64,000 bases of DNA from Candidatus Thorarchaeota archaeon (GTDB lineage: Archaea; Asgardarchaeota; Thorarchaeia; Thorarchaeales; Thorarchaeaceae): assembly GCA_048882045.1 (NCBI GenBank), contig JBHLRZ010000003.1, forward strand, positions 128,001 to 192,000. The letters are read 5' to 3'. Both the position numbers and the translations under genes were made by a program. Shown in pieces: positions 1 to 64,000 of this stretch. The number at the start of each line of letters is the position of its first letter. Position 1 is the stretch's first letter. Below the pieces are notes generated by a model, which saw nothing but the letters and a program-made list of their open reading frames with translations, was not told where the DNA came from and made no database searches.

Positions 1-275
1 ACTTCTGGCCATTCCTTCTTGTATTGAGATATGAGAGCCAAGATTTCAGCAGTTTCCTTCACACAGCTTGGACTACCTGGAGACATATCAAACGGAATTC
101 CGCCATCCTTGTTCAGAATAGTCTTCACTTCGTTCATCAAGTCTTCAACAAGTCCAGTCGGCACCTCATATCCTGCGGATACCAGCCGAAGTTTGTCAGC
201 AACGTTTCCTCTTGATAGCAAGTAGTTTTGATAGTCATAATGAAGCTTCGTTCCCATCTTTTTCAGGTCCTCCAT
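1..275 (-). CDS. Partial CDS running off the left edge; possible prenyltransferase/squalene-cyclase repeat protein
   Basis: Not in the ORF track. Manual translation from ATG at 275 gives MEDLKKMGTKLHYDYQNYLLSRGNVADKLRLVSAGYEVP...ILNKDGGIPFDMSPGSPSCVKETAEIL with no stop. The NKDGG segment resembles the QNxDGGW repeat. Confidence 0.6.
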   Translation of the reverse strand, partial: MEDLKKMGTKLHYDYQNYLLSRGNVADKLRLVSAGYEVPTGLVEDLMNEVKTILNKDGGIPFDMSPGSPSCVKETAEILALISQYKKEWPE

Positions 276-280
276 AATGT

Positions 281-315
281 GTTTTGTAAACCCAAGAGAA
301 TAGAGTTTACAAAAC
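281..315. promoter_or_regulatory. Perfect 11-bp inverted repeat (operator or hairpin) immediately upstream of the first gene
   Basis: GTTTTGTAAAC (281-291), 13-nt spacer, GTTTACAAAAC (305-315); ends 5 nt from the minus-strand ATG at 275. Confidence 0.5.
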
Positions 316-323
316 GAGTAAGT

Positions 324-376
324 ATATCAGACGGCCCAGCGTGATAGGTATGATACCTATCGTAGCCAGCTGATAT
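324..376. terminator. Long imperfect hairpin downstream of the TFS-like gene
   Basis: Core GATAGGTA-TGA-TACCTATC (343-361) enclosed by ATATCAG (324-330) and CTGATAT (370-376). Confidence 0.45.
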
Positions 377-399
377 TAAGATTGTCAAGAGGTCCTCTT

Positions 400-666
400 T
401 CAATCCTCACTTTCGAAGTATTCCAAGATCTCTTTACGTCGTTCACGACGTTCGTCCTCTGACATTTCTTCAGCACGTCTGGTTTCTTCTTCGACAACAA
501 CAATCTTCTCACGTGGAGTGTGTTTTATTCTATGCTCAACCTTATACTCAGGAGCAGTACGGACTTTCTTCTCGTGCCCGCACTCTCTACACACGAGCAT
601 TACTGTCTTTTTGCCCTCTTGCTTCTTGGGAAGCATTAGCGCACCGCATTTTTCACAGAATTCCAT
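400..666 (-). CDS. TFS/RpoM (RPB9-like) N-terminal zinc-ribbon protein lacking the C-terminal catalytic ribbon
   Basis: MEFCEKCGALMLPKK...LVCRECGHE matches the N-terminal Zn ribbon of archaeal TFS, followed by a KIVVVEE linker and a charged helix. Likely start is ATG 666 (or 681), not 849. Confidence 0.8.
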   Translation of the reverse strand: MEFCEKCGALMLPKKQEGKKTVMLVCRECGHEKKVRTAPEYKVEHRIKHTPREKIVVVEEETRRAEEMSEDERRERRKEILEYFESED

Positions 667-826
667 TAGGTTTCTCCCCATCGTATTAGGTTCGCGATTT
701 CCTATCCGGTTTTTATTTAAGTGTGACGTTTGGGAAAAAAACGCGTTTACAAAGAAAGACTTATGACAAAGATGCTGGGTGCCCGCGTCATCAGAGTACT
801 CAAACCCGTGATAGGAACGTGAGAAC

Positions 827-2158
827 ATGGTACGTGTCAAGCCTTTCAAAGCCTATAGATACGACGAGGAGAAGGCAGGAAGCATTTCTCGATTGGTCGC
901 ACCTCCCTATGATATTATCAAAGGTGAAAAGATAGACCAATTGCAGTCTCTCTCGGAATACAACATTGCATGGGTCATCAAGAACAAACGAGAAGAGGGA
1001 GATTCTGAGTTCAACAATCAGTATACCCGGGCAGCAGATCATTTCAACAAGTGGGTGAGAGATGGAATCCTAAAGCAAGATGAGAATGAATCGTTCTATG
1101 TCTATGGACAGGACTTTGAGGTCGATGGCAAGCAACTCTTTCGATTCGGATTTATTGGTCTGATTGAACTGGAGGACTTTGTTTCTAGCGTACCAGATTC
1201 TAGGGAGTTTTCAGGTGTCCTCCAACATGAGGAAACCCTGCCAAAAGACATCGTTGATAGATTGAGCTTATGTCGAAGCTCTATGGCAAACTTCGGTCAA
1301 ATCTTCGTGATATATCCTGACAAAGAAGGAAGTGTCGATGCAGTTCTTGAGAAGAACATGAAGAAAGCTCCAGTTGCAGACATGATTGACGACACAGGAG
1401 TAAGGCATCGAATTTGGGCAGTTGATGAGAATTCTGATGTCCAAACAATCATAACAAACATGGCTGACAAGTATATCATAATCGCTGATGGTCACCATAG
1501 ATACAAGACAGCTCTTGCACTTTCCAATGAGAATCCTACTCTAGAATCTGCAAAATACCGAATGCTTACCTTTGTGAATATCTCGAATCCTGGACTTGTT
1601 GTGCTTCCAACTCATAGAGTCGTACAGAACTTGGGGAAGATCTCACGAGAGAAGCTACTTGAAGATATCACGGAGTACTTCGATCTTGAAGCCTTCGACA
1701 ACAAAGATGATATGTTCAGCCTAATGGACAATATGTTCAAACAGAAAAAACACTCATTCGGTCTGTTCATGAATGATGGCAAGTTCTATGCTTTCACACT
1801 CAAGGACACAGAGATAATGAATTCCCTTCTGGCAGACAAGTCTCCAGAGTTGAGAAGTCTTGATGTAGCAATTCTCCACACTCTAGTCCTTGACAAGATG
1901 CTTGGCATCGACAAGGAAAAGCTGCTCCAAGGTACAATGGGTGGTGGAGGCTTTGTATCCTATATCAAAGGGATCGGAGATGCAGTGGATGAATCAATTA
2001 AGGCTGTAGAGGGAGAATCCCAAGCCGTATTCTTTATGAATCCTACAAGAGTGGAAGAGGTTGAGGCTGTATCAAACAAATTCGAAACCATGCCTCAGAA
2101 GAGTACATTCTTCCATCCGAAAATCTGGACAGGATTCACAATCAACAAACTAAGGTGA
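827..2158 (+). CDS. DUF1015 family protein (ParB/Srx-like fold)
   Basis: VKPFKAYRY, APPYDII, HEETLP, IIADGHHRYKTA and MPQKSTFFHPKI motifs; adjacent to serC, as is typical for this family. Confidence 0.9.
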   Translation: MVRVKPFKAYRYDEEKAGSISRLVAPPYDIIKGEKIDQLQSLSEYNIAWVIKNKREEGDSEFNNQYTRAADHFNKWVRDGILKQDENESFYVYGQDFEVDGKQLFRFGFIGLIELEDFVSSVPDSREFSGVLQHEETLPKDIVDRLSLCRSSMANFGQIFVIYPDKEGSVDAVLEKNMKKAPVADMIDDTGVRHRIWAVDENSDVQTIITNMADKYIIIADGHHRYKTALALSNENPTLESAKYRMLTFVNISNPGLVVLPTHRVVQNLGKISREKLLEDITEYFDLEAFDNKDDMFSLMDNMFKQKKHSFGLFMNDGKFYAFTLKDTEIMNSLLADKSPELRSLDVAILHTLVLDKMLGIDKEKLLQGTMGGGGFVSYIKGIGDAVDESIKAVEGESQAVFFMNPTRVEEVEAVSNKFETMPQKSTFFHPKIWTGFTINKLR

Positions 2159-2163
2159 TTGAA

Positions 2164-3249
2164 ATGACTAAGCGAGTATACAATTTCTATGCTGGACCTG
2201 CTACATTGCCTTTGCCAGCACTGGAAAAAGCGCGAGACGAGTTTCTTGATTTTGCAGGCACAGGAATGTCAGTGCTGGAGATCTCACATCGCTCTAAAGA
2301 ATGGCAAAAAGCAATGGACGATGCTGAAGCCCTATTAAGAGAAATGATGGTTGTTCCTGAGGATTACAAAGTCCTATGGTTAAGTGGAGGAGCTTCTTCA
2401 CAATTTTATATGGTACCTGTCAACCTCCATATTCCCGGAAAGCCAATGGAATATGTGAATACAGGTGGTTGGTCAACAAAGGCAATCAAAGAGGTCAAGC
2501 TATTCGGAGAAACCAAGGTCATCGCTTCCTCCGAGGATGAGAATTTCTCATACATCCCACAAAATGTTGAGTTCAACGAGGGCTCAGCTTATGCTCACAT
2601 CACAGGGAACAACACACTTTATGGAACAGAATGGCACTACTGGCCTAAGGTCCCTAGTGATGTACCTTTAGTCTGCGACATGTCTTCGAATCTGATGGAT
2701 CGAGTAATGGATGTCAAAGACTTTGGGGTGATTTACGCAGGGGCGCAAAAGAACTTGGGACCAGCTGGAGTGACGTTGGTTGTAGTTAGAGAAGATTTGA
2801 TGGACCGAGTACAAGAGAACGTTCCAACAATGCAGAAGTGGAAGACACACTCAGAGAAGGGCTCCATGTTCAATACTCCACCAGTATTTGCGATCTATAT
2901 TTGCAAGCTGGCACTCGAGCACTTGAAATCAATTGGGGGAGTAAGAGCAATTGAGAAGACGAATCGAGAGAAGGCAAAAATCCTCTATTATGCTATTGAT
3001 TCATCCAGTGGTTTCTTCAAGGGACATGCTCGAAAAGATTCGAGATCACTCATGAATGTGACATTCACCCTGGCTACTCCTGAGCTAGAACAGAAGTGCG
3101 TTGATGGAGGTACTGAGAGAGGACTGGTTGGTCTCAAGGGACACCGTTCCGTTGGAGGAATGAGAGCGTCACTCTATAATGCAATGCCTCTTGAAGGTGT
3201 AAAGAAACTTGCAGAATATCTGAAGGAGTTTCAGGAAGAAAATCAATAG
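2164..3249 (+). CDS. serC: Phosphoserine aminotransferase
   Basis: YNFYAGPA, SVLEISHRS, GGASSQF, DMSS, YAGAQKNLGPAG (PLP lysine), NTPP, GHRSVGGMRASLYNA; AGGTGA RBS before ATG 2164. Confidence 0.96.
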   Translation: MTKRVYNFYAGPATLPLPALEKARDEFLDFAGTGMSVLEISHRSKEWQKAMDDAEALLREMMVVPEDYKVLWLSGGASSQFYMVPVNLHIPGKPMEYVNTGGWSTKAIKEVKLFGETKVIASSEDENFSYIPQNVEFNEGSAYAHITGNNTLYGTEWHYWPKVPSDVPLVCDMSSNLMDRVMDVKDFGVIYAGAQKNLGPAGVTLVVVREDLMDRVQENVPTMQKWKTHSEKGSMFNTPPVFAIYICKLALEHLKSIGGVRAIEKTNREKAKILYYAIDSSSGFFKGHARKDSRSLMNVTFTLATPELEQKCVDGGTERGLVGLKGHRSVGGMRASLYNAMPLEGVKKLAEYLKEFQEENQ

Positions 3250-3255
3250 TATGGA

Positions 3256-3280
3256 GTGAGTGGGGATACACCCCTCTCAC
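3256..3280. terminator. Hairpin between convergent genes
   Basis: GTGAG-T-GGGG ATACA CCCC-T-CTCAC between stops at 3249 and 3282. Confidence 0.5.
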
Positions 3281-3281
3281 A

Positions 3282-3620
3282 TCATTTCTTCTTCTGTTTC
3301 TTTGTGAACTTAGTAACAGCTTCGTCGAGTACCTTGTTCATCTCAGGGAGTACTGTTTCGTCGATGAGTCCTTTGTAGGTCCGTCGCATCTGTACTCCAC
3401 TCACATTCACGTCAACGTTTCTCATACCTCGACCCTTGAAGAATATCCTTAGTGCACTGGCGATGGGCATAAGGACGCCACCAGGTAATCTACTCGATAA
3501 GTACTCTTGACAACAATTGCAGTCGATAACAACTATGGTGTTCTCAGTGTCAACTAGAACTTCAATAGGCATGTGTTTCTTTACACCCAGTTTGAGAGTG
3601 AACTCACCAAGTTGCTTCAT
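3282..3620 (-). CDS. Hypothetical protein (112 aa, CNCC motif, basic C-terminus)
   Basis: Clean ATG ORF filling the gap; no family recognised. Confidence 0.75.
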   Translation of the reverse strand: MKQLGEFTLKLGVKKHMPIEVLVDTENTIVVIDCNCCQEYLSSRLPGGVLMPIASALRIFFKGRGMRNVDVNVSGVQMRRTYKGLIDETVLPEMNKVLDEAVTKFTKKQKKK

Positions 3621-3712
3621 GGTTTCGACCTTTTGACGTATTTCGCAACAACCTCAGCTCATATAAGACCTGCTCACCTTGCAAATCTGCTCAACGTACG
3701 TAAGAACAGAAT

Positions 3713-6316
3713 TCATTTCGACCTCCTACGCGCACACACAAAATAGAGTACAATTAGTGCAAATACGAAACTGAGTAACAAGGCAATCCTAAGGTAATCA
3801 GGGCTCTCCGGTGTAGTTGGTGTGGGCGATGTGGTGTTTGTTGTTCCAGTAGGCGTAGTTGTTGTAGTGCCTGTCGTGGTGGTTGTCGTTGATGATGATA
3901 CAGTGTAACTGTATGTTCCAGTCACTGCCCAATTACCTGCGGTGTCATTTGCATAGATTCTGTACGTCACAAGTGTTCCATCAGAAAATGCTGGAATGGT
4001 TCCGTCATAGTAGTCAGCCACATTGATCGACATCGTCACATTGATCCAAATCGTTCCAGCATAGTAGGATAGAATCACCGTGTCTACAGCAACATTGTCT
4101 GTGACTGTGACATTGATTACAACTGATTGTGTGGCATTCGGAGTCATCGGAGTTCTACTATGAGCACCGATCGTAGGGGGGAGCATATCTGCTGCGAGGT
4201 ATGCAACAGCAGCCGCAGCATCCAATTTCCCATGTCCCCATTCAGGGTTTGGAGTAATGCCAGTAAAAGAGTCACTCAAAGCAGTGGTTTCTATTATTGT
4301 CTTAAACTCCGATCCTCTAGTTGAGTTCATCTGAAGCATTAGAGCAGCTGTGCCAGCCACATGAGGTCCTGATGCACTTGTTCCACTGAATAACCGGTAT
4401 GTACCAAACTGCGGCTGAAACGGGAAGACTCCACCACCATTATACCAAGATGCCCAAGATGATCCGTTCGCCCAATCTGAGATGACATCATAGCCACCTG
4501 GCGCAGCCACACTCTGTTTTGCGAAGCCATCAATTCTGGGTCCATTTGATGAGAAGCTCGCTCTATCTCCCGCAGTACCATAGATACTGCGGGTATGATA
4601 ACTGGCGACACTGATTGTGCTATCGGCAGTAGAAGGCCACGTGATATGATACTGATCATTTACGTCACTCGTATAGATAGCACCACCAGTCCATGCAGTC
4701 TGATCATCTGAGATATACCCGTGGAATGTTGCAGAAGCTGGAGCTGTTACATTGAGCGCGTGCCATGGAGGTGCAGCTGTTGTTGGGAGTGTGCCATGTA
4801 TCCAGATTCCCAGCATGCTAGTTCCTCGTGAAGACACATCGATAAAGGATTCAATGATGAAGTTTGACGGAGGCACCGGTGGTTCAGCAAACCAAGCATA
4901 GTAGCCCATTCCTGGATGAAGATAGATAGTGATTGGACTTTGACCGAATGATGTTCGATCCATTATCAGACTGAAATTGACACTGGCAAAGTCAATTGGA
5001 TTCACACTTAGGACTGTGATATATACCTCAGTGATCTCATTGGGGAGATTCGGAATTGAAAAGTCTACAGTGTAAGGAGCATCTGGCAACGGACTGAACA
5101 TTGAGTGTTTATCCTTTCCACCCAGATTCCCACTTGGTGAGATCACAGGTACTCCTGATGCAACAAGTGTATCTATCATCTGTTCGGCCAGTGAACTACC
5201 ATCAAGAAAATGATAAGTCCATGAACCGATTTCAGTCAGTATAACATCGGCTCCGTGATTGGATGCCCATGTGAGACCCTCTTCAATGGAAAGATAGGAG
5301 TTTGCTTCCCCAATAACGCGCAGCATCATCAGATCAGCACTAGGGGCAACACCCACAAGGTCTCTGAAACCTAGCTGTCCGCCCATCATTAAACCAGCAA
5401 CGGCTGTGCCGTGTCCATCAGTATCCATATGAGTACTGGAGGTTAGGTTGACTCCGCGTTCCCAATTCACAAGGACGGAATTATTCTTTTCCACAATGAA
5501 CTTCGTCTTTGGAGTTTCTAATTCGATGAGACTTTCATATCCATCCAGTAAACCATTGCCAGATGTATCGTTCACCACGAAAAACTGCTCTCCAACATCT
5601 GGAATCTGGTTTATGATCTTACTGTCTACCCAGAGCCAGTCAAACCGAACATCAAACACTCCATTCCGATTGATGTCAAGTGCATAGAGTGTTTCATTAG
5701 CCGACAATGCAAAATCACGATTGTAGTCTACCGCATCAGTACCATTGACGAACCCAGTGCTCGTTGAATTGACATAGGGAAATGATTGACCATCTGCAAA
5801 CCATAGATCGGGATGTCTCCAGTCGACACCGGTGTCGAGGTCAGCTATCAGTACACCTTCACCTGTAACGTTGATACCAAGGTCATCAAGCATCAACCAG
5901 ACATCATCCGCGTTTATTTCAGGAATTGAAAGATCTCTGGGAGATTGGATGAACTGAGCATGCGTTTGCGGTGCAATGTCAGTGATTAGTCCTGAATCAG
6001 TTAGATCTTGCAATCCATTGGCTGGACCTTGAAGAAGATAGTATGGTCCAATATGACTATTGTCTGCACTCCCAAAGCTGAATCGTAGATCCAGACTGAG
6101 AATGGTATCCTGAATAGCTGGAGTTACACCTTGGTCAAGACGTACAACAACTGGAATCTGCTCCCCATAGATTTGAGAAAGTGCAGCGAAATCAGGCGGC
6201 ATTGCTTGATTTTGTCTTAACTGCTCATTTGCAGATGGCATCATATAGAGAAGAGCAGGAATACTCGAGAGAACTAAACTGAGCGCTATTAGCGTGCTTA
6301 TAGCTTTCCTTTGCAA
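3713..6316 (-). CDS. Membrane-anchored S8 (subtilisin-like) serine protease
   Basis: Signal peptide; triad motifs ADLDTG, DGHGTAVAG, SGTSASGPHVAG; C-terminal Ig/FN3-like domain, Thr/Pro linker, TM helix and RRRSK stop-transfer. Confidence 0.93.
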   Translation of the reverse strand: MQRKAISTLIALSLVLSSIPALLYMMPSANEQLRQNQAMPPDFAALSQIYGEQIPVVVRLDQGVTPAIQDTILSLDLRFSFGSADNSHIGPYYLLQGPANGLQDLTDSGLITDIAPQTHAQFIQSPRDLSIPEINADDVWLMLDDLGINVTGEGVLIADLDTGVDWRHPDLWFADGQSFPYVNSTSTGFVNGTDAVDYNRDFALSANETLYALDINRNGVFDVRFDWLWVDSKIINQIPDVGEQFFVVNDTSGNGLLDGYESLIELETPKTKFIVEKNNSVLVNWERGVNLTSSTHMDTDGHGTAVAGLMMGGQLGFRDLVGVAPSADLMMLRVIGEANSYLSIEEGLTWASNHGADVILTEIGSWTYHFLDGSSLAEQMIDTLVASGVPVISPSGNLGGKDKHSMFSPLPDAPYTVDFSIPNLPNEITEVYITVLSVNPIDFASVNFSLIMDRTSFGQSPITIYLHPGMGYYAWFAEPPVPPSNFIIESFIDVSSRGTSMLGIWIHGTLPTTAAPPWHALNVTAPASATFHGYISDDQTAWTGGAIYTSDVNDQYHITWPSTADSTISVASYHTRSIYGTAGDRASFSSNGPRIDGFAKQSVAAPGGYDVISDWANGSSWASWYNGGGVFPFQPQFGTYRLFSGTSASGPHVAGTAALMLQMNSTRGSEFKTIIETTALSDSFTGITPNPEWGHGKLDAAAAVAYLAADMLPPTIGAHSRTPMTPNATQSVVINVTVTDNVAVDTVILSYYAGTIWINVTMSINVADYYDGTIPAFSDGTLVTYRIYANDTAGNWAVTGTYSYTVSSSTTTTTTGTTTTTPTGTTNTTSPTPTTPESPDYLRIALLLSFVFALIVLYFVCARRRSK
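3805..3900 (-). repeat. Thr/Ser/Pro low-complexity linker of the protease
   Basis: SSSTTTTTTGTTTTTPTGTTNTTSPTPTTP immediately before the TM anchor. Confidence 0.75.
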
Positions 6317-6426
6317 TGTGAATCCTCCTTGGTGATTGGATTCAACCCTACGAAACCAATCTCCCTGTTAGACCATATTATACGAGTTTTCACCTATTAA
6401 TTTTCGTAGAGGTGAGGAATAGAGTT

Positions 6427-7854
6427 TTACACGATGTTTTCCTCATCATCTGAATCAGCAAGAGTACTGACAGAATCTTTCTTGAAACGAGCTTTTCCAG
6501 TTTCGAGGACATTGGTCGGACTGAAGAATCCGGGTTCTTCGTCATCTCTACTTACCTTCTGGCCTTCGTATAATGATGTACCAGCGCTGACAAGATATGA
6601 TACTGTGACACAGATCACAAGAGGAATGATGAGAGTGAATGAAAGACTCATCTCAAGCATCATGATAGTGGTCGCAACTGGTGTGTTCGTGGTTGCTGCA
6701 AGCACTGCACCCATTCCTAAAACAATGAAAGCTGGAACATTCTGAGGAAAGAAGATTTCACCAAAGAACGAGCCAAGCATAGCGCCTACAAAGAGTGAGG
6801 AGGCTAGGACACCTCCAGAAACCCGGCCTGCAACAACAAAAGATGATGCGAACAGTTTTCCGAATAGAAGAATGATTATGATTAGTAGAGGTTGTGGGTT
6901 CGATGCAAGTGCGTTAATGACCTCATAACCCATTCCAGCTATTGTAAGTGAGGGATCTAAAACCAATCCCACTAGGAATATCACAACACATGCCAAGGAG
7001 GATCCTATAATAGGGTCTACCCAATCAGGAAACTTGAGAGTAAAGAAGTTACGAGTAGCCATCAGACTAACTGCAAACAGGATAGAAATCAGACCAGTGA
7101 CGATACCGAAGAAAATGAGGAGTGGAATTTCCATGAGCGTGATTTGGAGCTCCGCAGGAAAGAGGAAGAGGGGAGTAATACCATTGCCGGTGAGTAATAG
7201 AAAGGAACTGCTGAATACAATGAATGAAGTCAAGGCTGCAATTGCAGTAGGCACAAAGTATCCTAATCTTGCATCTCTTCTGTAGGGAGCCTCAGTAGCA
7301 AACAGAGCACCTCCTAATGGTGCCATATAGATTCCTGCAGTGGCAGCTGCAGACCCCATCATTAAAAATACTCGCAGGTCGGAATCGTTATCAAATCCAA
7401 GCCATCGTGCTATAGTGTTCCCAACACCTGCACCAATCAGTACTGCTGGACCTTCTCTGCCAACAGGGTTACCTGTACCAATCGATACAGAAGTTGCAAC
7501 AAGTTTAGTGAACTTGGTCCCAGTTCGAAGCTTGCTGGGCTGGTGAGTCAATTCAATGGCTGTTGAGATTCCGCTTCCCTGAATCTCAGTCCTACCAAGT
7601 TTGATGAGAATTCCAGAGAAGAGACCACCGATGATGGGGGCGATAAAGAGTGGGAATCCAGAGAAAGCGAAGGTGGTCACATCAATCATCACTTGGAGTG
7701 CGACCATGAAAAGACCACTTATCGCTCCTATCAAAATGGATGCAGGGATGTATAATCGATAGAAACGGGAAAAGTGAGTGATGTGAAATAGGTCCTTGAG
7801 GGGCTGGACGTTGGCAGCCTTTTTCCTGCTTTCATCATTGGACAATGTTCTCAC
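6427..7854 (-). CDS. ClC family chloride channel / Cl-/H+ antiporter
   Basis: GSGIS (canonical GSGIP), GREGP, APLGGALFATE and SGGV motifs; many TM helices; no CBS domains. Confidence 0.92.
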   Translation of the reverse strand: MRTLSNDESRKKAANVQPLKDLFHITHFSRFYRLYIPASILIGAISGLFMVALQVMIDVTTFAFSGFPLFIAPIIGGLFSGILIKLGRTEIQGSGISTAIELTHQPSKLRTGTKFTKLVATSVSIGTGNPVGREGPAVLIGAGVGNTIARWLGFDNDSDLRVFLMMGSAAATAGIYMAPLGGALFATEAPYRRDARLGYFVPTAIAALTSFIVFSSSFLLLTGNGITPLFLFPAELQITLMEIPLLIFFGIVTGLISILFAVSLMATRNFFTLKFPDWVDPIIGSSLACVVIFLVGLVLDPSLTIAGMGYEVINALASNPQPLLIIIILLFGKLFASSFVVAGRVSGGVLASSLFVGAMLGSFFGEIFFPQNVPAFIVLGMGAVLAATTNTPVATTIMMLEMSLSFTLIIPLVICVTVSYLVSAGTSLYEGQKVSRDDEEPGFFSPTNVLETGKARFKKDSVSTLADSDDEENIV

Positions 7855-7934
7855 TCATTCAAATCATATTGTCTATACGCAGAGTCCATCAAACTTATCT
7901 CTTTGTGCTATGTGTCTCTCTCGGCGACACTTTC

Positions 7935-8405
7935 TTGACTGGTAAAAAGGACTCTAAAAACAGCAAAGAGCCAGAGATGACAATAGAGGAAGTGCAAGAC
8001 AGGCTTGATGAAATATCAGAAAGATTAGCCAGACTAGAATCACTAATTGAACGTGTGGGACCCGGAATAGAAGAAGTCCGGTCATCAGCCAAGGTGATTA
8101 GGGAGGGGTTTGAGTTCTATGATGGACTGGTCCGCCTCATGGGGAAATTCACAAAAGCAGAACGACTTGAATCACGGTTTGGAGATTTGAAGAAAGACGA
8201 CATAAGTTGGCGGATAATCCAGATTTTAGACAACTCTCGTCCCCTCAATATCAGTCAGATTACTGCAGCTGTCAGAGCAGAGCGTGGTACTGCATCCAGA
8301 AGGATTGTGAGAGAACGTGTAAACAATCTTGTGGAGAGAGGGATCCTCCAAATAATTGAGGATGAGGATGACCGGGCGAGGTATTTTGCATTGATAAAGG
8401 AGTAG
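7935..8405 (+). CDS. Coiled-coil plus winged-helix transcriptional regulator
   Basis: N-terminal heptads (VQDRLDEISERLARLESL), then IIQILDNSRPLNISQITAAVR...SRRIVRERVNNLVERGIL wHTH. TTG 7935 is a likelier start than 7845, which overlaps the ClC gene. Confidence 0.8.
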   Translation: MTGKKDSKNSKEPEMTIEEVQDRLDEISERLARLESLIERVGPGIEEVRSSAKVIREGFEFYDGLVRLMGKFTKAERLESRFGDLKKDDISWRIIQILDNSRPLNISQITAAVRAERGTASRRIVRERVNNLVERGILQIIEDEDDRARYFALIKE

Positions 8406-8414
8406 TGTATAGAA

Positions 8415-8735
8415 GTGCTCTACGAAAGGGTTACAGATTCTCCATCATTTGTACCAGAGGATTACGCATCTGCATATGGACAACATATAATCGAAAACAC
8501 CAAGAATGACTGGACCTGGAGAGAGTACTACGGAACAGGTGTTTTGATTGAGAATCATCCTCTAAAGGACCATATCAACTTCAGGGGATGTGGGGAATGC
8601 AAGAGTGACAATGTCAAGGTCATCTATGGCATGTGGTGTGTCAGTACAGCCAGTGGGGATGCTTACTGGGACTCTGAGATAGTCTGTGAAGATTGTGGAA
8701 AATTTACTGCTCGATCTTTCAATGAAAACGATTGA
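8415..8735 (+). CDS. Hypothetical zinc-ribbon protein
   Basis: CGEC...CEDCG pair in a 106-aa ORF starting 10 nt after the previous stop. Confidence 0.7.
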   Translation: MLYERVTDSPSFVPEDYASAYGQHIIENTKNDWTWREYYGTGVLIENHPLKDHINFRGCGECKSDNVKVIYGMWCVSTASGDAYWDSEIVCEDCGKFTARSFNEND

Positions 8736-8793
8736 GGTTGTACTGGTCACTTTTAACCAGTTTTCCTATATTCAGTGACCACTACTACTATGC

Positions 8794-9198
8794 ATGGTGA
8801 ACAATCAATTGAGTAACGATTATTCAGATGAACCAAGGAAGAAGAGAAAATCTAGCTCTGACGATGCAGAAGAACTGAGGGCTGTAGCTGAAGCACTGCC
8901 AGAGCTGTTCAAAGCAATCAACACATCAGTGCCAGAACTGATTACAAATCTGATTGGAAGCATATATAGTCCTGAGGCAGCTGGAAATTTGGCAGCCGGG
9001 ATAGGTAAGTTCTACAGTGGGCTAATTGCTGAGGGAATCCCGGAAGATGTTGCGCTAGATATGACAAAGAAATTCGTTGGAGCTCTCGACTTTAGTAAGA
9101 TCATGTCGATGGTAAGTGATGAAGCATCAGTTGGAAGAAAGAAACGGCGACACTCCGACTCCAAAGATGAGTACTTTGATGATGAGGGGTATGAGTAG
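8794..9198 (+). CDS. Hypothetical helical protein
   Basis: 134-aa ORF with FYSGLIAEGIPEDVALDM motif shared with the next gene. Confidence 0.8.
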   Translation: MVNNQLSNDYSDEPRKKRKSSSDDAEELRAVAEALPELFKAINTSVPELITNLIGSIYSPEAAGNLAAGIGKFYSGLIAEGIPEDVALDMTKKFVGALDFSKIMSMVSDEASVGRKKRRHSDSKDEYFDDEGYE

Positions 9199-9200
9199 AA

Positions 9201-9491
9201 TTGGGAACAGCCAGATCTATTGCATCCATCACTGGAACAGCAATAGGCGGTGGGTCTAAACTCCTCTTCAAAGTGTGGTGGGCTCTCCGAAAAGGGCGGG
9301 CACAGGTCAAGAAAGGTGCTAAGACCTTCTATAACACACTAGTCAGGGCAGGAATTCCAAAAGAAGATGCGAAGCAAATAGCACTTGCCTATGCTGCACC
9401 TGCGTGGGAGGTTCTGAGCATTCGAGGTGTCTTTCGAATGTTAAGAGATGTTGATGGAGTAGAAATCCCCAGCATGCCATTTGGATGGTGA
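9201..9491 (+). CDS. Hypothetical protein, distant paralog of the upstream gene
   Basis: FYNTLVRAGIPKEDAKQI motif; starts 2 nt after the previous stop. Confidence 0.75.
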   Translation: MGTARSIASITGTAIGGGSKLLFKVWWALRKGRAQVKKGAKTFYNTLVRAGIPKEDAKQIALAYAAPAWEVLSIRGVFRMLRDVDGVEIPSMPFGW

Positions 9492-9965
9492 TCACTTCAC
9501 CACGAGGACAGGGACTTCTGATCCCACAACAACGCGTTCAGCAGAACTCCCTACTCCACCTCTTAGAGAACCAGCCATCCCATAAGACCCAATCACAATC
9601 AGGTCAACCTCTTTTTCCTTAGATAGCTGCATAATCTTGTCAGGGGGTGAACCTTTCTCAAGAAGGAGTTCGACCTCAAGTTTGTAGTCGTCAGCTGCTC
9701 CTTTGTACCCATCCAGAAGTTTCTGTCCCTGGGTTTCATACTTGACCAGTACTTCCTCAGGATCAGTTTCTGACATCAGCGAGAACTGCTTCACAATTGA
9801 GTCGTTTATCACGTGAATGATAAACACCTTTGATTTGGTCATCTCTGCAATTTCGAATGCAACCGTGGCTGCACGAGCAGACCCCTCGCTCCCGTCCACT
9901 GCGAGCATCACCTTGTTCGCTCTACAGAAAATGTGGCCAGGGGCGCAATACCTGATTTCTTCCAT
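9492..9965 (-). CDS. Universal stress protein (UspA family)
   Basis: KVMLAVDGSEGS, DLIVIGSYG, GSSAERVV and VPVLVVK motifs. Confidence 0.93.
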   Translation of the reverse strand: MEEIRYCAPGHIFCRANKVMLAVDGSEGSARAATVAFEIAEMTKSKVFIIHVINDSIVKQFSLMSETDPEEVLVKYETQGQKLLDGYKGAADDYKLEVELLLEKGSPPDKIMQLSKEKEVDLIVIGSYGMAGSLRGGVGSSAERVVVGSEVPVLVVK

Positions 9966-10078
9966 GATTTAGATTGTGTATATTCACTATAATTAACTTT
10001 GGGTCGGACCTTTGTGCTAACATTTAACTTGAGGCTCGGATATCATTGGATAAAAGACTACTTAGGAGGCGTGTTTGA

Positions 10079-11461
10079 ATGGCACGTTCTGATCTATACG
10101 AATATCATGAAAAACAGGAATATCCCAGTCATAAAGGAGCGATTGCAGGACTCCTCGTAGTCTTCGGTGCCTTTATCGTCTTGGGAATTTATTCACTTAT
10201 GCAACTTTGGTCCGTCTATGAACCGGAGATTGTGAGTCTCATTACTATGGTATCCCCTCTCCTTGCAGATAATCTTTGGTTATTGGGAGCTGGACTAGGT
10301 GCATTGCTAGTGTTGAGCATAATTATGGCTCTTGGAGCTTCAGTTGCGGCAAAACGGTTGGGTGGAACCCTCATATACATTGGGGCATTTTTGATGAATC
10401 TACTCACCTGGGCGATCCCATTGTTCCTCATTGTTACAGGTGTTATACCAATATCGATGCTAGGTACAGCATGGCCAATACTGATACCAGGCTTTTTCAC
10501 TCTCTTCATCACTCTATTACTATTTACAGTATTCAAAGAGAGAGTGAGGAGAGCAGGAGAGATCATCAAATTAACAGGTCAAGTCACTTTGGATGAGAAA
10601 GGAACATTCGTACCCCCATTCCTCACCATGATCTTCACACTTGTATCTGCACTGTTCTTTGCGGGAATCATGCTTGTGGTAATACCTGACGGAATGAACA
10701 TTCTACTAGGCAATGTTGACCTGACTCTGGAGAATGGATGGCCTTTTGCAATAGGTGTTGTTGTCTACCTGTTCGTCACCATCTTCTTCTACAATTTCTC
10801 ATATGCCACAACTTCAGCTATTACCTATATCTACATGAGAGGAAGAGATCCTAGTCTTGGAGATGGTGTAAAGGCGTCACTTGGTGTCGTCGGAGGATTG
10901 ATTGTTCTGAGCATCATGAGTGTGATTGTGACACTCATCAGAATGATCATTCAGGCGGTGGCGCGGAAATCGAATAATGCCTTAGCGAGGGGTGTTGGTT
11001 ATGCTACTGAGGGCATAATAGGTTGGATCTGGGCGCTCATAAACTACTTCACCATACCAGCCATGGTTGCTGAAGAACTCAGTGCGACAGAGGGAATCAA
11101 GCGTAGCGCAGGTCTTGTCAGAAAGAACTTCGTTGATGTCATGATCAAAGAAACCGCCGTCAGATGGGGTTTTAGCGTTTTGGCATTCATGTTCTTCATC
11201 GGATTTGCCCTTGGTGGGGCGTTGTTTGGATGGATCTATACGAATGGCGACATCATGATGACGATAGTGATTACTGTGGTCTTTGTTGTCTTCGCTTCGA
11301 TTCCAAGTGCGATTGTGCTGAGGACTTTCGATATCGTCTATGTCACACTTCTCTACGTTTTCATTAGACGAAAAGAGGGCGATTATGAAAGAACTGCGAT
11401 CCCAAGCCCGATGGGTAGGGAATTGGAAGGCGCTTATAACAGAGCCCAGAATCAGAGATAA
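10079..11461 (+). CDS. Polytopic membrane protein, CTL/SLC44 choline-transporter-like (DUF6159-related)
   Basis: About 10 TM helices; RVRRAGEIIKLTGQV, PSLGDGVKASL...IVTLIRMII and TIPAMVAEELSATEGIKRSAGLV segments; AGGAGG RBS. Confidence 0.6.
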   Translation: MARSDLYEYHEKQEYPSHKGAIAGLLVVFGAFIVLGIYSLMQLWSVYEPEIVSLITMVSPLLADNLWLLGAGLGALLVLSIIMALGASVAAKRLGGTLIYIGAFLMNLLTWAIPLFLIVTGVIPISMLGTAWPILIPGFFTLFITLLLFTVFKERVRRAGEIIKLTGQVTLDEKGTFVPPFLTMIFTLVSALFFAGIMLVVIPDGMNILLGNVDLTLENGWPFAIGVVVYLFVTIFFYNFSYATTSAITYIYMRGRDPSLGDGVKASLGVVGGLIVLSIMSVIVTLIRMIIQAVARKSNNALARGVGYATEGIIGWIWALINYFTIPAMVAEELSATEGIKRSAGLVRKNFVDVMIKETAVRWGFSVLAFMFFIGFALGGALFGWIYTNGDIMMTIVITVVFVVFASIPSAIVLRTFDIVYVTLLYVFIRRKEGDYERTAIPSPMGRELEGAYNRAQNQR

Positions 11462-11473
11462 TTCAATCAGTTA

Positions 11474-11513
11474 GTGTGTGGTGGTCAAGAACCATCACAC
11501 ACCTACTCTTTTT
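11474..11513 (+). terminator. Stem-loop followed by a U-tract
   Basis: GTGTGTGGTGGT-CAAGA-ACCATCACACAC then CTACTCTTTTT, just after stop 11461. Confidence 0.7.
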
Positions 11514-11543
11514 CAAACCCAAGTACAGAGTCAAAGGTCAAAT

Positions 11544-11792
11544 CTAAGGATATCTTCCTCTTGGGAGGACATTCATTGCTTTTTCTGCAGCATGCGGATT
11601 TATTGCATAAAGAACGATTATGATAAGAACCGTCACTGCGAAGTATGTGATGATTAGTCCGGAAGCTGGTGCTTCGAAGAAGGTTCTAAGAAGGTAGAGC
11701 AAAATTAACAGTCCAATCTGAGTGATGCAGAGGAATGTTTCAAACTGCTTCCTCATTCCAGTCCCAGGTTGTCGCTTTTTCGTTTTTGGCAC
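11544..11792 (-). CDS. Small two-TM membrane protein
   Basis: 82 aa, basic N-terminus, two hydrophobic helices; 10 nt downstream of the peptidase gene. Confidence 0.7.
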   Translation of the reverse strand: MPKTKKRQPGTGMRKQFETFLCITQIGLLILLYLLRTFFEAPASGLIITYFAVTVLIIIVLYAINPHAAEKAMNVLPRGRYP

Positions 11793-11802
11793 GATCTGCC
11801 TG

Positions 11803-13023
11803 TCACAACCACTCGAATGCTTTATTCCATGTTACACTTGAACCTGAATAAGGATTCATGTAGACCGTTCTAAAGAATTCAGGGACAACATCCTTCTCAA
11901 TGGCCTTGAGAAATGAGGGATAGACATAGTTTGTGCGTCCGACATAGTATGTGAAGATGTAAGGTGCGAAGAAATTCGTCTTTCCATCCTTTGTTCGAGG
12001 ACCTATGAAAGCGAGAGATGCTTCAGCAGTTTCACGTGTCCTAAATGTTCTCTCACAGATGTAATCAATCACTTCCTCTTCTGATTTTCCTTCATCATTA
12101 AGAAGGATCGCTGCATTGATTGAAGTCATCCTTCGGACAGGGTACAACGCTTCATATACCGCAACTCGAGATTCTTCTTCAGTAATTCCGAGGAAATCCT
12201 TAGCTGTGTCAGCAGTACCCTCAGATATGACACATCGGCCAGTATGTAGAGGTACTATTGAAAGTTCAAGATTTCCTGAATTCAAGTAGGCTTTCTCTCT
12301 CCACAAGTTAGACACATGGTGTTCATATTCATGATACAAGGTGGCTTGTAGTATGTCCTTGTTGAACTTTCTGTCGATATTGAACTGGTTCAGAGACTTG
12401 AATTCTCCTTTGTACCAGTTATACCCACCCCATGGTTCATCTCTCACAGCTTCATATTCAATCCCATTGTCAGGGACGGAAGCTCCCATTACTGAATAGA
12501 TCTTGGTCCTGAACTCCTGACCGATTTCAGAAGACCGTTGTTGAAGGTCGGTTTCAAGCAATCTTTTGAGAGCATCTCCAGTAACCTCGCCCTCCGTTGT
12601 GTAACGTTCTATCTTTTCGGACAAATCTGCACCTGGATAGTCAGCCATAACCTCAGCCAATTGCTCGTTGCCCTTGTCAATCTCACGCTCAGAAAACTTC
12701 TCCATTGGAATCTGAAAGAGACCCTCCACGAGTTCACCATAAGACATGTCTTTTCCATCCAACCAATCCACCACAACATTCAGCGAATGAAGCTCACCCA
12801 TCATATACTCGAACCGGAGAGGATCATTAATCTCATCCCTCACCATATCAAAGGTCTGCTGGATTTCATAAACAATATCCGAAGATGCTTTGTCTGTGCT
12901 CTGTTTCTTGGGATGGAACTCAGGAGGTCCTGTATACGCATCAACAACACTCACTCCTGTAAGACGTTCTGTAAAATTCCCAACCTCTCCACAGACCTTC
13001 ACGAATCTCTCTGCAGCTTTCAT
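11803..13023 (-). CDS. Zincin-like metallopeptidase (DUF885-like)
   Basis: TLYHEYEHH (HExxH), downstream ISEGTA glutamate, PWGGYNWY and YIFTYYVG. Start is ATG 13023 or GTG 13122; no signal peptide. Confidence 0.7.
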   Translation of the reverse strand: MKAAERFVKVCGEVGNFTERLTGVSVVDAYTGPPEFHPKKQSTDKASSDIVYEIQQTFDMVRDEINDPLRFEYMMGELHSLNVVVDWLDGKDMSYGELVEGLFQIPMEKFSEREIDKGNEQLAEVMADYPGADLSEKIERYTTEGEVTGDALKRLLETDLQQRSSEIGQEFRTKIYSVMGASVPDNGIEYEAVRDEPWGGYNWYKGEFKSLNQFNIDRKFNKDILQATLYHEYEHHVSNLWREKAYLNSGNLELSIVPLHTGRCVISEGTADTAKDFLGITEEESRVAVYEALYPVRRMTSINAAILLNDEGKSEEEVIDYICERTFRTRETAEASLAFIGPRTKDGKTNFFAPYIFTYYVGRTNYVYPSFLKAIEKDVVPEFFRTVYMNPYSGSSVTWNKAFEWL

Positions 13024-13150
13024 TGTGACCAAGTGAGAAATGCAATGCTGACCTAAAGTGTTTGCCATTTGAGTCGTCACTCTTGGGAGTGTTTCCTTTT
13101 TGGACAGAGTATCGCTGTTCACAGACTATTGATTCCAAGAGAGAGAAGAT

Positions 13151-13300
13151 CTATCTGAACCCTCCTGACACACAGGCACTATGACATGCGCTGTGACACG
13201 CACTGTGACAGACACAGGCGCTATGGCAAGCACTATGGCATGCACTATGACAGGCATCATGTGAAACGCATGCACTGTGGCAGGCATCGTGAGATACACA
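13151..13300 (-). repeat. Coding tandem repeat: 7x CHSA and 2x CVSHDA (11 Cys, 9 His in 49 aa)
   Basis: Read codon by codon; each of the seven CHSA units uses a different synonymous codon combination. Confidence 0.95.
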
Positions 13301-15280
13301 CCTGCTTGTACTCTCAATGAGGGGTCTAAGCGGCTCTGTGATTATGTTTCCTACACCTTCTAAAACACTACCAATAGTATTTGCTACATTATTCATGATT
13401 TGCCCTGTTGTAGCAGCAACATCACCAACCACCTGACCGACTCCAGAGATAGTGTTTCCTGTTGCGTCAGCTAACTGAGAGAACCAGTCTGGTACTATTG
13501 GCGGAGATATTGCAGGTCCTGGTCTGGTGAACACATCACCTATGTGATCATGTCGTGGATGCATGTATAACCAGTACCAAGCCCATCCACCCCCATGATA
13601 TCGACGGTTGAAGTAATAGTCCATCCGTCCATCCAGAGTGGGATAGCTCTCAAGCTCATCCCATGCACCTTCAATCATTTCATCGTGATTTGTCTTGGTA
13701 GCTTCAAAGTCAGCAGTCCAGGATTTTTCTTGAACCTTGTCAGCAAGTTCCTCGAGCATTGCATCTACCTTTTCAGGATCCAGTTCATTCTCAACAATTG
13801 CAGCTAAGAACAGTTCCTCGTAGTAAGTAAGGTCTTGAAATTGAAGGCCTGTGACTGAGAGTTTGAGTGGTTCTGTCGAGAGTACCCTGACAGCTCCCTT
13901 TCTGACGCAAGACATCAGAATCATTGTCACCAAATCTTGTCGGGTTGTATTGACAAAGAACGCAGACTCAATTGGATCCAACTCTGCAACTGTGCCTGGT
14001 TCACCGAAAGTCTGGATGGAAATCTCCGGACTCTCGTACACATAGGTTGTATCATCCGCTTCCCATTTTGCACCATAGGTTCGAGTGACTCTTCTGTATC
14101 CGTAGTAAATGACGCCCAAACCAAAGAATATGACAAATCCACCTATTAGATAATTGGGATTGATCAATGGAGGGATGTACTCCTGAACATAGATGTCCAC
14201 TGTGAATTGTAACCAATCTGTTGAGTTGAGGTTCGATGCACTGACTTGGAAGGATATTGTGAGCACCTGCGGAGTGTTAGCTGGTACGATTGAATATACT
14301 TGGTACCATGTTTCTCCGCCTGTGAGGTCACCAACATATGTTGTCACAGACCCTGATGTCAGTGTAAGATTCTCAGGAAGAGACATGGTTATTATAACTT
14401 CCTCAAGGTCAGCATCTCCAAAGTTGTATATCGCCACTTGCAGATCAAATTCAGTTTCTGCATTTGCATTTACGTAGCTGACTGCACTATATCCTAAAGC
14501 CCCGGCTTGCAAGAATGGTTCATAGAAACTCCAATTAGTGTAGTGCCAGACCCGAAAGTGAGTGTACGCATCCAAGTTGTTGTGTTCTAGACTGACAGTG
14601 AAGTTTCTTGTAGCAGCACCTGCGTCATATGGATATGCAAGGAGATTGTTAACATCAAATGAATACTGAGTTCCGCCGTCCCAAAGACCTTGATTGTCAT
14701 CAACTACATACCCTGCATATTCTGCTCCCTCAGGAGTTATTCCATGCGATGGTTCAATCCATGTGGAATTCATTACAATTGGATAGATCACCTGAACAGC
14801 TTCATAATCAATGGGAATTTCCCACTGGACTGGAGCCCAATTGAAGACACCTAAATCGCCATAGGTTTCGGAGGTCGTCTTCTCAATGACTCTCTCTGTG
14901 CTAAAGTAACCAAAGACTACAGTGACTGTTTCCCCCTCTTGAGTTCTTGGCACCCAGTCCAGTCCATATCCATCCCAATATGTTGTAACAAGCAGATTAT
15001 ACTTCTCTTCTCCAACCTGCGCATATGCTCTATCAGGGTCCCAGATTCTGGTTTCCTGAATTCCTCTTAAGTCAAAACCGCCTAGTGAACCACTCTCAAC
15101 AGTAATTTCAATCCAGTAAGTAACATTGATTCTTCCATTTGGTAAAACGAAAACATCAACCAGTACGCTGTTTAAATTCACAACTGGACTCTGACTGGGA
15201 ACACCTCCAGCAAAACATATGGGCACCACTGACAATATCAGTAGTCCAATGATCAGGTAATTGCCCAGTTTACGCTTCAC
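13151..15280 (-). CDS. DUF2207-like single-pass membrane protein with C-terminal Cys/His (CHSA)n repeat; putative radical SAM substrate
   Basis: Signal peptide, DUF2207-like ectodomain (VDVFVLPNGRINVTYWI), Ig/CARDB-like domain, one TM near aa 377-395, cytoplasmic LTYYEELFL region, then the CVSHDA/CHSA repeat ending SGGFR. Confidence 0.85.
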   Translation of the reverse strand: MKRKLGNYLIIGLLILSVVPICFAGGVPSQSPVVNLNSVLVDVFVLPNGRINVTYWIEITVESGSLGGFDLRGIQETRIWDPDRAYAQVGEEKYNLLVTTYWDGYGLDWVPRTQEGETVTVVFGYFSTERVIEKTTSETYGDLGVFNWAPVQWEIPIDYEAVQVIYPIVMNSTWIEPSHGITPEGAEYAGYVVDDNQGLWDGGTQYSFDVNNLLAYPYDAGAATRNFTVSLEHNNLDAYTHFRVWHYTNWSFYEPFLQAGALGYSAVSYVNANAETEFDLQVAIYNFGDADLEEVIITMSLPENLTLTSGSVTTYVGDLTGGETWYQVYSIVPANTPQVLTISFQVSASNLNSTDWLQFTVDIYVQEYIPPLINPNYLIGGFVIFFGLGVIYYGYRRVTRTYGAKWEADDTTYVYESPEISIQTFGEPGTVAELDPIESAFFVNTTRQDLVTMILMSCVRKGAVRVLSTEPLKLSVTGLQFQDLTYYEELFLAAIVENELDPEKVDAMLEELADKVQEKSWTADFEATKTNHDEMIEGAWDELESYPTLDGRMDYYFNRRYHGGGWAWYWLYMHPRHDHIGDVFTRPGPAISPPIVPDWFSQLADATGNTISGVGQVVGDVAATTGQIMNNVANTIGSVLEGVGNIITEPLRPLIESTSRCVSHDACHSACVSHDACHSACHSACHSACVCHSACHSACHSACVSGGFR

Positions 15281-15304
15281 AGATTGACCCTCTGAACCAG
15301 TACT

Positions 15305-15697
15305 TCAATCTCCACGCTGAGCACGCAAGACATCAGCCTGAGCGATAGTGAGGTTAGATAAGTCAGCCTTAGCTGCAGCCCACTCCACAATATCTGGAAA
15401 CTCCATAATCATCCCACCCCAGACAAGGTGGTAGACTCGCTTCAGTATCACACTTGCATCAGCTTCTTTCCCGACATACTCAAAGAAACATTTCACTACT
15501 GCTGGTGTCTGTTCGCTCATGTCCTTAGGGACTTCAGTCCCAAATCCAGCGAACTCTACATCAAGCTCACGGAAAACGTCCATTCGTTCCCTGATTCCTG
15601 CCGCAATGACTGGGAGGTCCATGTCATAGGCACTGAAATGCATGATGAGTTTTTTCTTGCTAATTGTGCCATATGGTAGTTTGATTTCTGTGCTCAT
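15305..15697 (-). CDS. Hypothetical protein upstream of the Cys-tail gene
   Basis: MSTEIKLPYG... from ATG 15697; stop is 24 nt before the next start, so probably co-transcribed. Confidence 0.75.
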   Translation of the reverse strand: MSTEIKLPYGTISKKKLIMHFSAYDMDLPVIAAGIRERMDVFRELDVEFAGFGTEVPKDMSEQTPAVVKCFFEYVGKEADASVILKRVYHLVWGGMIMEFPDIVEWAAAKADLSNLTIAQADVLRAQRGD

Positions 15698-15815
15698 TCG
15701 ACCACACTCCACGATGATACTGTCAATGAATCAATACTGGGGACTCTTAAAACTTTCAGATTTCCAAACTCATCCATCCGAACCCTTAAGACACCTAAGA
15801 TTGGATTAGCGCTTA
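15698..15815. promoter_or_regulatory. Divergent promoter region between the Cys-tail operon and the radical SAM operon
   Basis: 118-bp gap with TATA-like CTTAAAAC near 15747 and CTTAAG near 15785, about 25-30 nt before ATG 15816. Confidence 0.45.
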
Positions 15816-17246
15816 ATGACCTCAACTCGATCTGTTCCAGAATACAACTATTCATTGGAAGATCTGCACTGGATACCAGCATTCATTGAGGAGGTCAAGG
15901 ACTTCTTCTTTGCAAGACCACAGGACAACCTCCTCATTCTAAGACCAAACAAGACGATGAGCCTGAATGAAACAGCCATGAGAATGTTGAAGAAACTTAT
16001 GGACAAGGAGCCGATTGAGAAGATTGTTGCACACTTCGTGGATGCTGGAGGAGAAGAACAGAAGGTCATCAACGATTTGGCAGCATTTGTAGACGACCTT
16101 CGAAACATGACAATAGGAAACCAGAACATCTACAGCTACAGGACAGCAAAGATAGTCCCCTTCGGAGAGGGTGAGATCAAGTACCCTGTCTTGAGCGAGA
16201 TTGCACTCACCTATCGTTGCAACAACAAGTGTAGATTCTGCTACGCATACTCTCCGTTCCGAGAGTCAGGAGAAATGACAACAGAAGAGGTCAAGCGAGT
16301 CATTGACATCATAGTTGATGATGCACACGTACCAAGTCTTTCCTTCACCGGAGGAGAGCCAACACTGAGAGAAGACCTCTTCGAGCTGATCACTCATGCG
16401 AGAAACAGAGAATTACGAGTCAACCTGATCACCAATGGCATTCGGTGTCATGACAAGGCATTTGTCCAACGACTTGTCGATGCTGGATTGAACAGTGCAC
16501 AGGTTTCAATAGAGGGACCAGATGCAGAAACGCACGACTACATAGTCGGGATTCCTGGAGCCTTTGACAAGACTGTCCAAGGAATCAAGAATCTACGAGA
16601 AACAGACATCTATACACATTGTAACACAACGATATGTCGTCCCAACTTGGACAAGCTCGAAGACCTTGTGGACTTTCATGCTGATGAATTGGGTTTGACA
16701 TACTTCAGCATGAACATGGTCATCTACACAGGTACTGCAGCAAAGTTGAGAGATGAACTCCAGGTGAAGTACTCTGAGATCAGAGAGATCGTCAAACGAG
16801 TAAAGAAACGAGCGAACAAGAAAGGCATTCAGTTTGTCTGGTATGCACCTACTCCTGTCTGTCTATTCAATCCAATCGCTCATGGTCTCGGTGCGAAGAG
16901 TTGTGCTTGCTGTGATGGATTGCTCTCTGTTGATGCAGAAGGGGGCTTATTGCCTTGCTCGAGCTTCAGCGAACCTGTTGGTAACATATTGCACGAGGGT
17001 TTCGAGAAGGTATGGTACAATCGTGCCTCCCAGTTTTGGAGGGCGAAAGACTTTGCGCCAGAAGGGTGCAAAGCTTGTGACCACTTTGACTATTGCTATG
17101 GTGCCTGTCCACTCTATTGGGATGTCCATGGATTTGATGAGATAAAGGAATACTGGCCTAAGAAGAGTAAAGTCAGAGAGAGAATTGATGAAGCCAGATT
17201 GAATCTGAGAAGACGCATCCGAGGAGATCAACACGGCATTACATAA
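15816..17246 (+). CDS. PqqD/RRE-radical SAM-SPASM peptide maturase
   Basis: N-terminal RRE-like NLLILRPNKTMSLNETAMRMLKKL...DLAAFVDDL; CNNKCRFC (CxxxCxxC); FTGGEPTL, TNG, VSIEG; SPASM cysteines CACCDG...LLPC...CKACDHFDYCYGACP. Confidence 0.92.
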   Translation: MTSTRSVPEYNYSLEDLHWIPAFIEEVKDFFFARPQDNLLILRPNKTMSLNETAMRMLKKLMDKEPIEKIVAHFVDAGGEEQKVINDLAAFVDDLRNMTIGNQNIYSYRTAKIVPFGEGEIKYPVLSEIALTYRCNNKCRFCYAYSPFRESGEMTTEEVKRVIDIIVDDAHVPSLSFTGGEPTLREDLFELITHARNRELRVNLITNGIRCHDKAFVQRLVDAGLNSAQVSIEGPDAETHDYIVGIPGAFDKTVQGIKNLRETDIYTHCNTTICRPNLDKLEDLVDFHADELGLTYFSMNMVIYTGTAAKLRDELQVKYSEIREIVKRVKKRANKKGIQFVWYAPTPVCLFNPIAHGLGAKSCACCDGLLSVDAEGGLLPCSSFSEPVGNILHEGFEKVWYNRASQFWRAKDFAPEGCKACDHFDYCYGACPLYWDVHGFDEIKEYWPKKSKVRERIDEARLNLRRRIRGDQHGIT

Positions 17247-17250
17247 GGGG

Positions 17251-18378
17251 TTGGCATCTATGAAAGTGACAGACCTGCTTAGTCCAGCTGCAATAATCGA
17301 CATTGATAGATTAGATACCAACATCGAAGCAATGGCTTTGAAAGCTGAAGAGAACGGAGTGGGTCTCAGACCACACATCAAGACCCACAAATGCATTGAA
17401 ATTGGCAACCGTCAGAAGGAGGCTGGAGCCAAAGGCATCACGGTCTCTACACCTGCTGAGGCTCAAGCTTTTGCAGAAGCTGGTTTCACTGACATAACAT
17501 ATGCAGTTCCACTTGCACCTGACAAGTTCGATACAATGCTTAGTATTTCAAAGAAGGTTCATCTGAATGTGCTTGTTGACAACATCACTATAGTAGATCT
17601 GCTTGCAAAGTTCTCAACAGAAAATAATGCTGACTTCGGTGTCTTACTCAAGGTTAATTGTGGAAATTATCGGGTCGGAGTAGATCCGACAAGCCAGTCC
17701 GCTCTAAAATTGGCAGAAGAGATTTCACGCAAGCTGAACTTCGAGGGAATCCTCGCCCATGCAGGCCAATCGTATTCTGCAAGGTCAATTGGTGAGATCA
17801 AGAGAATTGCTGAGCACGAGCAAGATGTCATGATCAATTTCGCGAATTCACTGAGAGTGGAAGGTATTCAAACAAAAACCGTCAGTATCGGGTCTACTCC
17901 CACAGCAAGCTTGGCGGATTCCTTCAGAGAAGGAATTACGGAGATTAGACCTGGCAACTACGTTTTCTTCGATTACACTCAAGCTGCCTTAGGCGTCTGT
18001 GAGCTCAATGATATTGCTCTCACAGTTTTGGCGAGTGTAATCAGTACTTCACCTGGAAGGGTAATCATCGATGCTGGAGCAACAGCTCTCTCAAAGGACC
18101 TTGGTCCAACTCAGATCGATGAATCTGGCGGATATGGAAAGATCATCAAAGACTATCACACCTCCACCATTGAAGAAGAGTTCATTCTCAGCTCATTATC
18201 TCAAGAGCATGGTAAAATCAGTATAGCAACAGAACACAGTCTGAAACCGGGTGACGCTGTCAGGATATTTCCAAACCATTCTTGCCTCACAGTCAATCTC
18301 TATGATCAATACTATATTGTTCAAAATGATTCTGTGGTTGACAAGTGGAAGATTCAGCGTCAACGTCTTGCTTCATGA
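17251..18378 (+). CDS. Fold-type III PLP enzyme, D-threonine aldolase / D-serine dehydratase family
   Basis: LRPHIKTHKC (PLP lysine), HAGQSY, SIGSTPT, EIRPGNYVFFD, DAGATALSKD, SQEHG, PNHSC. Confidence 0.9.
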   Translation: MASMKVTDLLSPAAIIDIDRLDTNIEAMALKAEENGVGLRPHIKTHKCIEIGNRQKEAGAKGITVSTPAEAQAFAEAGFTDITYAVPLAPDKFDTMLSISKKVHLNVLVDNITIVDLLAKFSTENNADFGVLLKVNCGNYRVGVDPTSQSALKLAEEISRKLNFEGILAHAGQSYSARSIGEIKRIAEHEQDVMINFANSLRVEGIQTKTVSIGSTPTASLADSFREGITEIRPGNYVFFDYTQAALGVCELNDIALTVLASVISTSPGRVIIDAGATALSKDLGPTQIDESGGYGKIIKDYHTSTIEEEFILSSLSQEHGKISIATEHSLKPGDAVRIFPNHSCLTVNLYDQYYIVQNDSVVDKWKIQRQRLAS

Positions 18379-18418
18379 TTTCTAGAGTTCTGCGGTGTTT
18401 TTATACAACAACACGGAA

Positions 18419-19285
18419 GTGACCCATGAGGGTATACTGTTGAGTAGTGGGGATATACAACTAAATGTGCTGAAGCATATCGAGAGTCTAGAAGAGGGAA
18501 TACCTCAGATCTATGGAAACATGGCTGTAACGGGTCTGAGTGACGTAAACGCAGAACTGTTCAACGGAATCATTTCGACTCAGATAGCTCTCGAAGTAGG
18601 GAACATGCAAGTTGAGGAGTCAGGTAATGTTCCGAGTCTCCGGTTCAACGCAGAACAACCAACTCTGATACGTTGCGGTGAGGGAGTTCTTGGAGGAGGT
18701 CTGCAGGACAGGATCATAGCTGAAAGCATGGTCATTGAAGGGAATCGATCTCTCAACGTGTTTTGCATTGAAGCAGGTCGATGGTCTGCAAAGACTGGAG
18801 AGTGGTTACATACAAACACACCTGTTTCAATGCGGCGGGCGATACTAGGGGGGCGAGATCAAAGGTATGTTTGGAGTGAGGTCCAGAGAATTCTTGGATC
18901 TTGGGGTGTGCACTCAGGAACCAGTGCATTAGGAGAACTCTATGTGAATCATGGATTTGCATTCGAAAAGTTAGCTACGAGATTTGATTGGTCTGACGAT
19001 GATGTGGGAATGATTGTCACAATTGATGGCAAGGTTCATGGAATAGAGATCTTTGGAGACAAGATGGGTCTGAGAAGAGACTATGCATCAATCCTCAAAG
19101 AGAGTTATGCACCAATAGCACTACAAACTGCAAGTGGAAAATCGATGTCATATGAGGATGTCCACGACGCCATCAATGAATTCTTCTCCGAACTCCATGC
19201 TGGTACTCGCTATGCACAGGTTGTGAACCACATGGAAATCTGGCTTATGCGTGTGCAGTATGAAAGTTTCACTTCAAACGATTGA
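18419..19285 (+). CDS. ARPP-1 / DUF6569-like protein
   Basis: VEESGNVPSL, GEGVLGGGLQDRII, VFCIEAGRW, QRYVWSEV and GMIVTIDGKVHGIEIFG pattern. Start GTG 18419 or 18395; the 3' end may be frameshifted. Confidence 0.75.
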   Translation: MTHEGILLSSGDIQLNVLKHIESLEEGIPQIYGNMAVTGLSDVNAELFNGIISTQIALEVGNMQVEESGNVPSLRFNAEQPTLIRCGEGVLGGGLQDRIIAESMVIEGNRSLNVFCIEAGRWSAKTGEWLHTNTPVSMRRAILGGRDQRYVWSEVQRILGSWGVHSGTSALGELYVNHGFAFEKLATRFDWSDDDVGMIVTIDGKVHGIEIFGDKMGLRRDYASILKESYAPIALQTASGKSMSYEDVHDAINEFFSELHAGTRYAQVVNHMEIWLMRVQYESFTSND

Positions 19286-19979
19286 CGATCTTGTGTCCAC
19301 AGTAAGGACAAGTTTCCTCTTCACCAGGTAAAACAGGCGCGTCCAGCTTACCATCACAATTTGGACACTCAGTGATTGCCTTAGGAAGCTGTGATACGGC
19401 TTCTTGTGTATAGATTACACGTGAGTTCTCATCAATCACTCCCCTGAACTTTCCTGACTTTGATAGCTCTTTCATTGCGTCGACGATTTGTTCATCGGAA
19501 GCTTCTGTAACTTTCGAAATCTGGTCAAAGGTCATTCTTCTCTGAGCATAGAGAAGGTGCAGGAGACTCTCCTTTAATGACACAGCCTTGGGACTGACTA
19601 TCTCATAAGCGGCTCGATCAAGATAGACCAGAGGTATACGACGAGTTGCAAGCTTCTCAGCAGCATCAGCGACTGTTTCAGAATCCACATCTAGCTCCTT
19701 AGCAGCAGCGTCGACACTGATTCTACCCTCCTTCTGGACAAGAGAAATCAAGTCTCCCGATACATCACCGATTCGAGCTTCACGAGTTCCTTTGGCAATC
19801 AACCAAAGACCAGCAATCAGCTCAGGAAGTGCAAGGATTGACCAGGCAATCATACCAGATGCAATCAGCGTCATGATTTCACCACCAACAGTCATCGTAC
19901 TCTGATAGACAATCAGAGTCATTGCTCCGCACACAATCACGAGTATGATGCCTAGAAACTGCGCAAGTCTTGGATTCAC
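19269..19979 (-). CDS. Two-TM protein with tandem winged-helix (PCI-like) domains and C-terminal double zinc ribbon
   Basis: Two N-terminal TMs; ISVDAAAKELDVD and MTFDQISKVT...ELSKSGKFRGVIDENSRVIYT winged helices; CPNC...CPYC. Confidence 0.75.
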   Translation of the reverse strand: MNPRLAQFLGIILVIVCGAMTLIVYQSTMTVGGEIMTLIASGMIAWSILALPELIAGLWLIAKGTREARIGDVSGDLISLVQKEGRISVDAAAKELDVDSETVADAAEKLATRRIPLVYLDRAAYEIVSPKAVSLKESLLHLLYAQRRMTFDQISKVTEASDEQIVDAMKELSKSGKFRGVIDENSRVIYTQEAVSQLPKAITECPNCDGKLDAPVLPGEEETCPYCGHKIVNRLK

Positions 19980-20186
19980 GTCACTCTCTCTCCGACCTTT
20001 TCAGAAATGTGGAACCAATTATAGATTCCGACTCACGAAATCATGGAAAATTGGCCAATAAGGGGAATTTTCATCAAAAATGGAGCCCATTAAGTACAAT
20101 CTCCATCTAACAGAATCCAAGCCTTCCCGACGGATAAGTTATATATACAGAGACAGAACACAAATGAAGTACAGACCCTGAAGGAC

Positions 20187-20615
20187 GTGTATGAATCTTT
20201 GGTGATTGATAAAGAAGGGGCTACGAGTGCTATCATTCTACATCTGACACCCGGTGAACCGGTTGTCTTTCCAGCTGAATTTGTGGCAGATATAGGGGAA
20301 AAAGCAGGGCTAGTGGTCATGCACCACAAAGACCGCGTCGTCAAAATCTTCCCTGTTGCCAATGAGGACATCTATCTGCTCAGGATCGAGATAAGTGATC
20401 TGTCTCGTAACTTCTTGAAGCAGCTGAACTTTGCGTTCAACGACGCCAAGCTGAGTGACATCATATTCACCACCGGCGTATGTCTTCGTGGCGAGAGATG
20501 CTACTATGAGTGCTACTTCATTCCAGACCAACTGGTTGTGACACTCAACGAGCTTGAAGACAGCCTGAAGAAGATTCCTGGAGTTTCCAGAGTCGTCTTG
20601 AGAAAGGTCGCATAA
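20187..20615 (+). CDS. Hypothetical protein with ACT-like C-terminal fold
   Basis: Beta-alpha pattern ending ELEDSLKKIPGVSRVVL; TTATATA box near 20139. Confidence 0.65.
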   Translation: MYESLVIDKEGATSAIILHLTPGEPVVFPAEFVADIGEKAGLVVMHHKDRVVKIFPVANEDIYLLRIEISDLSRNFLKQLNFAFNDAKLSDIIFTTGVCLRGERCYYECYFIPDQLVVTLNELEDSLKKIPGVSRVVLRKVA

Positions 20616-20621
20616 TCCGAT

Positions 20622-20746
20622 GTCGATGGACCGTAAGGACGGTCTAGAGCGGTAGTTGTGCCCAAAGAATCGACCTTACTAGGTCCAGAGAGAGCCTCTG
20701 CCCTTGGTATGAGGCTCACTATGCCTTTTTGTTTAACTATAAACAA
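20622..20746. other. Cluster of stem-loops between convergent genes (terminator or structured RNA)
   Basis: GACCGT-AAGG-ACGGTC, GACCT-TACT-AGGTC, GAGCCTC...GAGGCTC, TTGTTTA-ACTA-TAAACAA. Confidence 0.45.
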
Positions 20747-20750
20747 GGGT

Positions 20751-21152
20751 TTACATGTCATCCTTATTAGTTGAAACGAAATCAGTGTTGTAGAGATAAG
20801 AGATTGTTGTAATCATAGGAACAATGAATAGCAGAGAGTAAAGAACTCTAAACGCGTTGATAGTGATAACATAATCAACAAGAAATGTCATAGCAATCCC
20901 TAAACAGTTATAGAGAATATGGAACAAGAGCCAGTTTTTGGTCCGCTTTCTGTCAGGTTCTGTGTCTATTTCGAAAGCAGATATGAGAGCCAACATTCCA
21001 ATCAGATGTTGAGCAGGAGCTATGCCTGAAAAAAGAACATTGACTTCAGGAATCAGTCTAAGAAACATACCAGATAGTAACAAAATTCCTTGAAACACGA
21101 AAATAGCTGTGTAATATCGTTTTGATCCCTGTTGGTCGTTGATTTCCTCCAT
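20751..21152 (-). CDS. Hypothetical four-TM membrane protein
   Basis: 133 aa, four hydrophobic segments, AT-rich. Confidence 0.7.
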   Translation of the reverse strand: MEEINDQQGSKRYYTAIFVFQGILLLSGMFLRLIPEVNVLFSGIAPAQHLIGMLALISAFEIDTEPDRKRTKNWLLFHILYNCLGIAMTFLVDYVITINAFRVLYSLLFIVPMITTISYLYNTDFVSTNKDDM

Positions 21153-21189
21153 GTTCTAGGGTTGAACATTCATGAAGATATTTTCTTTT

Positions 21190-22026
21190 CTACAAGAGTT
21201 CCAAACCTTCTTTCCTGAGCTCCCTATAATTCCGGAGGTTGTCTGGAATGTAGGCATCCAGGAACACGTTCAGTATGTTCTCTGAATCTCGCTCGATTCC
21301 ATAGCTCTTGAAGTACTTGAGAACATTCTTGATGTCTCGACGAAGCATAAGCTCAACCTTGTTCATGTCTGACCACTTGTTGACAACCTCACCTTGTGGC
21401 ATGTCAATGATCCATGGACTATCCTGCCACCAGAGGATGTTGTAACCACTAAGGTCCCCATGAACGTAATGTGCTTCGCTGTACATGAGAAGATACTGGT
21501 CTAGAACCTCGTTCATCACAGCCTCTGGATCTTCAAGCTCTACTTCACGGAGTTGTGGTGCTGGATTTTCTCCATCACCAATGAACCTCATAGTGAGATA
21601 GTTTGCAACCCGTGAGATAGGAGTAGGAACCCTGACTCCAGCCTTGTAGCAGGCCTGAAGAATGTCGAACTCCTGAACTGCTATGTCCTCCACAAGACCA
21701 AGAATCCATCTTGTCTTCTTTCCACTGGACTCACGGATGTATCCTTTGCCCATTGATAGCTTGTGGGGAGTAGCCCAGAGTCGATAGGCCTTTAGGATGA
21801 TAGGATGGTCATTCCATGTAGCAAGAAAGATTGAGGCCTCCTTTCCTGCACTCATAGGATAAAGCACATCGTGAGCCAGTCCAAACCGGATTGCATCATC
21901 ACGGATCTCCTTGAACTTCGGTTCTTCGATTGTGGCTTTCCCGCAAGTACCACCTCGAATAGCATCACGTTTCTGATCAATAGCACTCCCTTTTGAGAGA
22001 GGATTGAACTTGTCGACACGACTCAT
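21190..22026 (-). CDS. RIO1-family atypical protein kinase (paralog 2)
   Basis: SAGKEASIF, ILKAYR, VHGDLSGYNIL, IIDMPQ, LRRDIKNV. Confidence 0.92.
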   Translation of the reverse strand: MSRVDKFNPLSKGSAIDQKRDAIRGGTCGKATIEEPKFKEIRDDAIRFGLAHDVLYPMSAGKEASIFLATWNDHPIILKAYRLWATPHKLSMGKGYIRESSGKKTRWILGLVEDIAVQEFDILQACYKAGVRVPTPISRVANYLTMRFIGDGENPAPQLREVELEDPEAVMNEVLDQYLLMYSEAHYVHGDLSGYNILWWQDSPWIIDMPQGEVVNKWSDMNKVELMLRRDIKNVLKYFKSYGIERDSENILNVFLDAYIPDNLRNYRELRKEGLELL

Positions 22027-22817
22027 ATTCGTGCGACCTCCTCAGCGAAGTGCCTCTGGTTATGTGGAACATACTCTGACAGAAAGACATCGAGTATCTC
22101 ATCAGGGTTTCGTCTAATCCCATACTTCTTGAAGTACGATAGGACATTGACTATGTCTCGTCTGAGTAATGACACTATGTTCTTCATGTCAGACCATGGT
22201 CCGACCTTGCAAGCCTGTGGCATGTCAATGATCCAAGGACTATTCTGCCACCAGAGGATATTGTAACTACTCAAGTCCCCATGCACATAATTGGCATCCC
22301 GATACATGAGGAGATAATCGTCAAGTATCTTGTCCAATACAAGATCGGGTTCCTCAAGCTGGACATTTCGCAATTGGGGTGCAGGTTCTAGACCGTCACC
22401 AATGAAACGCATTGTGAGATAGTTGCCCACTCTACCGATTGGAGTTGGTACTTTCATACCTGCCTTGAAACAAGCACTGAGTAGGTCATACTCCTTTGCA
22501 GCCAAGACCTGCATTCTCCCAGGAGCGAAGAATCCTTTCTTTTTCTTTGCCTGAGATGTGTTCCAGAACCTGAATGCTTTGAGGATGATGGGATGATCCT
22601 TCCACATTGCCAAGAATATCGAGGCTTCTTTCCCTGCGTTCATCTGGTACAATATCTCAGTAGCCAAGCCAAACTTGACAGCGTCTTCCTTCACTTCATC
22701 CAGAGTGATCTCACTGATCTGGACTGTCCATCCTCTCTGATTACCTCGCTGGGCATCTCTCTTAATGGAGAGGGCATCAGGCTTTCTCGGATTGAGCTTC
22801 TCAACCACTCCGGCCAT
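22023..22817 (-). CDS. RIO1-family atypical protein kinase (paralog 1)
   Basis: NAGKEASIF, VHGDLSSYNIL, IIDMPQ; GAGGTG RBS; ATGA overlap with paralog 2. Confidence 0.92.
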   Translation of the reverse strand: MAGVVEKLNPRKPDALSIKRDAQRGNQRGWTVQISEITLDEVKEDAVKFGLATEILYQMNAGKEASIFLAMWKDHPIILKAFRFWNTSQAKKKKGFFAPGRMQVLAAKEYDLLSACFKAGMKVPTPIGRVGNYLTMRFIGDGLEPAPQLRNVQLEEPDLVLDKILDDYLLMYRDANYVHGDLSSYNILWWQNSPWIIDMPQACKVGPWSDMKNIVSLLRRDIVNVLSYFKKYGIRRNPDEILDVFLSEYVPHNQRHFAEEVARI

Positions 22818-23142
22818 TATGCCACCTCATACTGACTGAAACGACACCCATGGCTTAAGCCTGGTACGTGCTGCAAGAGAGGAGCTTTCCGCTTCTCTGG
22901 ACTCTTTTTGTCCGAACGTCTGCTTTCACCGGCACCGTTGTTAGTTGTCGATGACCGGTTTACTTTGTGATTGTTAGTATACAACTTTTGTTTCACTCTC
23001 ATCGGCTGAGCGTCACGCATCATAATTCGTAGCACAATAGAACCACAAGAAGTCGAAACCCACAACATACGTTGTGCCTCAATGGCATTCAAACACGATG
23101 CGTAGAATGAATGAATGAGCACACAGAAGCAGCGAAAGTCAG

Positions 23143-23199
23143 TCAGACTTTCTCAACGTCGGTGCGGATCACAACTACAGTTTCTTCTCTTACAATCAT
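23143..23199 (-). CDS. Putative 18-aa upstream/leader peptide MIVREETVVVIRTDVEKV
   Basis: GGAGGTG RBS (23210-23216) 10 nt before ATG 23199; TATA-like CTATATAC near 23250. Confidence 0.4.
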   Translation of the reverse strand: MIVREETVVVIRTDVEKV

Positions 23200-23395
23200 G
23201 TGTTCAAAGCACCTCCGTTAACCAATTGATTCGAGTTCGAGATTGGAAGTATATAGGGTTTCCGGTCACAGTAGGAATAGTCGATTGAAACCACAGCCCA
23301 TAGGGAAGGATTTATCTCCAATACACGCCGCCGTTTCACGCTTTCCGCGTGAGAGTTTAGCTATCCTTAACGCATCGATTGGATGATGAAGTAAA

Positions 23396-25102
23396 ATGGC
23401 AAACCCTACCAACCCATTGATAGTACAGTCAGACAAGTCAGTCCTTTTAGAGGTGGATAATCCTCTGTATGAAGATGCTAGGGACTCATTGGCTCGCTTT
23501 GCAGAACTTGTGAAGAGCCCAGAATATGTTCACACATACCGAGTGACTCCACTCAGTCTCTGGAACGCTGCAGCAATGGGAATGACTCCAGAAGAGGTCA
23601 TTAGAGCCCTGGAGGAGTTTGCTAAATATCCAATTCCGAGTAATATCTCAAGAGAGATTGTAGACTATATGTCAAGATATGGTCAACTCTCATTGTACAA
23701 GGAAGGACCAGACCTCCTTCTTTTGGCTGAAGAAGAAGATCTCGCTGAAGAGATATGGGCTAGCAAGAAACTCCAAGAATACTTCTTAGAACGAATAGAT
23801 GAGGTTACTATTCGTGTAGACCCTGCTCAACGAGGGTTCCTTAAACATGCATTACTTGAGCTAGGACATCCAGTCGAAGACATCGCAGGATATGTTGAGG
23901 GCGAGCATCTTCCATTTGAGATTCGTGAAATGACCCTCGAGGGCAAGAAGTGGGGACTTCGTGCCTATCAAGAGGATGCAGTTGCTATCTTCCACGCTGG
24001 CGGAGGAGTGAGGGGCGGTTCCGGTGTTGTTGTACTTCCATGTGGTGCTGGAAAGACAATGGTAGGCATTGGAGCAATGTACAAGCTCCAGACATCGACA
24101 ATCATCTTGTGTCCGAATGTAGTTGCAGTCAGACAATGGATCGCAGAACTTCTTGACAAGACCACTCTTCAGCCAGAGGACATTGGAGAATACACAGGCG
24201 ACAACAAGGAAATCCGACCAGTTACAGTGGCAACTTACCAGATCCTCACGTGGAGAAAGTCCAGGGAGGACAAGTTCCCTCACTTCCAATTGTTTGATGC
24301 TCGAAACTGGGGACTCATCATCTATGATGAGGTGCACCTACTTCCTGCACCAGTATTTCGGGTAACTGCAACCATTCAAGCCACAAGACGACTGGGTCTG
24401 ACTGCAACGCTGGTTCGAGAGGATGAGAAAGAGGAGGATGTGTTCAGCCTCATCGGTCCGAAAAGATTTGACATGCCGTGGAAGCAGTTGGAGGATCAAG
24501 GATGGATTGCAACAGCAGTATGCTACGAGATTAGACTTGAGCTTCCTGATGATATGCGACGTACATATGCCTTGGCTGAAGACCGGAAAAAATACAGAAT
24601 TGCAGCTGAGAATCCGAAGAAGATAGACATCATCCATAAGCTCCTAGAATACCATGTCGGAGACAATGTTCTTGTCATTGGAATGTACTTGGACCAGTTG
24701 AAGGAGATTGCAGACGTTGTAGACGCGCCATTGATTACAGGCAAGACATCCAATGATGAAAGGCAACGCCTCTATGAGGCATTCCGAGAGGGAAAAGAGA
24801 AGATACTCATTGTTTCGAAGGTTGCAAACTTTGCACTAGACCTCCCTGACGCAAACGTTGCCATCCAAGTATCGGGAACTTTCGGGTCGCGTCAGGAAGA
24901 GGCCCAACGATTGGGAAGGATTCTGAGACCCAAGACAGATGGCTCGTTCGCTCGTTTCTACTCACTCATTACAAAAGACACACGTGACATGGACTTTGCA
25001 GCAAAGCGTCAGCTCTTCCTCACTGAGCAGGGATACCAGTATGTTATTGCTTCTGCTGACGAGAAGGTCTGGGAAACTCCTCCTGAGAGTTTCTTCAACT
25101 AG
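23396..25102 (+). CDS. xpb: XPB/Rad25 (Ssl2) DNA helicase with N-terminal Helicase_C_3 domain
   Basis: PLIVQSDKSVLLEVD, ELVKSPEYVHTYRVTPLSLWNA, LPCGAGKT, DEVH, GLTAT, EAQRLGRILRPK. Confidence 0.95.
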   Translation: MANPTNPLIVQSDKSVLLEVDNPLYEDARDSLARFAELVKSPEYVHTYRVTPLSLWNAAAMGMTPEEVIRALEEFAKYPIPSNISREIVDYMSRYGQLSLYKEGPDLLLLAEEEDLAEEIWASKKLQEYFLERIDEVTIRVDPAQRGFLKHALLELGHPVEDIAGYVEGEHLPFEIREMTLEGKKWGLRAYQEDAVAIFHAGGGVRGGSGVVVLPCGAGKTMVGIGAMYKLQTSTIILCPNVVAVRQWIAELLDKTTLQPEDIGEYTGDNKEIRPVTVATYQILTWRKSREDKFPHFQLFDARNWGLIIYDEVHLLPAPVFRVTATIQATRRLGLTATLVREDEKEEDVFSLIGPKRFDMPWKQLEDQGWIATAVCYEIRLELPDDMRRTYALAEDRKKYRIAAENPKKIDIIHKLLEYHVGDNVLVIGMYLDQLKEIADVVDAPLITGKTSNDERQRLYEAFREGKEKILIVSKVANFALDLPDANVAIQVSGTFGSRQEEAQRLGRILRPKTDGSFARFYSLITKDTRDMDFAAKRQLFLTEQGYQYVIASADEKVWETPPESFFN

Positions 25103-26058
25103 AGAAGTTTCTTCAATCGTTCAATCTTCGATCGTGTGTACTCAATTACAGCTACGCGAACTCGAGGAGTACTTAGATTTGGTTCGACGCAACCAGCCTC
25201 CATTGAGAGAAGACGTTCTATTGACCAAATGATGATGTAGGAGAGAGCAATGGGTCTCAGTTGTGTAACCATCTCTGCATCATCCCTGTCAAGTAATCCT
25301 GGAATAGGCATAATTTCGGAAGTGGCAGGAGTTTCATGGAAGAATGCCAAGTCATAGAATCTGTTCCCAATGACACAATCTTCGAAATCAAGGAGCACAA
25401 CCTTGTCCGATTGAATGACAATATTCGGAAACCAGAGATCGCCATGCATAACTGAGGAGGTCCAACGACCCAAAGAGTCTGCATGGGACTGAACCATTGG
25501 CAATAGTTCACTGAGGGACGTGTTTAGTTGAGATACTACCTTTGAACAGCTTCTGAGAAACTCGTGTGAACTGATTCGGGAGTGAGTAGCACTGAGAAAT
25601 GATGCAGGAGAATGATAATCTCTTAGGCCTGCAGGTTTCCCTCGATAAAGAATTTTGAGACTCTCCTTCAGAAGGCTGATGTCATAGTCTGAGAATTGCT
25701 CGACAGATTGATGAATATCTCCCTCAACATATTCGAAGATGATGAATGGTGTTTCATTCTTGTCCGGGAGTGTTCCTATGGATAATGGGGAAGCCGCGAT
25801 GCCCAATCTGTTGTAGTAGTGTGAGATGTCAAAGAGTGATTTGTAATAGTTGGGATTTTGCTTAGAAACACGCCAAGGCAGTTTCAGTACAAAGTTGCCA
25901 TCAGCATATTGACCACGTATATTGATGTTCGACCATCCTCCAAGTGTGGATATGTCTAATGACATAGTAGAATCGAAGATAGCACATGATTCTGATAGTA
26001 GACTCTGTATTTCATAGATGGTATGTCCATGAACTTTGAACAAATGGCGCTCCTTCAT
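25099..26058 (-). CDS. Aminoglycoside phosphotransferase / choline kinase-like protein
   Basis: GGWSNIN, FVLKL, FEYVEG, HGDLWFPNI, LDFED, YDLA; start uncertain. Confidence 0.82.
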   Translation of the reverse strand: MKERHLFKVHGHTIYEIQSLLSESCAIFDSTMSLDISTLGGWSNINIRGQYADGNFVLKLPWRVSKQNPNYYKSLFDISHYYNRLGIAASPLSIGTLPDKNETPFIIFEYVEGDIHQSVEQFSDYDISLLKESLKILYRGKPAGLRDYHSPASFLSATHSRISSHEFLRSCSKVVSQLNTSLSELLPMVQSHADSLGRWTSSVMHGDLWFPNIVIQSDKVVLLDFEDCVIGNRFYDLAFFHETPATSEIMPIPGLLDRDDAEMVTQLRPIALSYIIIWSIERLLSMEAGCVEPNLSTPRVRVAVIEYTRSKIERLKKLL

Positions 26059-26114
26059 TTCTGGAGTGGATGAATCATGACAACTTCTAAAAGGCTGTCG
26101 GAAATCGCCTGTCC

Positions 26115-26402
26115 ATGAACGGGAGAGACCTACTTCTAATTCTAACACACCTATTCAGAAAGAAAGGCAACCCTGTTCGTATAGAGGATGCAGTTGAGTT
26201 CATATCATTCCGTTGTAGGTATGGTACACCGAGTATGGTACGAAGGATCCTCACCATCGGAACTGAGAATGAGATGATTGTTAGAGAGAATGACTGCATC
26301 AAAGCAGAATTTCTATACGACAAACAAATTCTGTCACCCAATCTCGTTGAGATGTTAAGAGATAATTTGACTGTTGGGAAGGAAATCGAACCGATGTCCT
26401 AG
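26115..26402 (+). CDS. Small archaeal protein, DUF2240-like
   Basis: LLLILTHLFRKKG...AVEFISFRCRYGTPSMVRRIL pattern. Confidence 0.6.
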   Translation: MNGRDLLLILTHLFRKKGNPVRIEDAVEFISFRCRYGTPSMVRRILTIGTENEMIVRENDCIKAEFLYDKQILSPNLVEMLRDNLTVGKEIEPMS

Positions 26403-27511
26403 GACTCCTCTGTTACAAACACTCGTAAGGAAGCCAAAAGAGAAGTTAGATGAATGAATGCGTTCTTGCCCTGGAGAAGACGATAGTCAATCTCCGCAAC
26501 CCTATCAATCACAGCAGTCATTATTTCTGGTTCAAATGGACGCTTCACCAAATCGCGCTCGATTTCTAGACAGACCTCTTGGGGGGAGTATCCTTCAATT
26601 GCTAGAAGATTCCGTAAGGTCTTTCGAGCTGGCCCATATTGACCATCCAGCGATAAGGTCACAATTTTCCTGACCCGATTTACAAGCTGAGTTTCAGAGT
26701 ACTTATAGACAACATCCTCGGTTACTGATGGACTTGCAGTGTGAGCAATCTGTAGAAGGCTGATTGCACGACGTAGGTCACCATTTGACTCACGAGCAAT
26801 GGCAGTGATTGCTGCATCATCAACCTCCACCTTCTCCTTTGATGCAATCTCTCTGATAAGATCTTGAGTAGTTTCTAGAGAGGATGCAGGGAATCTCAGA
26901 ACCAGTGACCTTGAGAGAATTGCTGGACTCCATCCAGTCAATGTTGGAGTGATTAGGATGAACCTGCATGCATCACTGTACATTTCCATTGTACGTCGAA
27001 GTCCCTGTTGCATACTGTATGTAAGAGCATCAGCCTCATCCAGTACTAGGATTTTGATCTTGTCATCAAGGACAGTACCTGTTGAGGCGAAGAACCTGAT
27101 GGATTCCTGAAGAAGCTGACTGCGCGTTGGTTCCCCAGAACGACCTCTCAGTTTTCGTGCAGCCTTTGCTTCTCTATACACTACTGACATGTATTCATCG
27201 AGTTCTGAGCGTTCTTCTCGACCAAGCTTTGCCAAATCTTGGACAGACCTTTTGGCTTTAGTTGCAGGAACATCCCAGACATCGCGAATATTGAGCATCT
27301 TGTAGTTGGCGCTAAAACTGTCAGTGAGAATCTTTCGTGAGAAGATCTCTGCAGCTGCTGTCTTGCCTGTGCCGGATGGGCCATAAAAGATCATATTGGT
27401 GTACACACTGGACTCTGCCAAGGACTTTAGCTGATTGATGGTACTCTCTTTCCCAACGAAGTCATCCCATTCCTTGGGTCGATACTTGACACACCAGAGG
27501 GCCGGTTCCAA
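26399..27511 (-). CDS. Replication factor C small subunit-like clamp-loader ATPase
   Basis: WCVKYRP, GPSGTGKT, LDEADAL, LRRTME, SRS (canonical SRC), GDLRRAI; roughly 45-aa helical insert in the AAA+ core. Confidence 0.88.
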   Translation of the reverse strand: MEPALWCVKYRPKEWDDFVGKESTINQLKSLAESSVYTNMIFYGPSGTGKTAAAEIFSRKILTDSFSANYKMLNIRDVWDVPATKAKRSVQDLAKLGREERSELDEYMSVVYREAKAARKLRGRSGEPTRSQLLQESIRFFASTGTVLDDKIKILVLDEADALTYSMQQGLRRTMEMYSDACRFILITPTLTGWSPAILSRSLVLRFPASSLETTQDLIREIASKEKVEVDDAAITAIARESNGDLRRAISLLQIAHTASPSVTEDVVYKYSETQLVNRVRKIVTLSLDGQYGPARKTLRNLLAIEGYSPQEVCLEIERDLVKRPFEPEIMTAVIDRVAEIDYRLLQGKNAFIHLTSLLASLRVFVTEES

Positions 27512-27693
27512 TCTGTCACACCTACCCTCGACTCATCTCAAGTATACATAAGCTTGTTTCTTTTCCAGAAAACCTATGTAGATGTAATTCACAACGTACC
27601 CGATTTGAGATGATGACAGAACCAAAAGTTACTTAATTACTCAAAAGCTGGGCGCTTGTTTGCAAATCTCAAATCTACGGTCTGGGAAACAGA

Positions 27694-29421
27694 ATGGCGA
27701 AAGAAACACTGGAGAAAGAACTTGAACACATCCTACGAGAGGATCTACTCATTGCCTGTCAGAAATGGGGAATCGACATTACTGGCAAAGACAGTGGTGC
27801 GTCTCTTATCAAGATGCTCGCAGAGAGGATGAAGGACCCTGAGGTACGTGAGGAAATCTTTGCCACATTTACCCCCCTAGAAAGAGACCTCCTCGGTGTT
27901 CTTACACTTAGTGGAGGTGCGATGAGCTACGACAGACTCAAGCCATTCAGGAAAATCTATAGCTATGGTCAATTGAATCAGACTGAAAGAGACCTACGAA
28001 AGAAAGGAATCATCATTCGAAGGATGATGTCGAGACTCACTGAGTTTGGGAGGGAGGTAGCGGAGTTCAAAATTTTGGAGTACTTCATTCCGCATCTCAG
28101 GAGTCTTTTTTCATCTAAGCCTGAACCCAAACCAGAAAAACCACAAAAGGTCAAGAACATTGTAGATGAGAGAGATAGTTTACTCATTGACATGCTACAA
28201 CTGGTATCCTACATTGCCAAGAACGAAGTTCACATGACTAGTTCTTGGGAGTTCCCGAAAAGAGAGATAGACCACATAAAGCAGGCAATGTCAAAGACTA
28301 CAGATGACCGATTTGAACTTGTTCAGAAACTAGCTCGCAAAGTCGGAGCCTACACAATTGGCGAGAACGATAGAGTGATGCCAGCCAATGTGAACGCACT
28401 TTTTGCAGGGCACCACTTCCATGTAGCAAGACGACTGTTGAAATCACAGCTAGGACGAACACGAGCAATCTGGGCTACCCCAGACCAACCAACTGAATAC
28501 ACACTAAACCTCGCGATATGTAGACTAAGAGAGTCCACAACTGAAGAGTGGATCAGTATTGAGGAGTTACGAGATTGGATACGGAGCGAGTTATTCATTG
28601 ACAATCAGCAGTTGAAATGGATCCAGGTGGATGATGAGAGGGTACAGCTATCCTTGGAAACCCCAATCCTCTTGGGCATCGTCGAGGCTGCGTATAGGGG
28701 GAAGAAACTACTAGGTGTCCGACTCACTGATGTTGGAGCTGATGTGTTGAAAGGCAAATCAGACTCTGGAACAAAGGGAAATGGAGAGAGTTTCTTTGTA
28801 CTACCCAATTTTGAATTGACAGTCTTTACAAGCGAGATGGAGTTTCAGAACCTCTATCGTTTGATGCTCATCACAGAACCTGTACGCACTGATGTAGTTA
28901 GCACTTTCAAGCTCTCTGATACCTCTGTGTTTCAAGCGATCGAGATTGGCCTTCGTGAGGACGACATCCTTGGGTTCCTTGAGAAGGAGAGTAGTAAACC
29001 AATTCCAAGGAATGTTGTCAGATCAATTACTGACTGGACCTCACAGACTACGTTTACTACTATTGAAGATGTTACACTCTTTGAAACAGAGAACGAGAAG
29101 GATATGGAAAAGCTGATGCTCATACCTGAATTTACTAAGTCAATTGTAAGAAAGATAGGGCCTACAGCAGTAGTTGTGTCTGGGGACATGGAGAAGTTCA
29201 GTGACAGTCTTCGAAAACACAAGTGTATGGTCAAACGGAAGGAACAAAGTGTAGAATCCGAACGCATACCTGGTAGTTCTGTAGCTGAACATTTCCTTCT
29301 CTATAGCGAAGAACAGACTGTGGAAGATGTCCCTGAACCTTGTGAAGACTGTCCTGCAGTACAGTCTTGTAATAAGATGATCCGAAGGAAAGGTCGAGTT
29401 CAGAGAAGTGTAACAAGCTGA
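27694..29421 (+). CDS. XPB-associated protein with Helicase_C_3 / Tfb2(p52)-like domain
   Basis: FFVLPNFELTV...FKLSDTSVFQAIEIGLREDDILGFLEKESSKPIPRNVVRSITDW; no helicase motifs; C-terminal CEDC...C. Confidence 0.78.
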   Translation: MAKETLEKELEHILREDLLIACQKWGIDITGKDSGASLIKMLAERMKDPEVREEIFATFTPLERDLLGVLTLSGGAMSYDRLKPFRKIYSYGQLNQTERDLRKKGIIIRRMMSRLTEFGREVAEFKILEYFIPHLRSLFSSKPEPKPEKPQKVKNIVDERDSLLIDMLQLVSYIAKNEVHMTSSWEFPKREIDHIKQAMSKTTDDRFELVQKLARKVGAYTIGENDRVMPANVNALFAGHHFHVARRLLKSQLGRTRAIWATPDQPTEYTLNLAICRLRESTTEEWISIEELRDWIRSELFIDNQQLKWIQVDDERVQLSLETPILLGIVEAAYRGKKLLGVRLTDVGADVLKGKSDSGTKGNGESFFVLPNFELTVFTSEMEFQNLYRLMLITEPVRTDVVSTFKLSDTSVFQAIEIGLREDDILGFLEKESSKPIPRNVVRSITDWTSQTTFTTIEDVTLFETENEKDMEKLMLIPEFTKSIVRKIGPTAVVVSGDMEKFSDSLRKHKCMVKRKEQSVESERIPGSSVAEHFLLYSEEQTVEDVPEPCEDCPAVQSCNKMIRRKGRVQRSVTS

Positions 29422-29519
29422 GAGGATTTAGGCCTGGATAAGTTGCAGGAAATTTCATTGAGTGGGTGGTCTCGATGAGCCTGAGATGGCTCTTCATTAC
29501 ACCTGTTCATTTTTCACCG

Positions 29520-30374
29520 TTATCCAACCAGCAATGGGAACAGACGCGGTGGAATATGTGGTGGAATGAATCCTGGAAAGAAGATATTCATCAATGGGAA
29601 GAAAGGCGAGAAAAGCACGGTCACAAGTAGTAAAATCGCAAATGACAACGTGTGGGTTGCAGTGACATACGTATAGTAAGGTCGTATGTAAGAGTAGAAG
29701 GCAAAGGCTGGAATCGACAAGGCCACCATAGCCATAATCTCTACTGGATTAAAGAAGAATGGCATGGAGATCGGCCATAGGAAGTAGAACAGCCCTGTGA
29801 TCTTCTCACTTGAGGTTTCATGGTGGGCAATCTTGTGTATACCATCTACTCCCTGAGATAGGAAGAAGACTGGAATCAACAGCCACCACTGGAGACCAAC
29901 GAAGAACATTGGTCCAGCATAGAATAGAAGATCGCCAATGCTCTCGACTCTCTCCCAGAATGGATTCCTGCTAACGAACTCAGTCATCTCTGTCATATAG
30001 TAGCCTAGCATCTGGAAGGCTACCAGAACCGGAAGTAGAAAGAACGAGATGATGATCATAATCGTAGCAGCTCGTGGTAACCTGAGGATTTTACCTTCAT
30101 GGTAATTGTCCAAAGGATAGATTCCATGTAGTGTGAAGGCTGTCAGTAACACAAGTAATCCACTTGGAAGAAAGTATAGAGGTTGAAAAAGATACATCCA
30201 GACTCCAAATACTTCGTAGACGTTGCCATTGAGCATACTGAAAGAGGGATTGAGAATAGGTATGAAGTACCAGACACCGAACACTACGAGTAGTTCAGGA
30301 ATCAGCATTTTCATGCGATAGTCTTGAATGAACTTCATGAACAAACCAGGTTCTTTGGACTGTTCTTCCATCAT
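29520..30374 (-). CDS. Hypothetical polytopic membrane protein
   Basis: 284 aa, about 7 hydrophobic segments; GAGGTGA RBS. Confidence 0.8.
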   Translation of the reverse strand: MMEEQSKEPGLFMKFIQDYRMKMLIPELLVVFGVWYFIPILNPSFSMLNGNVYEVFGVWMYLFQPLYFLPSGLLVLLTAFTLHGIYPLDNYHEGKILRLPRAATIMIIISFFLLPVLVAFQMLGYYMTEMTEFVSRNPFWERVESIGDLLFYAGPMFFVGLQWWLLIPVFFLSQGVDGIHKIAHHETSSEKITGLFYFLWPISMPFFFNPVEIMAMVALSIPAFAFYSYIRPYYTYVTATHTLSFAILLLVTVLFSPFFPLMNIFFPGFIPPHIPPRLFPLLVG

Positions 30375-30386
30375 TTCACCTCAAAG

Positions 30387-30686
30387 TCAGTCGAAGGTAG
30401 GTTTCCGTGTGGCAACATCTTCATCTTCCTCACGCAGTTTATGCTGGAAAGGTCGTCCCTGACCATAGATTTGTGGGTCCATTCCCTTTGTCCTGTTCAT
30501 GATTGTATAGAAACCACCAATCTGAATTGCGAGTGAAATAAGGGAAATCACAAAAACATCAGGAAAGTACTCGTGAACTGAGAAGAATGGGAGTTGTAGA
30601 ACCCAAACCAGTGGATATAGAATCACTTGTACAATGATTCCAAAGAGAAGCATCAACACCCATTTGTCTGTCCAGTTCGATGTCAT
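30387..30686 (-). CDS. Small two-TM membrane protein
   Basis: 99 aa, two TMs and a charged tail. Confidence 0.75.
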   Translation of the reverse strand: MTSNWTDKWVLMLLFGIIVQVILYPLVWVLQLPFFSVHEYFPDVFVISLISLAIQIGGFYTIMNRTKGMDPQIYGQGRPFQHKLREEDEDVATRKPTFD

Positions 30687-30757
30687 TGTCCTATAATCCC
30701 GTCGCGTGCGTATGATTGGTTCGCGATTGAGGGACTAATTAAAGGTGTCTGTTGGGT

Positions 30758-31717
30758 CTATAGAGGATTATAGGTGTCAGCTAGTTCTCCAGCCAAAACT
30801 GCAGCCAGCTCTCTGAAGTCTCTGGTCGAAATGCTTGGAACACTGCTCGTTCGCTTTGGAATATCAAAACGAGCAACTATAACAATAACATCATCATCCA
30901 TTGAATACTCGAAGAGTGCTGGATATCTCGTGTGAATTCTATACCTCTCTTCCCTCGGGGCGATGGTTCCTCCCTTATAGATTGTACCAACCAAGTAGGG
31001 ATAAGCAAATCCAGAGTGTGACACTTGCACCTTCATCTGGACAGTTTCAGGAAGCCCTTGTACGTACGCCTTAATCTCAGCATCGAGAATGGTCTGAACA
31101 CCTTCACGAATCCCTAGCTCGACATTCATACCTGCGCGAATGCCAGTAACTCCAGACATTGCCCTAGCGAACTCATATGTATCACCCATCACAGGAGCCT
31201 TGAAGAATTCCTGTGCATCTATCTTGGGAATTCGAAATCCAAATACGAATCCAGTGACAGCAACAATTGCATAGAGGACAGTTATCAGAATGACTGAATC
31301 GACGAACGGATTGAAAAGAAGGATATTGAATTCAGGTAGAAGCAGCATTGCAAACCCGAGACTCACAACGATGAGCATTGAACAGCAAGAGCTGCACCAA
31401 TCACCTGGATGAGCGTATAAGTCCCCATATGATTCTTCATACTTCTCAATCATATCTTCATACTCTGCAAAGGTGACCCAGGTTTTCTTCTTCTCCCATT
31501 TTCCAGGAATATAGTCAATCGCTCTCTTTGATCCAGCTCCCATCCCGAATGATATAATGAAGAGTATGAGTGGCAATCCAATGTAGATCAAAATCTGATA
31601 GGATGGATAAAGGTAGTTGAATACAATAGCAGCAATTGCGGTTACGAATGCAATGACTGCAAATGCTTTGTTAACATTTCCTTGGCGACTATAATCAATA
31701 ATCTTCGGTTCGGTCAA
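30758..31717 (-). CDS. Four-TM membrane protein, paralog C
   Basis: 2TM-loop-2TM plus soluble C-domain; loop IDYIPGKW...EYEDMIEKYEESY. Confidence 0.8.
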   Translation of the reverse strand: MTEPKIIDYSRQGNVNKAFAVIAFVTAIAAIVFNYLYPSYQILIYIGLPLILFIISFGMGAGSKRAIDYIPGKWEKKKTWVTFAEYEDMIEKYEESYGDLYAHPGDWCSSCCSMLIVVSLGFAMLLLPEFNILLFNPFVDSVILITVLYAIVAVTGFVFGFRIPKIDAQEFFKAPVMGDTYEFARAMSGVTGIRAGMNVELGIREGVQTILDAEIKAYVQGLPETVQMKVQVSHSGFAYPYLVGTIYKGGTIAPREERYRIHTRYPALFEYSMDDDVIVIVARFDIPKRTSSVPSISTRDFRELAAVLAGELADTYNPL

Positions 31718-31763
31718 GCCAATCCATCCTCCGACTCTTGGAAGACACGGGATGAAATAAGGT

Positions 31764-32705
31764 CTACGCTGGAGTTCTGAAACGGTTCAGATAACTCTCA
31801 ACTTCTTCCAGGACGTCCGCGAGGAGCTCTTGTTCTCCCTTTGCATTGATGTATGCAAGTAGAATCTTCTTGACAATCCCCGCTATAAAGTAGGATGTTA
31901 GCTGTTGCAGAGACCCCTCAGCCACGATCGATTCCTCACCATCACCCAATTGTAGGTATGCTACAAATTTGCACAAATCTCCTGTTTCTCCTAGCTCAAA
32001 CTCGATCCAAGAAACGCCCTCGATGTCCTCAATCCTAGCAGTGGGTGTTGGATCGCGAATGGTATAGTATCCCTCAACCTCACCGAGAGTGACTCGTATT
32101 CCAGCCCATGATATTCCAGGAGATTTACTCATTGTGTCAATGATTCTCCGGAGTTGTTTTTGATTGGGGTATGTGAAGTAGAAAGTGGCTTCATTCGGAA
32201 TGAACCTGAACAAGACATTGGCAAAGAGAATACCAAAGGGGACAAATAGAACACCGAATACGACTGGTGTTGCAGCAATTATGCTTGTTGTGGTCTGCAT
32301 AGTCACAAACGGGAAGAGCACAGCTCCAATATACACAATGATTAGAATGAATATCGAAGGATAGTCGATTATTGAGAGAACATGCCGATATGCTTTTTGA
32401 TACTCCTTGGTCATTTCTTCATACTCTGTGAACATGACTTCGCGTTCTCGCAGATTCCAAGTTGGTTCGGTGTAGGAGATTCCTGTTTTAATTCTCCAAG
32501 TAATCGCAGCAAGAGCTGGCATCAGACTGAGGAAAAGCAGAGTCGCCCAAAAGAACCAGACGTAAGGATATACGTACAAGTTTAGTAGGCGATATTGTGC
32601 CACCTCGAATCCCATATAGCTCCAGACTAGAATGACTATGAACATGAGAACTTGGAGGTAGATTGTTGATTTTTGATTGAAAGGCGCATCAGTCATGTTA
32701 TTCAC
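31764..32705 (-). CDS. Four-TM membrane protein, paralog B
   Basis: Loop ISYTEPTW...EYEEMTKEYQKAY; PNEA after TM4. Confidence 0.8.
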   Translation of the reverse strand: MNNMTDAPFNQKSTIYLQVLMFIVILVWSYMGFEVAQYRLLNLYVYPYVWFFWATLLFLSLMPALAAITWRIKTGISYTEPTWNLREREVMFTEYEEMTKEYQKAYRHVLSIIDYPSIFILIIVYIGAVLFPFVTMQTTTSIIAATPVVFGVLFVPFGILFANVLFRFIPNEATFYFTYPNQKQLRRIIDTMSKSPGISWAGIRVTLGEVEGYYTIRDPTPTARIEDIEGVSWIEFELGETGDLCKFVAYLQLGDGEESIVAEGSLQQLTSYFIAGIVKKILLAYINAKGEQELLADVLEEVESYLNRFRTPA

Positions 32706-33713
32706 TCACGACGTTTCCACTCCAAGCTTGTCCAAGAATGCAGTAAGCTCATCACTCTTACCTCTTGTGTGGAGCCATTCTAAAATTATGATTGCCGCAG
32801 CGTTCTCTATCAATTTTCTAGGATCTTTCACTCCTGGATTGCCACTCTTGTATGTAATAGGATACTTGACATAGTATCCATTCTTGTCTTGGTCCACATA
32901 CTTTCTGAAATACTGATCCTCAGAGAACCACCACCAAATCACCTCTGGATGCTTGTCAGATTCGTAGAGACGGCAAAGGATTCGATTTACAGATCCAAGC
33001 TCCTCAGTCCAAGACTCAATATATCCCTCTCTCTCAATTCCAGAGATTCGACTGACAACTCTCGGAGCATCATAGACACTGTACCCATCCTTTTCAGCCT
33101 TATCGAAGACAATCCTGATGTTTGTGAGTCCAGATATGTCCTCCTGAGATTCAGCAAGTTTGATAGTTTCTCGAACAAGGAGGATTGTAAAATCCTCAGA
33201 CGCTTCGTTCGATGTAGCCCGGAGAGCCCCGATTGAAGAAACTGTAAATGATAGTCCTAATGATAGGGAAAACATCCACCGGTCCAATGGAGCAAGAGAG
33301 GGGTTTTCAATAAGGAGATAGACAGGAAAAGCAGCCATAATAAGAAGGAGTGCAATGGGAATGAAGAAGATCCAGTAGTTGCTGTTCGCAACCATCCTCC
33401 AGTATTTTCGTTTGTACTCTTTATTCATGATCTTGGTGTCTTCTATGGACAACTGTGTTGGTTCGTAGTGCCAACTAGGCTCAGTATAAACAATAGCATT
33501 CTTCTTGCCATACCAGCCAATTCCAAAACCAGTGATGGTAAGAGTCAGTGGAAGCATAACAAATGCTGCAAAGTTGATGAGAATATCACCTGTGGCCAGT
33601 CTGAAAATGTAATCTGAGATAACATAGCCGACGATAATACTCCCAGAAATTCCCAAGAGAATTGCAGCAATGGTCTTGGCAATCGATCGATAGGCAATGA
33701 TGCGCTCAGTCAT
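32706..33713 (-). CDS. Four-TM membrane protein, paralog A
   Basis: Loop IVYTEPSW...IMNKEYKRKY; SNEA after TM4. Confidence 0.8.
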   Translation of the reverse strand: MTERIIAYRSIAKTIAAILLGISGSIIVGYVISDYIFRLATGDILINFAAFVMLPLTLTITGFGIGWYGKKNAIVYTEPSWHYEPTQLSIEDTKIMNKEYKRKYWRMVANSNYWIFFIPIALLLIMAAFPVYLLIENPSLAPLDRWMFSLSLGLSFTVSSIGALRATSNEASEDFTILLVRETIKLAESQEDISGLTNIRIVFDKAEKDGYSVYDAPRVVSRISGIEREGYIESWTEELGSVNRILCRLYESDKHPEVIWWWFSEDQYFRKYVDQDKNGYYVKYPITYKSGNPGVKDPRKLIENAAAIIILEWLHTRGKSDELTAFLDKLGVETS

Positions 33714-33834
33714 CCTGACTCCACCTGAAACAGTCTGACCAGCCTTCAGAAACTCTTTAAGGATTGCTAAACGTAAACGCTTATTACTGCGAATGTCAAT
33801 TCATTATTGTTAATTCTTATTCAAGGAGATTACA

Positions 33835-34317
33835 ATGTTAAAGATAGGTGACAAAGCACCAGATTTCACAACGACCACAGAAAGTGGGGAAAAAGTGAAG
33901 CTTAGTGGTTTGAAAGGAAAGAAGATCTTTCTCTATTTCTACCCAAAAGACAACACACCAGGATGTCAGGCTGAAGCTTGTTCTATTAGAGACAACTTCG
34001 AAGTCTTTGAGAAATCAGACATTCCAGTGTTTGGAGTTTCAGGTGGAACAGCGAAGTCGCATAAAAGTTTCAAAGAGAAGAACGACCTACCATTTCCACT
34101 GTTGATGGATGAAGAGTTCGAGATAGCCAAGCTCTATGGTGTCTACATAAAGAAAAGCATGTATGGCAAAGAGTACATGGGCATCGACCGCACGACTTTC
34201 CTGATCGATGAGAAAGGACTTGTGGAGGGAATCTTTGGTGGCCCAGAGGGAATCGAGAAGGTCAAGACCAAGGAACATGCAGACCAAGTCATCAAATTCT
34301 GGGACCTCAAGCTGTAG
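33835..34317 (+). CDS. bcp: Peroxiredoxin Bcp/PrxQ
   Basis: GDKAPDF and YFYPKDNTPGCQAEAC. Confidence 0.94.
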   Translation: MLKIGDKAPDFTTTTESGEKVKLSGLKGKKIFLYFYPKDNTPGCQAEACSIRDNFEVFEKSDIPVFGVSGGTAKSHKSFKEKNDLPFPLLMDEEFEIAKLYGVYIKKSMYGKEYMGIDRTTFLIDEKGLVEGIFGGPEGIEKVKTKEHADQVIKFWDLKL

Positions 34318-34328
34318 AGGAACTTGTA

Positions 34329-34802
34329 ATGCTAAAAGTAGGCGATATCGCTCCAGATTTCGAAACCGTCGACGACGAAGGTAATCCATTCAAACTCAGT
34401 GACTTCAGAGGAAAAAAAATAGTGCTCTATTTCTATCCCAAGGACCTCACCCCAGGTTGTACTGCGGAAGCCTGCTCCATTAGAGACAGCTACACACTCT
34501 TCGAGGGTTCAGATATTCCGATCTTCGGTATCTCTGGTGGCACTGCAGAAGTCCATCAAAAGTTTAGAGGGAAGTACAAACTCCCCTTCAACATTTTAAT
34601 GGATGAGGACCTTGAGATAGCCAAACTCTACGGAGCATATAGCAGACTGAATATCCTAGGGATGGGAGTCAAGAGGATCACTTTCCTCTTAGACGAGGAA
34701 AGTAAGGTCGAAGGTATTTTCGGAGGGTCAGAAGGTGAAGATCGGGTCCGTTCAAAAGAGCATGCAGACCAAATTGCGAGCTTCTGGGGTCTGAAACTTT
34801 AG
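34329..34802 (+). CDS. bcp: Peroxiredoxin Bcp/PrxQ, tandem paralog
   Basis: GDIAPDF and YFYPKDLTPGCTAEAC. Confidence 0.94.
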   Translation: MLKVGDIAPDFETVDDEGNPFKLSDFRGKKIVLYFYPKDLTPGCTAEACSIRDSYTLFEGSDIPIFGISGGTAEVHQKFRGKYKLPFNILMDEDLEIAKLYGAYSRLNILGMGVKRITFLLDEESKVEGIFGGSEGEDRVRSKEHADQIASFWGLKL

Positions 34803-34857
34803 AATACTGGATTATTTATCTAAAAGCCCTCTGATTGGTCGCTGAGGGAATTTTCTC

Positions 34858-35232
34858 TTGAGTGAAAGGAATAAAGAAATTCTGAAGGAATACATCGAGA
34901 GAGTATGGAACAACGGAGATGTATCTGTAATTGAGCAATATGCACATCCGGACTGGTTCTCAAAAGGACTGAGACTGGATGGCACACTGGAAGGTTATGA
35001 TGGGATCAGACAGAATGTTCTCACTACAAGAGAAGCTTTGAAAAATCTCAAGATAGCTTTCAAGGACATCATCGGAGAGGGGAACAAAGTTGCCAGTCGG
35101 ATTGTAATTACTGGAATCAATTCTGAAACTGGTAAGAAAGTCTATGTTGATGAATTGATGATTCACGAGTTTGTTGATGGCAAGGTCAAGAGAGTCTGGT
35201 CGATGGGATCTGAACAGAAGGAGTTGGACTAG
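34858..35232 (+). CDS. SnoaL-like / NTF2-fold ester cyclase family protein
   Basis: ERNKEILKEYIERVWNNGD, DIIGEGNKVASR, FVDGKVKRVW. Confidence 0.82.
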   Translation: MSERNKEILKEYIERVWNNGDVSVIEQYAHPDWFSKGLRLDGTLEGYDGIRQNVLTTREALKNLKIAFKDIIGEGNKVASRIVITGINSETGKKVYVDELMIHEFVDGKVKRVWSMGSEQKELD

Positions 35233-35963
35233 CGTTCTCTACGAGGTTTTCCGACACTACTCATGTAGATGACACTCTCTTCATCTGGCTCGAGTCCAAG
35301 GAGTCTATTGAGGTCATCATCGTAAAGAGCCCCTATCTGACAACTGCCTAGTCCAAGACCCTGAGCTGCCAGTGCTAGGTTCTGCGCGATGTGAGCTGCA
35401 TCCAGAAACATGTATCGATATGCCCTCTGGAGATACTTCCACTTTGACCTCTGAAGTACTGCACTCCAAATGAAGACAACTGATGCACGCTCAGCAACCT
35501 GCTGATCCAACGCTCCGTCTTTGACCTCCTTTGCAAAGTTCCCTTCTTTCAAGAGTTCCAGTGCATGTCCTTCGACATTGTAATGATAGAGACCAGTTTC
35601 TAATGAGTCAACTCTGTTCGCACAGAGATAGGTCTCAATCGGATACAGTGCACCTGCAGAAGGCGCTGTTCGTAGTCCATACTCCCCGATTCGTGCTGTG
35701 AGCCCTTGCGTCGCCCACAAGATCTGAGACAGATCTTCAAGACAAATTGGGTCCAATGTATAAGCACGTATACTCCGTCGGGTCCTCATCGTTTCCCAGA
35801 GACCAGGACCGTCTGTTACATCAGGAGCAGGAAGCTCAATCCGTCTTGCAGAAGGATAGGTCTTGTAGGTAGGGGGTTTTGTCGAGTAGTCGAGGTAGTG
35901 CCCAGGTAGCTTGCCTCGCTCGTATTTTGTTGATTTGAGAAAGTCATCTCCAACTCCAGACAT
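35229..35963 (-). CDS. SagB/ThcOx-family FMN nitroreductase-like dehydrogenase
   Basis: RRSIRAY, RTAPSAGALYPIE, KYLQRAYRY, DAAHIAQNL. Confidence 0.9.
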   Translation of the reverse strand: MSGVGDDFLKSTKYERGKLPGHYLDYSTKPPTYKTYPSARRIELPAPDVTDGPGLWETMRTRRSIRAYTLDPICLEDLSQILWATQGLTARIGEYGLRTAPSAGALYPIETYLCANRVDSLETGLYHYNVEGHALELLKEGNFAKEVKDGALDQQVAERASVVFIWSAVLQRSKWKYLQRAYRYMFLDAAHIAQNLALAAQGLGLGSCQIGALYDDDLNRLLGLEPDEESVIYMSSVGKPRRER

Positions 35964-36107
35964 GGTTACACATTGTGTCTATCAGTTATCAATGAGTTGA
36001 TTGGGATGTAACCAGAAAGCATAGACTTTAATGATGGCTTTGAGCAGCCCGAACCTGCTTGACAGGCCTGTATAGCCTGGTCTACGAATTCCTAGGAGCC
36101 CAATATA

Positions 36108-37469
36108 ATGTCTGAAGAAAAGCTCTCTGTAGAAGAGTTGAAGAAAAAGGCAGAGAAACCCGGAAAAGACGCTATGGTCCTTCATCCGTTCTACCAAGGA
36201 AAGATTCAGTCCATTGGTAAAGCCCCGGTTCGTGATTTCTCTGACTTTGCGATATGGTATACTCCTGGTGTGGCAAAACCATGCCTGGACATCAAAGACA
36301 ATCCCGATATGGCCTATGAGCATCTTAACAAGGGAAACATGGTTGCAGTCGTGAGCGACGGTACTCGTGTTCTCGGTCTTGGTGACATAGGTCCACTGGC
36401 AGCTGGACCTGTCATGGAAGGGAAATCAATTCTGTTCAAATACCTCGGTGGTGTGGATGCATGGCCTGTCTGTGTCGACACAAAGGACGCAGACAAGATC
36501 ATCGAGTTTGTCAAACTTCTCCAGCCATCATTTGGAGGGATTAACCTTGAGGACATCTCCAAGCCTAAGTGCTACAAGGTCCTAGAAGAACTAAGGAGCA
36601 ACCCAGAAGTAAAGATACCAGTTTGGCATGATGACGCCCAGGGTACTGCTACAGTAGTACTTGCAGGTGTGATTGGGGGCTTGAATGTTGTAAAGAAGGA
36701 TATCGAGAATGTGACAGTAGCTATGTTGGGAGTTGGCGCAGCCAACACAAGAACTGCGTATCTTCTCATAGCAGCTGGTGTTGATCCAAAGAATATCATC
36801 ATGGTAGACAGTAAAGGTGCAATCTATGCAGATCGTGAAGACATTGTGAAGGATAAGGACTACGACACTTTCAAGTATGACTTAGCCCAGAAGACCAACC
36901 CAGACAGGATGACAGGAGACCTAGGGGAGGTTATTGAAGGGATGGATGTGCTCATCACAGCATCTAGACCCATTCCAGGTTCAGTGAAGAAAGAATGGGT
37001 ATCAAAGATGGCTAATGACTCTATAGTCTACGCATGTGCAAATCCACTACCTGAAATTTGGCCATGGGATGCTATAGAGGCTGGTGCACGCATCGTTGGA
37101 ACTGGTCGTTCAGACTTTGACAACCAGATCAACAACTCACTCGGATTCCCAGGCATCTTCCGTGGTACACTTGACGTGAGGGCAAGTACAATCACTGATG
37201 AGATGTGTATCGCAGCTGCTCAGGCTCTTGCTGATCTTGGTGCGAAGGAAGCCAACGTGCGAAAGGTCATCCCAACAATGGACCAGTGGGAACTGTATCC
37301 TGCTGAAGCAACGGCAGTTGGTATGAAAGCTATAGAGCAGGGGATTGCCAAGAAACAATGGGAGGAGAAGGAACTCTACAAGCATGCAGAGGAAATCATC
37401 AGACGTGCCCGTGGTGGTTCAGAGCTCCTCTATGAGAAGGGCTTCATTCCCAAGGCACCAGAAACATAG
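36108..37469 (+). CDS. mae: NAD(P)-dependent malic enzyme
   Basis: YTPGVA, VSDGTRVLGLGDIG, PVMEGK, INLEDI, HDDAQGT, ANPLPEI, TGRSDFDNQINNSLGFPGIFRG. Confidence 0.95.
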   Translation: MSEEKLSVEELKKKAEKPGKDAMVLHPFYQGKIQSIGKAPVRDFSDFAIWYTPGVAKPCLDIKDNPDMAYEHLNKGNMVAVVSDGTRVLGLGDIGPLAAGPVMEGKSILFKYLGGVDAWPVCVDTKDADKIIEFVKLLQPSFGGINLEDISKPKCYKVLEELRSNPEVKIPVWHDDAQGTATVVLAGVIGGLNVVKKDIENVTVAMLGVGAANTRTAYLLIAAGVDPKNIIMVDSKGAIYADREDIVKDKDYDTFKYDLAQKTNPDRMTGDLGEVIEGMDVLITASRPIPGSVKKEWVSKMANDSIVYACANPLPEIWPWDAIEAGARIVGTGRSDFDNQINNSLGFPGIFRGTLDVRASTITDEMCIAAAQALADLGAKEANVRKVIPTMDQWELYPAEATAVGMKAIEQGIAKKQWEEKELYKHAEEIIRRARGGSELLYEKGFIPKAPET

Positions 37470-37484
37470 ACAGTAATAGATGAA

Positions 37485-37519
37485 AAGCGGCGTTGCCGCC
37501 GCTTCCTCAATTTCTTTTT
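37485..37519 (+). terminator. GC-rich hairpin followed by a U-rich tract after the malic enzyme gene
   Basis: AAGCGGCG-TTGC-CGCCGCTT then CCTCAATTTCTTTTT. Confidence 0.75.
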
Positions 37520-37624
37520 GCCTCAATCATGGGGCGTATTATATCTCAAGGTAACAATCAATTGCGCTAGATTATTAAGACGCAAAATAAGACTCCGGAA
37601 ACTCAATGAATTGGTGACCCAAAC

Positions 37625-38728
37625 ATGTCCTATGACAAGTGTGTACGCTGTGGAGCATGTCTACAGTTCTGTCCAATGTTCGATGCTACCGGTGAAGAGC
37701 AGTACTCTCCCCGTGGGAAAGCATACCTTCTCCAGGTAATGGACCAAATCGAAGACGACGAGGAGCTAGCCAAAGAGTTTAGACGACTCCTCTTCGAGTG
37801 TACGATGTGTGGAAGGTGTGAGGAGCAGTGTGCTTCTGGAGTCGACCTGCTCAAGGTATGGCATGAACAGCGTGCAAAGGCCATCGAAACTGCACCAGAA
37901 GAATTTGAGTATCTGGAACCACTAAAAGATGCACTAGCAAACGTGAAGAACATCTATGGTCTCGCTGAGGAGGACAGAGCCATTTATTGGCTCGATGAGC
38001 TCGAGGATGAGATTCCGGGACTTGAGGACAGAGTCTACGAGAAAGGGAAAACAGCAGAAAATATGATCTTCCTCGGTTGTCTCATGTCGTTCAGAGCTAA
38101 CCAGATTGATGTCCTCAGATCACTGTTTCAGACACTCGAAAAGCTTGATGTCGACTATCTTGTAATGGGAGCTGAAGAGAACTGCTGTGGACATCCACTA
38201 TATCTCATGGGAGATGACGAAGGAGCTGAGAAACTCAGAGAGCACAACAAGAGTGTCATTGAATCAGCACAGGCAAAGAATGTCATCACCTGCTGTCCGG
38301 GATGTCTTATTCAGCTCAGGGAACACCATAATTTGAAGAAGACAGAGGCCCTGCATCACACTCAGTTCTTCGACAGACTGATTGATGGATCACATAGGTA
38401 CAATCAGACAGAGAAGTTCTCATATCACGATCCATGCGAACTCCACAGAATTCTAGGGATCAAGACAGAACCTAGGTCACTCATCAACAAGATGGGAATC
38501 GAGTTCAAAGAGATGGACCTTTCCTGTTGTGGGGGTGGGGGTCTCTTGAGGATGACCGATCCAAACCTGAGTGACAAGATCATGCAGTTGAGAGCAGCAA
38601 GGGAAGGAGTCAAACATACGACTGTGATAACAGCATGTCCTTCTTGCAGAGAACAACTCCTTGGCCAAGAATTGAAGACAAAAGACATCGTGGAACTTCT
38701 GTCTGACACAATGGGAGGTGCTGAGTAG
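37625..38728 (+). CDS. Fe-S oxidoreductase subunit (HdrD/GlcF-like, 2x 4Fe-4S plus 2 CCG domains)
   Basis: CVRCGACLQFCP, CTMCGRCEEQC, ENCCG, TCCPGC, YHDPC, SCCGGGG, TACPSC. Confidence 0.9.
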   Translation: MSYDKCVRCGACLQFCPMFDATGEEQYSPRGKAYLLQVMDQIEDDEELAKEFRRLLFECTMCGRCEEQCASGVDLLKVWHEQRAKAIETAPEEFEYLEPLKDALANVKNIYGLAEEDRAIYWLDELEDEIPGLEDRVYEKGKTAENMIFLGCLMSFRANQIDVLRSLFQTLEKLDVDYLVMGAEENCCGHPLYLMGDDEGAEKLREHNKSVIESAQAKNVITCCPGCLIQLREHHNLKKTEALHHTQFFDRLIDGSHRYNQTEKFSYHDPCELHRILGIKTEPRSLINKMGIEFKEMDLSCCGGGGLLRMTDPNLSDKIMQLRAAREGVKHTTVITACPSCREQLLGQELKTKDIVELLSDTMGGAE

Positions 38729-40067
38729 AATGAAAATCAGAGATGTGGTCATTGGTGCCAACGCCAGTATGTACTACAAGCTCAACTTCCGTAAGATAAA
38801 GGGAGTCTATTATCCGCGAAATACGCAAGAGGTCGTCGCAGCAATAAGACATGCGCAGAGTAACGGATTCACTGTGACACCAAAGGGTGGAGGTTCTGGA
38901 CTGAGTGGTGCTTGTACTGGAGGAAATGATGAACGTGTCATGATCAGCTCGCTTCAGATGAAAGACGTACTGACCGTATCCAAAGATCAAGGCTACATGG
39001 ATGTCCAACCCGGGATTATCATTGACAAGATCAACGAGTTCCTCGATCCAATGGGAATGCGTTTCTACGTTGCACCCAGCAGCAGAGACACTGCAACCGC
39101 AGCAGGAGTCCTCAGTACCGATGGTGGAGGAAATGATACTTGGGTGAATGGGACCATGAGAGATAACACAATTCGTGTCCAGTTGGTTCTCTATGATGGC
39201 CGCCTTATTATGGTTGATTCAGAAGGGGTCAAGAGTAGCGACAAAACTCTCGAAGCTCGACTCAATGACATTGGTGTCACACTGCACGATGTAGCAAGTT
39301 CTCATGGTACCCTTGGCTTCATAACAGAGTTGCGGCTCCGAATTAGACCTAAGTTCACAGAAACCCTCGTAGGAGGGCTCGTTGAGTTCTCAGAGTGCAA
39401 TGCTCTTGGAAAGACACTTACTGACATGATTGAGAGAAATAGCCCTATCAGATATGGTGAAGCAATCACTATTGCCCACGACGATGTACGTGAAGGATTC
39501 GATCCACCATTACTCATCCTAGAGTTCCCAAAGGACAATATCGATGACATAAAAGACATCACTGATTACAAACCTCTTGATGCCAAAGAACTGGCAAGAA
39601 TGAAAGACATCAGAATCAAACTACCAAAGCGGAATCCCACTGAAGGAGTTCAGTTCGCTCTCTTTGAAGGATATGGTTTCCATGGTGATAGTCTGTTGAA
39701 TCTTCAAGACAGCCTCAACGAGATCGAAGCCCTTCTCAATAGTCATGATATGGCACCCTTTGCAAAGTACGGTCATGGTCCAAGCAAGTGGTACCTTGGC
39801 GATAATACACCAACCTATGGGCTCATTCTACACTCGAGAGAGATCAGACCTGAGGGCAGAACTGGTGAGGAAATGCTCAATGTTGTGCTGGAGATTGTGG
39901 ACAAGTGCGACGAGTTAGGAGTCACGCCAAAGCCAGAGCATAAATGGCCCTTCTCAGACGTTGACAAGAAGAAGAGACTTGAGGAGATCAGGCGGGTCAT
40001 CGGTGAAGGATTCAATCCGTTCTTGCTCTCTCCAGAATGTAATGATGTGCTAGGCTCAATGGTTTGA
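38718..40067 (+). CDS. FAD-binding oxidoreductase (GlcD / D-lactate dehydrogenase-like)
   Basis: PKGGGSGLSGA, VQPGI, STDGGG, SHGTLGFITE, C-terminal PEH...FNP; overlaps the upstream Fe-S gene. Confidence 0.82.
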   Translation: MLSRMKIRDVVIGANASMYYKLNFRKIKGVYYPRNTQEVVAAIRHAQSNGFTVTPKGGGSGLSGACTGGNDERVMISSLQMKDVLTVSKDQGYMDVQPGIIIDKINEFLDPMGMRFYVAPSSRDTATAAGVLSTDGGGNDTWVNGTMRDNTIRVQLVLYDGRLIMVDSEGVKSSDKTLEARLNDIGVTLHDVASSHGTLGFITELRLRIRPKFTETLVGGLVEFSECNALGKTLTDMIERNSPIRYGEAITIAHDDVREGFDPPLLILEFPKDNIDDIKDITDYKPLDAKELARMKDIRIKLPKRNPTEGVQFALFEGYGFHGDSLLNLQDSLNEIEALLNSHDMAPFAKYGHGPSKWYLGDNTPTYGLILHSREIRPEGRTGEEMLNVVLEIVDKCDELGVTPKPEHKWPFSDVDKKKRLEEIRRVIGEGFNPFLLSPECNDVLGSMV

Positions 40068-40559
40068 GAGTTGTTCTGCCAAGAAAGTAGCAACTGCTAC
40101 ACGATCAAAGGGCCAGGCATATCTGATTGACACACTTGGATAGCGTTCCTGTGCATTTTTGATAGACTTGGGTATGTCAACAGATGAATGTTCTCCACCA
40201 GGAGTCATCATTGGTGTAATGACAATGATGTCCTTGTTCCCAGATTGTACTGCTATTTCAAGAGCTTTGTCAATACTTGGATTGCAGAACTCATTGAATC
40301 CAACAAGTACTTCATTACCAGTGATACGACTCACCTCCTCAGCAAGTCTCAGCGACGCATCCCAGAACGGATCATTCTCTACAGTCCGTGGCCACTCACG
40401 CATCTTGTTATGGAGGTATTCATGTTTCTCCTGCATTATCTGAGGCATTTCATCTGGTCCCAAGTCGTGCATCATATGAAGTTTGAAAAAATCAACGAGG
40501 TCTGAACGAGGATAATCTTTCGGAGGTGCACCATGCATTGCGAGGATGATTGTTGGCAT
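40056..40559 (-). CDS. CbiX/SirB-type short tetrapyrrole chelatase
   Basis: ILAMHG, GFNEFCNPSI, PMMTPGGEHSSVDIP. Confidence 0.85.
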   Translation of the reverse strand: MPTIILAMHGAPPKDYPRSDLVDFFKLHMMHDLGPDEMPQIMQEKHEYLHNKMREWPRTVENDPFWDASLRLAEEVSRITGNEVLVGFNEFCNPSIDKALEIAVQSGNKDIIVITPMMTPGGEHSSVDIPKSIKNAQERYPSVSIRYAWPFDRVAVATFLAEQLSNH

Positions 40560-40682
40560 ATGAATCCACTAAAATTATGCAAAATCTGACTCAGGTATAT
40601 GATTTGTGATGTATGACTTTCAAAACAGTCTGAAAGTATCTTCTGTAGCACTCTTACTGGAAGAATACTTTCGGCCATGTCT

Positions 40683-40717
40683 CTTCGGGGGTTTATATAG
40701 TATCATTCTGTGACGAA
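40683..40717 (+). promoter_or_regulatory. TATA box plus motif upstream of the cdc6-like gene
   Basis: TTTATATA at 40692-40699, about 25 nt before ATG 40724 (leaderless spacing). Confidence 0.6.
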
Positions 40718-40723
40718 TTACTG

Positions 40724-41866
40724 ATGAGAATGGTTCGTGCACATCGTAGCCCCAAGGGTCTCTTCGACCCAATGTACGTCCCGGACAAACTTCTACATAG
40801 AGACCGTGAGCTCGATAACATCAATGGGATGTATCGCGACTCCTATGAAGAGGAGTACGGAGTCAATTGCCTCGTGCATGGGATAACAGGTGTGGGAATG
40901 ACTGTCTTCTCACGTTACTTTCTCACAAAGCTGGTCCCACAGCAGTTCGATGCTTATACGGTCTATGTGGATGCAAAACACAAGGACCCACTAGAGATAG
41001 TTTCCGAGTTGAATGACAAGATACACAGAGAAGCCAACAAACCCATCACTGTTGCTTTCGATTTAGATGTGCTTTGGTTGCAGTTCAAGAGGACAGCCGC
41101 AGCCACTGAAAAGAAGACTGTGTTTGTCATTGACAACATCGATGAAACAAATGAAGAGGTTTACACAAAGGTCGCAAGGCTATCCAAGGAGATAAGGGCG
41201 AGTACGATCGGTGTTCTCAACAGTCATGACTATCGACTGCTCACTAAACTACCGGCTACTCAGATGGCGTACGATTTTGAGATTCCTCTTGACACCTATA
41301 CCCAGTCTCAGCTTTATGACATAGTTAGAATGCGCGTGGAGGATACATTTCCGTTAGGCCTCACCGAAGAGGTGGTACGTTATATCACAGACCTGGTTGT
41401 GGAGTTTGATGCATCCAAACCAAAGACCACAGTCGAGGCATTGAAGGCTCTATGGCCATTGGCTTCGGGTGGACAAGAGATTGACTCCGATGCTGTCAGG
41501 AGTGCTACCATGTCAATCACTTCATTCGCACATGACAACGACTACATGGAGCTTATCGAAACAATCTCGATGAACGACTTCATGACACTACTTGTGTTGG
41601 AGGCCATATGTGAGCACTTGATGAGGTACAAGACAGAAACCTACATCGACCGACAGACGCTGGAGGAAGTGGTCGAGGTGAAGTGTGAGGAGCTTAGTGT
41701 CAGGTATGCGCCGAATGACATTGACAAAAGTCTACAGACTCTCATATTCCAGAGTATCGTCTTTGAGAGTGGATACTCTAGGAACCTGCTCTATGTTCTT
41801 GCACCGCCTGAAATCATCTATGACGCAACAGTCGGTCTAAGACGTGAACTTGCTCGTAGAAAGTAA
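40724..41866 (+). CDS. Divergent Orc1/Cdc6 paralog with degenerate ATPase motifs
   Basis: FDPMYVPDKLLHRDREL N-terminus; Walker A GITGVGMT; Walker B VIDNID; YTQSQLYDIVRMRV; C-terminal winged helix. Confidence 0.85.
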   Translation: MRMVRAHRSPKGLFDPMYVPDKLLHRDRELDNINGMYRDSYEEEYGVNCLVHGITGVGMTVFSRYFLTKLVPQQFDAYTVYVDAKHKDPLEIVSELNDKIHREANKPITVAFDLDVLWLQFKRTAAATEKKTVFVIDNIDETNEEVYTKVARLSKEIRASTIGVLNSHDYRLLTKLPATQMAYDFEIPLDTYTQSQLYDIVRMRVEDTFPLGLTEEVVRYITDLVVEFDASKPKTTVEALKALWPLASGGQEIDSDAVRSATMSITSFAHDNDYMELIETISMNDFMTLLVLEAICEHLMRYKTETYIDRQTLEEVVEVKCEELSVRYAPNDIDKSLQTLIFQSIVFESGYSRNLLYVLAPPEIIYDATVGLRRELARRK

Positions 41867-41879
41867 AAAGGATGGAAAG

Positions 41880-41897
41880 CGGCCGGAGATCCGGCCG
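41880..41897. terminator. GC hairpin between convergent genes
   Basis: CGGCCGG-AGAT-CCGGCCG. Confidence 0.65.
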
Positions 41898-41911
41898 TTC
41901 ATTTGGATTGA

Positions 41912-42337
41912 TTATGCAGATTTCTTCTCTGCGAACTCTTTCTTGATCCAGTCATCAAGACCAGATGCACCCTGAAGGTTGGCTAGGTCTCCATCCAGAT
42001 TGTCAGGATTCAGGACAGCAATCCAACCTGCTCCATATGGGTCTTCATTGAGAAGTCCAGGATTGTCCTTGAGCGAGTCATTGACCTCTTCAATCACTCC
42101 GCCAACCGGAGCCTTGACAGGGCCAGTCCATTTTCCAGATTCAAGAGTGCCGATACTTCGTCCTGCAGCAATGGCTTTACCAGCAGGTCGGAGTCTGACA
42201 AACTTGATTTTACCTGCAAGATCCATTCCAAAGGTTGTGAAACCGATGCGAACCTTGCCGCCTTCGTTTTTCACCCAGATTTGGTCTTCAGTATAGTATA
42301 GATCGTCGGGGAAGTCAAAACCCTCGTAGTTTACCAT
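41912..42337 (-). CDS. gcvH: Glycine cleavage H-like lipoyl-carrier protein
   Basis: FPDDLYY...WVK, VRIGFT, LESGKW (lipoyl lysine), LNEDPYGAGWI. Confidence 0.88.
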   Translation of the reverse strand: MVNYEGFDFPDDLYYTEDQIWVKNEGGKVRIGFTTFGMDLAGKIKFVRLRPAGKAIAAGRSIGTLESGKWTGPVKAPVGGVIEEVNDSLKDNPGLLNEDPYGAGWIAVLNPDNLDGDLANLQGASGLDDWIKKEFAEKKSA

Positions 42338-42407
42338 GGTGTAGTCACCTTGACTTTTGTCTGGATGACGCCTACTTAAGGCATTTGCTCTGGGTCAAAA
42401 CTGTGTG

Positions 42408-42644
42408 TCAATCGGTTTTCGAGTCCCCATTCATAACTCGTCGCAGGTTCTCCGCCTCTTCTACATCGACTTCAACATATGTGGGACCCGAGTATCCACA
42501 CTCTTTGTCCTCACAATAGTATGTTGTTGGAACGAGCCAGCCACTCACAGAAGTCTTGGCCTCGGCAATCCTTGAAGAGCCACACTTTGGACATACCCTG
42601 ATCTTTCGTGTCAACACAGAACCTTCTCCCGGCTTTGACAGCAT
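42408..42644 (-). CDS. Small zinc-ribbon protein
   Basis: VCPKCGS...GWLVPTTYYCEDKECGYSG; true start may be the internal TTG. Confidence 0.75.
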   Translation of the reverse strand: MLSKPGEGSVLTRKIRVCPKCGSSRIAEAKTSVSGWLVPTTYYCEDKECGYSGPTYVEVDVEEAENLRRVMNGDSKTD

Positions 42645-42699
42645 ACCCCAGCTGATGTGACTTAAAACACTTACCGACCTAGGAAACCCTACTTTCGTC

Positions 42700-42737
42700 C
42701 TTCTGGGGGTGGTTATATGATGTCATACTGAAACAAA
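42700..42737 (+). promoter_or_regulatory. TATA box plus motif upstream of the RadA-like gene
   Basis: TTATAT at 42713-42718, 27 nt before ATG 42746; flanks resemble the cdc6-like promoter. Confidence 0.55.
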
Positions 42738-42745
42738 GGCGTGAG

Positions 42746-43513
42746 ATGACACCTTCGAAGACACCCCTGAGACACGGATTTCATACAGCAGATGAATTCA
42801 GGAGTATGAGAGCTGAATCAGGTGTGATGGCAATCGACACTCTTCTTGAAGGGGGAATCGAGTCGGGTCTAGTCCATCTCTTCTATGGTGACAGGTGTCT
42901 TCACAACGACTTTCTACATTTTGCAGTGAAAGCTCTGACATTCAAGGTAAAGGGGGGACTTGAGAGTCCCACTATCATCATCGACAGTGCTAACATGGTT
43001 AAGGTTGAGCGTCTCTCTGAGCTAGCTTACCAGTTCAATCTCGAGCCTGAAGAGGTTCTCGATAACATCTACATCTCTAGAGCATTCAACTCCTCCCAAA
43101 CCTACGACCTTGTGATGAATCAGATGGAGAACTTTCTGGACAAGATTCCTGCACGTGTTCTCATGATAACAGGCCTGCCCAACTTGTATCTAGAGGAGGG
43201 TCTAAAGGGAGAGGGCATCCAGGAGATATCGCATATGGCTTCGAGGATAGCTGCTGTGACTCTCCAGAGGTCTCTTTTCACCCTCATATCTGCTCCTGCA
43301 TCAGTAAAGAATCCAAACTTTCCGGAGGGTGGACGGACCCTTTCAACATCAGCCCAAGTGCACGTTCAGGTAACCGACTCACCTTCTCGTATAACGTACA
43401 CACTTGCTAAGCATCCACAGTTTCCAGTTAAGCGTACAAACAAGGCAAAGACAGATCCTTCTGGCGATACTCTACCACTTTCATACTTTCTCAGAGGGGA
43501 GTCTGAGAGGTAG
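42746..43513 (+). CDS. RadA/Rad51 paralog with degenerate Walker A
   Basis: GFHTADEF, SGVMAIDTLLEGGIESG, GGLESPTIIIDS, PEEVLDNIYISRAFNS, PEGGRTL; P-loop reads FYGDRCLHND. Confidence 0.82.
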   Translation: MTPSKTPLRHGFHTADEFRSMRAESGVMAIDTLLEGGIESGLVHLFYGDRCLHNDFLHFAVKALTFKVKGGLESPTIIIDSANMVKVERLSELAYQFNLEPEEVLDNIYISRAFNSSQTYDLVMNQMENFLDKIPARVLMITGLPNLYLEEGLKGEGIQEISHMASRIAAVTLQRSLFTLISAPASVKNPNFPEGGRTLSTSAQVHVQVTDSPSRITYTLAKHPQFPVKRTNKAKTDPSGDTLPLSYFLRGESER

Positions 43514-43515
43514 GT

Positions 43516-46500
43516 CTACTCCCTCAACCTCTCAGCATCCAAGCTCTTGATGAGCTCCTCGACCAGCTCTCGCGGAAGTTCCTTGGCTTGTTTCACGATG
43601 ATGTCAATCTCGGAATAAGGTACACCCTTGTCCCGTAACTCTTTCTCCAATTCCTCTATCTCGAATGGACTAAGCATGTCGCTAGTGAAGCTGAAATCTT
43701 CTACAGGTACTCCAGGTTCCTCCGGTTCAACAGCTGGTTCGGTAGGTGTGAGCTCATCCTCCTCAGGTAGGAAGACTCGTTCGACCTCCTCCTCTGGTTC
43801 AGCGATGACCTCACCTTCCTCATCAACGAGAGGCTTGCTCACAACCTCTTTTTCGCCGGCAAGACGCCTGTCGGCTTCAGAGGCAACCTCTTCGAGGATA
43901 TCCTCAACTGTCTTGCCTTCACGTCGAGCTGCACGGATGGCTTCCTGCATGATGACCTCTTTCACGAAGGCTGCCTGCTCACTCATCTTCATCTTGGCAA
44001 TATCAGCCTTGAACTCGTCAAGCTCCTGCTGGTTGAGATTGGTGAGTATGGACAACTGAATAAGCAGTTCACCTACTTCAGGTACTTGTACTGGGATTGA
44101 ATCCTCTGGTATCTCTTCAAGGGTCCGGGTAATCTCTAACTCAGAGAATGTGTCGTTGAACAAATCAGTAATGAGCACCCGTCGGCTTTTAACATCCTTA
44201 ACAGGCTTGGGGATCTTACCCTTCTTAATCACCTTGATTTGAGCGTTGATTTGACGCAATCGTTTTGGTACACTCCAGACTCTCATATAGAGGCCAATCA
44301 ATAGTATCAGAAGGAAACCAACTGGAGTTCCAAAGGTGAACAGAGTCGTCATTGTTCGAGCAATCTCTGTTGGTTGAACATCAATACGTAAGGTTATGAA
44401 TAATTCCTGAATGTCGGCTTTACCAAGCTTAAGTATTATTTGAGAGCTTCCTTCATCTGTTCCGATAAATGGTGAAGCTGCAGTGAACTCTATGATGTAA
44501 TAGCCGGGGCGTCCCGGATCTTCATAGGGTGTTCCGAATGATACTAGTTCAATGAAGGACAGTTCTTCATCCAATGAAAGGTTTGCATTTGTAATCACCG
44601 TTCCTGGTGCATGTCCAGGCCATTCGTCATTGTACCGCAATACTATACTACCAGATTCACCATAAAGGAGATCAAATGTAGTGAAGTCGGGATTTGAGTA
44701 TGTATTAGGACCAATGTTGATCTCGGCGAGGTCGATTGAAGTGGGCAAATCGATTATACGAATTAGTATCTTCACTTCAGCAATCGAATGATTACCAAGC
44801 CAGAATCTGAATGTTATCTCATATGGGAATAACCTCGGATCAGATGTAGTATTCAACAACCATGGGTCGTTTGTGTCAAAGAAGAAGCTGTAAGAGCCAT
44901 TCCCTAACTCTGTAACTGAGAAATAGGTCGGTGGACGAGTTGGTCCAAAAATATCACTCAGATCGAGCTGAGCATTAGCTAAGCCACCAATAAAACCATC
45001 AGAATCATCTGTGTCGTTGTAGAAGAGCATTATGTTCATGGATTCTCCAATTGGAATTCTATAGTTTCCTGGATCATACGACGGATCTTCATATTCTTCT
45101 TCAATATTGACTTCGATATTTGTCGGAACTGGTAGGACTTTGATTTGTATGATACTTGTAGCTTCTTGATAGTTGAGTTTCGAGAAAGTAACGGAGATGG
45201 GAATATTGGTTTCACCAGACTGCAAAATAGTTGTGTCAAATGGTATCAGATAGTAACCTGTCAGAGGAATGTTAACTGCTTCTACTGACTCAAATCCAGG
45301 CACACTAAGCGTGACTGTTGCACCGGGAACTCCCTGGCCAAATGACACATCCCAATATGTGAAATTGAGATCACCTGACCATCCCCAGTACAATTCACCT
45401 GTTCCCAAAGCTGGAGGAAGGACAACAGTCAAAATCCGTTTGATTGTAAGGGTGAGACGAGTTATAGAATCAGCGTATAAGGATGCATTATCCCAAACCA
45501 CTGCCCTAATTGTGATTGGCCATATACCATAACCAATTGCTGTAGTATCGAGGATGGCTGTGAAAATACCTGTTCGATTATTCGTGAAGGCTCCTTCAAG
45601 ATTCGCCTCTGATATGAACCATCTAAGGTCTGCATAATAGAAAGAGCTGTTTCCTATAGCTGACATGTTTACACTCAGTTGAACCGGTTCTGAATAGACT
45701 CTGGTCATATCTTCTGTCGTTTCACCTGCGAGTTCTAGAGTTGTCGATGTCTGTTGAATTCTCAATTTGAATGAATTGGCTGCAGGTTCATAATTGTCAA
45801 ATATCGCAGTTAGTCGGACTGTATAGATATCAGGATCTAGAATCGTAGGACCGTTTGACGATATCAAATAGCTCCAATAACCAAGTGTACCATTCGGAGC
45901 TAATGCAAAATTGAAGGTTTCAAGAGTTCCAGTAACTTCAACAACTCTAGATTCTGGAATTGGAACTCCAAATGCATCTTGTAGATACATTGTTACTAGA
46001 AGTTCGTCGCCTCTATTCAAGAGGGTGACTTCATCTATGGGTCGATCTTGAACCATTTCGCTTGCAAGACTCCTGACAACAAGGGTGACATATGCATACG
46101 AAGTCTTGTAGAAGCCATCATTATCTACAGCCCTGAATGAGATGACATAGGTACCGACATCAGCAATGATAGGAGTGATAGAGGTATCTATCGAGGCGAT
46201 ATATTCTCCGCTGCCTATATGAGTTGTAAGCCCTCCATCAACTCCACCCTCATCCCAATACCACGTGACGTTGATTCCGGGTGTAAAGATGGGACCTCCG
46301 AAGAGTAATTCAGTGAAATTAACAGTGATGGTTTGACTCCCTTGCCAATCTACTTCATAGTAGTCTAGTTGAGGTGTAAGCTGAGTGTTAATCTTCTGTA
46401 CGACACCCGTCACATCAATGGTGGACATATTGGCGTAGTATGGTTCTATAGAGGGATTCCACATGACACTTAGACTAAACACGAAGGTTCCTGGGTTTAG

Positions 46501-49500
46501 TAAAGCATTCGTATCAATTTGAATTGTATAAGTCCCTGATGGTGCTTCAGTAATCCAGTAATTCAATCCAAGGGTCAGAGGTATTGTTGCGTGAGTGAAT
46601 CCAATCACTGCGCCTGAAACTGGCCAGCCTCCATCAATATCTGATAGTTCGAATGTGATGTTCAGGAGTTCTCCGTAGGACGCGCTTTCAGCAGGGAGCT
46701 GAGCATATGACATCGTTCGTTTAATGGTAGTAACTCTGACAAAAGTCGAGTCATCAAAATAGTAGGGTGCCGAACCATCATCCCAATCGACGAAGACAGT
46801 GACGTTGAAGTTAGTAACTAACACTCCACCAAACTCTGTCGAGTTGATCAATACATCGAATCCCTGCCCAACTGGAACGATGGAGTATTGCCCAGACGTA
46901 AGTAATATTCCTCCGGCCCAGATGTCAATATTGGTTGCAGTAATTGATGTTATTGCTTGTTCTCGACTCAGATCAAGATAAATGAAGGAAAATTGTACAA
47001 TGTCAAGATACTGTGTTTGGTGAGGAGAGGTTGTAATCTCTACATTGGTCTCTCTTCTAACAGTGTAAGTGTTCAACAATAATTCTGCATTATCATGATA
47101 TGGACTCTGTACAGGATTCCAGGTTGCTTGGACACGAATCTGAGTCAAACCAATTCCATCTAATGCAGTTGTATTAACATGAACAAGATAGTAACCATTA
47201 CCCTCATTCACTATCGAATATTGTGTTCCGAAGGTAAGTGGAGTCGCTCCCTTAAAGACAAGGATTGACTCCGCTGAAATCCCATAAGAACTGTCAGTAT
47301 CAAGATATTGAATCCTGAAGGTCACGTTGTCAAGGTATTGAGATGGATCTGGAGAATCATCAAGTACTAAATCAGATGCTCTCGATCTCAACTCAAAGAA
47401 GATGAAAGTATCGTCAGTACCATAAAATGGAGCCTGATTGGTATAGCTTGCTCGAATCTGAAGAGAATACCTGACTCCTACTGTAAACTCGGGGTGGTTG
47501 TATGTGTCAATTGTGAGTGTATAATATTGGAATGCAGGTTCCCATTGAACTGTGAAATACCAAACGCCAGCAGTAAGTATCTCGAGTGTAACATCTCCAG
47601 TCCCATTGCCAATAACTCCAAGAGTATCAAGATCTTGGAAGTTTATCGTATAAACAAGAGTGTTGTTGTAGGGCACCTTTCCAATGGGTTCACCAGACAG
47701 CAGTGTGACACGATATCTGACAGTGAAGGAGCGAGTAGCACTTGCATCAGGAATATAGAACTCGGCTTTAGTTAGCACAACACGAAGACTGTAGGTTCCT
47801 GGATTGGCGAAATAGGTAGTATCCAGGGTAACATTGTATTCCCCACCCGTGATTGGGGCCACAGAATAAAATCCACCAGGAATTTCGACCAAACCATTGT
47901 ACAGGGTGACTACAGCACCAGAGATTCCAGTAACTGATGTACCTGTGACATCAGTCCAATTAAGGATGAACCATAAACTGTCACCATATGAAGTGGGAGC
48001 TGGAGATTGGTAGTCGAGTACTGTCTGCCTTGCGATAGTAGTGATAAAGATGATACGTCCTGTCCTATTAGCATAGAATGGAGCACTTGCCCAAACAACA
48101 TCCAATGTAAAGGATTTCTGTCCTAGTGGTGCAGAAAACTGGCTTGTGTTGAATGAGAAGACAAATTGATGTGAAGAAAAGTTATAGTAGAACGAATACT
48201 CACTCAGACTTGAACCTAATGTGAGATAGGTTGGATTATAGTCAATTGCCACACTTCCTCCACCTGTCACATCCTCATATGAAAAAATGAGTGTTGCATT
48301 CTCATTGTATGGTGTAGGAGTGGGTGGAACAATTGAAACGAGTGTGTCTCGTGGAAGAACTCGTACTGAGATCACATCAAAACGGTTCGTGTAGAACGGT
48401 GCAACACCATCAGTCCAGTTGATGTATACATTCATGTAGATAAGTCCGGTTTGTCCGAAAATTGTCGTACTGAATGAGATGGAATAATTGCCTGGTTGTG
48501 TAGCATCGTCAATTTCGAGAATCGTTACTTGACCAAGATCAACACTGACACCCTGGAAACTGACATAGATGTGGACATTGCCTCCTCCATAGCTACTATT
48601 TGTGATACCCAAGCCACTTGTTTCTCCATAGAAGAAGATGTATTCCACAGAACCAAGATATGGCGTTGGTTCAGATGCTTGTAGTAATGTGAGTTGAGAA
48701 TCGATTCCGATGATGTTCACGGAAGTTGTTGCAGTCCGATTCTCATATTGCTGAGCTAGACCAGTCCAGTTGAAATAAATCAGAAAATTCTGGATGCCTT
48801 TGGGGAACTGAGATGCATCAATCTGGAGGGTATAGATACCTCCAGTATTGCTGACAAGAGCCGATGAAATCCAGTGAGTACCATTCCAAACATATTGCTG
48901 AATATTCGCTAAATCATTGATTCCAGATTTACTATCAAAATCATAGTACCTAAGTGAAATGTTTACAATTCCATTGAATGGCGTCGGTTCAGGAGCACTG
49001 ACTACATTGAATATTGTAACGTGGGTTCTAATATTCACTTCAACATCACACGCAACCTGGAAGTAATTGGGATCATTCGTGAAAGTGAAGGTTATGACAT
49101 AGAGCCCGAGGGGATCAGAACCAGTAGTTGTGAAGGTGACCTCATAGCGAGACCCGTCCCAAACAACATTTACTGCAGTTGAGCCTGGCCATCCAGTTAC
49201 TGTCGGAATCACACTTGGAATTGGTACTCCGTTGTCAAGATCCGTATAATCAATATACATCACATGTACATTACCAACCGGGATGTCAACTGAAATCGCA
49301 GATGGCTGGGCATCCGTATGAATTCTAGTGACTATAACAGTAATGATGACACTCTTCTCAGTATATCCATCCGCATTAGCAGTGAGTGTTATTTGATGGC
49401 TACCTACAGATAGTCCAACAACACCAATCTCAACATCGTAATTACCATTGGAAACATGGACAAAGCTAATCCAACCCGTTGATGCAGTGATTGTTGCTGT

Positions 49501-52500
49501 GGTTATCCCAACTCCTCGATCACGATCTTCATAGAATAAGGTTACAGTCACGTTGAAGTTTAGTGGAGTAGATACTGTATAGAGGTTTGAAGTGAGATCA
49601 CTATCTGCTGGTGAATAATCAAAGTTGATGACAAACTGTGTTGATTGATAGAGAGAACTGGTCGGGTCAATCTGAACAGTTATCGAATATGCACCTTCTG
49701 AGAAAAGGGAGGCGTCGATAAGAATGTTATAGATACCATTTCCCAACGGTGTGATTGTTGCGGTTGGATATCCTACAATAGATATGTCAGAGGACAGTCC
49801 ATCAATAGTATCACCATAGAAGCCTCCGGGTTCGGAAACCTCAACCGTGATGTTCACTGTGAAATCATCACCATTCGGGAAGTGTAGACTGCTTGGATTG
49901 TTATATGCGCGGATAGAAATGCTCCTTATTGTGATTGCGAAGATATAGTTTGATGGCGTTTGGTAGATGGTACTGGACATTGTGAAGATAACTGTAACAG
50001 ATGTCCCACCGACAGACCAACTGCTTGTATCTAACAAAATGTCATAACTTCCAAAGTCTGCGAAACTCGTTGTCCAATCAAGACGGATGTTCGACACAGC
50101 CCCAATTGGCACTGCTCCACCTGTATCCAAGTCAGTAAGAACAACAGTAAGAGGAGTAGAGTTCCCATAGGGTGTTGTCATATCTCCGACGACATTTATC
50201 GATGTGTAGTGAGCTCGAATTGTGATTGTGAATGTATACTGTATTGGTGGATAATAATCCGAATTAGCCATGACCAAAGTAAGATTGACTTCGTGATCTC
50301 CTACTGACCATGTATCAGTCGTCAAAGTCATAGCATACGAAAACAGAGAGCTTCTTTCCTGTGATCCTCCAGCATATGTAAAGATGAAGCGGTCGACATT
50401 GGATATGTCAGGAATCGTACCAAAATCAAGGTCTGCGAGTAAGACCGTCATTGGAGTGTTTTCTCCATATGGCACAATAAAGTCTCCAGATGCTGACACT
50501 GCGGTGTAATGAGGTCTTAGAGTGAAGGTGATGTCCACACTGTCCATCAAGATGAATGAACCTGGTTTTGACGCATTGATTGTGTATGTATGAAGTCCAA
50601 TTGACAGTGCGGTTGTTGATATTGAGATATTGTACCAACCTACTCCCTGTGCTGTAACTGTGACTGGACTTCCATCATCAAAGGTGATTGTAGCTCCTGA
50701 GATTGGAGCACCAGAGAATGAATCATAGTAGAAGAGAGTGGCAGTGAATGGAGAATCCACTGGAGTTGTTTCAATATAGGCATAGGAGAGATCTGTTGGA
50801 TGATAGAGGTCAAGTTCAAAGTAATTTGATGCATCATTGTAGAAGGGATGTTCAGAACTAATCTGTATCCTCCAACGTTTATTATCTTGCAAATCAGTTG
50901 TATTGACCGTAATTCCATATTCTCCTGCACCGAAATCATTGAATTGAAGGGTTGTAGGTGTTCCTAAAATAGTCCAGTTCATGGTCACTTCGGAGCCGGT
51001 TATTCCAGAATGTAAAATATCGTCTGTGAGCTCGACCCTTATGAATATGACATCATTAACAGTAGAGTCAGCAATTCCTCCACCAACAGCATCTAATGGA
51101 GATAAAACAGAAAGGGAGGCATCATGCTGGACTATGAATTTCCGCTCATACATTCCAGTCATGGCACCTACAGAAATGCCTGAGTCATTATAATAAGCAG
51201 AAACGGTCCATTCTCCAGCCATGGCTGTTACATCTGCAACCTTCTTGACAGAGGATTCAGGTGATTCTTGCGCAACTTCTGAACTCACAGAATAGAAGAG
51301 ATTTGTATTGTAGATATTCTGATATTCCGCAGCAATCCAGGCACCACTCCGAATTCCATTTGAAACTCGCACCTCGTCCATCCGGCCATTAAGGTACGCC
51401 CGGGCTCCAGCTATCTGGTCAATCCAAGAACCTCCAATTCCCCAAGAGCCATCATAATAGAGTTGTGCAGTAGCGAGAGCTCCATATGACCCAAATGTAT
51501 CATCAACTGCTCGGACATAGATCTTGTTGTTTTCAGGTGTTGTGGCATCCATTGTACAAGCATAATAATACCAAGTGTTCGCCTGCCATGAGGTTTGAGA
51601 AGTGTACTTGTATTTCTGGCCTGATGCATCATTTTCCACTTTGAAAACCAAACTTCCTGTTGGTGCAGACGAAGTGTAGTCTGATCCAACCAAAGCGACG
51701 TGCATATCATTATCTCCATTGAGATACTTCTCAAAGAGCAGTCTTGTGGTAGATGAGAAACTATTGTGAGATATGTCAAGTCTGAACCATCCAGAAATAG
51801 TGACGCTTCCAGTAGGTTCAAGATCTTCAGTGTTTAAAATCTCAATCCAATCGTCTGTACCATCAAAGTCTTGCCCATACCCTACAATTCCATTTGTTAT
51901 CACATTTCCACGCTGTGAACCATCGTAATCACTAGATGTTGCATCTTGATGTACACCCGTGGTCTGCTCATCAGTAGTACTGTCATCAAGGTGCCAGACT
52001 GCTGCAAAGCTGTTGGTCCACACATCTTCGGAGTTCTCTTGAGATCCAAGCATTGAATTACCATAGTACATAGTTATGACAGTGTTCACAGAGCCTGTAA
52101 GGTTGGTCTTGACCCAAGCAACGAGATGAGCCTGCGTAGGGCTATAGTTTTGATCGAAGAGTTCTATCTCATGGGAGAGAACATTTCCTCCAGATACGAA
52201 GACAATGTCATCTCCATCGCTTTGCACCTTTGTCTTCAAATCTGTGTCTATGATATCGATTAGAACAGGGAAATTCTGTAGGCTCTGTCCGAGGTGTCTT
52301 GAACGGTCAACAGTGAAGTCCTTTCTGTAAGCAAAGGATTGAAGTAAATGAGAGGTTGCACCTGCGGTTGTATTTGTTGTTGAATACCATGTCGCTCCAG
52401 TGGGATCTGTAAGGGTAAAGGTGGTTGTTGCTCCAGTTATCCATGTACTTGTTGTTCTAAACATCATTTCATCCGTAAGGTCGAATATTGCTGAGGAGGA

Positions 52501-53070
52501 GAGTGCACCACCTGAAATTCCCTGATTGAGATCGCTGATAGCATTAATACTGCTAAATTCTATTTTCCAGAGACCATGAGTGTCGACTGCAGAACTGTAG
52601 ACCGTAAGAGTACCTGCAACATATGACCAATCAGTCAGATATATCTGTCCAACACCAATTGGATTAGTCACCGAAATCGGAGTCCAATCATTGAACGGAT
52701 ATTCCACACTGAAACTCAAGCTCTCAACTTCGCTTGGTGGAGAAACAAGAACATATGCAGTCCATAGAACAGTACTGGCATTGGAAACAACGAAAGATGT
52801 CCCAGATATGAAGTCTGACGAGAGTGTCGTGGCTGTGTCAGTCCAAGATGTTGCATTTGTAAAAGTGCCAGAGAATGAAACAGCTAGCGGAGACCCAGTG
52901 CCAATATAGTTTCCACCCGCATCGGAAACCTGAATTCCACCCGTAGGTGATCCGAGCAGACCTGTGTCTATAGTATGCACTACTGTACCTGAAAGGTCTA
53001 CCAGACTGAACACGAACAACGTGACTAGAACTAGGGTAAGAATTCTACCGCTCCTCATAATCGGCACCAT
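43516..53070 (-). CDS. Giant cell-surface protein (3184 aa): DUF2341, LamG-like, many Ig-like repeats, TM and cytoplasmic tail
   Basis: Signal peptide; NFPVLIDI...GDDIVF...HEIE...AWVK...MYYGN (DUF2341); GRMDEVRVS (LamG); repeated YxDxD...GIxGA beta-sandwich units; TM GTPVGFLLILLIGLY; about 260-aa acidic tail. Confidence 0.9.
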   Translation of the reverse strand: MVPIMRSGRILTLVLVTLFVFSLVDLSGTVVHTIDTGLLGSPTGGIQVSDAGGNYIGTGSPLAVSFSGTFTNATSWTDTATTLSSDFISGTSFVVSNASTVLWTAYVLVSPPSEVESLSFSVEYPFNDWTPISVTNPIGVGQIYLTDWSYVAGTLTVYSSAVDTHGLWKIEFSSINAISDLNQGISGGALSSSAIFDLTDEMMFRTTSTWITGATTTFTLTDPTGATWYSTTNTTAGATSHLLQSFAYRKDFTVDRSRHLGQSLQNFPVLIDIIDTDLKTKVQSDGDDIVFVSGGNVLSHEIELFDQNYSPTQAHLVAWVKTNLTGSVNTVITMYYGNSMLGSQENSEDVWTNSFAAVWHLDDSTTDEQTTGVHQDATSSDYDGSQRGNVITNGIVGYGQDFDGTDDWIEILNTEDLEPTGSVTISGWFRLDISHNSFSSTTRLLFEKYLNGDNDMHVALVGSDYTSSAPTGSLVFKVENDASGQKYKYTSQTSWQANTWYYYACTMDATTPENNKIYVRAVDDTFGSYGALATAQLYYDGSWGIGGSWIDQIAGARAYLNGRMDEVRVSNGIRSGAWIAAEYQNIYNTNLFYSVSSEVAQESPESSVKKVADVTAMAGEWTVSAYYNDSGISVGAMTGMYERKFIVQHDASLSVLSPLDAVGGGIADSTVNDVIFIRVELTDDILHSGITGSEVTMNWTILGTPTTLQFNDFGAGEYGITVNTTDLQDNKRWRIQISSEHPFYNDASNYFELDLYHPTDLSYAYIETTPVDSPFTATLFYYDSFSGAPISGATITFDDGSPVTVTAQGVGWYNISISTTALSIGLHTYTINASKPGSFILMDSVDITFTLRPHYTAVSASGDFIVPYGENTPMTVLLADLDFGTIPDISNVDRFIFTYAGGSQERSSLFSYAMTLTTDTWSVGDHEVNLTLVMANSDYYPPIQYTFTITIRAHYTSINVVGDMTTPYGNSTPLTVVLTDLDTGGAVPIGAVSNIRLDWTTSFADFGSYDILLDTSSWSVGGTSVTVIFTMSSTIYQTPSNYIFAITIRSISIRAYNNPSSLHFPNGDDFTVNITVEVSEPGGFYGDTIDGLSSDISIVGYPTATITPLGNGIYNILIDASLFSEGAYSITVQIDPTSSLYQSTQFVINFDYSPADSDLTSNLYTVSTPLNFNVTVTLFYEDRDRGVGITTATITASTGWISFVHVSNGNYDVEIGVVGLSVGSHQITLTANADGYTEKSVIITVIVTRIHTDAQPSAISVDIPVGNVHVMYIDYTDLDNGVPIPSVIPTVTGWPGSTAVNVVWDGSRYEVTFTTTGSDPLGLYVITFTFTNDPNYFQVACDVEVNIRTHVTIFNVVSAPEPTPFNGIVNISLRYYDFDSKSGINDLANIQQYVWNGTHWISSALVSNTGGIYTLQIDASQFPKGIQNFLIYFNWTGLAQQYENRTATTSVNIIGIDSQLTLLQASEPTPYLGSVEYIFFYGETSGLGITNSSYGGGNVHIYVSFQGVSVDLGQVTILEIDDATQPGNYSISFSTTIFGQTGLIYMNVYINWTDGVAPFYTNRFDVISVRVLPRDTLVSIVPPTPTPYNENATLIFSYEDVTGGGSVAIDYNPTYLTLGSSLSEYSFYYNFSSHQFVFSFNTSQFSAPLGQKSFTLDVVWASAPFYANRTGRIIFITTIARQTVLDYQSPAPTSYGDSLWFILNWTDVTGTSVTGISGAVVTLYNGLVEIPGGFYSVAPITGGEYNVTLDTTYFANPGTYSLRVVLTKAEFYIPDASATRSFTVRYRVTLLSGEPIGKVPYNNTLVYTINFQDLDTLGVIGNGTGDVTLEILTAGVWYFTVQWEPAFQYYTLTIDTYNHPEFTVGVRYSLQIRASYTNQAPFYGTDDTFIFFELRSRASDLVLDDSPDPSQYLDNVTFRIQYLDTDSSYGISAESILVFKGATPLTFGTQYSIVNEGNGYYLVHVNTTALDGIGLTQIRVQATWNPVQSPYHDNAELLLNTYTVRRETNVEITTSPHQTQYLDIVQFSFIYLDLSREQAITSITATNIDIWAGGILLTSGQYSIVPVGQGFDVLINSTEFGGVLVTNFNVTVFVDWDDGSAPYYFDDSTFVRVTTIKRTMSYAQLPAESASYGELLNITFELSDIDGGWPVSGAVIGFTHATIPLTLGLNYWITEAPSGTYTIQIDTNALLNPGTFVFSLSVMWNPSIEPYYANMSTIDVTGVVQKINTQLTPQLDYYEVDWQGSQTITVNFTELLFGGPIFTPGINVTWYWDEGGVDGGLTTHIGSGEYIASIDTSITPIIADVGTYVISFRAVDNDGFYKTSYAYVTLVVRSLASEMVQDRPIDEVTLLNRGDELLVTMYLQDAFGVPIPESRVVEVTGTLETFNFALAPNGTLGYWSYLISSNGPTILDPDIYTVRLTAIFDNYEPAANSFKLRIQQTSTTLELAGETTEDMTRVYSEPVQLSVNMSAIGNSSFYYADLRWFISEANLEGAFTNNRTGIFTAILDTTAIGYGIWPITIRAVVWDNASLYADSITRLTLTIKRILTVVLPPALGTGELYWGWSGDLNFTYWDVSFGQGVPGATVTLSVPGFESVEAVNIPLTGYYLIPFDTTILQSGETNIPISVTFSKLNYQEATSIIQIKVLPVPTNIEVNIEEEYEDPSYDPGNYRIPIGESMNIMLFYNDTDDSDGFIGGLANAQLDLSDIFGPTRPPTYFSVTELGNGSYSFFFDTNDPWLLNTTSDPRLFPYEITFRFWLGNHSIAEVKILIRIIDLPTSIDLAEINIGPNTYSNPDFTTFDLLYGESGSIVLRYNDEWPGHAPGTVITNANLSLDEELSFIELVSFGTPYEDPGRPGYYIIEFTAASPFIGTDEGSSQIILKLGKADIQELFITLRIDVQPTEIARTMTTLFTFGTPVGFLLILLIGLYMRVWSVPKRLRQINAQIKVIKKGKIPKPVKDVKSRRVLITDLFNDTFSELEITRTLEEIPEDSIPVQVPEVGELLIQLSILTNLNQQELDEFKADIAKMKMSEQAAFVKEVIMQEAIRAARREGKTVEDILEEVASEADRRLAGEKEVVSKPLVDEEGEVIAEPEEEVERVFLPEEDELTPTEPAVEPEEPGVPVEDFSFTSDMLSPFEIEELEKELRDKGVPYSEIDIIVKQAKELPRELVEELIKSLDAERLRE
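43919..44016. repeat. 98-nt dispersed repeat, copy 1 (pairs with 53582-53679)
   Basis: Manual alignment gives 92/98 identical; encodes EFKADIxKMKMSEQAAFVKEVIMQEAIRAARRE. Confidence 0.9.
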
Positions 53071-53214
53071 TTTGATATTTTACTGCTCACCATCTGTGGC
53101 GTGGCATCTAACGTATCAGTACATCAGAATTGATTGTACTATATTTCAATGAATTTCGTGGATAATGACGAGTATTTTTCGAAAAAAGAAGAGAAAAGGA
53201 AGGAAGGGCTTGAC

Positions 53215-56200
53215 CTACCCCTTCCTATCCTCCAGACTTTTGACGAGCTCTTCTACAAGGTCACGAGGCAGCTCCTTGGCTTGCTCGATGATTGTGTCGA
53301 TTTCGTAGGGAGGCACTCCTCTACGTTCAAGGTCCTTTCGGAGCTCCTCAATCTCATGCAGACTCATCCTTTCAGAAGTGATATCCGTCACTTCCTCAAA
53401 GGTGTCCTCCTCAACCTCCTCCTCGACCTTAGGGGTCACAACCTTTTCCTCTTCCTCGAGGAACACTGTTTCAACTGCACCAGTATCGACGACATCAAGA
53501 GGTTCGACCGCTTCCTCTGCACCAAGACGACGACGGGCTTCGGCTTCGACCTTTTCGATGATTTCCTCGACTGTGCTGCCCTCACGTCGGGCTGCACGGA
53601 TTGCTTCCTGCATTATGACCTCTTTCACGAAGGCCGCCTGCTCACTCATCTTCATCTTGACAATGTCAGCCTTGAACTCCTCCAATTCTCCAGCACTCAG
53701 GTTGGTCAGGATTGCTAGTTGCATGAGAAGTTCACCCATCTCTGGGACCTCAATGGGTATGGATTCCTCAGGCATTTGCTGCGCAGTGCGAGTGATTTTC
53801 ATCTTCTCATATGTGTCATTGAACAGATCTGCAATGAGTGCCTGACGACTCTTGACATCGCTCACAGGCTTTGGAACTTTGCCCTTACGTAGTGTCTTGA
53901 TTTGACCGTTGATCTGACGTATTCGCTTTGGTACACTCCAGACTCGTACATAAAGGCCAAGCAGTGTGATGACTAATAGGCTGATTGGCAGACCAATTTG
54001 AGTCACTTGACCTATCAGGATATCAGTCTCATTGGGATTGGCTGTTATGGTAATCTGGAGTTCAATGGAATCAACAAATTCTGATCCCAACTGAAGCCGA
54101 ATGATGTTATCTCCTGCGGTACCTATCACTTCGAATTTGACTTCATAGACTCCGCCTCCTAGAGATCTGTTTGTTCCAAGAATAACCCTGGCAGTGTTTC
54201 CTCCAGAATATTGGAATGGAACTCCTTCAACACCCTGATTATGCCAGGTGTCATATAGGGTGAACTGAATTGTGAGCTGATCACCATTCAAGAGACTGAA
54301 CTGAGTTTCTCCAGTGTATTGAATGACAGTTGGTATCTTGATAATGCTGATTCTGACCGTTTCCTCTTGTGATATCCTATTTGGATACTCCATCCTGACA
54401 GTCAGGAAGAACTGACCAGATTCAATGATCTTCTCAAAATTGTTGAACTCATAGAAACTGAGATCGTTTGTGTCAAATACAAAGCTGTACAATCCCACAC
54501 CAAAACGTATCACAACTCCAGTCACATTTCTTGAGCCGGGGAAGTAGTCCGTTGCTACTAATGTTGCTTGGATTGTAGCGAAATCAAGACCACCAAACAA
54601 GCCACCAACATCACTTGTGTCATTGAAGAAGAATGAGATAGTAATGGAATCACCCATAGGTACTTGGAGATTTGTCACATCACCACTGTTCTGGTGTGTT
54701 CTTTCATCGTCAACAGAAACAAGAAGCTCCGTGGATCGGAATTTGATAAACATGTTTGCTCCGCTAGTTCGCTCCTGGTAGTTTTGCTTCTGCAGGTCTA
54801 GGATTATCCTGTGTTGAGCATTTGAAGTCAAGTACGTTGTGTTGATAAAGACCATATAGGTTCCATTTCCAAGGTCATATGCAATGAGTCCAGTAAATGG
54901 CCCATAGTCATAAGTAACTGACGCATTATCTATACCACGACCGAATGAAGTGTCGTAATACGTGAAACTTATGTTATCAGCCCATCCCCAGTCAACTTCA
55001 ATCGTAAGTGTAGGAGCCCAGACCTCAGTTTCAATCTTCTTGATTGTCAACGTGACCGTTGCTGTCGATGATGCAAGTATCGGATCATCTGGAAATGCTC
55101 GGAAGGTCAAGCCCCAAGTCCCGTACAATCCGAGAGATGTGTTGAACTCGGCAACCCATAGTTTAAGTGTGTCATTGTAGGTGAAAGTCAAATTCAGTCC
55201 ATCGAAGGATTGTTCATACATGAAGACTTGACCAAATATCACAGTTGTTTTGTTTGCTTTTTCTGTCAAATTAAGTCCAAGGTAAATAACTTCAGAATAT
55301 ACAGCATCAATCTCTGTAATTATGAACCCAGTTAACGGATCTCTGACCTCGAGAAGTGTTTCTGTTTGACCGATATTGATTCTAAACAGATCTCCAGCAA
55401 CTTGGTAATCAAAGAATCCAGCTGTGATTTGTACGTCATAGGATCCAGGGTCAAGAATAGTTGCAACTCCTGGAATTGAACCGACCCATAATGATGAAAA
55501 GCTATCCCAGGTCAGAGGATACTGTATTCCTCGGAAAGTGGCATAGATTGTTTGTACTTGAAGATTATCTATTGGGGTCAGATGAGTTGTATCATTGAGG
55601 CTTACACCAATCGTGAAGGAATTTCCTCTGCTGACATCTAAGATACCTGTTGGAGGGTCTATAATAACAATATCACTTGGTAATGCGAGAACATTCAGTG
55701 TAACTTGAGTCGTTGCAAGTGTATACTTATCCAGAGATGCTGATATTTGCACTATTCGAGTTCCTGAGAATCCCAGTGAACTTGTATCGATAATAGCACG
55801 ATATTGACCTGGGACACCCGGTTCATCTAAGTAATCCCCAAACACGCCTCCTATTGACCAACTGACAGTGGCTCCGCTAATTAGGATATCATCGAGTAGG
55901 TTCTTGTAGTCAACGTAGATATATGCAGTGTCAGTCCAGTTGTATAATTGCGATGTTGACAGAGGGATTAGATCAGTACGAATCTCAATAACTGAGAATT
56001 GAGGTGTGACCGTTGACGAGGAATATACTGATGCTGCGACAGTGATGTCAAGAGTGTATGCTCCAAGAGATAGCAAGTCAGAAGTGTTGAATGACACATT
56101 GTAAACTCCAGGTGTTGGAGTTTCAAAGACAACTAGACCTGCAGGAGGTAAGCCACTGACTAGATATTTCACTCGAGCTTCAATAACTGCGGCATATCCA

Positions 56201-59200
56201 GTCAAAGGCAGATTGTGGTCCAAGTCTCGCCAAGTGAGTAGTAATGAAACATCTCCTGTGAATTGTACTGAAGAGGGTACCAGTGCATCTACAGTCAATG
56301 ACGTACGCACAAGGTCGACCAACCCTGTAATTGTAGTAGTAGAGCGATTGGAATAGAATGGAACCATACTCGGATTCCATTGGACTGCGATATCGAAGAA
56401 GAAAGTCCCTGTTCCAGACAGAGAAAGGGAGTCCACATGGAATGTATATACACCAGCTCCTTCCGTTCTTGTGTAGTCAATCCCCTCGAGCAGACTGTGA
56501 CCTTGACAGCTGAACTGAATGATCGCTCCAACGATTGGATTGCCGTTGTCAAGATCGGTCAGCGATAGTGAGATGTTTACGATGTCACCCTTGGGTGTTC
56601 TATCAACTTGATCGGTTTCTACTAATATGGATCTACCAGTGATTGTCACTTTCACGATTGTGGAATCATCACGATAGTAAGGAGCTGTGGCAGAGTTCCA
56701 ATCAACTTGAAGTGAGAGGGAGAGGCCACTGATTGGAACTGTAGAGAGTACATCGGATGCTATAGTAATTTCATATGAAGTCCCAGTCGGAGTGACTGTG
56801 TATAGGATTGAGTTGATCTCGGACATGTTTGCCCAATAGAGGTGAATGTTAGTTCCAGCAATCGAAGTGATTGGAATAGAAGATGCATCAAGGTCAAGGT
56901 ACTGGAATGTGAATGTCACATCATCAAGATACAGAGTCTGTGCTGGTGGGATTGTAACGTCTATGTTTGTTTCCCGTTCACGGACAATGACAGTTACTTC
57001 TCTCGTCTTGTTTGTGTGATAAGGTGCACCAAACCAATCCGCATGGACACTCAGAGGATAGCTTGAGGGACTACCAAGTGCTGATGAATCAACAGTAATA
57101 ACATAGATTCCAGCAAGACCCGGTGTAACATCGTAATCTGCTGGTGCTAGCGAAGGGATTGTAATCGTAGCACCTACAATTCCAGATCCACCTGCATCAA
57201 CATCGCTGAAGAAGACCGAGAAGACTGCATTATCCCCATAGGGTGTTACGTCAGGTTCTTGGTCAAGACTCAGAGAGGAAACTCGGTTTCTAACTTGGAA
57301 TTGGACAATCAGCTCATCAGTTGAGTAGAATGGTACTTGATAGGCATAACTCATCCTCAGAGTCAGTGTATAGGGCACTCCTGTCTGAAGACCAAGATTA
57401 TAGGTTTCAACACTGAGTTGATAGTCACTAAAGGCAGCACGCCATGTCACGGTGAAGAACCATGGACCCGAACCCGGACCATTTATGATCTCCAAAGTAA
57501 CATCTGCTGAATCGTTGCCGATAATTCCAGTTGTGAACAAGTCTTGGTAGTACAGAATCACATTGATTGACGAATTATATGGCACAGTTGAGATCGGTTC
57601 AGCAGCCAGTAAAGCAAGCCGTTCCCGAACATTGAAATCACGCGGGGTGAACACATTCTGAATTCCAGTAGTACCGATTGAAACGCTCACACCTAAAACA
57701 TAGGTTCCAGGAGTACTAACAAATGTTGTGTTTAGAGTGATTCGGTATATTCCAAGGGCAGCATATTCGAACACACTGTAGTACATCGAATTGATTGCTA
57801 CTCCTCCATCATAGAGTAATACTGTAGCACCAGTGATTGGATCAGATGCTCCACCCGTGATGTCAGTCCAAGTTACATTGAATATCACCTCATCGAGATA
57901 CTGTGTTGGAGCTGGGGCGAGATATTCCAAGAACGTGACACGATTGATTATGGAGATGTACACGATGCGTCCTGTTCGGTTCGTGTAGAATGGTATGCCG
58001 TTCCAATTCACATTCAGTCGAATCGCAAAAGTACCAACAGCACCAAATTGAGTTGTATCGAAGTTGAAAGTGAATGTACCTCCAGATTCTATGTATCCGA
58101 AGGTGATGTTGGAAGTGATGCTTAAACTAGGGTCATCCAGTATGAATGAACTTGATCCTCCAGTGATGTCTTCATAGGTGAATGTGAACGATGTTGATTC
58201 ACCAAAACTGACTGGGGAGGGCGGATTTATCGAAAGTAGTGTATCTCTTGGCAAGACTCGTACTGAGATGACATCAGTCCTGTTTGAGTAGAATGGAGAA
58301 ACACCTTTTGACCAGTTGACAAAGACATTCATGTAGATGAGTCCTGTCCGACTGAAGATGTTGGTGTCAAAGAAGATGGAGTAGTTGCCTGGTTGTGTTG
58401 CTGAAAGATCAGTCAGCGTTATATCAGCCTGAGTTGCAGATTCACCTTGGAATGAAACATAGACGAATACATATCCAGTGAGATTATCGATACCTATTCC
58501 ACTGAATAAGTCACTATAGAAGAAGATGTACTCCATATTCTCATCATAAGGAGTGGGCTCAGAGCTGACGAGAAGTGTAAGAGCAGAATCCCTTCCAACC
58601 ACATTTGCAGTGGTGACAAAGGACTTGTCTTGATATTTTGCGACTGCTCCTGTCCAATCAGCGTAAACTGTGAATGTCTGCAGACCTAGTCCGAACTGAG
58701 ATGCAGGCACCTGAATGATATAGAAACCATCTCCCAAGATCAAATCATACCCATAGCTGGAACTTACGGGTCCAGATGCGTTATTTACATAGAAATCAAC
58801 AAGGAGTGATTTGATTCCTACGAGATTGTCAAGATCACCATAGTAGACAGATAGGTTGAAGACGCCGATGGTGCTGGTAGGAACGATGGAACTAACTATT
58901 CGGAAGTCAGTGTTATGAGTACGTATTGAAACTGTGATATTGAAACTCGCAGCTTTGTAATTAACACCTTTTGAGAATGTGAAACTGTATACAATGTTCT
59001 GGGAAATTGTATCGGAATCAGAAGTGTAGAATGTGATTTTGTATCGTCCCGATTCCCAGATGACCGAATAATTCCCCCATGTCGAAACAACTTGAGTGTA
59101 TGGAACTGTGGTGTTATCAATTGGTACTAAGCGATCAATATCCGTATAGTCAACATAGAACACTCGTGAGCTACCAATTGGGATGTCCAAGGAACCGACA

Positions 59201-62200
59201 GAAGGAACTGACGATGTGTAAGCCTCTCTTATGACAATTCGGAATCTAAGAGTTCTAGCTTCATAAGGTGCCAGTTCAGCAGTCAGATTCAAGTAATGAG
59301 TTCCTTGACTGAGTAGGGAAACATCAATCCAGACGCTGTAGATACCTCCTAACAGATCAGTCTGATTTGCAATCCAATCTGGACTTCCTGTTATTGTTGC
59401 ACCTTCTATTCCAGAACCAAAATCTGCATCTGTATAGTTCAAAAGTATCTGGACATCCATCTGGTATGGAGTTACAACCTGAGGATAATTCGGTGATGAG
59501 AGATAGCTGAAGATGTCTCTATATTGGACTCTGATGACGATGAATGCGTTCTTGTATCGATTGTCAAGAGAATTGAAATTGACTCTTATGTCATAGGTGC
59601 CAGAAGTGAACTCCAAGGCATTAATGGTCAGCTTATATCTCCCATATACTTGATCAGTAACATCAATCGATTCTGTATATCCTGATACAGAGAATTCTCC
59701 TGCTATTCTACCTTGAATTGGATCACTGTAAAATGGTCCTGCCTCACTTACATTAAGACGCAAGTATACAACGAAGTCTTGACCTTGTGGGAGAAGCAGG
59801 TTGTATGGTTCATGATACATTAGAGTAGTCATGCTTCTGATTGTGATGTCAAAATTATATGGAGTTGGAGCTTGGTAGATACTTGACAGAGTTACTGTGA
59901 CTGTCACAGTTTGCACACCGACTGACCAAGTACTAGTACCCAGAGTGATGGCATAGATACCGAAATCATCAGATCCTCCGGTCCAAGCTAAATGGATGTT
60001 TGTGACCTGACCTATAGGCACTATTCCACCAGTGTCCAAGTCAGTCAGAATGATTGTTAGTGGCGTTTGGTTGCCATACGGTTGAGTTGTGACACCTGTT
60101 ACAGTCAAGGATGTCCTATGAGGCCTGATTATTACGTTAAATGTGTATACAGCAGGGGCTCCTATATCCGAATTGGACATAGTAACTGTAAGTGTGACAG
60201 AAACCGTACCGACAGACCATGTGTCAGTTACAAGGGTCATATCGTAGCTAAACAATGAACTCAAAATTTGTTGACCATAGCTTGATGTGAAGTTGAAGCT
60301 CGCGACATCTCCAATATCGACTTGTAATCTTGTGTCCAAGTCCATCAACAAAACTGTCAGAGGAGTATCATCTCCGTACGGAGTGGTCAAATCGCCTGAC
60401 ACTGTAACAGCCGTGATGTGTTCTCTTAGAGTAAAAGTTACTTGCACACTACCCATGTGCAGATATGCACCAGCCTTGGTAGCATTGAAGATGTACATGT
60501 GGTTCCCAAGACTCAATGCTCCGGTTGGAATCGAAATGTCGTAGGTTCCATCATTGTTATCAATGAACGAAACACCAGAACCATCCAGAGTGATTGTGGC
60601 TCCTGTGATTGGAGATCCTGTATAATCATCCGTGAATGCAAGTGTGGCAGTAAAGTCATAGCCAGCTGGAGTTGCTGTTACACCGGATGCGTCGAGTAGT
60701 GTGTCGTGATACAGGTCTATAGTGAAAGAGTCAGAATCATCATTATAGTACGGATGAGAAGAGCTAATGTCAATGCGCCACTGTTTTGCATCTCCCAAGT
60801 CGGTTGTCTCCAAGACCTTTCCGTATCGGCCATTTCCATAATCATCGAGGGTTATGGTAGAAGGACTTGTCCAGTTCATCGTCACTGTAGCTCCGGCTAC
60901 ACCTGAAGCTTCTATGGTATCAGTCAGCTGGTACTCAACAATCAATGCATCCCCGACAGTCTTCGTTGTCACTGATGGTTTCTGCAATGAGAGTGCTGTT
61001 GGATGTCGAACAGTGAAGGTGGCTTCAAAGAGTCCAGTCTTATCAGTGACTGTAGTGCCTGTGTCGTTGTAGTATACTTCTACAGTCCAGAGCCCCGCAG
61101 GTGCAGTAGAATCCATGGTCTTCGAAATAGTGTGTTCAGGAGATGTTCGCACTTGTTCTGAACCTCGAACAGCGAAAGTGCTGGGACTGACTTGATTCCT
61201 ATACTCCGTCTGTAGCCAACCAGTAGATCTTGCTGATGTAACTGATGCTACTCTAAATTCATCAAGTTGGCCATCGAACCAACCTGTAAATGTGCCACTG
61301 GTTTCCCAATCGCCACCTCCCAGACGCCATTCTTCGGTATAGGACATGTTCGCCATAGTTGGAGTGCCGACCTGACCAGCATCGGTATCCCAGGCTTGGT
61401 TTACCCAAATCACGTTATTTGAGGGATTATCCTCGTCGGCATAGCAACCAATATAGTACCAGCCAGGATTCCATGATATTCTCTGTGTCCATTTGTAAAT
61501 TGGACTATTTGCAGAGCTCTCAACCTTGAAGACGAGTGATCCATTTGGCACTGTTCCTTGTCCATAGTCCTGTCCAACGAGAGCTATCACCATATCATGA
61601 TCAATATCAATAAATTTCTCCATGATGACCTGTGTATTTGGTGATAGATCGTTATGAGCTGTGGCTATTCTAAACCACCCTGAAATGAAGACATCACCTT
61701 GTGGTGTCAATTGATCAGATATTGAAATGTAGTCATCTATACCATCAAAATCTTGAGCATAACCTCCTCGACCTGATATATATTCAACATTTCCGTTCTG
61801 AACACCATCATAACCATTACCTGAAGAATCTGAGTGGATTGCTCCAGATGCTTCGTTCACAACATCTTCTCCAAGATGCCAAACTGCATCAAAGCCCGAG
61901 GACCAGACGCCTTCTGGATTCTCTAGGTTATCAACGACTGGACTTCCATAGTACATAGAAATCGTTTTGTCTGCGCCTAAAGTGAGATTCATCTTGACCC
62001 AAGCAACAATCTTAGCTTCGGAAAATGTATAGTCCTGATTGAAGTATTCTATCTCATGATCTAGGACAATGTCACCATCCGCAAAAAGAATGTCAGATCC
62101 ATCTGACCGTACTTTCGTTGTATCGTGGAGGTCAGTATCATCAGAATACTGAATCAGGACAGGAAACTCAGTGACCGTACCATAGATAACCGAGCTCGGA

Positions 62201-64000
62201 ATTGTAATGTCTTTACGATATCTAAATGATGGAAATCTGTGTGAAGGATCTGTGATTGTCTGATTATAGGACGAAAACCATGTGTTACCAGCTGGATCAA
62301 TGAGATTCAATCCAGCTCGTGCTCCAAGGACAGTTGGGGTAGTGATTGTGAATTTTGCTAGGTCATTAATATCATACATAGAAGAGGACAACTGGACATC
62401 TTGAACGAAATTCCAGCTGATGAATTTGATTGTCCATACTCCCCAGAAATCAATTGATGTCGCATTTAACGTAAGTGTTCCTCCATGATACCACCAGTCA
62501 GAATCAACAGTCTTGCGCTGATTTATCGGATTTAGAACAGTAGTTGGTTTCCATTCAGCGCGCGGATATTCTAGAGTAAACCCGAACGCAGTTGCACCAG
62601 CAGGAGGAGATACCATGACCTTTGCGGTCCAGTTCACAATACTTGCTCCACTCTCGATGAAATAACTGACTCCTTCATTGAAGTCAGTGTTCATTGTCTG
62701 TGCCTCACCACCAACATCCATAGTGATTGTGACATCCATCGATACAGGATTACTTGAGGTAGTCGTGAAGACTATCTGTGTTTCACCAGCATCGGTCCAT
62801 GTATCAGATATTTGCGTTTGTGAACCGACTGTATAGAATCCCGCGGGATTGTTCTGATTGTTGAATTCAGTTTCAATCCACTCGGCAGACCGAACTGTTG
62901 GAAGCATCCTAATCTCATCTATAGCTCCATCATAATGACGTGTGTCTGATGTACCAGTTTCCCAGTTTCCTATAATGAACATAATGTCGGAGTCAGCAAC
63001 AGTATTGCCTGGCCAAGAAACAGAATTCTCAAGACTGCCATTAACATAAAGATACATCATGTCAGAAACTGCATCCCATGTCCACGACAGGTAGTACCAA
63101 CTTCCATGATTCATGGGATAGATACCGTCCCTGGACTGAGCGACCATTTGATCAGTCGAGAGCCTGACCCGCATTAGATCACTGGGATTAACTGCAAGAT
63201 GAATCACAGCAGTTGATACAGTCGTTGAAGGAGCTTTCGAGAAAATTCTATCATCGCCAGCAACGTCGTGGTTTATCCATGCACTAACAGTGAATGCACT
63301 CCACTCATCTGTGTAAATCTGCCCAACTGATATTACATCATCAAATCCATCGAATTGAACAGCATCGCCAATTTTGCCGCTCACCTGTGCGATCGTTGAG
63401 TCGCCATCATACGATGTCCCATCATGGTTGTTTGTTGTGCTATCATAATTAATGCCAGTCGGGTCGTTTCCCAGATGCTGAACAATCTCATAATCATTCC
63501 ATACTCTTGAACCCAAGTTTGGTGGTGCATTCAGACATCCGTAGTGCATTGTTATGACAGTATCAGTAGAACTTGACAAATATGGGACTTTAACCCATGC
63601 AACTAATTTTCCTGAGGCTTGATCGAAGAACTCAATCTCGTGAGGTACTGCAGCACCATCTATGGTGAACGCGATATCACTGCCATTTGAGAGAACGTGA
63701 CTCGAAAGATCTGAATCAGTTGGCAAGTCTATCAAGACAGGAAAATCAACGAGGTCTGAAACAACGTTAGTATGATCAATTGTGATGGTCTTTTGATAGT
63801 CGAAGAACACGATAGTATCATCTGGTTCAGGGATGATGTACTCAACAAAGAGTCGGGATCTATCATTTCCATCATATCCTGCTGTGCCAGTTATCGAGTT
63901 CCAGCGTTGATAATAATCTGCGTTCATCAGACTAGTCATTATCAGAATATAGTTACCTTCAGACCAGCCAGGCCTACTGATGACGTTTTGCACAAGTGGA
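53215..64000 (-). CDS. Giant cell-surface protein paralog (>3590 aa, 5' end outside the window) with at least two DUF2341-LamG modules
   Basis: Frame stays open to 64000 (P-L-V-Q-N-V); two DUF2341/LamG modules; Ig-like repeats colinear with the downstream paralog; TM GLPISLLVITLLGLY and homologous tail. Confidence 0.9.
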   Translation of the reverse strand, partial: PLVQNVISRPGWSEGNYILIMTSLMNADYYQRWNSITGTAGYDGNDRSRLFVEYIIPEPDDTIVFFDYQKTITIDHTNVVSDLVDFPVLIDLPTDSDLSSHVLSNGSDIAFTIDGAAVPHEIEFFDQASGKLVAWVKVPYLSSSTDTVITMHYGCLNAPPNLGSRVWNDYEIVQHLGNDPTGINYDSTTNNHDGTSYDGDSTIAQVSGKIGDAVQFDGFDDVISVGQIYTDEWSAFTVSAWINHDVAGDDRIFSKAPSTTVSTAVIHLAVNPSDLMRVRLSTDQMVAQSRDGIYPMNHGSWYYLSWTWDAVSDMMYLYVNGSLENSVSWPGNTVADSDIMFIIGNWETGTSDTRHYDGAIDEIRMLPTVRSAEWIETEFNNQNNPAGFYTVGSQTQISDTWTDAGETQIVFTTTSSNPVSMDVTITMDVGGEAQTMNTDFNEGVSYFIESGASIVNWTAKVMVSPPAGATAFGFTLEYPRAEWKPTTVLNPINQRKTVDSDWWYHGGTLTLNATSIDFWGVWTIKFISWNFVQDVQLSSSMYDINDLAKFTITTPTVLGARAGLNLIDPAGNTWFSSYNQTITDPSHRFPSFRYRKDITIPSSVIYGTVTEFPVLIQYSDDTDLHDTTKVRSDGSDILFADGDIVLDHEIEYFNQDYTFSEAKIVAWVKMNLTLGADKTISMYYGSPVVDNLENPEGVWSSGFDAVWHLGEDVVNEASGAIHSDSSGNGYDGVQNGNVEYISGRGGYAQDFDGIDDYISISDQLTPQGDVFISGWFRIATAHNDLSPNTQVIMEKFIDIDHDMVIALVGQDYGQGTVPNGSLVFKVESSANSPIYKWTQRISWNPGWYYIGCYADEDNPSNNVIWVNQAWDTDAGQVGTPTMANMSYTEEWRLGGGDWETSGTFTGWFDGQLDEFRVASVTSARSTGWLQTEYRNQVSPSTFAVRGSEQVRTSPEHTISKTMDSTAPAGLWTVEVYYNDTGTTVTDKTGLFEATFTVRHPTALSLQKPSVTTKTVGDALIVEYQLTDTIEASGVAGATVTMNWTSPSTITLDDYGNGRYGKVLETTDLGDAKQWRIDISSSHPYYNDDSDSFTIDLYHDTLLDASGVTATPAGYDFTATLAFTDDYTGSPITGATITLDGSGVSFIDNNDGTYDISIPTGALSLGNHMYIFNATKAGAYLHMGSVQVTFTLREHITAVTVSGDLTTPYGDDTPLTVLLMDLDTRLQVDIGDVASFNFTSSYGQQILSSLFSYDMTLVTDTWSVGTVSVTLTVTMSNSDIGAPAVYTFNVIIRPHRTSLTVTGVTTQPYGNQTPLTIILTDLDTGGIVPIGQVTNIHLAWTGGSDDFGIYAITLGTSTWSVGVQTVTVTVTLSSIYQAPTPYNFDITIRSMTTLMYHEPYNLLLPQGQDFVVYLRLNVSEAGPFYSDPIQGRIAGEFSVSGYTESIDVTDQVYGRYKLTINALEFTSGTYDIRVNFNSLDNRYKNAFIVIRVQYRDIFSYLSSPNYPQVVTPYQMDVQILLNYTDADFGSGIEGATITGSPDWIANQTDLLGGIYSVWIDVSLLSQGTHYLNLTAELAPYEARTLRFRIVIREAYTSSVPSVGSLDIPIGSSRVFYVDYTDIDRLVPIDNTTVPYTQVVSTWGNYSVIWESGRYKITFYTSDSDTISQNIVYSFTFSKGVNYKAASFNITVSIRTHNTDFRIVSSIVPTSTIGVFNLSVYYGDLDNLVGIKSLLVDFYVNNASGPVSSSYGYDLILGDGFYIIQVPASQFGLGLQTFTVYADWTGAVAKYQDKSFVTTANVVGRDSALTLLVSSEPTPYDENMEYIFFYSDLFSGIGIDNLTGYVFVYVSFQGESATQADITLTDLSATQPGNYSIFFDTNIFSRTGLIYMNVFVNWSKGVSPFYSNRTDVISVRVLPRDTLLSINPPSPVSFGESTSFTFTYEDITGGSSSFILDDPSLSITSNITFGYIESGGTFTFNFDTTQFGAVGTFAIRLNVNWNGIPFYTNRTGRIVYISIINRVTFLEYLAPAPTQYLDEVIFNVTWTDITGGASDPITGATVLLYDGGVAINSMYYSVFEYAALGIYRITLNTTFVSTPGTYVLGVSVSIGTTGIQNVFTPRDFNVRERLALLAAEPISTVPYNSSINVILYYQDLFTTGIIGNDSADVTLEIINGPGSGPWFFTVTWRAAFSDYQLSVETYNLGLQTGVPYTLTLRMSYAYQVPFYSTDELIVQFQVRNRVSSLSLDQEPDVTPYGDNAVFSVFFSDVDAGGSGIVGATITIPSLAPADYDVTPGLAGIYVITVDSSALGSPSSYPLSVHADWFGAPYHTNKTREVTVIVRERETNIDVTIPPAQTLYLDDVTFTFQYLDLDASSIPITSIAGTNIHLYWANMSEINSILYTVTPTGTSYEITIASDVLSTVPISGLSLSLQVDWNSATAPYYRDDSTIVKVTITGRSILVETDQVDRTPKGDIVNISLSLTDLDNGNPIVGAIIQFSCQGHSLLEGIDYTRTEGAGVYTFHVDSLSLSGTGTFFFDIAVQWNPSMVPFYSNRSTTTITGLVDLVRTSLTVDALVPSSVQFTGDVSLLLTWRDLDHNLPLTGYAAVIEARVKYLVSGLPPAGLVVFETPTPGVYNVSFNTSDLLSLGAYTLDITVAASVYSSSTVTPQFSVIEIRTDLIPLSTSQLYNWTDTAYIYVDYKNLLDDILISGATVSWSIGGVFGDYLDEPGVPGQYRAIIDTSSLGFSGTRIVQISASLDKYTLATTQVTLNVLALPSDIVIIDPPTGILDVSRGNSFTIGVSLNDTTHLTPIDNLQVQTIYATFRGIQYPLTWDSFSSLWVGSIPGVATILDPGSYDVQITAGFFDYQVAGDLFRINIGQTETLLEVRDPLTGFIITEIDAVYSEVIYLGLNLTEKANKTTVIFGQVFMYEQSFDGLNLTFTYNDTLKLWVAEFNTSLGLYGTWGLTFRAFPDDPILASSTATVTLTIKKIETEVWAPTLTIEVDWGWADNISFTYYDTSFGRGIDNASVTYDYGPFTGLIAYDLGNGTYMVFINTTYLTSNAQHRIILDLQKQNYQERTSGANMFIKFRSTELLVSVDDERTHQNSGDVTNLQVPMGDSITISFFFNDTSDVGGLFGGLDFATIQATLVATDYFPGSRNVTGVVIRFGVGLYSFVFDTNDLSFYEFNNFEKIIESGQFFLTVRMEYPNRISQEETVRISIIKIPTVIQYTGETQFSLLNGDQLTIQFTLYDTWHNQGVEGVPFQYSGGNTARVILGTNRSLGGGVYEVKFEVIGTAGDNIIRLQLGSEFVDSIELQITITANPNETDILIGQVTQIGLPISLLVITLLGLYVRVWSVPKRIRQINGQIKTLRKGKVPKPVSDVKSRQALIADLFNDTYEKMKITRTAQQMPEESIPIEVPEMGELLMQLAILTNLSAGELEEFKADIVKMKMSEQAAFVKEVIMQEAIRAARREGSTVEEIIEKVEAEARRRLGAEEAVEPLDVVDTGAVETVFLEEEEKVVTPKVEEEVEEDTFEEVTDITSERMSLHEIEELRKDLERRGVPPYEIDTIIEQAKELPRDLVEELVKSLEDRKG
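53582..53679. repeat. 98-nt dispersed repeat, copy 2
   Basis: Matches 43919-44016 with 6 mismatches. Confidence 0.9.

Follow-up and report, generated by a model that had tools for sequence, protein, structure and literature searches.

A radical SAM enzyme beside a membrane protein with a Cys-repeat tail in Thorarchaeota: a candidate maturase and its candidate substrate

Organization of the locus

The window analyzed here is a stretch of 64,000 nucleotides from a Candidatus Thorarchaeota genome. On its plus strand, a single-copy gene encodes an RRE-radical SAM-SPASM enzyme of 476 aa (15816..17246), the candidate maturase. On the minus strand, the operon of its candidate substrate begins with a 130-aa soluble protein (15305..15697; ATG behind a conserved GGAGTG) and continues with a 709-aa type I membrane protein related to DUF2207/TIGR04222 (13151..15280), the candidate substrate itself, followed by a soluble HExxH metallopeptidase that is DUF885-like in the Atlas (11803..13122; HEYEH at residue 264). 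Beyond the enzyme, also on the minus strand, lies a protein with a transmembrane (TM) segment, a winged helix and a Zn-ribbon (19269..19979). It is a possible accessory, being near the radical SAM gene in 49 Thorarchaeota-type loci, and it gave a profile match to the Zn-ribbon gene of the Chloroflexota operon (prob 94.8, 66 columns).

Re-examination of the window reproduced all reported coordinates and sequences. The 118-bp gap, the gene coordinates, the quoted tail and the HExxH peptidase following the membrane protein gene on the same strand, as described in an earlier note on this DNA, were all recovered, and no plausible free precursor ORF is present in the intergenic gaps from position 9000 to 21000, which agrees with that note. 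The divergent intergenic region of 118 bp (15698..15815) carries two back-to-back BRE/TATA-like elements, on the minus strand at 15746-15759 and on the plus strand at 15778-15791; both are kept in an alignment of 22 Thorarchaeota intergenic regions. Judged from these motifs, the region may serve as the promoter region for both directions. The 130-aa protein occurs upstream of the tail gene in 53 Thorarchaeota-type and 4 non-Thorarchaeota-type metagenome loci and is absent from the Chloroflexota loci examined; it is accessory, not universal, and has no Pfam or NCBIfam match and no usable Atlas match.

The membrane protein and its HxAC tail

The 709-aa protein is predicted to have a signal peptide and a single TM helix with N-out/C-in topology, which is consistent with its positive-inside residues and with the location of 6/7 N-glycosylation sequons before the helix. 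The ectodomain (14174..15190, minus strand) consists of a DUF2207-N beta-sandwich (residues 31-251) and an Ig/CARDB-like domain (258-369) that is specific to Thorarchaeota. The beta-sandwich fold is like those of the ribophorin I/Ost1 luminal domains and the M1-aminopeptidase N-domains (Ost1: Z 15.5, rmsd 3.3, 186 aligned, a fold match only at 10% identity; ERAP1: Z 13.0), and the best Foldseek matches of the ectodomain are chains of the OST complex. The protein itself matches no DUF2207 or TIGR04222 profile over cut-off; among its homologues, at a loose E-value threshold in each case, 15/65 match DUF2207 and 24/56 cytoplasmic domains match TIGR04222 (best E 5.9e-9). By sequence, it is related to DUF2207/TIGR04222 but belongs to a separate subfamily. 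The cytoplasmic domain has no significant sequence match in the PDB.

The TM helix, predicted from sequence and model at residues 375-399 (14084..14158), is followed by a conserved juxtamembrane YxxPx[ILVM] motif with a strand-like insertion (residues 415-429; 13994..14038), a low-confidence part of the model, in which pLDDT is <50 at residues 400-424. The motif was found in 64/65 and 70/77 carriers vs a background of 5.8%, and motif and insertion are, as a lead only, a candidate docking site for the RRE. YxPP occurs in tail-less DUF2207 proteins too, which weakens YxxP as a specific RRE signal and leaves only the following hydrophobic residue and the insertion as specific parts. An amphipathic pre-core linker (residues 598-659; 13304..13489), helical in the model with a hydrophobic moment of 0.33-0.53, differs in length and sequence between lineages.

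The protein ends in a 49-residue core (13154..13300, minus strand) made up of ten H-[S/D]-A-C units and terminating in VSGGFR; it contains ten His and 11 Cys, the latter out of only 13 in the whole protein. Across 30 genomes, 0.7% of its residues differ, vs synonymous differences at 53% of its codons. The tail is under protein-level purifying selection, and the synonymous divergence rules out a DNA-repeat artefact as its source. No other (CHxA)n run exists in the six frames of the genome, and a control search with the reversed pattern returned no matches in 400 genomes. Matches to the CHSA pattern in viruses were rejected as well: they are short frames without an enzyme homologue, and those inspected lie off-frame inside other genes.

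Across tails, H, Y or W stands at i-3 of 95% of the Cys, while the spacer from the preceding Cys varies. Of about 1,230 Cys spacers that are four residues long, all except 3 begin with H, Y or F; one tail has W. A reading of the repeat as CX3CH c-type heme binding is ruled out by the topology and by sister tails without His.

The radical SAM enzyme and its pairing with the tail

The Pfam models PqqD, Radical_SAM and SPASM all match the enzyme over cut-off. Its RRE, a PqqD-like winged helix at residues ~28-100 (15897..16115, plus strand), matches PF05402 at 41-97 with 26.1 bits vs a cut-off of 23.4 and is modelled as three strands and three helices; the structural alignment with SkfB/SuiB begins at residue 21-29 and thus includes it. 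The N-terminal RRE proposed earlier is therefore backed by both HMM and structure. The AF2 model has a pLDDT of 95, and its best full-length folds are SkfB (Z 28.0) and SuiB (Z 26.5). The PF04055 match together with a CxxxCxxC SAM-cluster motif (C135, C139, C142; 16218..16241), invariant in 102 homologues, identifies the partial TIM barrel of a radical SAM enzyme.

The enzyme passes PF13186 (SPASM), but the "full SPASM cysteines" of the earlier note do not survive. Seven auxiliary-cluster Cys are conserved (linker C349, C363, C381, C418, C421, C427 and C431; 16860..17108), and they are not the canonical seven: the terminal Cys after CX2CX5CX3C is absent and unconserved in homologues, and the upstream linker C349, invariant in homologues, is present instead. 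This residue resembles the linker Cys of SuiB/AhbD (PMC6231123, PMC10452713), and the sequence pattern suggests that, as in those enzymes, AuxI is fully protein-ligated with four ligands and AuxII has three. In CteB and CrpC, by contrast, the AuxI site is left open for a substrate thiol, which counts against a thioether reading here. Y143, T178, I205 and S231, mapped by motif landmarks, equal Y113, T147, I174 and S199 near the catalytic site of the sactisynthase StsB (PMC10288494). The fifth and sixth proximity positions (S382, S383) differ from StsB. The same Y/T/I/S set is frequent, too, among PqqE/NirJ-like enzymes that make no thioethers. For none of the named NCBIfam families listed or tested does the enzyme reach the cut-off; its top scores come from the cofactor enzymes AhbD/NirJ2/PqqE, all so far below cut-off that an identity as AhbD/NirJ/PqqE is ruled out.

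Enzyme and tail are coupled whichever is searched for first. Starting from the enzyme, the membrane gene with its tail was found in 44/44 Thorarchaeota-type loci having upstream sequence, and the tail gene lies directly upstream in 26/26 judgeable Chloroflexota/Armatimonadota loci, so that the co-occurrence of radical SAM homologues and Cys tails proposed as a check is borne out. Starting from the tail, the enzyme was found in 54/57 judgeable metagenome loci; the three misses are two Thorarchaeota-type contigs that end before the divergent enzyme and one spurious match. In a collection of carriers for which the tail was ignored, HxAC or CAC tails stood at the end of 60/68 representatives at least 500 aa long. 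The pairing persists through gene rearrangement, in divergent and co-oriented arrangements alike, and in enzyme-linked loci the tails sit on large carriers rather than on the short leader-core precursors of strict RiPPs.

Of the 400 Asgard genomes searched, 121 carry one of the two tail types; the His type is present in 58/85 other genomes of the same Thorarchaeota family. The pair is also widespread in anaerobic bacteria and so is not specific to Asgard archaea, and the suggestion that the architecture is unusual especially in them is less well supported. Our literature search on tail motifs and on Asgard/Thorarchaeota radical SAM RiPPs, incomplete in coverage, found no description of the pair.

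In a sister class the tails are of the (CA)n type, and the enzymes form a clade of their own (support 1.0, branch 1.05). Its fixed differences lie on barrel strands (L126R, E128D, N203G, S227H, S382Q), and its cluster ligands are identical to those of the HxAC-tail enzymes; a hybrid tail is present in one Asgard genome. The two tail classes with their matched enzymes offer a natural specificity swap. The CAC enzymes sampled come mostly from three Asgard families, and the pocket differences therefore cannot be counted as independent of one another. Only Cys and Ala are common to both tails, which favors Cys chemistry; no single Cys-to-acceptor register suits both.

Proposed modification and comparison with known systems

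Covalent modification of the tail by the enzyme, of whatever kind, is in our judgment likely, and the enzyme probably cross-links the tail of the whole membrane protein. The narrower reading, thioethers on the uncleaved protein, is the favored chemistry, which we rate at even chances, and a similarly balanced prospect applies to the enzyme as a maturase dedicated to its neighbor's cytoplasmic tail. These readings draw on the two-way genetic coupling, the RRE and cluster motifs, the predicted topology, the invariance of the tail and the tracking of enzyme clade by tail type. The earlier proposal that the tail is the substrate survives its two computational checks, on the RRE and on the co-occurrence; release by the peptidase, the full SPASM and a special unusualness in Asgard archaea are less well supported.

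In the proposed sequence of events, the protein would be inserted with its tail in the cytoplasm, and the RRE would dock on the cytoplasmic part, possibly on the juxtamembrane YxxPxI strand. In each HxAC unit, a 5'-deoxyadenosyl radical would then abstract H from one residue, to which the Cys sulfur would be joined in a thioether, with a change of -2 Da per link and at most about 10 links; candidate acceptors are the His C-beta at i-3 (NxxC-like) or Ala. The protein would stay whole, and its rigid His-rich tail, tethered to the membrane and coupled to the ectodomain, would serve as a metal/redox or partner-binding module. A co-fold of the enzyme, loaded with SAM and 3 Fe-S clusters, and the final 130 residues, a fragment without the juxtamembrane motif, scored 0.00 and is weighed neither for nor against these readings.

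Arrays of Cys and His are classic metal ligands without any modification, which counts against tail modification. The tail could be a Cys/His site for metal or Fe-S binding, without modification or at most loaded with metal, with the radical SAM enzyme acting on another target of the same pathway or helping to load a cofactor, the two genes being linked by shared function. With its ten His and eleven Cys spaced at i/i+4, the tail would suit binding of Zn/Cu/Ni/Fe, invariance is expected of ligands, the Zn-ribbon membrane protein travels with the pair, and the highest HMM scores, low as they are, belong to cofactor enzymes. We consider this unlikely: an RRE fused to the enzyme points to a polypeptide as substrate and no other conserved candidate is nearby, recognition by the enzyme accounts better for the invariant Ala/Ser spacers and for a pocket that changes with tail type, and His is replaced by Tyr/Trp, not by other ligands.

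The anchoring of each unit on His would also fit a cross-link between Ala and the ring (or C-beta) of His, by which H-x-A would become a three-residue cyclophane like those made by HaaB while the thiols stayed free for metal. The units (H/Y/F/W-x-A) match the aromatic-X-X substrate motif of triceptide synthases (HaaB/HtkB, SuiB; PMC11499958), whose His-x-Ala motif they have in common, and SuiB shares the fold and linker Cys of our enzyme. Known triceptide motifs, however, lack Cys and lie on free peptides, the enzyme scores 20.7 bits vs a cut-off of 370 on the maturase model TIGR04269 and 108 vs 268 on HxsC (TIGR03977), the two models that the comparison covered, the sister enzymes with identical cluster ligands adjoin aromatic-free (CA)n tails, and a hybrid tail exists. 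We consider cyclophanes improbable.

A tethered RiPP precursor, in which the modified tail would be cut free as a small product (here by the HExxH peptidase), is in our estimate quite improbable. The core is indeed C-terminal behind a variable linker, and the peptidase, without signal peptide or TM, would be on the correct side; its gene lies 28 nt downstream of the membrane gene here and near the pair in 33 Thorarchaeota-type loci. Yet it adjoins in about 8 loci and elsewhere lies 0.4-2.7 kb away with genes intervening, and no bacterial locus has a homologue; the protease of the Chloroflexota operon is InhA-like, unrelated and probably exported. The peptidase is probably a Thorarchaeota neighbor and not an obligate part. 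No conserved transporter was found at pair loci, a conserved 600-residue ectodomain-TM scaffold is unlikely as a disposable leader, and ordinary DUF2207 proteins carry a Gly-rich tail at the equivalent place.

Among the closest known systems, CrpC/CrpA of Methanococcus voltae provides a precedent for thioethers on a large archaeal protein: an archaeal RRE-radical SAM-SPASM enzyme installs ranthionine links on a large adjacent protein with a C-terminal Cys repeat (2026, PMC13692751). CrpA, however, is soluble, with a 17-residue repeat and a C-x-x-Q/D motif, whereas an integral membrane protein is the candidate here; on the CrpC family (TIGR04463) our enzyme reaches 45 bits vs a cut-off of 525, and its auxiliary Cys pattern differs. 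The RRE-using QhpD, as described in that source, makes thioethers within a protein subunit, QhpC, there a small exported enzyme subunit with Cys-Asp/Glu links and no repeat tail (PMC13692751). The sactipeptide systems StsA/StsB and SkfB (PMC10288494, PMC6231123) are likewise RRE-dependent, SkfB being the best fold match and StsB having the four proximity residues, and their CxCxC core resembles the (CA)n tails; their precursors are short, free and without a membrane anchor, and our enzyme scores 108 vs 625 on the StsB model. The CXXX-repeat system (TIGR04114/04115/04117) also places Cys at each fourth residue beside a radical SAM enzyme, but its known targets are short precursors; our enzyme scores 35.6 bits vs 350 on TIGR04115, the tail is unmatched by TIGR04114, and a homologous tail reaches 16.4 vs 50 on TIGR04117.

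The known targets of radical SAM cross-linking are short peptides and, among soluble proteins, QhpC and CrpA. If the present reading is true, a substrate integral to the membrane, with a near-invariant core of tandem units, would extend this chemistry to the membrane proteome and offer a first biochemical handle on the DUF2207/TIGR04222 scaffold. At its fullest, the reading would have the cytoplasmic tail of an intact membrane protein bear about ten His-containing rings in tandem, either Cys-S bonded to His C-beta or His-Ala cyclophanes with free thiols beside them, while the enzyme docked about 240 residues upstream on a leader-like strand next to the membrane; such a membrane-tethered metal/redox module of most Thorarchaeota and many anaerobic bacteria, a widespread undescribed modification, is conceivable but doubtful.

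On the scaffold side, TIGR04222 membrane proteins have a homologous domain after the TM helix and a Cys-bearing C-terminal tail beside a RiPP-type enzyme (MNIO/DUF692), of which the tail was proposed, and only proposed, as the substrate (Antoine et al. 2025, PMC12452194). That enzyme belongs to another superfamily, the tails are Gly/Ser-rich, variable and predicted by the authors to be periplasmic, and the association is loose, a third of genomes having no MNIO (PMC12452194). DUF2207 (YciQ-like) proteins share the N-terminal domain, a YxPP..LxP motif after the TM helix and a tail with a Gly-rich GG(G)W/R end; the Cys repeat is missing from ordinary members, and the family has a stress phenotype (PMC10457818).

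Pairing of enzyme and tail

Reading frames, coordinates and tail sequence all agree with the earlier note. On the plus strand lies a 476-aa RRE-radical SAM-SPASM enzyme (15816-17246), and on the minus strand a 130-aa gene (15305-15697), a 709-aa membrane protein, or carrier (13151-15280), and an HExxH protein (11803-13122). The host, previously called a probable Asgard archaeon, is a Thorarchaeote, as the nearest homologues of both enzyme and carrier bear that name. With a GC content of 0.44-0.46, like that of the window, the locus gives no hint of being an island.

The carrier's last 49 residues (661-709; 13154-13300) form the genome's only (CHxA)n run. Among 30 family genomes, tail codons show silent differences at 53% of positions and residue changes at 0.7%, compared with 26% residue changes in the 49 residues preceding the tail. 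Such silent divergence rules out a DNA repeat and indicates that the tail is selected as protein.

Co-occurrence of enzyme homologues with Cys tails, which the earlier note had proposed to check, was found in the enzyme, tail and carrier searches alike. All 44 Thorarchaeota-type enzyme loci with upstream DNA have the membrane gene, and bacterial enzyme homologues (Chloroflexota and Armatimonadota; 47-53% identity) are directly preceded by a co-oriented (CHSA)n-tailed homologue in 26/26 judgeable loci. When metagenome loci were located tail-first by DNA pattern, the enzyme was present in 54 of 57 judgeable cases, mostly <200 nt away; two of the three misses are Thorarchaeota-type contigs ending before the divergent enzyme gene, and the third has no real tail. 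A carrier-first search, using the cytoplasmic domain without the tail as query, returned 68 long representatives, 60 of which end in an HxAC (20) or CAC (40) tail. Among 400 Asgard genomes, counts being descriptive because the genomes are related and incomplete, the His type, (HxAC)n/(CHSA)n, occurs in 62 (including 58/85 other genomes of the host family); 60 have the CACACAGGG type, and the two sets share a single genome, which bears a hybrid tail; reversed-pattern controls gave 0 in these 400 genomes.

That hybrid is an Asgard carrier (L265:7143-8465, genome G179) with HxAC units followed by CACACA-GGGW; the gene of its radical SAM enzyme is 3 kb upstream, and the enzyme falls between the two classes in the tree. 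The assembly is rich in N runs. Another locus (L034, genome G047) has a CAC-class enzyme with no tailed gene adjoining in 18 kb, while other genomes of its family do have the tail, often at contig ends. Further tails on the same scaffold (P0287, P0345, P0388) consist of CDSS/CHSS repeats and CACVS-punctuated (CA)n.

Architecture of the enzyme and the membrane partner

The enzyme passes the Pfam cut-offs for PqqD, Radical_SAM and SPASM, and reaches that of no named NCBIfam family scored (score/cut-off: AhbD 151/500, PqqE 133/381, StsB 108/625, HxsC 108/268, TIGR04463 45/525, TIGR04115 36/350, TIGR04269 21/370). Its AF2 model (pLDDT 95) aligns from end to end, RRE included, with SkfB (Z 28.0, rmsd 3.7, 346 aligned) and SuiB (Z 26.5, rmsd 3.6, 379 aligned), which, with the PqqD match, bears out the N-terminal RRE proposed earlier. 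The "full SPASM cysteines" must be withdrawn, as the usual terminal SPASM Cys is absent. Across 102 homologues, the auxiliary cysteines C349, C363, C381, C418, C421, C427 and C431 are conserved and C365 and C366 vary. Since the first AuxI ligand comes from the linker in SuiB and AhbD, AuxI may here be fully protein-ligated and AuxII held by three Cys only.

The carrier begins with a signal peptide and two beta-domains; after its one TM segment (375-399) come a folded helical domain (430-590), an amphipathic linker and the core. In all groups shown, the TM is followed by basic residues, and 6 of the 7 N-glycosylation sequons lie before it, so the tail is predicted to be cytoplasmic, on the enzyme's side, in line with the earlier note. 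DUF2207 is matched by 15/65 homologues, and TIGR04222 by the cytoplasmic domain of 24/56. Ordinary DUF2207 proteins have a Gly-rich tail closing in GGW, without the Cys repeat; the tailed subfamily thus looks like a DUF2207 protein that acquired a Cys repeat at its C-terminal end. In a search of 48,161 chains, the modelled N-terminal domain (14528-15190) was closest to the luminal domain of ribophorin I/Ost1 (Z 15.5), with M1-aminopeptidase N-domains slightly lower (Z 13.0); the modelled likeness is one of fold only and says nothing on function.

Just past the TM, carriers of both classes share a YxxPx[ILVM] motif (64/65 and 70/77; background 5.8%), in a region of low confidence in the monomer model. 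YxxP is the RRE recognition sequence of lasso peptides (PMC12710340), and the motif offers a lead as a candidate RRE docking site. Tail-less DUF2207 controls also have YxPP; the sole features peculiar to tailed carriers are the hydrophobic residue that comes next and an insertion of 7-12 residues.

Two tail classes and the probable chemistry

Enzymes beside (CA)n tails form a separate long-branched clade (FastTree, midpoint root); its neighbours in the tree are the enzyme of the hybrid-tail locus and a single His-type enzyme from Asgard. Both classes keep all cluster ligands and T178, N207, Q229, N270, N300, W342 and Y343; fixed barrel-strand differences (L126R, E128D, S176T, N203G, S227H, S382Q), for a CAC sample drawn mostly from three Asgard families, would look like the co-adaptation of a pocket to substrates that contain His in one class and are Ala-only in the other. 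In one (CA)n locus (L033, genome G037), two RRE-radical SAM paralogues flank the carrier, the downstream one having lost CxxxCxxC and C349 (possibly an inactive partner), and a TM/Zn-ribbon gene lies directly upstream.

In 83 distinct His-type cores, H/Y/W stands at i-3 of Cys and Ala at i-1, each in 95%; only aromatics replace His, and the unit is anchored on the downstream Cys, with a variable spacer from the preceding one. This register would fit a thioether of the NxxC kind linking Cys with residue i-3, NxxcB forming a beta-thioether to Asn and tolerating Ala (PMC9389541), and would equally fit a His-Ala cyclophane like that of HaaB (PMC11499958). We favour Cys chemistry, because the sister class combines the same catalytic frame with tails free of aromatic residues; that the enzyme builds a His cyclophane appears improbable.

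Judged from these sequences, the tail is most likely modified covalently by the enzyme on the intact protein, and we would give even weight to thioethers formed without its release. A tail acting as an unmodified metal site is a less likely reading, though the least unlikely of the alternatives. Radical SAM thioethers on whole proteins are already known (QhpD; CrpC/CrpA, PMC13692751), and MNIO enzymes have been proposed to act on Cys-tailed membrane proteins (PMC12452194). Searches of the literature and of curated families yielded no description of the present pair, which falls outside each named family compared with it.

Neighbouring genes

The small gene begins at an ATG at 15697, preceded by a conserved GGAGTG, which upholds both its 130 aa and the 118-bp divergent gap; within this gap, two conserved BRE/TATA-like elements face outward. 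It accompanies the tail gene in Thorarchaeota loci and four other metagenome loci, and was not found in the Chloroflexota loci compared.

The HExxH gene encodes a soluble, DUF885-like protein. It lies near the enzyme/tail pair in 33 Thorarchaeota-type loci, adjacent in about 8, and absent from all bacterial loci compared. Release of the core by this peptidase, as suggested earlier, is possible but is not borne out as a general rule, given the few adjacent cases and the lack of a bacterial homologue, and a released peptide product seems unlikely.

Bacterial loci have partners of their own that are lineage-specific: 35 contain a coiled-coil protein and 30 an unannotated protein of 320 aa. Examples of these unrelated proteins, likely lineage-specific system components downstream of the enzyme in non-Thorarchaeota loci, are L127:494-1462 (~320 aa, membrane-anchored) and L094:6212-7393 (~400 aa, coiled coil), both unannotated. 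A distant counterpart of the TM/winged-helix/Zn-ribbon gene (19269-19979) occurs in the Chloroflexota operon. Starting 4 nt past the enzyme's stop is a PLP enzyme of alanine-racemase fold, D-serine dehydratase/aldolase-like (17251-18378), found downstream of the enzyme in 41 Thorarchaeota-type loci and in none of the bacterial loci. Between it and the Zn-ribbon gene lies an ARPP-1 domain protein (18395-19285) that few relatives have, and two tandem RIO-like kinase genes (21190-22817) are kept near the locus in many Thorarchaeota.
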